Program-made: the position numbers and the translations under genes
In this document: positions 1-32,000 of the stretch, in pieces
Layout of the letters: every line of letters begins with the position of its first letter
Numbering within the stretch: position 1 is the stretch's first letter
Notes under the pieces: generated by a model
The model's database searches: none
The model's input: only the letters and a program-made list of their open reading frames with translations
What the model was told of the DNA's origin: nothing
NCBI GenBank assembly: GCA_964360965.1
Contig: CAYHYM010000003.1
Location: 30,001 to 62,000 of the forward strand
Length of the DNA: 32,000 bases
DNA from: an uncultured Gammaproteobacteria bacterium
GTDB lineage: Bacteria; Patescibacteriota; Microgenomatia; Daviesbacterales; UBA10151
Direction: 5' to 3'

Positions 1-521
1 AAGTTTGACAGTTTGTATTTGCCGGCAAAAAGTACTGCCTCCCAGTGATTACCAGCATCATGCTCCCCATCAGAACAGATACAATAAACCCAAAATCTTT
101 TTTTATCCATCCTGGCAGCATATGCATAACCTGAAGCTTGGGCAAGGCCAGAGCCTAATGGTCCAGATGTTGTCTCAACTCCAGGCAATTTGGTTCTTTC
201 AGGATGACCCTGTAACCTAGTTCCAAGTTTTCTGAATGTTTTAAGTTCTTCAATGGGAAAATACCCAGAATGAGCCATGGCCACATACCTGACCGGACAA
301 ATATGGCCATTGGATAAAAATAATCTATCTCTCTCTTCCCATTCTGGATTTTTTGGATCATGGTTTAAGATATTAAAATAAAAGGCAGTGAAAATATCTG
401 CCATCCCCAAAGGTCCTGCAGAGTGCCCAGACCCTGCCTCAAGGAGCATCTTGATAATATCCTGGCGAATTTCATTAGCTTTTTCCTCTAACTGGTGGAT
501 GTCATGACTTAAGATGGACAT
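1..521 (-). CDS. transketolase, N-terminal (thiamine-diphosphate-binding) subunit; 5' part only, runs off the left edge
   Basis: Missing from the ORF track because no stop lies in the window. Reverse complement from ATG 521-519 is open to position 1. It reads MSILSHDIHQLEEKANEIRQDIIKMLLEAGSGHSAGPLGMADIFTAFYF...LFLSNGHICPV...LQGHPER...ETTSGPLGSGLAQASGYAYAARMDKKRFWVYCICSDGEHDAGNHWEAVLFAGKYKL. The SGH, SNGH, GHPE, GPLGxG and DGExxxG motifs fit the transketolase PP domain. The short N-terminus is typical of split transketolases. Confidence 0.85.
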   Translation of the reverse strand, partial: MSILSHDIHQLEEKANEIRQDIIKMLLEAGSGHSAGPLGMADIFTAFYFNILNHDPKNPEWEERDRLFLSNGHICPVRYVAMAHSGYFPIEELKTFRKLGTRLQGHPERTKLPGVETTSGPLGSGLAQASGYAYAARMDKKRFWVYCICSDGEHDAGNHWEAVLFAGKYKLSN

Positions 522-526
522 ATTTT

Positions 527-1186
527 TTAAATTGTAAAGGCATTTTCCCCATCACTGGTCACTGCAAGATGGGCATGTTTGCCTTCTTTAATTTCTTTAC
601 CAAATTGAGTAATATTTACCAGTACCTCATGTGGAGAATTGGCAATTTTAAAAACCAGCAGGTCATCCCCTCTTAAATTCATATTTTTTTTAAAAGCTTC
701 AATAATCTCATGCCAAAATGATCCATATAAAATCAAGGGTTTGTGATGGCCAAAATATAATCTGGCCAGCCCCCAGGCCATGCCAAATTCAGAAATGGTG
801 CCAGTCCCACCATTAAAAATAACATAAACCTGTCCTCTTTCCAAAAGTTTTAGTGTTCTTTCCACATAATTTTGAGTTATAACTTCCTCATCAACATTAT
901 TTTGTGGATCTTTTCCTTCAAAATTTGGTATCTGTTTGGGATAAAAAGTCACTCCCACAACTTTTCCTCCACCTGCCTTTGCCCCATTGGTGGCAGCCAG
1001 CATCACTCCCGGACCACCTCCATTAACCACCAAATATCCATTTCCAGCTAAAGTTTTTGCCACCCCGTATGCATCTTTATAAAGCAGGTCTTCCTCTTTG
1101 GCATCGGCAAAACCAAAAATAGCCACCCTGTCAATTATATCCGGTTTTTGATGATCCAAAGCATTGTTGCATCCAAAATTATCCAT
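527..1186 (-). CDS. LOG family / TIGR00730-type Rossmann-fold nucleotide-binding protein (cytokinin riboside 5'-monophosphate phosphoribohydrolase-like)
   Basis: 219-aa ORF with GGGPGVM and NGGTGTISE (PGGxGTxxE-type) LOG motifs. Its start overlaps the rpe stop by 8 nt and its stop lies 5 nt from the transketolase start, so it sits in an operon. Confidence 0.8.
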   Translation of the reverse strand: MDNFGCNNALDHQKPDIIDRVAIFGFADAKEEDLLYKDAYGVAKTLAGNGYLVVNGGGPGVMLAATNGAKAGGGKVVGVTFYPKQIPNFEGKDPQNNVDEEVITQNYVERTLKLLERGQVYVIFNGGTGTISEFGMAWGLARLYFGHHKPLILYGSFWHEIIEAFKKNMNLRGDDLLVFKIANSPHEVLVNITQFGKEIKEGKHAHLAVTSDGENAFTI

Positions 1187-1823
1187 GGGTTGCCTCCAAT
1201 ATTTTTCTTAAACCTTCTTCCAGATTATCATATTTGAAAAGAGCGCCGCCCAAAACCAGATAATCTGCGCCGGCACCGTATAAAACTTTGACATTAGTTT
1301 CATTAATTCCCCCATCTACCCCGATGATCAAATCCGGCCTCAAGGTTTTTAGCTGTCCAATTTTGGGTACAACTTGCGGGATAAATTCTTGACCTCCAAA
1401 ACCAGGATTTACACCCATCACCAGCACCACATCAAGATCATACAAATATGGTTCAACTAGGTCAACAGCAGTTTCCGGATTTAATGATAATCCCACCTCT
1501 ATACCGTGATTTTTAATATGTTTAATTCTTTCTTTAACGCCCTCCGTATCTTCTACCGGAAAAATTATTCTATCTACTTTAATTTTTACCAGTTCATCAA
1601 TCCAATTTTCCGGATATTCCACCATCAGTTGCGCTTCCAGTTTTAAACTGGTTGGGTATTTTGCAATAATATCAGGCCCAATACTTTCATTTTGAACAAA
1701 TTTATTATCCATGAGGTCAATTTGTACCCATCCTTTGGCCCCAGGGCTAGTCCTTATTTTATTAAGCTTTTCTTTATACTCTTCTTCAGATGTAGCCAAA
1801 ATAGCTGGAATAATTTGAATCAT
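1179..1823 (-). CDS. rpe: ribulose-phosphate 3-epimerase
   Basis: QIDLMDNKFVQN, VMGVNPGFGGQEFI and GVDGGIN match Rpe signatures. The track start at 1850 is a TTG overlapping rpiB. I prefer ATG 1823 (MIQIIPAIL...), but the start is uncertain. Confidence 0.85.
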   Translation of the reverse strand: MIQIIPAILATSEEEYKEKLNKIRTSPGAKGWVQIDLMDNKFVQNESIGPDIIAKYPTSLKLEAQLMVEYPENWIDELVKIKVDRIIFPVEDTEGVKERIKHIKNHGIEVGLSLNPETAVDLVEPYLYDLDVVLVMGVNPGFGGQEFIPQVVPKIGQLKTLRPDLIIGVDGGINETNVKVLYGAGADYLVLGGALFKYDNLEEGLRKILEATHG

Positions 1824-1833
1824 TTGGTATAGT

Positions 1834-2280
1834 TTAGTGTTTCTCCTCAACTTCCTTCATTTCATTCAGTCTTCTAATATGGCGTTCCTCTCCATTAAAC
1901 TCTGTTTTCAAAAAAGCTTTAACAATCTCATATAAGTGCTGGTCATCCAAAGTATCAGCAGCAAGGGATATAACATTGGCGTCCTCATGCTCTCTTGCCT
2001 GAATAGCCCGGGGAACATCAAAAACTAAGGCTGATCTGATACCTTTAATTTTATTGGCCACCATATCCACTCCTGCCCCAGATCCGCACAAAATTATGCC
2101 GCGGTTACCAATATCACCAACCACAGCCTCAGCCACACTACTCGCAAAATCAACATAATCATCTTGCGGATCTAAATGATCATTTCCCAAATCAGTCACC
2201 TTATATCCATCATCCAAAAGTCTTTTTAGAAGCCTTTCTTTTAGCTCAAACCCTCTATGATCAGCCCCCAAATAAATCAT
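1834..2280 (-). CDS. rpiB: ribose-5-phosphate isomerase B
   Basis: 148 aa. MIYLGADHRGFELKE and ILCGSGAGVDMVANK are RpiB/LacAB family signatures. There is a 4-nt overlap with the upstream gene. Confidence 0.9.
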   Translation of the reverse strand: MIYLGADHRGFELKERLLKRLLDDGYKVTDLGNDHLDPQDDYVDFASSVAEAVVGDIGNRGIILCGSGAGVDMVANKIKGIRSALVFDVPRAIQAREHEDANVISLAADTLDDQHLYEIVKAFLKTEFNGEERHIRRLNEMKEVEEKH

Positions 2281-2540
2281 TTACTACCTCCTACAATTTC
2301 CAAGACCTCATCCAGTTTTGTTTTGTCAAAGCCCAATATGGTAATTGGAGAACTGCCATCTTTTTTGATAACAGTAAAAGGCACTCCCATCTGTCCTGAA
2401 ATTTTAACCATCTCCTCTGCCTCTTTTGGGTCTTGATCAACGTAAATTTCCTCAAATTTTATACCTTTGCTGTTTAAATATTCTGTCTCCATTTTACAAA
2501 AGGGACAGGTTGTAGTTTTATATATTTTCACACTAACCAT
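2277..2540 (-). CDS. glutaredoxin-like (NrdH/YruB-type) small thioredoxin-fold protein
   Basis: 87 aa with a CPFC redox motif near the N-terminus and GVPFTVI downstream. SD GGAGGT (2552-2547) lies 6 nt upstream of the ATG. Confidence 0.8.
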   Translation of the reverse strand: MVSVKIYKTTTCPFCKMETEYLNSKGIKFEEIYVDQDPKEAEEMVKISGQMGVPFTVIKKDGSSPITILGFDKTKLDEVLEIVGGSK

Positions 2541-2562
2541 TTAAATACCTCCCTTCTATATT

Positions 2563-2571
2563 ATTGTATCA
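2563..2571 (-). promoter_or_regulatory. extended -10 TGATACAAT for the grx-rpiB-rpe-LOG-tkt operon
   Basis: The minus strand reads TGATACAAT, followed by a 22-nt leader containing GGAGGT. Confidence 0.45.
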
Positions 2572-2587
2572 TGATAGATTTTTGATG

Positions 2588-2596
2588 TGGTAAACT
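2588..2596 (+). promoter_or_regulatory. extended -10 TGGTAAACT, 6 nt before the ROK kinase ATG
   Basis: Read directly: TG 2588-2589, TAAACT 2591-2596, ATG 2603. There is no SD. Confidence 0.5.
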
Positions 2597-2602
2597 GATC
2601 TT

Positions 2603-3385
2603 ATGTATCTACTTTTTGATATTGGGGGAACAAAAATAAGATTAACTACATCTGACGGTAAAACCATTAACTCTCCTCAGGTTTCACCAACTCCCATAAA
2701 CTATCAAGATGGTCTTAAAATTTTTAGAAATTTTATAAAAGATAAAAAAGTAACAGCTGTCTCAGGAGGAATACCCGGTCCTCTTGATCATCAAAAAACA
2801 AAACTGGAAGACTCTCCCCAACTGCCAAATTGGATAAATAAGCCTTTAAAGATAGACCTTTCAAAAATTATCAAAGCTCCTGTTTTTTTGGAAAATGATG
2901 CGGCGTTGGCAGGACTGGGAGAAGCCATACGAGGCGGCGGTAAAGGTTATTCTGTGGTGGCATATTTAACAGTGAGCACCGGAGTAGGGGGAGCAAAAAT
3001 AGTTGATGGCAGAATTGATAAAAATGTTCATGGTTTTGAACCAGGACAGATGATGGTCAAAGACGGAAAACTGGGCCAGTTTGTCTCCGGTATGGCTCTG
3101 GAGAAAAAATATAAAATGAAGCCCGAACAAATAAAAGATCCAAAGATATGGGGTAAGGTGGCAAAAGTCTTGGCAGAAGGAATAAACAATTTAATACTTG
3201 ACTGGTCACCTAATGTTGTTGTTTTGGGAGGATCAATCATGAAAAGCATAGATATTAAAAAAGTAGAAAAATATTTAAGGTCAGATTTAACAATTTATAA
3301 AGACATCCCTTCTCTAAAACTGGCTTCTTTGGAGAATTTGAGCGGTCTTTATGGAGCTTTGGAATATTTAAAGCAGATGCTCTAA
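2603..3385 (+). CDS. ROK-family sugar kinase (glucokinase-like)
   Basis: 260 aa. It has the N-terminal LFDIGGTKIR phosphate-binding motif, the ENDAALAGLGEA motif and GVGGA. Sugar specificity cannot be read from the sequence. Confidence 0.75.
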   Translation: MYLLFDIGGTKIRLTTSDGKTINSPQVSPTPINYQDGLKIFRNFIKDKKVTAVSGGIPGPLDHQKTKLEDSPQLPNWINKPLKIDLSKIIKAPVFLENDAALAGLGEAIRGGGKGYSVVAYLTVSTGVGGAKIVDGRIDKNVHGFEPGQMMVKDGKLGQFVSGMALEKKYKMKPEQIKDPKIWGKVAKVLAEGINNLILDWSPNVVVLGGSIMKSIDIKKVEKYLRSDLTIYKDIPSLKLASLENLSGLYGALEYLKQML

Positions 3386-3413
3386 TAAAAATTGAATGAC
3401 TGCGGCTTTATCG

Positions 3414-3429
3414 CCAAATTCGAATTTGG
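3414..3429. other. perfect 16-bp palindrome CCAAATTCGAATTTGG between the ROK gene and tRNA-Gln (possible bidirectional stop or processing hairpin)
   Basis: Read directly. There is no adjacent T-run, so terminator function is uncertain. A similar AT-rich palindrome, CCGAAATTAATTTCGG, lies at 31443-31458. Confidence 0.35.
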
Positions 3430-3437
3430 AACTCTAG

Positions 3438-3508
3438 CTGCGGAGCAGGGATTCGAACCCCAATACCGACATTCAGAGTGTCGTGTCCTACCATTAGACG
3501 ACTCCGCA
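3438..3508 (-). tRNA. tRNA-Gln (anticodon CUG), CCA not encoded
   Basis: Reverse complement is TGCGGAG TC GTCT AATGGTA GGAC A CGACA CT-CTG-AA TGTCG GTAT TGGGG TTCGAAT CCCTG CTCCGCA G. It shows a 7-bp acceptor stem with U1:A72 (typical of bacterial tRNA-Gln), D, anticodon and T arms, and a TTCGAAT T-loop. The sequence after the discriminator is CTAG, not CCA. Confidence 0.85.
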
Positions 3509-3537
3509 ATATTTTGAAATTATATCAGATTTTTACA

Positions 3538-4902
3538 TCACTCGGGGAATTTGCGAAGAAAAAAGCCCACTGCTCTTAATCTTACCATAGTTTCCTCTTC
3601 TCCCAAAATTTTAATGCTTTCAAATAAGGGTGGAGTAACAGTTTGTCCTGAAATGGCTACTCTGATTAACTGAAAAGTTTGAGTAGCAGATAAACCATGT
3701 TCTTCGCCAAATTGCCTAAATCTCTTTTCAAAATCATCAGGACTCCAAGGTCTTTTCATTTTTTCCAGAGTTTCCAGTATACCTCGCATAATACTTTTTA
3801 AATCTTGAGATTCTTCGCGGAGTTTACACTGAGCGAAGCGAATGTGCTCAGAATGACGTACGAGGATCTTTTTAAAAACATCCTTTTTATATTCCGGTTT
3901 TTCAAAAAGAAAATCAGTCAGTGGCACAAAATCAGATAACTTTTTAATCCTCTCTTTTATTAAAGGGACAACTGGTGCAATTTTTTCCTTATTGGGATGA
4001 CCCGCTTCGTCTGCGTAGCGAGGCGAGTCTACCAAGAACTCCTGCAGTCTTTGGGTTAACTCTTTATCAGACATCGCTCTTATATACTCCCCATTCATCC
4101 ACTCCAATTTAGTTAAATCAAAAACTGCTGCTGAGCTGTTAATATCTTTGATCTTAAAAAGTGAAGTCATCTCTTCTAAACTTAATAACTCCTTAGCTTG
4201 TGGTGGCATCCATCCTAAAAGTGCCAAAAAGTTAACCAAGGCTTCTGGCAAAAATCCATCTTTTTTAAAATCTAACACCCCAATGCTGCCGTGTCTTTTG
4301 GATAGTTTACTTCTGTCTGTTGCTAAAATATTGGGAAAATGTCCAAATTGGGGTAAAGCCCAGCCAAAGGCTTGATAAAGCATAATGTGCTTGGGGGTTG
4401 ATGAAATCCAGTCTTCGCCTCGAAGTACATGAGAGATATCCATTAAATGATCATCCACCACACTGGCCAAATGATAAGTAGGGAAACCATCAGATTTTAA
4501 AATTACAAAATCCTCCTGAATACTATTGTCAAACTCAATTTTCTTATTTCCCACTAAATCTATCCAGGAAGTTTTACCGCTCTTTGGGGTTTTGAAATAG
4601 ATAGCTTCATCTTGCTCATAGCTTAAGTCTTTATCCACCAGTTTTTTTGCATGCTCTTTATAAAAAGAGAGTCGTTCAGATTGTAAGATCGGACCTTCAT
4701 CCCAATTAAGCTTTAACCATTTTAAACTCTCATAAATTGCTTCATAACTTTCCCTGACCTCTCTTTTTTTATCAGTATCTTCAACCCGTAAGATAAACTT
4801 ACCATTTTGGCTTTTGGCAAAAAGAAAATCAAACAAAGCAGTTCTAATATTGCCTACATGTGGATTACCGGTTGGTGACGGAGCAAATCTAACCCTGATC
4901 AT
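3538..4902 (-). CDS. gltX: glutamate--tRNA ligase
   Basis: HIGH-type motif RFAPSPTGNPHVGN and KMSKS-type KLSKRHG. The track ORF reaches 5010, but that extension overlaps the divergent gene. I prefer ATG 4902 (MIRVRFAPSPTG), which lies 9 nt below a TATAAT. ATG 4911 is an alternative. The gene carries two GC-rich in-frame repeat insertions (see repeats). Confidence 0.9.
   Translation of the reverse strand: MIRVRFAPSPTGNPHVGNIRTALFDFLFAKSQNGKFILRVEDTDKKREVRESYEAIYESLKWLKLNWDEGPILQSERLSFYKEHAKKLVDKDLSYEQDEAIYFKTPKSGKTSWIDLVGNKKIEFDNSIQEDFVILKSDGFPTYHLASVVDDHLMDISHVLRGEDWISSTPKHIMLYQAFGWALPQFGHFPNILATDRSKLSKRHGSIGVLDFKKDGFLPEALVNFLALLGWMPPQAKELLSLEEMTSLFKIKDINSSAAVFDLTKLEWMNGEYIRAMSDKELTQRLQEFLVDSPRYADEAGHPNKEKIAPVVPLIKERIKKLSDFVPLTDFLFEKPEYKKDVFKKILVRHSEHIRFAQCKLREESQDLKSIMRGILETLEKMKRPWSPDDFEKRFRQFGEEHGLSATQTFQLIRVAISGQTVTPPLFESIKILGEEETMVRLRAVGFFLRKFPE
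3809..3865. repeat. GC-rich hairpin element (class 3-related), in frame in gltX
   Basis: The minus strand reads CCTCGTACGTCATTCTGAGCACATTCGCTTCGCTCAGTGTAAACTCCGCGAAGAATC. The hairpin is CTGAGC/GCTCAG. It shares GTCAT and CGCTTCGCT with the reverse complement of the cca element. It is read as VRHSEHIRFAQCKLREES. Confidence 0.6.
3999..4029. repeat. class 2 core hairpin, in frame in gltX
   Basis: GACCCGCTTCGTCTGCGTAGCGAGGCGAGTC compares with the miaA core GGCCCGCTTCGCAGCGAGGCGAGCC. Both are translated in the same relative frame: SPRY..EAGH versus SPRC.EAGH. Confidence 0.75.
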
Positions 4903-4911
4903 AGTGTCCAT

Positions 4912-4936
4912 ATTATATCTTCGATTTCTGTATAAT
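4912..4936. promoter_or_regulatory. back-to-back perfect TATAAT boxes for gltX (minus, 4917-4912) and the 4946 gene (plus, 4931-4936)
   Basis: Both hexamers are exact consensus. Each lies 9 nt from the preferred ATG (4902 and 4946). Confidence 0.5.
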
Positions 4937-4945
4937 AGAAGGGGT

Positions 4946-5935
4946 ATGACTCTAACTGCCGTTGCCAGAATAACACGCTGGACACTTTTTTTTATTATCA
5001 TATTTTCCATCCTTTCTTTGGGTGGGTTTGCGGCCTATCGGATATGGTATAACAATTACCTAACATCCCTTCCTTTGGTTGAAGAAAAACCAGATACTAA
5101 ATTTGGAATACTGCCATATCCTGATTTTAAAAAAAGTGATGTTTCTTCCTCCAATTTTTCCTACTCGCTGGATACTGTAACAGGAGGCTTACCAGCTTTT
5201 GAAAAAATTATCAAAGTTTATTTTATTCCCAAATCATATGTCAGCTTTCTTGCCCCGGAAAAAGCTGAAAGTTTGGCCCGGCAATTTGAGTTAGATACAC
5301 AACCTGAAATTTTATCCGAAACCAAATACATATTTAAAAAAAATGACAAGAGTTTAACTTTAGATACTGACAGCGGAAATTTTATTTTTGAGAGGGAAGC
5401 AACAGCAGCAGCTCGAGCACCTGCGGATGATGAACAAAAGCTGATCCAAGATTTTAAAAATTTACTGGAAAAACAGCAGCTACTTTCGGAAGAGTTAAAA
5501 AAAGGGCCACATAAAATTAAATATCTGGAGGATCAAACAATGGATATTTCTCTTTGGCAGGAAAATATTGAGGATAAACCAATAGCCAACCCCACTTTTA
5601 TCCATTCTTTAGTCAGGGCAAAAGTGCTGGGATCCGCATTGGATATTAAAAATTATTTATCTTTAAATTATACCTGGTGGAAGGTTGATAAAAATACTTT
5701 TGCCACATATCCAATAAAAACAGCTCAGCAAGCATATGAAGATTTAAAATCAGGCAAAGCCTCCATTGTAATAAACCCTTCTCAACCTCAAGTTTCCATC
5801 ACTTCAGTATACCTTGGATATTATCTTAGTGAAAATTACACTCCCTATCTGATGCCAATCTTTATTTTTGAAGGACCTTCCTTTGTGGCATATGTACCAG
5901 CTATTTCCGGACAATTTATTGAGCAGGCCAGATAA
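4946..5935 (+). CDS. hypothetical membrane-anchored (N-terminal TM) extracytoplasmic protein
   Basis: I trimmed the track ORF 4814..5935 to ATG 4946 (MTLTAVARITRWTLFFIIIFSILSLGGFAAY...). The upstream part is antisense to the gltX start. TATAAT 4931-4936 lies 9 nt upstream. I recognise no family motif. Confidence 0.6.
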   Translation: MTLTAVARITRWTLFFIIIFSILSLGGFAAYRIWYNNYLTSLPLVEEKPDTKFGILPYPDFKKSDVSSSNFSYSLDTVTGGLPAFEKIIKVYFIPKSYVSFLAPEKAESLARQFELDTQPEILSETKYIFKKNDKSLTLDTDSGNFIFEREATAAARAPADDEQKLIQDFKNLLEKQQLLSEELKKGPHKIKYLEDQTMDISLWQENIEDKPIANPTFIHSLVRAKVLGSALDIKNYLSLNYTWWKVDKNTFATYPIKTAQQAYEDLKSGKASIVINPSQPQVSITSVYLGYYLSENYTPYLMPIFIFEGPSFVAYVPAISGQFIEQAR

Positions 5936-6833
5936 AATTATTAAATACCCATTCAATAATCTGTTTAGTTTCCTCAAATCTATCATCTGATCCCAAAAGC
6001 ACTATTAAAACTTGATGTCCCTCTCGCTCCACCAGGGTAACTAAATTCTCTTTTGACTGCGGTGTTGTCCCTGTCTTCACTCCCAAAACTCCTATCACTT
6101 CAGATAAAAGTTTATTTAAATTTTGTAATTTATGTTGATATTTTTTATCCAAAGATAAAACTTCTGTTTCTTTGGTGGCAAAAATTCTTTTCAGCTGAGA
6201 ATCTTTTAAAGCCTCCTGAGTAATTTTGGCAATATCTTCCGCGGTTGAAAAATGATCTGCAGAATCAAAACCTGCCGGATTATCAAAATGGCTATTTTTA
6301 AGGGATAAACTAACCGCTTTTTCATTCATTTTATTTATAAATTCTTTTTCTCCTCCGGCATAATTTTGGGCAATGGTATAGGCAGCATCATTGCCGGAAG
6401 GCAGCAACATTCCGAAAAGTAACGCCCGAAAAGTTAATGATTCCCCTTTTACCAAACCTATCCTTGTTCCGGATATTTGAGTTCCTTGATATATCAGCAC
6501 CGAGTTGGGTCTAAAATATTCTACTCCCACCAGCGCTGTCATAATTTTGGTAAGAGAACCAACAGCTAATTTTAAATTTGCATCTTTTTGATAAAGTACC
6601 TCATCTGTTGCCAAGTCTTTAATTAGCATCGCCCGGGCAAAAATATAAGGAGGAGGAATATTTAAACTTACGGGAGGAAGATTGTATTTTTGCACTCCTG
6701 CAATTTGGGCATTATTTTGAGGAATTTGTAAAGATAAAAGTATATCCTCTGTTGAGTCTATTAGTATTGGAATGCTATTTACCACAATGATTGCACATAT
6801 AATAAACACTACGGAATACAGATAATGCTTCAT
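5916..6833 (-). CDS. D-alanyl-D-alanine carboxypeptidase (serine peptidase S11, PBP5/6-like)
   Basis: N-terminal TM/signal segment, then SxxK (SLTK), SxN (SGND) and KTG (KTGT) penicillin-binding motifs in canonical order. There is a 4-nt overlap with the aspS stop. Confidence 0.85.
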   Translation of the reverse strand: MKHYLYSVVFIICAIIVVNSIPILIDSTEDILLSLQIPQNNAQIAGVQKYNLPPVSLNIPPPYIFARAMLIKDLATDEVLYQKDANLKLAVGSLTKIMTALVGVEYFRPNSVLIYQGTQISGTRIGLVKGESLTFRALLFGMLLPSGNDAAYTIAQNYAGGEKEFINKMNEKAVSLSLKNSHFDNPAGFDSADHFSTAEDIAKITQEALKDSQLKRIFATKETEVLSLDKKYQHKLQNLNKLLSEVIGVLGVKTGTTPQSKENLVTLVEREGHQVLIVLLGSDDRFEETKQIIEWVFNNFIWPAQ

Positions 6834-8188
6834 TTAGTTAATCTAACATCCACTCTTTCCATATCTCTGGGAAAAAGCGAAGCTTGCCTGATATTAGAAA
6901 GGTTTAAGACGTGCATGGTAATTCTTTCTAAGCCGAAAGAGAAACCTCCTTCTGACGGCATGCCAAATTTAAAAGCCATCAAATACATCTCAAAATCTTT
7001 AGGATCCATCCCATGTGCTTTAATTGATTCCACTAATTGTTTATAGTCATTAATTCTTTGAGAACCACTCATTATTTCAACCCCTCTAAATAGAAGGTCA
7101 TAGCTTAAGGAATAATCCGGATCTTTTGGATCAGGTTTGGTATAAAAAGGTTTTGATTGGGTTGGAAAATGAGTAATGGTCACAAAATCGCAGTGATGTT
7201 TTTCTTTTGCCCATTTGCAGATATCGATCTCATCCTGCGGAGTTAAATCTTTTTCTTTCCTGTTATCCCTTCCAAACTCTTTTAATATAACTTCCTGGGC
7301 TTCCCTAAGTGTCAATCTCGGAATATCTCCGAAAGCTATCTGTTCCATTCCAAGTTCTTTTAAAATATCACCACATCCATTTTCAGTTTGCTTTAATGTC
7401 TCCACTGCAACTTTTTCTAAAAGATCCAAAAGATCTTCAAACTCCACAAAACCTATCTCACAATCCATTTGAGTAATTTCCGATAAATGTCTTGTTGTCA
7501 CAGAAGGTTCTGCTCTATATGCTTTTGTGATTGTAAAAACTCTTTCAAGGGATGGAACCAACATTTGTTTGTAAAGTTGCGGGCTTTGGGTCAAAAAGGC
7601 TTTATGACCATAATAGTCAACTTTAAACACTTGTGCTCCTCCTTCTGTAGATGAGGCGACAATGGTTGGAACAACAATCTCAGTGCAACCAATTTCTTTT
7701 GCAGCCTTTCTGAATCCTTCCAAAATACTCGCTTGAACTCTAAATATTGCTTTAACTTTTGGATGGCGCAAAGTGAGAGAGCGAAAATCCAAAAGGGTTG
7801 GTAGTTGTAAATCCAAATCTTTTCCTCCCATATCAAACGGTAGCTCTTCTGCTTTTGACAAGATTTCCATGGAATCTGCAGATATTTCTATTTCACCTGT
7901 GGGAATATTTTCATTGACCAGATTTTCTGGCCGCTTGTTAACTTTTCCAGTTATACAAACTACATCTTGGGAGTGTAGGCTACCCACCTCGAAGGTGGGC
8001 TCTGACTCCTTCGAGGTAGATTTTGTCTGTTGTGATACTACCACTTGTATTAATCCACTTCTATCTAAGATATCCAAAAATAAAATCTTGCCATGGTCAC
8101 GGCGGGTTTGCACCCACCCACAAACCTCAACAGATTCCCCAACTTTTTTACTACAATCTAGAATGAGAGTACGTTCCATAAATGTCAT
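6830..8188 (-). CDS. aspS: aspartate--tRNA ligase, archaeal/type-2 form (possibly non-discriminating)
   Basis: About 450 aa class IIb aaRS. FLTQSPQLYKQ is the Asp-type signature, motif 2 is YRAEPSVTTRHLSE and motif 3 is GGFSFGLERITM. The second ATG at 8179 (MERT...) is an alternative start. It contains an in-frame repeat at 7975-8020. Confidence 0.88.
   Translation of the reverse strand: MTFMERTLILDCSKKVGESVEVCGWVQTRRDHGKILFLDILDRSGLIQVVVSQQTKSTSKESEPTFEVGSLHSQDVVCITGKVNKRPENLVNENIPTGEIEISADSMEILSKAEELPFDMGGKDLDLQLPTLLDFRSLTLRHPKVKAIFRVQASILEGFRKAAKEIGCTEIVVPTIVASSTEGGAQVFKVDYYGHKAFLTQSPQLYKQMLVPSLERVFTITKAYRAEPSVTTRHLSEITQMDCEIGFVEFEDLLDLLEKVAVETLKQTENGCGDILKELGMEQIAFGDIPRLTLREAQEVILKEFGRDNRKEKDLTPQDEIDICKWAKEKHHCDFVTITHFPTQSKPFYTKPDPKDPDYSLSYDLLFRGVEIMSGSQRINDYKQLVESIKAHGMDPKDFEMYLMAFKFGMPSEGGFSFGLERITMHVLNLSNIRQASLFPRDMERVDVRLTK
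7975..8020. repeat. class 1 palindromic element, in frame in aspS
   Basis: GTAGGCTACCCACCTCGAAGGTGGGCTCTGACTCCTTCGAGGTAG. The hairpin is CCCACC/GGTGGG. The right end GACTCCTTCGAGGT matches the miaA and cca copies. It is read as STSKESEPTFEVGSL. Confidence 0.75.
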
Positions 8189-8207
8189 TCTGGCTTAATC
8201 CAGAATC
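8184..8207. repeat. class 3 mini-hairpin GTCATTCTGG-CTTAAT-CCAGAATC overlapping the aspS start codon
   Basis: 7-bp stem ATTCTGG/CCAGAAT. It has the same 24-nt architecture as 10948-10971. Confidence 0.7.
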
Positions 8208-8214
8208 TGATAGC

Positions 8215-8244
8215 ATCATAACAACAGAGGTTGACTCTTGACAA
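8215..8244 (-). promoter_or_regulatory. aspS promoter TTGTCA-18-TATGAT
   Basis: On the minus strand, TTGTCA lies at 8244-8239 and TATGAT at 8220-8215. Its -35 overlaps the -35 of the divergent promoter within the palindrome CTTGACAAG. Confidence 0.5.
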
Positions 8245-8266
8245 GATGGCAAGCCAATGCTAATAT
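8238..8266 (+). promoter_or_regulatory. sigma70-type promoter TTGACA-17-TAATAT
   Basis: TTGACA lies at 8238-8243 and TAATAT at 8261-8266, with a 17-nt spacer. It is the best promoter match in the window. ATG 8277 lies 10 nt downstream. Confidence 0.65.
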
Positions 8267-8276
8267 ACTACAAGAT

Positions 8277-8405
8277 ATGTCAAAAGTTGAAGTTATAGAT
8301 TTGAAAAGATTTGTCCTGCCGCAGGCAGTTTCTTTTGAAACAATTTTGCTTGGCCTCCTTTTGGTGCTCATTATGGGCGCCTTTTTGGGAGGTCTTTTTA
8401 GGTAA
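8277..8405 (+). CDS. 42-codon small ORF: hydrophobic small membrane peptide or leader peptide
   Basis: Not in the track because it is shorter than 60 aa. It encodes MSKVEVIDLKRFVLPQAVSFETILLGLLLVLIMGAFLGGLFR. The ATG lies 10 nt below a TTGACA-17-TAATAT promoter, and a strong intrinsic terminator follows. Whether it is translated is unproven. Confidence 0.45.
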   Translation: MSKVEVIDLKRFVLPQAVSFETILLGLLLVLIMGAFLGGLFR

Positions 8406-8432
8406 ATAACACCTAAAAAAGATTGAAATTAG

Positions 8433-8457
8433 ACCTCCCAAATGGGAGGTTTTTTTA
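8433..8457 (+). terminator. intrinsic terminator
   Basis: ACCTCCC-AAAT-GGGAGGT gives a 7-bp GC-rich stem, followed by TTTTTTT (8451-8457). Confidence 0.75.
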
Positions 8458-8479
8458 TGGATGAAAGGAGGTGGACATT

Positions 8480-8734
8480 ATGAATGAACGTGATATAGCT
8501 GAAGGACAAGCAACTCGTGAATGGTATTTTAACAGATTTGGAGTTGATGAAACACAACCAGCTCAATCAACTAAGACTAGTATACCGCCAACTACAGGAA
8601 CGGTAAAGGCAGAACCAGATGAAATGCCTAAGCCAGAAAAGCCTAGGGTGGAAACTGTATATCGAGGAGATCAACCGGTTACAGTATTTAATCCAGGTAT
8701 AGATTTTACAAAAGGCGGGAGTATACATTTCTAA
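8480..8734 (+). CDS. hypothetical 84-aa protein, Pro/Thr/Glu-rich centre
   Basis: A perfect SD GGAGGTG (8467-8473) lies 6 nt before ATG 8480; the track used GTG 8471. I recognise no family. Local GC looks higher than in the flanks. Confidence 0.6.
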   Translation: MNERDIAEGQATREWYFNRFGVDETQPAQSTKTSIPPTTGTVKAEPDEMPKPEKPRVETVYRGDQPVTVFNPGIDFTKGGSIHF

Positions 8735-8841
8735 TAAATAGCATTGTTGTAAAACTTTACAAGCTGTTATAGGAATTAGTCGCTTTATTTCAGATAAACT
8801 TCCAATAAATCATGAGGTTAAATGAAAAATATAGTCACAGT

Positions 8842-10422
8842 TCAAACAATGCGAATATCTTTAACTTTAAGTTGTAATTTTTCATTACCATTGTAGCTAT
8901 CTATTTCTGGTGTATAGGCTAAATCAATGGACTGCCCATTAGTTAAGGTATTTGCCAGATCACCCATGCCAAAAGCTATGGCATCTAGACCATCTGCCTT
9001 AAATTTTAAATGCTTCCCTTCCCCCACAGTCCTAATATCTGAAATTTGAACAGCATCTGTGGTAAAAATGGGTCTGGGGTTACCAAAACCAAATGGCTCA
9101 AATTTTTTTAAATCATCCACCAAATCTTTGGTTAATTTATTAACCTTTATTTCCGCCTCAATTTCCAAAACCTGTTCCACTTCATCAGGTAAAGTTATCA
9201 CCAGTTCCTCTAATCTTTTTTTGAACCCATCAATATTTTTAGTTAAAATAGAAAATCCGGCAGCACGGGGATGTCCTCCCACATCTACTAAAATATCAGC
9301 ATGTTTCCTGATCACCTCCACAATATTAATCCCGTTAATTGATCTTGCAGATCCTTTGGATATCTCTTTCCCTAATGATATGGCAATGGTTGGACGATAA
9401 TATTCTTGAGTAATCCTTCCGGCAATCAAACCAATAATGCCGGGCGACCAATCCTTACTGCTTAATACATGAATATTATTTTGGGTATCAATTAGTAATT
9501 TTGCTTGCTCTACAGCATCTATAGTCATTTTTTGCCTCTCAGTGTTTGTCTTAGATAGTAGTTTTGCCAACCCCTTGGCTTTTGCTGGGTCTTTAGTGCA
9601 TAAAAGTCTTAAAGAATCTATGGCATGCTCTAACCTTCCCATGGCATTTAATCTTGGACCCAAAATATGACCAATTTCATACGAAGAAATCTCATCTAAA
9701 CTTATTCCAGATTCGTTAATAAGAGCAAGCAGTCCAATATTTGTGGTTCTTTGTAAAACCTTTAAACCTTCAGAAACAAAAGCTCTATTTAATCCAACCA
9801 GCGGCATTAAATCACAAACTGTTGCCATTGCCACAAATTGTAATAATTCATGAGCCAATTCCTTTTTAATAACTTCTCTTACCAGACACCAGGCTACCGC
9901 TGCCCCACACATCTTGGTTGAATAAACAATTGCATATGCATCAGGTTTCTTCTCCAAAGGGATATGATGATCTGTAATAATCAAATCAAGTCCTATTTCT
10001 TTGGCAAACTTTGCTTGAGGTATGGCAACTATGCCGTTGTCTACAGTAATCACAACAGTTGCTCCAGAATCCCTAGCAAATTCCAAACCCAATTTTGATA
10101 ACCCGTATCCTTCTTTTTCTCTATGAGGAATATAGGGTAAGGCTTTTGCCCCCATAGATGTCAGGGCTTTATAAAGTATTGCGCATCCACAGATCCCGTC
10201 CACATCATAATCTCCGTAAACTATTATTAATTCATTATTTTTTATAGCTTTATTAATTCTTGCCTGCGCTTTCCCAATACCTGAAATATTTAAATCTTTT
10301 TCATAGTCTGAAATTTTGGGGTTAAAAAATTGTTCTTTTTCTTTAGGAGTTTTTATTCCACGGTTGATTAGCAACTGCTCAGTAATATCATCAGACCTTT
10401 TTGGTAATATCTTCCACTTCAT
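8842..10422 (-). CDS. recJ: single-stranded-DNA-specific exonuclease RecJ
   Basis: 526 aa. DHH-family motifs are VYGDYDVDGICG and ITDHH. The DHHA1 motif is GGHPRAAGF. Confidence 0.9.
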   Translation of the reverse strand: MKWKILPKRSDDITEQLLINRGIKTPKEKEQFFNPKISDYEKDLNISGIGKAQARINKAIKNNELIIVYGDYDVDGICGCAILYKALTSMGAKALPYIPHREKEGYGLSKLGLEFARDSGATVVITVDNGIVAIPQAKFAKEIGLDLIITDHHIPLEKKPDAYAIVYSTKMCGAAVAWCLVREVIKKELAHELLQFVAMATVCDLMPLVGLNRAFVSEGLKVLQRTTNIGLLALINESGISLDEISSYEIGHILGPRLNAMGRLEHAIDSLRLLCTKDPAKAKGLAKLLSKTNTERQKMTIDAVEQAKLLIDTQNNIHVLSSKDWSPGIIGLIAGRITQEYYRPTIAISLGKEISKGSARSINGINIVEVIRKHADILVDVGGHPRAAGFSILTKNIDGFKKRLEELVITLPDEVEQVLEIEAEIKVNKLTKDLVDDLKKFEPFGFGNPRPIFTTDAVQISDIRTVGEGKHLKFKADGLDAIAFGMGDLANTLTNGQSIDLAYTPEIDSYNGNEKLQLKVKDIRIV

Positions 10423-10430
10423 TTGTATTT

Positions 10431-10471
10431 CACCTCGCAGGTGAAGAAAATGCAGTTACACCTGCGAGGTG
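10431..10471. repeat. perfect 13-bp inverted repeat CACCTCGCAGGTG-N15-CACCTGCGAGGTG between recJ and cca
   Basis: The arms at 10431-10443 and 10459-10471 are exact reverse complements. Each arm is itself a CACCT..AGGTG mini-palindrome. Confidence 0.85.
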
Positions 10472-10485
10472 TATTATATGGCAAA

Positions 10486-10514
10486 TTGTACCATACTATG
10501 TCAGGGTGTAGAAT
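10486..10514 (+). promoter_or_regulatory. cca promoter TTGTAC-17-TAGAAT, 7 nt before ATG 10522
   Basis: Read directly from the sequence. There is no SD between the -10 and the ATG. Confidence 0.5.
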
Positions 10515-10521
10515 TAAGCTT

Positions 10522-11934
10522 ATGAACTACTCATTACCTAACGAGGTTAAAAATATTTTAGAAAAGTTTAAAAAAGCCAAATTTCAAATTTATATTGTGG
10601 GAGGAGCTGTCCGTGATCTTTTAATGGAAAAAGGGGTTAAAGATTGGGATTTCACCACTGATGCCAAACCGGAGGAGATTATAAAATTATTTCCGGAAGG
10701 TTTTTACGATAACAAATTTGGAACAGTAGGAATTCCTATAGAAGTGGGAAAAGACACTTTGGATGGTGGCAGGCTGAAGCGAAGCGTAATCCATGACTCC
10801 TCCGAGGTGGAAGTATATGAAATCACCACCATGCGAAAGGAAGGAGTATACAAGGATTACAGACACCCAGACAAAGTGGCATGGACAGATAAAATTGAAC
10901 AAGATCTAGGCAGACGTGACTTTACTGTTAATGCCATTGCCCTTTCCGTCATCCCGACAAATGTCGGGATCCAATTAACAGATCCATTTAATGGCCAGCA
11001 GGATATGAAGGATAAGATAATCAAAGCCGTGGGTGATCCTGGCAAAAGATTTCAAGAAGATGCTCTTCGTTTAATAAGAGCAATCAGAATTGCCACCCAG
11101 TTAGAATTTGACATAGATGAAAAAACTTATTCTGCCATCAAAAAAAATGCTCATCTTTTAAAAGAAGTTTCCCGGGAAAGAATTCGTGATGAGCTCTTTA
11201 AAATACTTGCATCTGGCAATCCTCACTCCGGTATAGTGAAATTGAGAGAAACAGGCTTACTACAAATAATCTTACCCGAACTTGAAAGATGTTTTGGCAT
11301 TGTCCAGGAAGGACCCAAACATGATAGAGTTTATGATATTGGAAACCATTCCCTGCTCACTCTTCAACATACACCGTCTACTGATCCGTTAACCAGATTT
11401 GCAGCACTTTTGCATGATATTGGCAAACCGGACACTGTTAACACTGCTCAAGATGGCAATGTCACTTTTTACCATCATGATGTGATTGGTGGAAAATTGA
11501 TTTTAAAAATTGGGAAAAAGTTTAATTTATCGAAAAAGCAAAAAGATAAATTATACCGCTTAGTGAGATGGCACTTATTTACTGTTGATGAAAATCAAAC
11601 AGACTCTGCCATCAGAAGATTTATAAAAAATGTGGGGTTAGATTATATAGAAGATATGATGGCATTACGTATTGGAGACAGATTGGGAGGAGGGACCCAA
11701 AAAGCTGTCTCTTGGAGAATGGAAAAATTCGCTGATCGAATAAAACAAGTCCTTAAAAAACCATTCTCTATTTCTGATCTAAAAGTAAATGGCCATGATG
11801 TAATGGAAGTTTTAAAAATCAAACCAGGCCCCAAGGTTGGTGAAATCCTCCAAAAACTTTTTGAAGAAGTCCTAGAAGATTCATCTAAAAATAATCGGAA
11901 TTATCTTATTGATAGAATGAAGGAACTTGGTTAG
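10522..11934 (+). CDS. cca: CCA-adding tRNA nucleotidyltransferase with HD domain
   Basis: IVGGAVRDLL, the RRDFTVNA motif and HD-domain LLHDIGK...YHHD. I prefer ATG 10522 (MNYSLPNEV...), which lies 7 nt below TAGAAT. The track start at 10423 covers intergenic repeat DNA. Two in-frame repeat insertions are present. Confidence 0.88.
   Translation: MNYSLPNEVKNILEKFKKAKFQIYIVGGAVRDLLMEKGVKDWDFTTDAKPEEIIKLFPEGFYDNKFGTVGIPIEVGKDTLDGGRLKRSVIHDSSEVEVYEITTMRKEGVYKDYRHPDKVAWTDKIEQDLGRRDFTVNAIALSVIPTNVGIQLTDPFNGQQDMKDKIIKAVGDPGKRFQEDALRLIRAIRIATQLEFDIDEKTYSAIKKNAHLLKEVSRERIRDELFKILASGNPHSGIVKLRETGLLQIILPELERCFGIVQEGPKHDRVYDIGNHSLLTLQHTPSTDPLTRFAALLHDIGKPDTVNTAQDGNVTFYHHDVIGGKLILKIGKKFNLSKKQKDKLYRLVRWHLFTVDENQTDSAIRRFIKNVGLDYIEDMMALRIGDRLGGGTQKAVSWRMEKFADRIKQVLKKPFSISDLKVNGHDVMEVLKIKPGPKVGEILQKLFEEVLEDSSKNNRNYLIDRMKELG
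10765..10810. repeat. class 1 palindromic element, in frame in cca
   Basis: GGTGGCAGGCTGAAGCGAAGCGTAATCCATGACTCCTCCGAGGTGG. It shares GGTGGC...GACTCCTCCGAGGTG with the miaA copy. It is read as GGRLKRSVIHDSSEV. Confidence 0.75.
10948..10971. repeat. class 3 mini-hairpin GTCATCCCGACA-AA-TGTCGGGATC, in frame in cca
   Basis: Perfect 9-bp palindrome ATCCCGACA/TGTCGGGAT. It is read as VIPTNVGI within ALSVIPTNVGIQLTD. Confidence 0.75.
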
Positions 11935-13317
11935 GAAGTAGGCTTTAGAGTTTGTTTTGGTAAAATACGCCATCCTTTGGTGAAATCTTCAGGTTGCTGA
12001 CTAACAACATTAATATTGAGCTGCAATTTACCTCTACCTGTGAGCACAGGCAAGCTTGTATATTCTATTAGTTTAGAAAAAACTTCTCCCTTTACAATGT
12101 TAGCTTTATCGGGATCTAAAAATTCATTACTGTAAAGAGTCACATTTAGTACATTAGATAAATTATCTGGATCTTCAATTATTTGTGTCTCTAATTGAAA
12201 TGGGATATCTAATTTCTCCCTTAAAAAATCATAGAATCCAGAAATGGATAACTTCAACCCCGCAAAAATTAGCATACCATCTTCAGGATTTCTACCAATA
12301 GCGCTCAAATAAAGGTTTCCTTCATTATCTATATTCAGCACACCTTGGTCTCCGGTAACATATCTCACAAGAATGCTCCCCTCATCTCTAAAAGTTGTAG
12401 AGATTATATTACCCCTTTGATCAAATACTAATTGTCCTGTGCTATCCAATACTTCAATCAGTCGAGTATTAGCAACTCTATATTTAAAATCTTTCTCTGT
12501 ATCTCCCTCTTTATATCTGTATGTCCCTATGATACCGGTATCATTTTGCCCATAAGTGACAACAAAATCCGGCTCAACACCAACAACCTCTCTTAGCTGC
12601 GTAAACCATGTCTGAAGCTCTTGAAAATTAACAGGTTCTGAACCAATCTCTATAAATAGCTGTTTCCCTTTGAGTTGTTTAATTATTGAAGGATCTTCTT
12701 CTAATAAATTCTTAATTTGATACATAAGCACTCTAAAGGGTGTTACTTCCGTTATAAGATAAATTGTATCTGCCTTCTTCGCATCTTCTAAAAATCCATT
12801 AGCATCATTATAAGATTCTAACCCTATGTCAGGTCGTATTGCTTGTAAGGATTCCTCGATAATTTTGTAATCTATTGACCAACTTCTGTGTAATAAAACA
12901 GGAGTTTTACTCTCCTGAATAGTTTTCACAAAGGTCTCAGGAAATCGCACAATAAACTCACTTTTGGGAAAATAAAATTCTTTTGGCCTACCGGTTGTCC
13001 CAGTAGAAGAAACACGATACATCTCTTCAGCATTACCTCTCGTAAAACGCTTTGGATCTTGTCCTAACTCCTTAGATCTGACCAATGGAACTTTTAGAGA
13101 AAATTCTTTATAAGATATTCCTTGTGGATCTAATCCCAATGGTTCTATTACTTCTTGACCATAAGGTGTTTCATAAACAGCTTCAAACGTTTTTACTAAT
13201 TGAGGTCTTTTACCCTCAAAATAGCGCTCATATAGGTCTGCTTCACCTCTCTCAGGTGTCCATCCCTCTCTCCACAGTAGTTAATGGCGATCCAACTTCT
13301 GTACCCTCTTCTGGCAT
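11931..13317 (-). pseudogene. PaaK/CapK/F390-synthetase-like adenylate-forming enzyme; the N-terminal ~60 codons lie in two frames (frameshift, assembly indel or recoding)
   Basis: Motifs are SSTGTTGRPK (AMP-binding P-loop), YGQNDTG and RYVTGDQG. The main frame is open from 13280 but has no ATG/GTG/TTG before the TTG at 13139. It nevertheless encodes conserved-looking WTPERGEADLYERYFEGKRPQLVKTFEAVYETPYGQEVIEPLGLDP. ATG 13317 (MPEEGTEVGSPLTTVERGMDT*) is in the -1 neighbouring frame and stops at 13254-13252. It lies 9 nt below an extended -10. Confidence 0.65.
13244..13258. repeat. palindrome CACCTCTCTCAGGTG at the frame break of the PaaK-like gene
   Basis: It has the same CACCT-N-AGGTG architecture as the other elements. 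It is flanked by a direct repeat of GAGAGAGG on the minus strand. Confidence 0.55.
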
Positions 13318-13326
13318 AACAAAGTT

Positions 13327-13356
13327 AGTATATCAGGATAAGAAATTATTTATCAA
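13327..13356 (-). promoter_or_regulatory. TTGATA-18-TGATATACT (extended -10), 9 nt before ATG 13317
   Basis: The minus strand reads TTGATAAATAATTTCTTATCCTGATATACTAACTTTGTTATG. A CCTGATAT direct repeat is also present. Confidence 0.5.
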
Positions 13357-13401
13357 ATTGATATCAGGTTAAGTTATTAGTTATGGTAAAATTTTAGAAA
13401 G

Positions 13402-14286
13402 TTAATGGCCTAATTTTTCTTCCCACCAAACAAGTAAGGCTGTGGCATTAAAGATTGAGGAATAAGTCCCAGAAACAATTCCCACCAGAAGTGCCACCAC
13501 AAACCATTTGATGGTTTCCCCACCAAATAAAAGTAAGGCTACCAGTACAAATACCACTGTCAAAGAGGTATTTAAAGACCTTCCTAAAGTCTGGATTACA
13601 GATATATTGGCCACCTCTATAAATTTTTTGCCAATATTTTTTAAAAGGTTTTCTCTAATTCTATCAAACACCACAATGGTATCGTGTACTGAAAAGCCAA
13701 TTACTGTTAAAAGAGCTGTCACAAATAATATATCAACTTCCACTCCCAGAAATTTTCCTAAAATGGCAAACACTCCCACTACCAATAAGACATCATGCGC
13801 TAAAGCCACAATGGCTGCAATACCAAATCTTAAAGAAGATGCAGGTTTGGGAACTTTTCTAAAAGAAAAGGCAATATATAAAACTATGGCAATACTTGCC
13901 AAAATTATAGCCATTAATGCTTTTTGTCCAAGTTCTCTCCCTATTACCGGGCCAACATTTTCCACTCTTCTTTCTTCCAAGGATCCAAATTTTTTCTCCA
14001 GCACAACTCTCAAGGAGTTTATTTTTCCCTGTTCTGCCGGTTTAGTCCTGATAATTAAGCTTCCGTTTCCTCCTTCCTGTATTTGTCTTACCTCTAAACC
14101 TTCTTGCAAAATAGTTTTTGTTAAAATCTCATTTTTAATTTGTTTTTCAAATTTGTACTCAAGCAAAGCTCCTCCTGTAAAGTCAATTCCTAAGTTCAAC
14201 CCTGAAGTTAGTAAAAAATAAATCCCAGGTAAAATTAGAATTAAAGAAAATATAAAATAAAATATTTTGTAACGCATTAAATCCAT
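13402..14286 (-). CDS. secF: protein translocase subunit SecF
   Basis: 294 aa. N-terminal TM, GIDFTGG, then six TM segments with the typical SecF C-terminal block (FSVHDTIVVFDRIRE). Confidence 0.9.
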   Translation of the reverse strand: MDLMRYKIFYFIFSLILILPGIYFLLTSGLNLGIDFTGGALLEYKFEKQIKNEILTKTILQEGLEVRQIQEGGNGSLIIRTKPAEQGKINSLRVVLEKKFGSLEERRVENVGPVIGRELGQKALMAIILASIAIVLYIAFSFRKVPKPASSLRFGIAAIVALAHDVLLVVGVFAILGKFLGVEVDILFVTALLTVIGFSVHDTIVVFDRIRENLLKNIGKKFIEVANISVIQTLGRSLNTSLTVVFVLVALLLFGGETIKWFVVALLVGIVSGTYSSIFNATALLVWWEEKLGH

Positions 14287-14288
14287 AC

Positions 14289-14618
14289 CTATTTGACCTT
14301 TTTTACCTCCTTTAAATCCTTATACATTTGAGTCACCAGTTCATCTGCCACTTTTTTAATTCTTTCTTCCACATTCTCTATTTTCTCTTTTAAAAACTTA
14401 AGTAATTTTTCATCTTCAGGATTTTCATGCAATAATTTTAAAAATAATTTTTTATCTTGCGTCTTTAAATTAGATAAAATTTCATCCAAAATGGCATGAT
14501 ATATTGATGAATCCAAAAGATTTGTCAAATGGTGTTTTTCTTCATCTGATAAATCCAGAAGGTGGAGTTCTGCCAAGATTGGATCAATGACAATAATTTT
14601 TTGATAAAAATAAATCAT
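14289..14618 (-). CDS. hypothetical 109-aa charged helical protein
   Basis: It shares an ATGA start/stop overlap with the upstream gene, and its stop lies 2 nt from the secF start. It is Lys/Glu/Leu-rich with no clear TM. I recognise no family, and it is not YajC-like. Confidence 0.55.
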   Translation of the reverse strand: MIYFYQKIIVIDPILAELHLLDLSDEEKHHLTNLLDSSIYHAILDEILSNLKTQDKKLFLKLLHENPEDEKLLKFLKEKIENVEERIKKVADELVTQMYKDLKEVKKVK

Positions 14619-15502
14619 ATTATCTTGGGTCCCAAAGGAACTTGATCCTGCGGGTCATCAATAAAAAAATAAAATACCGGACCTTGTCTCGGACCGGATG
14701 CCAATCCTAAATAATGCATCACCTCGGGTGATCCGCCTAAGTGTTTGCCGGTCCACTCGGCAGGTCCGGCATCCCCCACCACCGCCACCACAGCCTGTCC
14801 TGTTTTGGCATTTACCACCAGCATTTTTCTAAATTTAAAAAAATCTCTATATTTGTCAACATTCTCGGCAAAACCCGGAGCAAGGAAGGTTTGAACTGCC
14901 AAATAATATTTTTCCCTCATTTTGTCTTTTTCGGAAAATTCTGATTCTGTCGGGGTAAAATATCCCCAGGCTCCCAGAGCGGGCGCAATGCCGGATGATC
15001 CATACATGGCCCATTCAGTAAAATTTTGCGCATGTTTGTATAAATTATCACCGGGAAAACGATAAAGATGCTGCTCTCCTCCAATAATACCATAACTTCT
15101 GTTAAGCCTTATTCCCTCCAAAAAGGCACTCACTCTCAAGTTAAAATTTTTTGAAAGAATATCCTCCACTTCTTTTTCCTCATCATTTGTTAAAGATTTA
15201 GCATCTTTGGGGATTCCAAAAAGTTGCCGGGCAACTTTTTGGTTTTCATCAATTTGTGCTGTAATGTGCTGGTTGGGTAAAAGTAAAGGAGGCTGGGATA
15301 AATAACCTACCGGTTGAGCAAGAAGCATCAAAGACCCCAGTGATGAAACTGCCAGCTGTCTTACGGGGATGCTTTTAGTTAACCAGTCAAGAGAACTTTT
15401 GTGTTTTTCCCAAACTTTATTTTGGATAGCCCGATGACGACCGGTCCATCTTTTCTTTAAATATTCATAATGTGGCCTTTTAGATATAAATTTCCTTGTC
15501 AT
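14615..15502 (-). CDS. hypothetical 295-aa single-pass membrane protein; the C-terminal block weakly resembles RlpA/3D-type double-psi beta-barrel domains
   Basis: It has a basic N-terminal tail and one TM (LAVSSLGSLMLLAQPVG). The block KMLVVNAKTGQAVVAVVGDAGPAEWTGKHLGGSPEVMHYLGL recalls the V.V.N..G..V.V.V.D.GP.....DLS......LG pattern; this is a memory-based, weak match. Its start overlaps the secD stop by 1 nt. Confidence 0.55.
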   Translation of the reverse strand: MTRKFISKRPHYEYLKKRWTGRHRAIQNKVWEKHKSSLDWLTKSIPVRQLAVSSLGSLMLLAQPVGYLSQPPLLLPNQHITAQIDENQKVARQLFGIPKDAKSLTNDEEKEVEDILSKNFNLRVSAFLEGIRLNRSYGIIGGEQHLYRFPGDNLYKHAQNFTEWAMYGSSGIAPALGAWGYFTPTESEFSEKDKMREKYYLAVQTFLAPGFAENVDKYRDFFKFRKMLVVNAKTGQAVVAVVGDAGPAEWTGKHLGGSPEVMHYLGLASGPRQGPVFYFFIDDPQDQVPLGPKII

Positions 15503-16761
15503 CAGGTCCTTATAATCAATCTTAAAAATGTTCTAGTTACCACATAGGCCGTAAAAATGGACACCAAAACTCCAATTGAAAGAGTGATGGCGAAACCGCG
15601 AACCAGTGATGTACCAAAATAATAAAGGATGGCAGCAGTAATTAAAGAAGAAACATTGGAAGCCCAAATTGAGACCCAGGCTCTTTTAAAACCCAACTCC
15701 ATTGCCATAGTTTTACTTTTCCCCCACCGTATCTCTTCTTTTATTCTCTCAAATATTAAAATATTGGCATCAACAGCCATTCCTACGGACAGAATAAATC
15801 CCGCAATACCGGCCAGTGTTAAAGTTACCGGAGGCAGAATAAAAAAACCGCTTTTAAAAATTGCCAAAACTAAAAGTGCATAAATTAAGAGGGCAAAATC
15901 TGCTACCATTCCCAAAACACCATAATATAGCCCCATATAAATCACCACCACAGAAAGACCGATCGCACCAGCTATAAAACTATTCTTGACAGATTCTGCT
16001 CCTAAAGTTGGACCAATAAATCTTTGCTCAATTATTTTAATTGGCACAGGCAGCGCTCCGGCATTGAGCTGGATACTCAAATCACGAGCTTCTTGGGTGG
16101 TAAATTGTCCGGTAATAACAGCAGACCCTCCCACTATTTCCTGCTGTACCACCGGAGCGGATACCAGTTGATCATCCAGAAAAATAGCCAATGGTTTGCC
16201 CAAATTTTTCTTGGTAATTTGGGCAAACTTCTCAGAGCCCTCTTGAGTAAATTCAATTGCTACCTGTGGCCCTGCTGCCGACCCCTGACCTGACCCAAAA
16301 GTAACCTGAGCCTTTTTTAAATCTGCTCCTGTTAATCCTGTTGGTGTAAACAGCAATGGGATAGCTGAATCAGTTGATTGCCCGGAGGCAGTGGCTGGTA
16401 ATTCCCGAAAATCCAGTTGTGCAGTTCTACCAACCAACTTTGCTGCTGAAGACGCATCTTTTAATCCCGGAAGTTCAACTAAAATTCTCCTATCCCCCGA
16501 AACTTTGGAAGTTTGAACAACAGCCTCTGTTACCCCAAATAAATTAACTCTTTTTTCAATTACCTCTCTGGCAGACTCCAAAGCGGATTCATAATCTTTG
16601 GGGTCAATTTTCCCCATATCAGTTAAAAGAATCATCTGTATACCACCCTTAAGATCAAGCCCCAATTTTAATGGAAAATTAAAAGATAACTTGGGAATGT
16701 TAATAAATATAGCAAAAACAGTAGCAGTAATAATGATCAATAAACTTAACCTGAGATTCAT
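15502..16761 (-). CDS. secD: protein translocase subunit SecD
   Basis: 419 aa. N-terminal TM, a large periplasmic domain (LGLDLKGG) and a C-terminal six-TM block with FERIKEE. Confidence 0.9.
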   Translation of the reverse strand: MNLRLSLLIIITATVFAIFINIPKLSFNFPLKLGLDLKGGIQMILLTDMGKIDPKDYESALESAREVIEKRVNLFGVTEAVVQTSKVSGDRRILVELPGLKDASSAAKLVGRTAQLDFRELPATASGQSTDSAIPLLFTPTGLTGADLKKAQVTFGSGQGSAAGPQVAIEFTQEGSEKFAQITKKNLGKPLAIFLDDQLVSAPVVQQEIVGGSAVITGQFTTQEARDLSIQLNAGALPVPIKIIEQRFIGPTLGAESVKNSFIAGAIGLSVVVIYMGLYYGVLGMVADFALLIYALLVLAIFKSGFFILPPVTLTLAGIAGFILSVGMAVDANILIFERIKEEIRWGKSKTMAMELGFKRAWVSIWASNVSSLITAAILYYFGTSLVRGFAITLSIGVLVSIFTAYVVTRTFLRLIIRT

Positions 16762-16764
16762 TTA

Positions 16765-17352
16765 CTAAACAATCACACCTTCTAAAAGTTCCTCCTCGCT
16801 TCCAAAAAGCATTATTTTGGGCTGGACCACAACCCGCAGAATAAACGGATCTCTTCTACGCACCCTAAAACGAAACTCTTCCTCATTCATCACCGAATAG
16901 TTAACCTCAGCTTCTTTTTTGGCCTGCTCATCAGAAATGATGGATTGAAGTTCTGCCAGCACGACCTGACCAACTACCAAAAGATCAATATCTTCAGAAC
17001 CTGCAGGTTTTCCCTGTAAAAAACGGGTTGAAATAAAGACAAATTTTATTTTGCCCAGTTTATTTTTGTTTTTTATAATGTTTCCGCCCAAACCAGTTGT
17101 TTTGGCTGCCAGGCTTAAAAGCTCATTATAAAAAATATAATCCTTGCGAAAACGATATAACCTTCTGTTGGCCCGCCACTCAGATGTAACCATGCCATAT
17201 TTCTCCATTCTGGCAAGTTCACGCCTGACTGCGTTAATCTCCTCTTGAGTGCGCCTGACTATCTCTCTGACATGAAAAAGCTGATCTTGGTGAGATAAAA
17301 ACAACTGCAATATTTTCACCCTAACACGGGAGACAAAAAGTTCTTCTAGCAT
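16765..17352 (-). CDS. winged-helix (ArsR-like) transcriptional regulator with a C-terminal nucleotidyltransferase-like segment
   Basis: The N-terminus SRVRVKILQLFL....HVREIVRRTQEEINAVRRELARMEKYGMV fits a wHTH. The C-terminal DIDLLVVG resembles a minimal NTase motif. SD GGAGGTG (17369-17363) lies 10 nt upstream. Confidence 0.6.
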   Translation of the reverse strand: MLEELFVSRVRVKILQLFLSHQDQLFHVREIVRRTQEEINAVRRELARMEKYGMVTSEWRANRRLYRFRKDYIFYNELLSLAAKTTGLGGNIIKNKNKLGKIKFVFISTRFLQGKPAGSEDIDLLVVGQVVLAELQSIISDEQAKKEAEVNYSVMNEEEFRFRVRRRDPFILRVVVQPKIMLFGSEEELLEGVIV

Positions 17353-17379
17353 TTATTTTCACCACCTCCCTGAGCAGTT

Positions 17380-18594
17380 TTAATAACTTATCTTTGCGCC
17401 TTCCGGCACAGTCTGAATCCAAATCTGACCAGGATTAAATTCTATTTCCTTACCATTGCTACTGACAAATTTAGTTCTATCTACTCTTTTATTTTTAACC
17501 CATTTACCTTCTATCGCAACACCGTCTTGAAAAATTAAAGCTTTACCAGTTCCTGTTGTACCATAAAGTAAATGGATATTGCCCGGATATCCGTCATTGG
17601 CATTTGCCTCCCTCTGAAATTGAACAACTATATTTTTGGCTGCAAGCTGACGCTTATTGTTTAAATCAGTTTGTTCTATACCGCCATTTTTTCTTTTATA
17701 AGAATTTGAGACAGCATCATAAATCCACTCCACACCATATTCACCCTGTCCTTCCCAGAAACTGACTGTAATTTTACTTATTTGCCCTTTAGTCTCTTGT
17801 GGTGAGCGTACTTGTACTGAGCTTGTCGAAGTAGTCGAACCATTAAACTTCCAAGGTACATAATTTTTGTCCCAGGAATCTCCATCCTCATCTTTTTCTA
17901 CCCACCCTCTTTTGGCTGCTGTCTCCCACAGCTTTTGGGTGGTGGAATACATGGTATGTTCTGTTGCCACCGGATGACCCAGTCTTTGATAATCCCTCCA
18001 AAAAATAGGAAAACCAATGCTAAATTGATTTAAATCTTTGATTTTATATGCAATAATTTGAGAAAGCGCATCTGCCGGACCTGGGGTATTTGCTCCGCCA
18101 ACATGGGCATATAAAGCATCATATTCTGAAAGCCAGTCCAGATAATAAGTCCGAGCAGATCTGACCGGTCCCACCTGAATATCAGACAAACGACAGTAAA
18201 AAATAGCCATAAATCTGGTAATTCCACCTTCTGCCACCGCCTCATAAATAATATCTGCAGAGGATAATCCTGATTGAGGTCTGGCCTCTGAGTGATTTTC
18301 AATCATTATTGCCAAGGGCCTTCTTTTCTCCCAAGCCTCTTTAGCCGCCTTGGTATGTAGACTGCCATTTAAAGGACATTTTTCTGTTTTTGGCTCTTTT
18401 TCATCTTCTTCAACAACGCTTGAGGGTCCCGGCAAAGAACTGATTAGCTCTCCGTTTAATGAGGGTGAGGTAGAGGAGAATACCGAATAAGAAAGTGTGG
18501 CGGAGGCACCGTAAATAAAAATTGATAAAATTATACCTACCAAAATCTGCTGCAGTTTAGTTAATTTTTGAAATGTTTCCAAAATACTGTTCAT
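17380..18594 (-). CDS. DUF3048 (YerB-like) secreted/lipoprotein-type protein
   Basis: N-terminal TM/signal, then RPLAIMIENHSEARPQSGLSSADIIYEAVAEGGITRFMAIF, the hallmark DUF3048 block as I remember it. Confidence 0.75.
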   Translation of the reverse strand: MNSILETFQKLTKLQQILVGIILSIFIYGASATLSYSVFSSTSPSLNGELISSLPGPSSVVEEDEKEPKTEKCPLNGSLHTKAAKEAWEKRRPLAIMIENHSEARPQSGLSSADIIYEAVAEGGITRFMAIFYCRLSDIQVGPVRSARTYYLDWLSEYDALYAHVGGANTPGPADALSQIIAYKIKDLNQFSIGFPIFWRDYQRLGHPVATEHTMYSTTQKLWETAAKRGWVEKDEDGDSWDKNYVPWKFNGSTTSTSSVQVRSPQETKGQISKITVSFWEGQGEYGVEWIYDAVSNSYKRKNGGIEQTDLNNKRQLAAKNIVVQFQREANANDGYPGNIHLLYGTTGTGKALIFQDGVAIEGKWVKNKRVDRTKFVSSNGKEIEFNPGQIWIQTVPEGAKISY

Positions 18595-18603
18595 GTTAAA
18601 TTT

Positions 18604-19077
18604 CTAATTTTTTAAAGCTTCTTTAACCACCTGATCTTCCTCCTCTGAAAACTGGTATTTATAAGCTTTACCAAGCTTTACAGATTTGGCAAAAACTCTG
18701 GTTTCTGATCTGGAATGAAGGCTGGTTATAACTATCCCTGATCCTTCATTATCTAAAAAGACAACTGAAAAACTCATATTCCCTCCAGTATCATCATAAG
18801 GGTTGTAGCGCAAAAGTGCCACCTTTTGAATATGTTCCAATCCATCTTTTTCCAATCTTTCCAAAGTTCCCTTGATCTCATCAATACCCTTACCAAAACC
18901 CTCTACTTCTTTTAAAACTTCTTCAAACTTTTTTCTAACATCCCGTTCACCACTCTTTGGAAAAAGAGATTTTAAAAAATTCCTTTGCTGCCATGCCAAA
19001 ATTGTCAAAACCGTAAGCCATATAAAAACTGCCACTGGCAGCAGCCATCCGGCAAAGTCGAACCAATCCGAATACAT
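18604..19077 (-). CDS. DUF4446 family protein
   Basis: 157 aa. N-terminal TM, a coiled segment, then LLRYNPYDDTGGNMSFSVVFLDNEGSGIVITSLHSRSETRVFAKSV, the DUF4446 core pattern. A TTGACA-18-TATATT promoter lies upstream. Confidence 0.7.
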   Translation of the reverse strand: MYSDWFDFAGWLLPVAVFIWLTVLTILAWQQRNFLKSLFPKSGERDVRKKFEEVLKEVEGFGKGIDEIKGTLERLEKDGLEHIQKVALLRYNPYDDTGGNMSFSVVFLDNEGSGIVITSLHSRSETRVFAKSVKLGKAYKYQFSEEEDQVVKEALKN

Positions 19078-19090
19078 AAGTTACTCTTTT

Positions 19091-19120
19091 AATATAACTT
19101 ATGAGTACAATTGTTGTCAA
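19091..19120 (-). promoter_or_regulatory. DUF4446 gene promoter TTGACA-18-TATATT
   Basis: On the minus strand, TTGACA lies at 19120-19115 and TATATT at 19096-19091, 13 nt before the ATG. It directly abuts the P3-like repeat. Confidence 0.5.
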
Positions 19121-19157
19121 CTACGTTCATGTAAACGTTCATGTAAACTGAACATAG
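19121..19157 (-). repeat. copy of the RNase P RNA P3-position hairpin (24/25 identical) with a 12-nt internal tandem duplication
   Basis: The plus strand reads CTACGTTCATGTAAAC[GTTCATGTAAAC]TGAACATAG. The reverse complement of rnpB 22426-22450 is CTACGTTCATGTAAACTGAACGTAG. Confidence 0.8.
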
Positions 19158-19176
19158 TCAATCAAGTAAAATTTAA

Positions 19177-19202
19177 CACCTCGGAGGTGGACTCTAACTC
19201 CT
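19177..19202. repeat. class 1 element (short form), intergenic
   Basis: CACCTCGGAGGTGGACTCTAACTCC. The left end is identical to the miaA copy (CACCTCGGAGGTGG). ACTCTAACTCC is comparable to the aspS CTCTGACTCC. Confidence 0.7.
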
Positions 19203-19203
19203 A

Positions 19204-19740
19204 TCAGAAAGTGACTAAGATTGGGCAAAAAACTAAATAGGTTCTTAAACTATCAATAGCCTTCGTAATTCTTTCAATAGTGAAATAAAATCTTTTACCT
19301 TTCCAGGGATCAATAATCACAATTTTATCTCCAATCATTTTCTCAACTAACACAAAATGTGGAGCATGTACACTATGTCTTAAGTAATATATGTCTAAGT
19401 GTAAAATAAATAATTTTTGCTTATGAATTATTTTCTGAATAAAGGGAATATTAATTCTTTGAAATTCTATCTCAAGCTTTCGATTAACAGGTAGATTTTT
19501 TAAGACTTTAGTGAAATATTTGTTACCTACCCATACTTTCAAGGGAAGATTAAATTTTGTTGAGAACTCATTTAAAATACCTATATGGTAAATCTCTCTC
19601 GCAAACAGTATTCCTTTAAACAAAAGTTCTTGTTCATCCTCCAGCTTAAAACTGGTTCCTTTTATGTAAGATAACCACATCAGCAAACAGGCAGGAAGAC
19701 AACTTTCGCAGGTGGTCTGTTTATAGGGAATAATTCTCAT
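19204..19740 (-). CDS. stand-alone peptidase C39-like (papain-fold cysteine peptidase) domain protein
   Basis: 178 aa. KQTTCESCLPACLLMWL fits Q-x5-C-x2-A-x-L-x-M of C39 domains. APHFVLVEKMIGDKIVIIDPWKG fits the His...DP block. There is no fused ABC transporter. Confidence 0.55.
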   Translation of the reverse strand: MRIIPYKQTTCESCLPACLLMWLSYIKGTSFKLEDEQELLFKGILFAREIYHIGILNEFSTKFNLPLKVWVGNKYFTKVLKNLPVNRKLEIEFQRINIPFIQKIIHKQKLFILHLDIYYLRHSVHAPHFVLVEKMIGDKIVIIDPWKGKRFYFTIERITKAIDSLRTYLVFCPILVTF

Positions 19741-19746
19741 AAAGAT

Positions 19747-19755
19747 AACTTAGCA
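19747..19755 (-). promoter_or_regulatory. extended -10 TGCTAAGTT, 6 nt before the C39-like gene ATG
   Basis: The minus strand reads ATGCTAAGTTATCTTTATG. Confidence 0.45.
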
Positions 19756-19802
19756 TTTAAAAATTATTAAACAAGCCCCAAAATTTAGGTTCAAATTGCA
19801 AC

Positions 19803-19830
19803 TTGCATATAAATATTTAAATGCTATACT
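19803..19830 (+). promoter_or_regulatory. candidate promoter TTGCAT-16-TATACT for the 104-aa gene
   Basis: Read directly. It would give a leader of about 60 nt ending in GGAGGTG. Confidence 0.4.
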
Positions 19831-19895
19831 CCTTCCACTTTGAATATAAAAAAATGAAATTTTTATAAATTCAAAGTTAAAAGGAGGTGAAAAAT

Positions 19896-20210
19896 ATGTC
19901 AGCAGAAAATTCTCCTGAGCATAGTCAATTGATAGAATTTGACGTAGCGTTGCCAGAGAATCTAACACTTGGCTCTGACATAATAATTCAATTACTTGAT
20001 AGATACTCACATGTATGCGTAGAATACTGGACATATATAAATAGACCAGCACAAGTACACTTTGGTTTAGGAGATGCTGTTTCGAGTATCCAATCTGATG
20101 CTGCACATGTGGCAAGCGTAGAAGAATTAGGAAAAGTTTTAGAAATAATTGGCTTACAGCCGCAGGCCCAAGAAATTTATAATAGGATTGGAGTTGAATT
20201 TAAGAGATAG
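19896..20210 (+). CDS. hypothetical 104-aa acidic cytoplasmic protein
   Basis: A perfect SD GGAGGTG (19883-19889) lies 6 nt before ATG 19896; the track used GTG 19887. I recognise no family. It is divergent from the C39-like gene. Confidence 0.6.
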   Translation: MSAENSPEHSQLIEFDVALPENLTLGSDIIIQLLDRYSHVCVEYWTYINRPAQVHFGLGDAVSSIQSDAAHVASVEELGKVLEIIGLQPQAQEIYNRIGVEFKR

Positions 20211-20287
20211 TATATCTCCTAGTACTTTTCTCAGCCATACTAATAGTTTTTCAACAAAAATCCCATAGTTTTAGCCTCATTTGGTGC

Positions 20288-20329
20288 TTGACAGGCATGT
20301 GGGCTTATGATAGGCTCACACTAGGCTCA
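20288..20329 (+). promoter_or_regulatory. candidate promoter TTGACA-17-TAGGCT plus the direct repeat TAGGCTCA-N3-TAGGCTCA
   Basis: TTGACA lies at 20288-20293 and TAGGCT at 20311-20316. The repeat units lie at 20311-20318 and 20322-20329, directly before ATG 20334. Confidence 0.4.
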
Positions 20330-20333
20330 AATT

Positions 20334-20615
20334 ATGGCTATCCTTCAAACCAAAAAACAATCTGATTTAGAAAAACGCCTTAAGTTTCTTCGCCAACAAA
20401 TCTATGGTCGGGAATCAGTAGCTAGTAACAAGCAGTATGTAGTAAGTGAAGAAATGACACCAAAAAATACCCATACTACCAACCTACTTACTGATGTAAC
20501 CTATCTTAAGGGTGATCTTGCCAAAATTTCTCTTTTAGCAAGTGCAGCCTTGGGCATGCAGATCCTACTATACTTTCTGATGAAAAATCATATTTTAAAT
20601 TTTATCAAAATTTGA
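20334..20615 (+). CDS. hypothetical 93-aa protein with a C-terminal TM helix (tail-anchored topology)
   Basis: ORF with a hydrophilic N-terminal 60 aa and a C-terminal ISLLASAALGMQILLYFLM segment. A TTGACA-17-TAGGCT promoter lies upstream and there is no SD. Confidence 0.5.
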   Translation: MAILQTKKQSDLEKRLKFLRQQIYGRESVASNKQYVVSEEMTPKNTHTTNLLTDVTYLKGDLAKISLLASAALGMQILLYFLMKNHILNFIKI

Positions 20616-20632
20616 AGGGAGGTGATAAAAAT

Positions 20633-20770
20633 ATGCAGATGTATTGTGTTAAATGCCGCACCAAAAGAGACGCTGAAGATGTCCAACAGGTCACTATGAA
20701 AAATGGCAAAAAAGCCAGCAAGGGTCGTTGTCCTGTTTGCAGCACTTCAATGTTTAGAATTGGCGGCTAA
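20633..20770 (+). CDS. DUF5679-type zinc-ribbon small protein (45 aa)
   Basis: Not in the track because it is shorter than 60 aa. It encodes MQMYCVKCRTKRDAEDVQQVTMKNGKKASKGRCPVCSTSMFRIGG, with a CxxC...CxxC ribbon and the MKNG...KG.CP.C...MFRIG pattern of DUF5679. SD GGGAGGTG (20617-20624) lies 8 nt upstream. Confidence 0.75.
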   Translation: MQMYCVKCRTKRDAEDVQQVTMKNGKKASKGRCPVCSTSMFRIGG

Positions 20771-20803
20771 TTACTTGGTGATTTGTTCACCATTTCTAAA
20801 AAG

Positions 20804-20829
20804 TCCTCCAAAATGTTGGGGGATTTTTT
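20804..20829. terminator. bidirectional intrinsic terminator between the DUF5679 gene and comM
   Basis: TCCTCCAA-AATG-TTGGGGGA is followed by TTTTTT on the plus strand. The complementary hairpin on the minus strand is followed by CTTTTT. Confidence 0.6.
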
Positions 20830-22369
20830 AGTGACTTTCATCTCTTGACCTGTATTGAAGGGCTTCGGCAATATGTTCAGTTAAAATACTATCCAATCCA
20901 TCAAGATCAGCAATGGTGCGTGATAATTTAAGCACCCTATGATAACCTCTGGCTGATAAATTAATTGATGATATTGCCTGTTTTAAAAGCTCCAACCCTT
21001 CTTGAGTAATTTGGCAAAAATTCTTGATCTCCGCATTTCCCATTTCCGAATTAGTTAAAATATGGCCGGTTTTAAATCTCCCTCTTTGAATCTGGCGGGC
21101 TCTAATTACTCTTTTCCTAATGGCCTTGGAATCCTCAACAGTCAAATCAGCTGATAATTTATCAACATCAACTGCCGGAATTTCCAGATAAATATCAATT
21201 CTATCAAGCAAAGGACCGGAAACTCTACGCTGATATTTGGCAATCTGACCAGGAAAACAACTACATTGACGCTTTTTGTCACCCAAAAACCCGCATGGAC
21301 AGGGATTTTGAGCGGCAAGCAATATAAATTGCGCAGGAAATGTTAAAGTTCCGGCAGCGCGTGAGATGGTAATATGATGATCCTCCAGCGGTTGACGCAA
21401 TGCCTCTAAAACATATCTGGGAAATTCAGGAAACTCATCCAGAAAAAGTACCCCCCTATGAGCCAAAGATATCTCTCCCGGTCTTGGGGTATTTCCTCCG
21501 CCAATAAGACCTATATGAGAAGCGCTGTGATGAGGTGTTCTAAATGGTCTTTGGGTTATCAAAGATTGCCCGTTGCCTAAATTACCGGATATAGAATAAA
21601 TTTTGGTTACCTCTATCGCTTCATCAAAGGTAAGCGGAGGCAGTATTGATGGAAATGATCGGGCAAGCATTGTTTTACCGGCTCCCGGAGGACCCTTTAA
21701 TAGAACATTATGTCCTCCGGCGGCAGCTATCTCCAAAGCTCTTTTGGCGTGCTCCTGTCCTTTAATTTGGGAAAAATCATATCCATAATTTATATCCTCC
21801 TCAAACTCAATTTTTTGAGGTTTAACTGGATTTGTTAATTTTTGACCTAATAAAATTTGAGTTACATCTTTTAAACTATTACATGCCAGTACTTTTACCC
21901 CTTTAACTATTGCTGCCTCCTGTCCATTATCTTTTGGAACAATCATTGTTTTAAAACCCCTCTGTTTGGAAAGTACTGCCAGCGGCAATACTCCCTTAGT
22001 TTTTCTTAAATCACCATCCAAAGACAGCTCACCAACAACCAGGACTCTATCCAAATCCAATCCGTTATCACTACCATTTGGAACCTGTCCTGATGCCAAA
22101 AGCAATCCCAAGGCAATTGGCAAATCATATTGCGGCCCCTCTTTGGGAAGATCTGCGGGAGCAAGATTAACAATTATTTTTCTGGATGGAAAATCACCAC
22201 CTGAGTTTTTGATGGCAGATCTTACTCTTTCCTTTGATTCCTCAACTGCCCGATCAGCCAACCCTACTATGGTAAAAGAGGGCAGCCCTTGTGAGGCAAT
22301 ATCAACTTCTACCTCAATTGGTACTCCATCAAGACCGACATTGGCACCAGATAAAATTTTAGCAAGCAT
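20828..22369 (-). CDS. comM: YifB/ComM family Mg-chelatase-like AAA+ ATPase
   Basis: Lon-like N-domain, Walker A GPPGAGKT, Walker B FLDEFPEF and the C-terminal ChlI-like block. The track start at 22381 is a TTG; ATG 22369 (MLAKIL...) is preferred. Confidence 0.9.
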   Translation of the reverse strand: MLAKILSGANVGLDGVPIEVEVDIASQGLPSFTIVGLADRAVEESKERVRSAIKNSGGDFPSRKIIVNLAPADLPKEGPQYDLPIALGLLLASGQVPNGSDNGLDLDRVLVVGELSLDGDLRKTKGVLPLAVLSKQRGFKTMIVPKDNGQEAAIVKGVKVLACNSLKDVTQILLGQKLTNPVKPQKIEFEEDINYGYDFSQIKGQEHAKRALEIAAAGGHNVLLKGPPGAGKTMLARSFPSILPPLTFDEAIEVTKIYSISGNLGNGQSLITQRPFRTPHHSASHIGLIGGGNTPRPGEISLAHRGVLFLDEFPEFPRYVLEALRQPLEDHHITISRAAGTLTFPAQFILLAAQNPCPCGFLGDKKRQCSCFPGQIAKYQRRVSGPLLDRIDIYLEIPAVDVDKLSADLTVEDSKAIRKRVIRARQIQRGRFKTGHILTNSEMGNAEIKNFCQITQEGLELLKQAISSINLSARGYHRVLKLSRTIADLDGLDSILTEHIAEALQYRSRDESH

Positions 22370-22404
22370 TGGATTTTGCAATCATTATATAGTAAAATGT
22401 ATCT

Positions 22405-22689
22405 GCCTAGGAAGAAGGATGATTGCTACGTTCAGTTTACATGAACGTAGAGGAAAGTCCAGACAGCAAAGAGCAGGGTGTCCGGCGTAAGACGGAGGTC
22501 GTAAGATCCAGTTAGAGCAACAGTGACGAACCGAGGTAATGCTCGGATGAAACGGGCAATCCTCCCCGCTGCAATCCTAGAATCGGTCAGGTTGCTCGCC
22601 TGATGACCGGAGTAAGGAGCATTAGATAAATGATCATCAATCCTGACTAAATCGGGATGAACAGAATCTGGCTTACTCTCATCCTAGGC
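22405..22689 (+). ncRNA. rnpB: RNase P RNA (bacterial type), compact at about 285 nt
   Basis: GAGGAAAGTCCAGAC..GCAGGGTG (P4 5' strand and J4/5 region) lies at 22450-22480. ACAGAATCTGGCTTA (P4 3' strand) lies at 22661-22675. The 5' GCCTAGG..GGATGA pairs with the 3' TCATCCTAGGC (P1), and a T-run follows. Ends are good to about 10 nt. Confidence 0.88.
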
Positions 22690-23652
22690 ACTTTTTTCTT
22701 CTAATACTTCCATCCAAACTACTTGCAAAACAACCACAATCGGTACCGCCAAAAGTGCTCCCCCAAATCCTAAAAGTCTGGTCCCCACAGCCACAGCCAA
22801 AATAATAATTAAGGGATTTAAGCCTACTGCTCTTTTCATAACTTGCGGCACTATCAGATTATTTTCCAGCTGCTGAATAATAAAATACCAACCGACAACA
22901 GCAGCTGTTATAACCGGAGAAATAGTCAGCGCCAAAATAACTGCCGGAATTGCGGCAATGATCGGTCCAATAACCGGCACCACCTCCATGATTGCAGCAA
23001 GTAAAGCCAGAGGTAGCGCATAGGGAATATTTAAAATAATCAGCCCCAAATATACCAGCAATCCAATAATAATACTCAAAAACAACTGGCCCCTTACCCA
23101 TGCTCCCAGCTTTTCCTCTATTCTGATGATAGATTTTCTGATCTGTCCTGATCTTTCTCCAAATAAAGAAGGAGTTTTTTCTTCTAAACTCTCTTTTTCT
23201 AAAAGCAGATAGAAGGTTAAAACTAAAACAAAAATCACCGTGATAAGATTACTGAATACTTCCAGGGTTATGGAAAAGATATTTTTGGAAAGATTGACCA
23301 ATTGTGACTGAAAAACCGTGTCGTTAACATCTGACAGGTTAAATTGATCGGCTAGTAAAGGCGGAAGAGCAGAAATTAACCTGTTGCTTTGTTCAATAAG
23401 CGGCGGCAATAAAATGGCCAAAATGCCTGCCACTGCTGCTATTATGAAAATGTATGAAATGATAATTCCCAATGCTTTAGGCAATTTTAACTTAGTAAAA
23501 AAATTCACCAGAGGAGAAAGAGCAGACATCAAAATTACTGCCACAAATAAAAGGATTAACAGATCTCTTATTAAGTAAAGCACCCAAAGACCCAAAATAA
23601 AAATGGTGATAAAAATAATTGTTTTATGTGAAATATCAATTTTTCTTGGCAT
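22684..23652 (-). CDS. AI-2E family transporter (PerM/UPF0118-like permease)
   Basis: 322 aa polytopic membrane protein. It has the typical AI-2E layout and a C-terminal block (IAAIPAVILAL...QQLENNLIVPQVM...LNPLIIILA). Its start overlaps the miaA stop by 17 nt. Confidence 0.75.
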   Translation of the reverse strand: MPRKIDISHKTIIFITIFILGLWVLYLIRDLLILLFVAVILMSALSPLVNFFTKLKLPKALGIIISYIFIIAAVAGILAILLPPLIEQSNRLISALPPLLADQFNLSDVNDTVFQSQLVNLSKNIFSITLEVFSNLITVIFVLVLTFYLLLEKESLEEKTPSLFGERSGQIRKSIIRIEEKLGAWVRGQLFLSIIIGLLVYLGLIILNIPYALPLALLAAIMEVVPVIGPIIAAIPAVILALTISPVITAAVVGWYFIIQQLENNLIVPQVMKRAVGLNPLIIILAVAVGTRLLGFGGALLAVPIVVVLQVVWMEVLEEKSA

Positions 23653-24661
23653 TTTTTTTATTTATAGCACTATCATACCATTTAGCTACCAAGTTTTCTA
23701 TTTGAAGAGAGTAATCTTTACCTGTAATATCAAACCAATTAATACTCTTTTCCTTTTTAAACCATGTTAGCTGACGTCTTACATAGCCGTGGATTTTGTT
23801 TTGCATTATTCTAATCAGCTCATTCTTATTTTTAATTTTACCCTCCAAATAATCTGCCAAAACTCCATACTCTAACCCTAATTCTCTCATTCTTTTAAGC
23901 GATAAGCCATTTCCATGAAGTTTTTTTGCCTCCTCAATCATCCCCTGGTTTATGCGAGCTACAACTCTCTCATCCACTCTTTGATATAAAATCTTACGCG
24001 GAGCACTCAACCCTATTTTTAAAACATTATAAGATGCAACACCACCTCGGAGGTGGCCCGCTTCGCAGCGAGGCGAGCCGTAAGGACTCCTCCTAGGTGA
24101 AATATCAAGCTCGATTGCCCTTATTAACCTTCTTGAATTCTCCCTATCAGATTGATTTAAACTTTCCCATTTTTCAGGAGAAACCTTTTTTAACTTTTCT
24201 TGTAACTCTGCTTTAGATAATTTAGCCAGTCTATTTCTTAATTTTTTATCTACAGGTATGGCCAAATTTGGCAACCCCTCAAATATCGCTTTTAGATATA
24301 AACCTGTGCCACCCACTATAATTGGCAGCTTCCCCTTTGCCCTAATTTCCCCAATCACCCTGTCTGCATCTTTAACATAATCAGCCACACTGTATTGTTT
24401 TTTTGGAGAAACCACATCATACATCCAAATTTTTATTCCATCTATTTCCCAATAACCTATATCATTAGACCTACAAGGTCTTATGCGTTTGACCTCATAG
24501 GTCGAATTAGATGGCATCTTGCCGGTGCCTATATCCAGTCCCCCATATATTTGTCTGGAATCACAAGATACCAACTCACCATTAAATTTCTTGGCCAAGT
24601 AAAGTGCCAAATCAGTTTTACCTGTAGCGGTCGGTCCCAAAATAACTAAAAGTTTTTTCAT
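23636..24661 (-). CDS. miaA: tRNA dimethylallyltransferase
   Basis: P-loop ILGPTATGKT, then CDSRQIYGGLDIGTGK and later RRQLTWF. It contains a 58-nt in-frame composite repeat at 24042-24099. Confidence 0.88.
   Translation of the reverse strand: MKKLLVILGPTATGKTDLALYLAKKFNGELVSCDSRQIYGGLDIGTGKMPSNSTYEVKRIRPCRSNDIGYWEIDGIKIWMYDVVSPKKQYSVADYVKDADRVIGEIRAKGKLPIIVGGTGLYLKAIFEGLPNLAIPVDKKLRNRLAKLSKAELQEKLKKVSPEKWESLNQSDRENSRRLIRAIELDISPRRSPYGSPRCEAGHLRGGVASYNVLKIGLSAPRKILYQRVDERVVARINQGMIEEAKKLHGNGLSLKRMRELGLEYGVLADYLEGKIKNKNELIRIMQNKIHGYVRRQLTWFKKEKSINWFDITGKDYSLQIENLVAKWYDSAINKKNAKKN
24042..24099. repeat. full-length composite palindromic element (class 1 termini plus class 2 core), in frame in miaA
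   Basis: CCACCTCGGAGGTGG-CCCGCTTCGCAGCGAGGCGAG-CCGTAAG-GACTCCTCCTAGGTG. The termini are imperfect inverted repeats and the central part is a CGCTTCG/CGAGGCG hairpin. It is read as SPRRSPYGSPRCEAGHLRGG. Confidence 0.8.
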
Positions 24662-24671
24662 AATTATCCCT

Positions 24672-24677
24672 TATAAT
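24672..24677 (+). promoter_or_regulatory. perfect TATAAT, 6 nt before ATG 24684
   Basis: CTTATAATTGATATATG. There is no SD. Confidence 0.45.
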
Positions 24678-24683
24678 TGATAT

Positions 24684-25913
24684 ATGGCTAGAAATATTAT
24701 ACTGTCTTATCTATTTCTTTTTTTAGTTGTCATAACATTACTACTTTTAGCCACTCATCCAGCTTATTATCCTCATTTACAAACAGATGTTTTTGTTTTT
24801 TACCAGAGGACTTCTTTTTTTATTAGCAACTTTTATTTAACTAATTTAACTGGTAATGAATACCCACCAGGAGCAATGCTATTTTTTATACTGACTTCTC
24901 CACTGCTATTGATTAATAACTCTTTTGAAACCTATAAATTAGTATTATTTATAGCCAACTTTATACTAATATTTTTTCTGTCAGTAATTTATATAAAATT
25001 TACCAAAGCGGAAAATATTATAATTTTTGCAATTATTTTATTATTTACAGGACCAATTATATTTTTTAGGTTTGACCTGTTAGTAGTAGCTCTGGTTGCT
25101 CTATCTTTTTATTTATGGAAAGAAAAAAAGACTGCCTTGTCTTTATTTTTATTATCATTTGCTACTTTAATTAAAGTATATCCCATCATATTTATACCTT
25201 ATCTATTAATTTTAAGTTATAAAAATAATGGCTTAAATCAAATTGTAAAGAATTTTTTAATCTATTTGTTGGGAATTATATTTCTGGTATCTCTGTATCT
25301 TTTTATTTTTCAAGCTGACATCAAAAATTTATACTACAGCTTAAATTACCATACATTGAAGCCTATCGGTCTAGAAAGTGTCTGGGCAACCATCATAATG
25401 TTAATCACTTATTTTAAAAATGGCACAAATTTTCAAATTATTACCTCAGAAGGTATCTGGGGAATTTCCAGTAATCTTCAAATTGCTCCGTTGTGGTTAT
25501 ATAATTATATATGGATTGTCCCTTTGGCACTTCTACATCTTTGGTTTATCAAAAAAATTAACAATAAACTGCTTAATTTTGATATTAAATTCTGCCTAAT
25601 AAATATTTTACTGTTTTTACTTTTCTCCAAAGTAATCGCGCCTCAATATATTTTGTGGTTTTCTTTACTTTTACCTCTGGTAGATATTAAAAACTTAATC
25701 TTCAAAACTGAATGGATTATTAATCTATTCCTCATTTTATTGATTGTATTTTTGTATCAGTACATATATCCGTTAAATTATAGTGAATGGTTAAACATGT
25801 TCAAACTCAATATGGGAATAGCTCCTCTTTTTCTTATCAATGCTTTACGTAATTTTCTATTAGTATTATTAGCAGTTAGATTATTCAACCAGCTAAAATC
25901 AGCATATGCTTAA
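24684..25913 (+). CDS. polytopic membrane protein, GT-C-fold glycosyltransferase-like (DUF2029/GT87-like)
   Basis: 409 aa with more than 10 predicted TM helices and very low GC. The LIKVYPIIFIPYLL-type loop is reminiscent of DUF2029. It is coupled by an 8-nt overlap to the PMT-like gene. The family assignment is tentative. Confidence 0.5.
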   Translation: MARNIILSYLFLFLVVITLLLLATHPAYYPHLQTDVFVFYQRTSFFISNFYLTNLTGNEYPPGAMLFFILTSPLLLINNSFETYKLVLFIANFILIFFLSVIYIKFTKAENIIIFAIILLFTGPIIFFRFDLLVVALVALSFYLWKEKKTALSLFLLSFATLIKVYPIIFIPYLLILSYKNNGLNQIVKNFLIYLLGIIFLVSLYLFIFQADIKNLYYSLNYHTLKPIGLESVWATIIMLITYFKNGTNFQIITSEGIWGISSNLQIAPLWLYNYIWIVPLALLHLWFIKKINNKLLNFDIKFCLINILLFLLFSKVIAPQYILWFSLLLPLVDIKNLIFKTEWIINLFLILLIVFLYQYIYPLNYSEWLNMFKLNMGIAPLFLINALRNFLLVLLAVRLFNQLKSAYA

Positions 25914-27144
25914 AAAAATTATCAGAACAAAAAATCTTTTAATAATTCTCTTAATCTTTACAGCCATAACTAGACTTTATAATTTAAATTATCCCAATAC
26001 TTATATTTTTGATGAAGTTTATCACGGCTTTACAGCCAAAGAATATTTAAAGGGTAATAAAGAAGCATGGAGCCCTTGGGGTAAATCTGAACCAGGTGTT
26101 GCTTTTGAATGGTTACATCCTCCTATTTCCAAAGAAATAATGACTGCCTCAATGTTTGTGTTGGGGAGTACTGATGCCTGGGCATGGAGATTACCAGGAA
26201 TACTTTTGGGAGTATTAAGCGTTTTTCTAGTATATAAATTGGGTCTTCTCCTTTTCAAAAAAGAATCCGCAGCCTTAATCTCTGCGTTTGTTTTTTCCAT
26301 TGACGGACTAAATTTTGTCCAATCTAGAACCGGCATGAACGATGCTTATCTGGTAGCTTTTGTTTTAACAAGCATTATCTTCTTTCTTAAAGAAAAATAT
26401 ATTCTTTCAGCATTATTTATGGGGGCTGCTTTAGCAACAAAATGGCCCGGTATATTTCTAGCTTTAATCTATTTCCCCATTCTATGGTCTCAGCGCAGTT
26501 TTAAACGATTATCTTATTTTATATTAATTCCTCTAATTATTTACCTACTAAGCTATTTGCCTTATTTTTTAATTGGCTATGGGTGGACAGATTTTGTAGA
26601 ATTACATCAACAAATTTGGTGGTATCAAACTAACCTTAAGGCTACTCATGATTATGCTTCACCTTGGTGGTCCTGGCCTCTCAATTTATATCCTGTCTGG
26701 TATTTTGTGGATTATCAGAAAGACAAAATTGCCAATATTTTTGCCTCAGGAAATCCACTGGTGTTTTGGTTTGGAACACTTGCAATAATTTTAACAGCGT
26801 GGGAAGTAATCAAAGGATTTATCCTAAACTCAAGTCGAGAAGTTACCCAAAATTTATTAATCATTTTAGCTGGTTTTTTCATTTTTTGGCTGCCATGGGC
26901 AGTCTCCCCCAGAATTATGTTTTTATATCATTTTTCCCCGGCAGTTCCGTTTTTATCACTTGCTTTGGGATACCAACTCAATCAATTAAGCAAAATAAAA
27001 AATGGGACAACCTTAGTAATTATTGCCTTACTACTCATGATTATTAGCTTTTTATTTTTATATCCCTTCTTGACAGGAATTCCTTTACCTAAAGATTTAG
27101 CTAATTTATTCTTTTTAACAAACCTATCTAAAAACCCCTTTTAA
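25906..27144 (+). CDS. phospholipid-carrier-dependent glycosyltransferase (PMT/GT39-like)
   Basis: The first-loop acidic motif IFDEVYHGFTAKEY is the DE motif of protein O-mannosyltransferase-like GT-C enzymes. The protein is polytopic with a C-terminal PMT_4TMC-like block. Confidence 0.7.
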   Translation: MLKKIIRTKNLLIILLIFTAITRLYNLNYPNTYIFDEVYHGFTAKEYLKGNKEAWSPWGKSEPGVAFEWLHPPISKEIMTASMFVLGSTDAWAWRLPGILLGVLSVFLVYKLGLLLFKKESAALISAFVFSIDGLNFVQSRTGMNDAYLVAFVLTSIIFFLKEKYILSALFMGAALATKWPGIFLALIYFPILWSQRSFKRLSYFILIPLIIYLLSYLPYFLIGYGWTDFVELHQQIWWYQTNLKATHDYASPWWSWPLNLYPVWYFVDYQKDKIANIFASGNPLVFWFGTLAIILTAWEVIKGFILNSSREVTQNLLIILAGFFIFWLPWAVSPRIMFLYHFSPAVPFLSLALGYQLNQLSKIKNGTTLVIIALLLMIISFLFLYPFLTGIPLPKDLANLFFLTNLSKNPF

Positions 27145-27200
27145 ATAAATTTAGGAACCAACGTCTCATATAATCTTTGACGACGACCCCACTGTCAAAC

Positions 27201-27983
27201 TTAACTGCTGGCTGAGGAATATTGTTTTAATGACCAGTTCCATACTTTTAATGATACATAAAATAAAACTAGAGAGAAAATAACAGCATAGGCAATAAGC
27301 TCAGGTGAAAGCAGGCCTAAAAGAGATTTAACCGGAAAACTCATCATTATCCCCACCGGTATGGCAAAAGTTAAAATCCCCCTGATTGGTTCACTATAAA
27401 TATCAATTGGCATTCTGCCCATACTCGTAAAATCCCGATACATCATAATGGCATGATCAATCTCTGTTGTTAAAATTGCCAAAGATAAAACCAGGATATG
27501 AAATGATAAGGCAATGATAAACCCTGCTGCCACCAGCAGGATATAAATTAAGACACCGCCAAATTCAGCAATCTGCAACCTGTTTATAAAATAAATTATT
27601 GCACCCATAAGTGGTATCAGGGTGATAAAATCCAAAAGATCAGGTCCTACTGCCAGTGATCTAAAAAGAGCATTAATCGGTTTAATAAGATAAAAATCAA
27701 ATGTGCCGGATACAACTGCGCTTCTAAATCTGTAAACTTCCCTAAAGAAAAGTTGGGCCAAAATATCTATTAAATTAAATGTTAAAAAGAAAAAAATGGT
27801 TTGATCCAGACTATATCCTGCCAAAGCATTTATTTTTTTAAGTAAAATGACAATAAAGAATGTAAAAATACCAAATCGCAGTATCTTACCGACCAGAAAA
27901 ATAGCCAGACTCCAGCGAACCATCAGCTGGGTCTGAAAAGAATTAATGGCAAATAACCACCACACTTTTAAATATTTAACCAT
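27201..27983 (-). CDS. ABC-2 family transporter permease (DUF990-like)
   Basis: 260 aa, six TM segments, last gene of an ATPase-permease-permease operon. Confidence 0.65.
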   Translation of the reverse strand: MVKYLKVWWLFAINSFQTQLMVRWSLAIFLVGKILRFGIFTFFIVILLKKINALAGYSLDQTIFFFLTFNLIDILAQLFFREVYRFRSAVVSGTFDFYLIKPINALFRSLAVGPDLLDFITLIPLMGAIIYFINRLQIAEFGGVLIYILLVAAGFIIALSFHILVLSLAILTTEIDHAIMMYRDFTSMGRMPIDIYSEPIRGILTFAIPVGIMMSFPVKSLLGLLSPELIAYAVIFSLVLFYVSLKVWNWSLKQYSSASS

Positions 27984-27984
27984 G

Positions 27985-28779
27985 TTAGTGCCCTACAGCT
28001 GTGTAAATTTTAAGTCCTTTCTCTAAAGTTTTAATCATTAAAAACCACAAAGTAATAACCCAAAAAACTAAAACTGAAAACCCTTGGATAATTTCAACTG
28101 ATGGCATGGTACCCAAATATAACTTAGAAGGAAAATAAATAAGATAAGGAAAGGGTGTCAGCAGAATAATTTGAGATAAAGGATTGGGCAAGATATCTAT
28201 GGGAAAAAGTCCTCCTCCCAAACCTTCTAAAAAAATCATCAGTAAGAAAAATGGCCCCCAGCTATTTTCTACCCAAAAAGCTGTCATTCCCAAAATAAAA
28301 CTAATTGTAAAATACAGTATCATTCCCAAAATTGCGGAAAGGATAAAAAGAGTCAAAAAAAAAGTGTCAGTTTGAAAAGCAATCTGAGGTTTGAGTAAAA
28401 AAATCAGCATGGTTATCTCCACTGCCACAAATGAAATATTAAGAAGCTTATCAGCTAAATCTCTGGTAAAATAATAAGTAATAAAATCCAAAGGTTTAAT
28501 TAAAAAATTTACAATACTGCCTTCATTAATCTGCCCTGCCACATCCATCACCCGGGATGAAAGAATGATGGCTCTTATCAGTGCTGCCACCAAAATATAG
28601 GTTAGTATCAAAGATTGTGTATACCCAAAAATTTGCTCTTGATTTTGAAAAACAGTCCACCAGATAAAATATGCCAAAAGCAGCTGCAAAATTGACCTTA
28701 CTCTCCACAGAGCAAAATTTAACCTATAAACCAATCCTTGCTCCCAAGTAATTTTAAAAACAGCCAAATATTTACTCAT
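27985..28779 (-). CDS. ABC-2 family transporter permease (DUF990-like)
   Basis: 264 aa, six TM segments, 4-nt overlap with the ATPase gene stop. Confidence 0.65.
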   Translation of the reverse strand: MSKYLAVFKITWEQGLVYRLNFALWRVRSILQLLLAYFIWWTVFQNQEQIFGYTQSLILTYILVAALIRAIILSSRVMDVAGQINEGSIVNFLIKPLDFITYYFTRDLADKLLNISFVAVEITMLIFLLKPQIAFQTDTFFLTLFILSAILGMILYFTISFILGMTAFWVENSWGPFFLLMIFLEGLGGGLFPIDILPNPLSQIILLTPFPYLIYFPSKLYLGTMPSVEIIQGFSVLVFWVITLWFLMIKTLEKGLKIYTAVGH

Positions 28780-29753
28780 GAGCTTTTGCTGAATACCTTT
28801 CTTATGACATCTTCAATCGGAGGCTCTTCAATAGTTAAGTCTAAAACCGGGAAACTATTAAGAAGTTTGCTTGTTCTGTTGGGCACTTCATCTCTGGGGA
28901 CATGAATTAAGGCATGATGATTGTCAAATTCTCTAACTTGCCCTATACCCTCCAACTTCTTCTGATCTATCTGGCCTTCAAATTCAATATTTATTACTTT
29001 GTGGGACACAAATTTTTCTACAATATCCTCAAGCAATCCATCATATAAAATCTTCCCCTGATCTATAATAATTACCCTTTGGCAAAGTTCTTTAACATCA
29101 CCCATATAATGGGATGTTAATATAATGGTGGCTTTGTATTTTTGATTATATTGTTTAATAAAATCGCGCATTCTCTTTTGCGCCACCACATCTAAACCTA
29201 TGGTTGGCTCATCCAAAAATAAAATTTTGGGTGAGTGCAAAAGTGCTGCCACCAGTTCACATTTCATCCTCTCTCCCAAAGATAATTTTCTTACCTGGAC
29301 ATTTAACAGGTTTTCTATCTCAAGCATTTCCGACAATTCAGCAACTACTTTTTTAAACTGCTCACCAGACACCTCGTAAATTTCTTTATTTAATACAAAA
29401 CTTTCCCAAGCCGGCAGATCCCACCATAGCTGATTTCTTTGTCCCATCACCAGAGCAAATTGTTTTTGAAAATCGGATTGGCGCTTAAATGGTTCATATC
29501 CCAAAACACTGACAAATCCTGATCCGGGATATAACAGTCCGGAAAGTACTTTTAAGGTGGTCGTTTTACCTGCTCCATTGGGACCAATGAACCCTACCAG
29601 CTCACCTTCATTTATTTCAAAAGATACCCCGTCAACCGCTTTTACATCTACATATTTTCTTTTAAGTAGTGATTTTAGGGAACCCAAAAATCCCGGATCT
29701 TTTTGATGAACAGAATAGTATTTTTTTAAATTTTTAACGGAGATAATACTCAC
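28776..29753 (-). CDS. ABC transporter ATP-binding protein
   Basis: Walker A GPNGAGKTT, signature LSLGERMK and Walker B ILFLDEPT. It uses a GTG start that lies 7 nt below an extended -10 (TGGTAATAT). Confidence 0.9.
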   Translation of the reverse strand: MSIISVKNLKKYYSVHQKDPGFLGSLKSLLKRKYVDVKAVDGVSFEINEGELVGFIGPNGAGKTTTLKVLSGLLYPGSGFVSVLGYEPFKRQSDFQKQFALVMGQRNQLWWDLPAWESFVLNKEIYEVSGEQFKKVVAELSEMLEIENLLNVQVRKLSLGERMKCELVAALLHSPKILFLDEPTIGLDVVAQKRMRDFIKQYNQKYKATIILTSHYMGDVKELCQRVIIIDQGKILYDGLLEDIVEKFVSHKVINIEFEGQIDQKKLEGIGQVREFDNHHALIHVPRDEVPNRTSKLLNSFPVLDLTIEEPPIEDVIRKVFSKSS

Positions 29754-29760
29754 TAAGTAG

Positions 29761-29769
29761 ATATTACCA
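29761..29769 (-). promoter_or_regulatory. extended -10 TGGTAATAT, 7 nt before the GTG start of the ABC ATPase
   Basis: The minus strand reads GTGGTAATATCTACTTAGTG. Confidence 0.45.
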
Positions 29770-29772
29770 CAA

Positions 29773-30045
29773 TCATTTAATCAGTCTCTTAATGGTTTTG
29801 CCTGCAGTAAAACCGGGAAGTTTTTTGCTGGGGATTTGAATAATCTCTCCTGTCTGAGGATTTCTGCCCCGCCTGGCAGACCTTGATCTTATCAGAAATG
29901 TACCAAAACCAGAAATAACCACTTTCTCGCCACGAACCAAACTATCTCTTACTAAATTAAAGGTAGAATTGACTGCATCTTGAGCTGCTCTTTTGGTCAA
30001 ACTAGCTTTTTTGGCAACCTTTTCTATTAATTCGTTTTTAGTCAT
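29773..30045 (-). CDS. hup: HU family DNA-binding protein
   Basis: 90 aa: MTKNELIEKVA...GFGTF..R.R.AR.GRNPQTGE.I.IP....P.F..GK, the canonical HU/IHF pattern. Confidence 0.92.
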   Translation of the reverse strand: MTKNELIEKVAKKASLTKRAAQDAVNSTFNLVRDSLVRGEKVVISGFGTFLIRSRSARRGRNPQTGEIIQIPSKKLPGFTAGKTIKRLIK

Positions 30046-30051
30046 AGATTT

Positions 30052-30080
30052 TATATAACAGAAGTTTTAACTTTTGTAAA
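30052..30080 (-). promoter_or_regulatory. HU promoter TTTACA-17-TGTTATATA, 6 nt before ATG 30045
   Basis: The minus strand reads TTTACAAAAGTTAAAACTTCTGTTATATAAAATCTATG. Confidence 0.55.
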
Positions 30081-30081
30081 G

Positions 30082-30100
30082 CCCCAAATCAGTTTTGGGG
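30082..30100 (-). terminator. hairpin CCCCAAA-ACTGA-TTTGGGG spanning the rny stop codon (weak terminator candidate)
   Basis: 7-bp stem with the TGA stop in the loop. There is no clear U-run, and it lies immediately upstream of the HU promoter. Confidence 0.3.
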
Positions 30101-31420
30101 AGTGGTCATGGTATATTCAGAAACTCTTTTCTCTCTGATGGATGTTATTCTAACTGCACCCGGTACCATCACTTCTTTGGATACTCTTGAAGCTATATCA
30201 TGGGTTAATTTTGGTAGATCTTCATCTGATACCTTTTCAGGGATAACAATCACCCTCACCTCTCTACCTGCTTGCAAGGCATAAGCTTTTTCAACACCCT
30301 CAAATTCGGTGGCTATTTTTTCAATATCAGATAATCTTTTGATATATTCTTCTACATCCTCATGTCTTGCCCCAGGTCTTGCTCCGGATATGGCATCAGC
30401 AATATAAACAAGTATGGATTCAATTGAGGAGAATGGTTGATCCTCATGATGCTGGGCAATACAATCTACCACCTCCTGGGGAAAACCAAATTTTTTGGCA
30501 AGTTGGACACCTCTTTCTACATGAGTACCTTCATCCCAATCAGTCAAAATTTTTCCCACATCATGAAGAAGACAACCAAGCCTTACCACATTAACATTAG
30601 CATGGAGTTCTTTGGATAAGGCAATGCCAATTCTTGTTTCCTCTAGTGTGTGGGTAATCATATTTTGACCATATGAGTATCTGTATTTGAACCTACCCAA
30701 AAGACAAACAACTTCTCTTGGCAAATTGTAAACCCCAACATCATGACAAAGCTTTTCACCTGCCTGACACATCAATTTCTCTAAATCTTGCTTGGTTCTT
30801 TCTACGATCTCCTCAATTCTTTGCGGCTGTATCCTTCCGTCTGCAATCAGTCTCTCCAGCGCCACCTTGGCAATTTCCCGTCTGATGGGATCAAAAGAAG
30901 ATATAATCAGACTGTTTGGAGTTTCATCATCCATCACTACATCGCAACCTGTTGCCTGTTCAAAAGTCCTAATATTCCTTCCTTCCTTACCGATAATTCT
31001 TCCTTTAATCTCCTCATCAGGTAGAGAAACTACCGATGTAGTAAATTCGCTGATATAATCTGTTGCTCCATGCAGCATCGCATCTGACAAAATCTGTTTA
31101 ATCCGCTCATCTACCTCAAGTTTTATCTCATCTTCCGCTTGCTTTACTTTTTTAGAAATTTCTGCTGATAAGTCTTTTTCAATCTGCTCTAGAAGAATTT
31201 TTTTGGCCTCTTCCACATTCATCCCTGAAGCTTTCTCCATTTTCCCGGTCAAGTCTTTGCTTAAGTTTTCCAACTCTGTTAATCTTAAATCAGCTTGAAT
31301 TTGTTTTTCAGCAATTTGGCGTTCTCTTTCCTCCAAAATTCCCTCTCTTTTGGCAAGTTCTGCTACATCTGCAGAGACAGATGAAACAACTAAATTTTTA
31401 GGACTGAATGTTTTTTGCAT
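30089..31420 (-). CDS. rny: ribonuclease Y (KH + HD domains), without the usual N-terminal membrane anchor
   Basis: Coiled-coil N-region, KH motif IIGKEGRNIRTFE and HD domain LLHDVGK...HH. The first 40 residues contain no hydrophobic helix. Confidence 0.85.
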   Translation of the reverse strand: MQKTFSPKNLVVSSVSADVAELAKREGILEERERQIAEKQIQADLRLTELENLSKDLTGKMEKASGMNVEEAKKILLEQIEKDLSAEISKKVKQAEDEIKLEVDERIKQILSDAMLHGATDYISEFTTSVVSLPDEEIKGRIIGKEGRNIRTFEQATGCDVVMDDETPNSLIISSFDPIRREIAKVALERLIADGRIQPQRIEEIVERTKQDLEKLMCQAGEKLCHDVGVYNLPREVVCLLGRFKYRYSYGQNMITHTLEETRIGIALSKELHANVNVVRLGCLLHDVGKILTDWDEGTHVERGVQLAKKFGFPQEVVDCIAQHHEDQPFSSIESILVYIADAISGARPGARHEDVEEYIKRLSDIEKIATEFEGVEKAYALQAGREVRVIVIPEKVSDEDLPKLTHDIASRVSKEVMVPGAVRITSIREKRVSEYTMTTPQN

Positions 31421-31533
31421 AACTAATAGAAACTAGGGGAAACCGAAATTAATTTCGGCTCTGAGGAGTAATATAATTATGTAAGTTTATCTCTTTCATA
31501 AAACCTCAGTATCTCTAGTTTTCCAAATATAGT

Positions 31534-32000
31534 TTATCTCTTTTCCAAAACATTTGCAACTACATTTTTAACAACGGAATATTCAAACCCTCTTCTTAAT
31601 AAAAATTCCCATGCTTTTTTCTTCAAATCTCGTAGAGATTTCTCGTTCAATTCATCCTCCGGCAAGCTTTTCCATACCTTCATTTTTTTCTCCAAAGCCT
31701 GAGAAGCTACCTCTTCTTCACTGTCCCCTGTACCCTGTTCACTGATCACTTTTTCAATTATTTCCCTATCAATACCTTTTTGATAAAGTTCCTGCTTTAG
31801 AGCAATCTTACCTTTTTTTCTAGACCTTCTCCTTGCCTCAACCCAACTTTTTGCAAACTCTTCATCGGACAAAAGCCCCTTTTGTTTTAATTTAGTAATT
31901 AAAAGTTCTATTGCAGCTTCTGAGATTTCTTCTTTGTCTTTTATTTTTCTTTTAAAAGATAAGTTCTTTAAATATCTTCTAACTTCTTCCTCTGATCTTG
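31534..32000 (-). CDS. recX: recombination regulator RecX; the N-terminus lies beyond the right window edge
   Basis: The track ORF (31534..31872) starts at an internal TTG. The same frame stays open to position 32000 (..RSEEEVRRYLKNLSFKRKIKDKEEISEAAIELLITKLKQKGLLSDEEFAKSWVEARRR..). It shows the repeated three-helix RecX pattern and the C-terminal LLRRGFEYSVV. Confidence 0.75.
   Translation of the reverse strand, partial: RSEEEVRRYLKNLSFKRKIKDKEEISEAAIELLITKLKQKGLLSDEEFAKSWVEARRRSRKKGKIALKQELYQKGIDREIIEKVISEQGTGDSEEEVASQALEKKMKVWKSLPEDELNEKSLRDLKKKAWEFLLRRGFEYSVVKNVVANVLEKR

Follow-up and report, generated by a model that had tools for sequence, protein, structure and literature searches.

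The miaA gene described here lies in a 32,000-nt stretch of DNA (the window, taken at its full length) and carries a composite palindromic element that is in frame with the host ORF and translates as SPRRSPYGSPRCEAGHLRGG. The 58 nt at 24042-24099 are 69% GC, against ~35-37% for the window and 37% for the Candidatus Daviesbacteria genome. On the minus strand the layout is CACCTAGGAGGAGTCC-TTACGG-(inner hairpin)-CCACCTCCGAGGTGG, and its parts are as follows.

23636-24661, minus strand: miaA host gene (Pfam IPPT, E 2e-53)
24042-24099, minus strand: composite element copy in miaA; the canonical orientation is on the minus strand, which is mRNA sense
24089-24099, minus strand: left arm of the miaA copy, CACCTAGGAGG, one mismatch against the consensus CACCTCGGAGG
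24043-24053, minus strand: right arm of the miaA copy, CCTCCGAGGTG, within the local palindrome CCACCTCGGAGGTGG
24057-24077, no strand assigned: nested inner hairpin of the miaA copy, CCCGCTTCG-CAG-CGAGGCGAG (CGCTTCG-CAG-CGAGGCG)

The outer arms form an 11-bp inverted repeat with one A.G mismatch, and the predicted folding energy of the element is -30 to -31.6 kcal/mol (z -2.3 and -4.1). Orthologous copies at four other loci (L197, L199, L200 and L322) carry the consensus left arm. The inner-hairpin module also occurs free-standing or nested in other palindromes (gltX of the window, L260, L297 and L216). The original prediction had taken the miaA insert as the type copy of a family; it is instead an atypical composite, in which one arm is mismatched and a second hairpin is nested, and the canonical form is the 34-nt one found in aspS.

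Within the protein, the element occupies a hypervariable loop bounded by RAIEL and LKIGL (aa 186-212). This loop is 27 aa long here and 21-23 aa in element-free Daviesbacteria, so that the net gain is ~5 aa and not the ~20 residues first proposed. PDB MiaA proteins have a linker of roughly 20 aa at the same place, and in an AlphaFold2 model aa 190-205 have pLDDT<50 and lie between secondary-structure elements. The loop is a hot spot of variation, and other repeat families occupy it in other species. Across five species the arms of the miaA copy are 97% identical, against 48% at flanking third codon positions, and depending on the species this DNA encodes either SPRRSP..HLRGG or TSEESLRATVRGG, being used in two reading frames: the conserved unit is the DNA and not the peptide. 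The copy was recovered again in three further independent assemblies from the same well (L001, L002 and L321). The low-coverage assembly L321 (3x) has a 1-nt deletion inside the element, and in one low-coverage assembly miaA is split at the element.

Relatives in the window and the canonical unit

Relatives of the miaA element lie in aspS, cca and gltX and at two intergenic spots of the window.

7985-8018, minus strand: canonical 34-nt A-type copy in aspS, TACCTCGAAGGAGTCAGAGCCCACCTTCGAGGTG, read as TSKESEPTFEV
10765-10810, minus strand: long variant in cca, CCACCTCGGAGGAGTC-ATGGATTACGCTTCGCTTCAGCCTG-CCACC, oriented opposite to the gene, right arm decayed
10431-10471, no strand assigned: variant whose arms are C-type and whose loop is AT-rich, CACCTCGCAGG-TGTAACTGCATTTTCTTCA-CCTGCGAGGTG, in the recJ/cca spacer
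19176-19202, plus strand: partial copy between genes, with the palindrome ACACCTCGGAGGTGG intact and the second half that follows, ACTCTAACTCCTATC, decayed
3999-4029, minus strand: inner-hairpin module alone in gltX, in frame, SPRYADEAG

The four relatives named at the outset (aspS, cca, gltX and 19176-19202) are all real, as is the presence of in-frame copies in several housekeeping genes: aspS, cca and miaA hold copies of the element, and gltX holds the inner-hairpin module only, which adds 9 aa relative to L239. The copy at 10431-10471, upstream of the start of aligned CCA orthologues, is a sixth that the earlier list did not include. The inner type of the long cca variant recurs in L213, L237, L285 and L306. 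Folding of the partial copy at 19176-19202 gave no stable structure. The claim of a dispersed palindromic family is borne out by motif enrichment far above chance: the arm CACCTCGRAGG with <=1 mismatch has 10 matches in the window (0.31 expected), and GACTCCTYCGAGGTG with <=3 mismatches has 8 (0.43 expected). The kind of pattern proposed for finding the family, searched as CACCTC-N3-GAGGTG, returned chance matches only, because the real spacing is N1-2. A generic repeat finder missed the family since its copies are too short and gapped, and motif searches recovered it; Rfam 15 at gathering score has no match to the element, the window yielding only RNase P RNA and one tRNA.

From a scan of public genomes, the canonical unit is the 34-nt CACCTCG(A/G)AGGAGTC-AAAGCC-CACCT(T/C)CGAGGTG, with perfectly complementary arms of 11 nt (CACCTCGRAGG / CCTYCGAGGTG) around a conserved loop of 12 nt (AGTCAAAGCCCA). 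Longer forms of the family, of which the miaA copy is one, have additional small hairpins nested in the loop. In 32 canonical copies all of the arm cells are paired (352/352) and compensatory changes occur at three pairs, values as high as these being reached in 0/500 shuffles; the unit folds at ~-20 kcal/mol (z ~-5), and 74% of intragenic copies have perfect arms. A-type arms (CGAAGG/CCTTCG) are commonest, G-type arms contain GGAGG and CACCTCC, and some copies are C-type (CGCAGG). Arm mismatches show no mRNA-strand bias, 8 being wobble-compatible in sense and 9 in antisense. On the left flank, T stands at -2 in 37 of 49 copies and G at -1 in none, a motif too short to be diagnostic. Since a T-pyrimidine usually precedes the 34-nt unit, the insertion amounts in effect to 36 nt (12 codons). 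A target-site duplication was looked for and none was found: flank identity is at chance level (8 against 6.0 expected for k=2, 1 against 1.1 for k=3).

Distribution across genomes and host genes

A scan of GTDB genomes gave at least 119 loci, of which at least 43 low-GC loci share the canonical consensus; carrier loci were examined as pieces of 8-20 kb. Among the matches listed, the low-GC loci with the consensus are named Daviesbacteria, Levybacteria, Gottesmanbacteria, Curtissbacteria and Microgenomates, and several further ones are MAGs catalogued under different names or as unclassified bacteria. High-GC matches of the scan (53-nt palindromes of Methylobacterium, Streptomyces and others) are unrelated sequences that fit the pattern by accident. 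In viral contigs the 15-nt palindrome gave 115 single-copy matches, about the estimated chance number, and no link to phages emerged.

The family is concentrated in lineage-specific bursts, with 58 sites in 320 kb of carrier loci and 0 in 768 kb of other Microgenomates loci, which agrees with the expectation that the inserts are lineage-specific. Some genomes carry roughly 0.5-1.8 copies per 10 kb, and many close relatives carry not a single one. In 79 MiaA-anchored metagenome loci (785 kb), which serve as a negative control, there were 0 element copies outside the window's own contigs and no orthologous filled sites. Unrelated sequencing projects (Rifle, Hainich, other groundwater and others) have the family at orthologous positions.

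Within low-GC Microgenomates loci, long ORFs contain 47/51 copies, whereas random 34-nt segments fall into them in 76% of cases (p=0.003). Host genes identified by Pfam encode PurL, the CCA-adding enzyme, NadE, AspS, MurB, prepilin peptidase, polyprenyl synthetase and a glycosyltransferase. A host range restricted to tRNA-related genes is ruled out by PurL, NadE, MurB, the prepilin peptidase, the polyprenyl synthetase and the glycosyltransferase. Copies have the same orientation as the gene in 27 cases and the opposite one in 18. Five of the six frames of the element are stop-free, and in-ORF copies of the family use all five; no canonical unit lies in the sixth frame, which holds a stop, though variants lacking that stop do use it. 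Every intragenic copy is open in the frame of its host, and with five stop-free frames most insertions leave the gene readable.

Empty/filled polymorphism is clearest in AspS, where the copy lies in the link between beta3 and beta4 of the OB-fold domain. Among 120 Daviesbacteria AspS proteins the loop is empty in ~75% and holds the element in ~25%, the inserts being read in at least two frames and comprising several variants and decayed forms; one filled allele equals an empty allele plus 12 aa. CCA orthologues likewise have both filled and empty alleles (empty in L003, L029 and L260). In UPGMA clustering of AspS, filled alleles are interspersed among empty ones in a tree too star-like for gains and losses to be counted. 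Structurally different inserts share the very same AspS and MiaA loops, which points to target preference or recombinational spread and not to random insertion plus filtering. In the structural check that had been suggested for MiaA, AlphaFold places the MiaA and AspS inserts alike in low-confidence loops (AspS aa 61-66, pLDDT<50, between secondary-structure elements).

Origin and maintenance of the hairpin

These observations are probably best explained by selfish hairpin DNA of the kind known as Rickettsia palindromic elements (RPE), specific to some Microgenomates lineages and translated through, of which the miaA insert is one copy. The family would have multiplied as selfish DNA in some genomes and be absent from others. 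It would insert in either orientation, and copies within genes would persist only in flexible surface loops, where ~12 added residues do no harm; judging from the intact frames, the ribosome would simply translate through the element. The miaA copy is probably an insertion of long standing, passed on vertically, in a loop that accepts nearly any sequence; it has since gained its nested inner hairpin and arm mismatch. As for mobility, a putative single-strand hairpin transposition of the HUH/IS200-IS605/REP type is the most consistent mechanism, favoured because a target duplication is absent and a one-sided T-Y motif lies beside the hairpin. An IS200/IS605-type element would be expected to have a hairpin end, no duplication and a short conserved motif on one side only; the motif observed here (T at -2 in 37/49 and no G at -1, on the left side only) is too short to be diagnostic. 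Gene conversion may also homogenise copies. With miaA arms that are 97% identical across five species, and arms that are perfect in 74% of intragenic copies, a purely neutral, decaying insert is inadequate, and ongoing gene conversion or re-insertion, or else functional constraint, is needed.

Functional constraint on the DNA is the first alternative to consider. The palindrome could be a signal under purifying selection, either a site for a DNA-binding or ssDNA-processing protein or an uptake/recombination signal, which in the latter version would drive its own spread among related species through transformation and homologous recombination of gene segments. Such a signal would account for arms so much more alike across species (97%) than neighbouring synonymous positions (48%), for the 100% pairing with compensatory changes and for a loop in which AGTC..CCCA is also invariant; mismatches without mRNA-strand bias imply that a double-stranded or either-strand DNA form is kept, and scattered filled AspS alleles and repeatedly hit loops are expected if alleles move by recombination. 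However, the copies have clearly been inserted as blocks of ~12 codons, nested modules included, and are not motifs built by point mutation, their density (0.5-1.8 per 10 kb) is roughly ten-fold below that of classical uptake sequences, many close relatives carry none, and decayed and half copies show that loss is tolerated. As a full account of the family we consider this unlikely. A related and bolder proposal, to which we give a slightly better but still small chance, is that the hairpin is an actively maintained DNA signal (the site of a still-active single-strand, HUH-type enzyme, or an uptake/recombination signal) that homes again and again to the same loops in conserved genes and stays near-perfect across species.

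The remaining alternatives place the function in RNA or protein. The original prediction pointed to Shine-Dalgarno (SD) and anti-SD termini, and an mRNA-level mimic could cause ribosome pausing or internal initiation or act as a regulatory or stabilising hairpin. GGAGGTG is indeed a real SD in this organism, serving as such before genes of the window (for example at 17363-17369 and 19883-19889), both GGAGG and CACCTCC are present in arms of the G-type, and the hairpin is stable as RNA. But most copies are A-type and some C-type, and these keep perfect pairing with no perfect SD, the SD match not being what is conserved; moreover, both gene orientations occur (27 to 18), wobble-compatible mismatches are split evenly between sense (8) and antisense (9), the SD-like bases are paired within the hairpin, and the miaA copy has no suitably spaced start codon. 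Pausing by SD and anti-SD arms is unsupported, and an mRNA-level role very improbable. Selection for the added peptide, for example as Arg/Ser/Pro-rich RNA-binding loops in tRNA-handling enzymes, was suggested by the four window hosts (MiaA, AspRS, the CCA-adding enzyme and GluRS), which all bind tRNA, and by the basic peptides that some frames give (PRRS, HLRG). It is largely refuted by frame diversity, since five different frames of the same DNA yield unrelated peptides; the miaA copy itself is used in two frames across species, hosts elsewhere do not handle tRNA, the inserts are predicted to be disordered and most orthologues have none, and we rate it as less probable again. GC-rich hairpins are error-prone, and the deletion in L321 (3x) might hint at an assembly chimera, adaptor or sequencing artefact; the same sequence, however, stands at this site in four independent assemblies, and the family is present at orthologous positions in the Rifle, Hainich, other groundwater and other projects, so this reading is refuted and its probability is negligible.

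Known repeat families and significance

As the original prediction supposed, the closest analogue of the RPE-like selfish hairpin proposed here is the RPE itself, described as dispersed palindromic repeats of ~100-150 bp in Rickettsia (Ogata et al., 2000, as summarised in PMC10969869). According to that summary, RPEs are also in-frame palindromes in unrelated housekeeping genes of a small AT-rich genome, lineage-specific and compatible with the protein fold, and the lack of a known transposase is a further likeness (PMC10969869). Relative to RPEs as summarised there, the Microgenomates family is shorter (34-58 nt against ~100-150 bp), belongs to an unrelated host phylum, is a GC-rich simple hairpin with nested modules and near-perfect arms across species, and has a larger intragenic share (~92% against roughly half or fewer). 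The difference in size makes homology to RPE consensus sequences implausible. REP/REPIN sequences, which are mobilised by RAYT (Y1 HUH) transposases, have a GTAG or CGTC head and are extragenic, are likewise high-copy GC-rich palindromes of 20-40 nt with no target duplication and an asymmetric short motif beside the hairpin, but the present family is intragenic (47/51) and has the head T-Y-CACC in place of GTAG/CGTC (PMC3733652). Bacterial MITEs (Coxiella QMITEs, intragenic ERIC copies) are similarly non-autonomous with terminal inverted repeats and occasionally in frame, whereas the Microgenomates family is far smaller, has no target-site duplication detected and is intragenic as a rule (PMC10969869; PMC5896051). 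The GC clusters of yeast mitochondria resemble it as short mobile GC-rich palindromes with modular or nested variants in a very AT-rich genome, but they are organellar, mostly intergenic and unrelated in sequence (PMC4478555). Translational bypass (byp or hop) elements interrupt the reading frame and must be skipped, whereas copies of the present family inside genes are open in the frame of the host. The DNA uptake sequences of bacteria (DUS/USS) are motifs of 9-12 nt that accumulate by substitution to ~1 per kb. The Microgenomates family differs from these in consisting of inserted hairpins of 34 nt or more (+12 aa), at a roughly ten-fold lower density. It resembles the DUS/USS of Neisseria and Pasteurellaceae in that these are short motifs conserved at the nucleotide level, often intragenic and tolerated in variable protein segments (PMC2346458).

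Our literature searches found no prior description of such an element for CPR/Patescibacteria. To our knowledge, Rickettsia has until now been the one curious instance of selfish DNA that resides in essential genes and leaves them unbroken. In the Candidate Phyla Radiation, the Microgenomates family would add an independent instance, and a more extreme one, a 12-codon module that is >90% intragenic. It would partly explain the odd low-complexity inserts in CPR proteins, which homology searches and gene callers can mishandle, and could help to trace how genomes of uncultured lineages have changed recently. Because it is the nucleotide sequence that is conserved, and the same loops are used repeatedly, one may ask whether a hairpin-specific enzyme or a drive mechanism is at work. 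If the hairpin did prove to be an actively maintained signal, it would represent a general, ongoing mechanism that remodels the surface loops of essential proteins in ultra-small CPR bacteria.

The miaA copy and the family it belongs to

The 58 nt at 24042-24099 match the sequence quoted in the original prediction exactly and are GC-rich (69% versus a window mean of ~37%). The gene around them is an ordinary miaA, as had been claimed: 23636-24661 on the minus strand encodes MiaA (Pfam IPPT, E 2e-53; matches to MiaA proteins in the PDB down to 1e-50), and the element is open in the host frame, translated as SPRRSPYGSPRCEAGHLRGG. On the mRNA strand the layout is CACCTAGGAGG-AGTCCTTACGG-CTCGCCTCGCTGCGAAGCGGG-CCA-CCTCCGAGGTG: its outer arms, 11 nt each, pair except at one A.G mismatch, and a second hairpin forms the centre. 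When folded, this nested structure forms from either strand (-30 to -31.6 kcal/mol, z -2.3 and -4.1). The window holds five further copies, including one (10431-10471) missing from the list first drawn up.

Copies of the element in the window
3999-4029, gltX: inner hairpin on its own
7985-8018, aspS: canonical 34-nt copy
10431-10471, divergent recJ/cca spacer: copy with C-type arms (CGCAGG variant; CACCTCGCAGG / CCTGCGAGGTG) and an AT-rich loop
10765-10810, cca: long variant with one arm decayed
19176-19202, intergenic: half-decayed copy
24042-24099, miaA: composite copy with nested inner hairpin

The window is enriched for the arm CACCTCGRAGG (10 occurrences with at most one mismatch, 0.31 expected) and for the tail motif originally proposed (8 occurrences, 0.43 expected). 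The hairpin at 19120-19157 (CTACGTTCA..TGAACATAG) adjoins the intergenic copy and is near-identical to one at 22426-22450 (23 nt, 96% complementary); the latter lies in a bacterial class A RNase P RNA gene (22407-22691, plus strand, 125 bits) between comM-like and AI-2E transporter genes. One tRNA gene (3438-3508, minus strand) adjoins gltX.

In other Daviesbacteria, the DNA encoding MiaA orthologues has the same outer arms around different centres: locus L197 reads CACCTCGGAGGAGTCC-ATCCGA-CCACCTCCGAGGTGG, and the centres of L199 and L200 are longer. Scanning GTDB species genomes with CCTCGRAGGAGT-N3-33-CCTYCGAGG returned at least 119 loci; among the matches listed, 43 low-GC loci share one consensus, (T)(Y)CACCTCG(A/G)AGGAGTC-AAAGCC-CACCT(T/C)CGAGGTG. 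Beyond genomes named Daviesbacteria, Levybacteria, Gottesmanbacteria, Curtissbacteria and Microgenomates, these loci come from two Hainich H51 bins and from several MAGs that are either unclassified or filed under another name. MAG SRP178908_co2_35 (CAYLXC01; loci L227, L290, L302), filed as 'uncultured Gammaproteobacteria bacterium', has ~36% GC, and its AspS and that of the window share 82% identity; judged by sequence the MAG's taxonomic label looks wrong, and other MAGs so filed (isolates 'binchicken...', e.g. L207, L220, L237, L285), element-bearing at ~36% GC, may be mislabelled too. High-GC matches were unrelated sequences fitting the pattern by chance. Eleven loci from Methylobacterium (L203, L211, L215, L223, L244, L245, L251, L279, L303, L305, L312) carry a palindromic repeat of another kind, 53 nt long and GC-rich (GGCCTCGAAGGAGTCCTCCAG...CTGGAGGGCTCCTTCGAGGCC), which is likewise a chance match and not a family member.

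In 32 canonical copies among the matches listed, 352 of 352 arm cells pair, with compensatory double changes at three arm positions (A-U to G-C in ten instances, plus two isolated cases); neither shuffling nor sliding the register of these copies gave values near those observed. The loop bases AGTC...CCCA are likewise invariant. In longer forms, GGAGTC and CCACC are separated by additional small hairpins; two such types are seen in the window, in cca and in miaA. The inner hairpin (CCCGCTTCG..CGAGGCG) is also nested in other palindromes (L260, L297, L216); in L297 (~1737-1800) it sits within a GTCATTCCGGA...TCCGGAATC palindrome, so small hairpin modules nest in one another.

An assembly artefact is ruled out by recurrence in independent assemblies and projects. 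The closest homologues of the window's MiaA and AspS carry the name Candidatus Daviesbacteria, and contigs from Hainich groundwater well H51 encode an identical MiaA. One further contig (L321, Hain_H51 R3 assembly, 3x coverage) equals the window over 1026 nt of miaA except for a 1-nt deletion within the element (964-981; GGGCC run, window 24056-24060), which breaks the gene into 213- and 124-aa ORFs; this deletion reflects either a true frameshift variant or miscalling of a GC hairpin at low coverage.

Host genes and reused loops

Among the matches listed, 47 of 51 strict copies in low-GC loci lie inside ORFs reaching at least 30 codons on both sides (75 of 86 with a looser pattern), mostly with the ORF continuing for hundreds of codons; 76% of random 34-nt segments from the same loci do so (binomial p = 0.003). 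Hosts identified by Pfam include PurL, CCA-adding enzyme, NAD synthetase, AspRS, MurB, prepilin peptidase, a G5/3D-domain protein, polyprenyl synthetase and a glycosyltransferase; given such ordinary housekeeping hosts, the tRNA theme of the four host genes in the window is coincidental. PurL in L302 also has an in-frame VIPANAGIQ...LDPRLRGDDK, from another palindromic family. Copies lie in both orientations relative to the gene (27 same, 18 opposite, p = 0.23). Five of the unit's six frames are stop-free, and all five are used among in-ORF copies; the closed frame is never used by the canonical unit, only by variants lacking that stop.

Comparison of orthologues shows that the copies were inserted and are not ancestral. 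In 120 Daviesbacteria AspS orthologues (73-82% identity), the loop is short and empty (IQVV-xxG-GKAxD-LHPQDVV) in about three-quarters and holds the element in about one-quarter (TSKESKPTFEV, HLEGVKAHLRG, a long form HLGGVMASQAQPATIRG and an arm-swapped form), and half copies and decayed versions occur there too. At the DNA level, the filled allele equals the empty one plus 12 codons. In similarity clustering (the tree is too star-like to count events), filled alleles are scattered among empty ones, which indicates that this one loop gained and/or lost the element several times. The CCA-adding enzyme is empty in L003, L029 and L260 and filled in L266, L290 and the window; in L290 and L260 a further insertion site is present. 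In GltX the inner module adds 9 aa. A second in-frame segment in gltX (3805-3861, minus strand, aa 384-402; VRHSEHIRFAQCKLREESQ), absent from GltX of L227, L239 and L294, belongs by its DNA (GTCATTCTGAGC...GCTCAG...GAAGAATC) to a different palindromic family; the gene thus has two unrelated inserts.

The MiaA loop is a hot spot. Across 120 Daviesbacteria proteins the RAIEL-LKIGL stretch is hypervariable: element-free relatives have 21-23 AT-rich codons there, and about 30 carry the element, read as SPRRSPYGHLRGG or, in another frame, TSEESLRATVRGG. Other orthologues (P0018, P0020, P0093, P0007, P0023; L004 and L013, ~10540-10640) have WIPAYAGMTG, PQDDKLRLGIIRS, LPRHFVPRND or SSLRGAKRRSNL, peptides typical of other GC-rich palindromic repeats (for SSLRGAKRRSNL the DNA was also read), so several such families use this loop. 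PDB MiaA proteins have a linker of ~20 aa at this position, and the element lengthens MiaA of the window by ~5 residues net, not the ~20 first proposed. Mapped on an AlphaFold2 model (mean pLDDT 80.6), the element falls in a predicted surface loop: residues 190-205, which it encodes, lie after helix 175-186 and before strand 211-218, lack secondary structure and score below 50 in pLDDT. In the AspS model (mean pLDDT 73.4), residues 61-66 are below 50 between OB-fold strands 46-51 and 76-85. A second segment of ~20 aa, extra relative to all PDB MiaA proteins (aa 48-72; 24446-24520), occurs throughout Daviesbacteria, is not GC-rich and has low pLDDT.

Conservation of DNA, and relation to known elements

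Comparison of copies shows that the conserved unit is the DNA and not the peptide. The miaA copy in L322 has the nucleotides of the others but reads TSEESLRATVRGG, owing to a shift of one base upstream and an extra base in the right arm. In the miaA copies of five species, left arms are 97% identical, compared with 70% overall, and 48% at third positions, for the 40 highly conserved codons beside them. A peptide function is largely excluded by frame diversity. Arms are perfect in 74% of 73 intragenic copies, and the mismatches are wobble-compatible in 8 sense and 9 antisense cases, so there is no sign of selection on an mRNA hairpin specifically. The proposed Shine-Dalgarno resemblance is real in that GGAGGTG is this organism's Shine-Dalgarno sequence, but the commoner A-type (CGAAGG) and C-type arms lose it while still pairing perfectly; with orientation and strand tests also neutral, the suggested ribosome pausing or internal initiation is not supported.

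The parallel drawn with Rickettsia palindromic elements (RPEs) is apt: the family works like RPEs (PMC10969869), yet is no member, differing in size and host. REPs (PMC3733652) have a GTAG/CGTC head and are extragenic, whereas this family has no such head and is not extragenic. MITEs differ in that this family has no target-site duplication and is far too small, uptake sequences differ in density and origin, and, unlike bypass elements, its copies never break frame. Rfam families gave no match to the element, and a literature search found no description of such elements in CPR/Patescibacteria.

Spread and interpretation

Site density is uneven. Among the matches listed, carrier loci have 58 sites in 320 kb (15 of these in addition to the sites by which the loci were recruited) and the window has 4-5 in 32 kb; MiaA-anchored Microgenomates loci have none in 768 kb, and three genomes sharing the miaA copy have no further copy within ±10 kb of miaA (in L200, to the contig end). 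Expansion of the family is therefore confined to some lineages. Flanks of copies showed no target-site duplication. On the left, T stands at -2 in 37 of 49 copies among the matches listed and G never at -1; the right flank has no counterpart to this T-Y motif. The short unit plus two left bases makes 36 nt, or 12 codons. Lengths of other variants are not multiples of three, so selection between insertions, together with slight changes in the flanks, must account for much of the in-frame state.

Arms this clean across species, together with repeated use of the same loops, do not match simple neutral decay. Ongoing gene conversion or re-insertion may account for this, as may a DNA-level function of the element, which we consider unlikely. 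Mobilisation could proceed through a single strand by an HUH-type route (IS200/IS605, REP/RAYT), the best fit to a hairpin with a T-Y motif on one side and no duplication. On the best-supported reading, these sequences form a new RPE-like family of selfish palindromic elements that are translated through.
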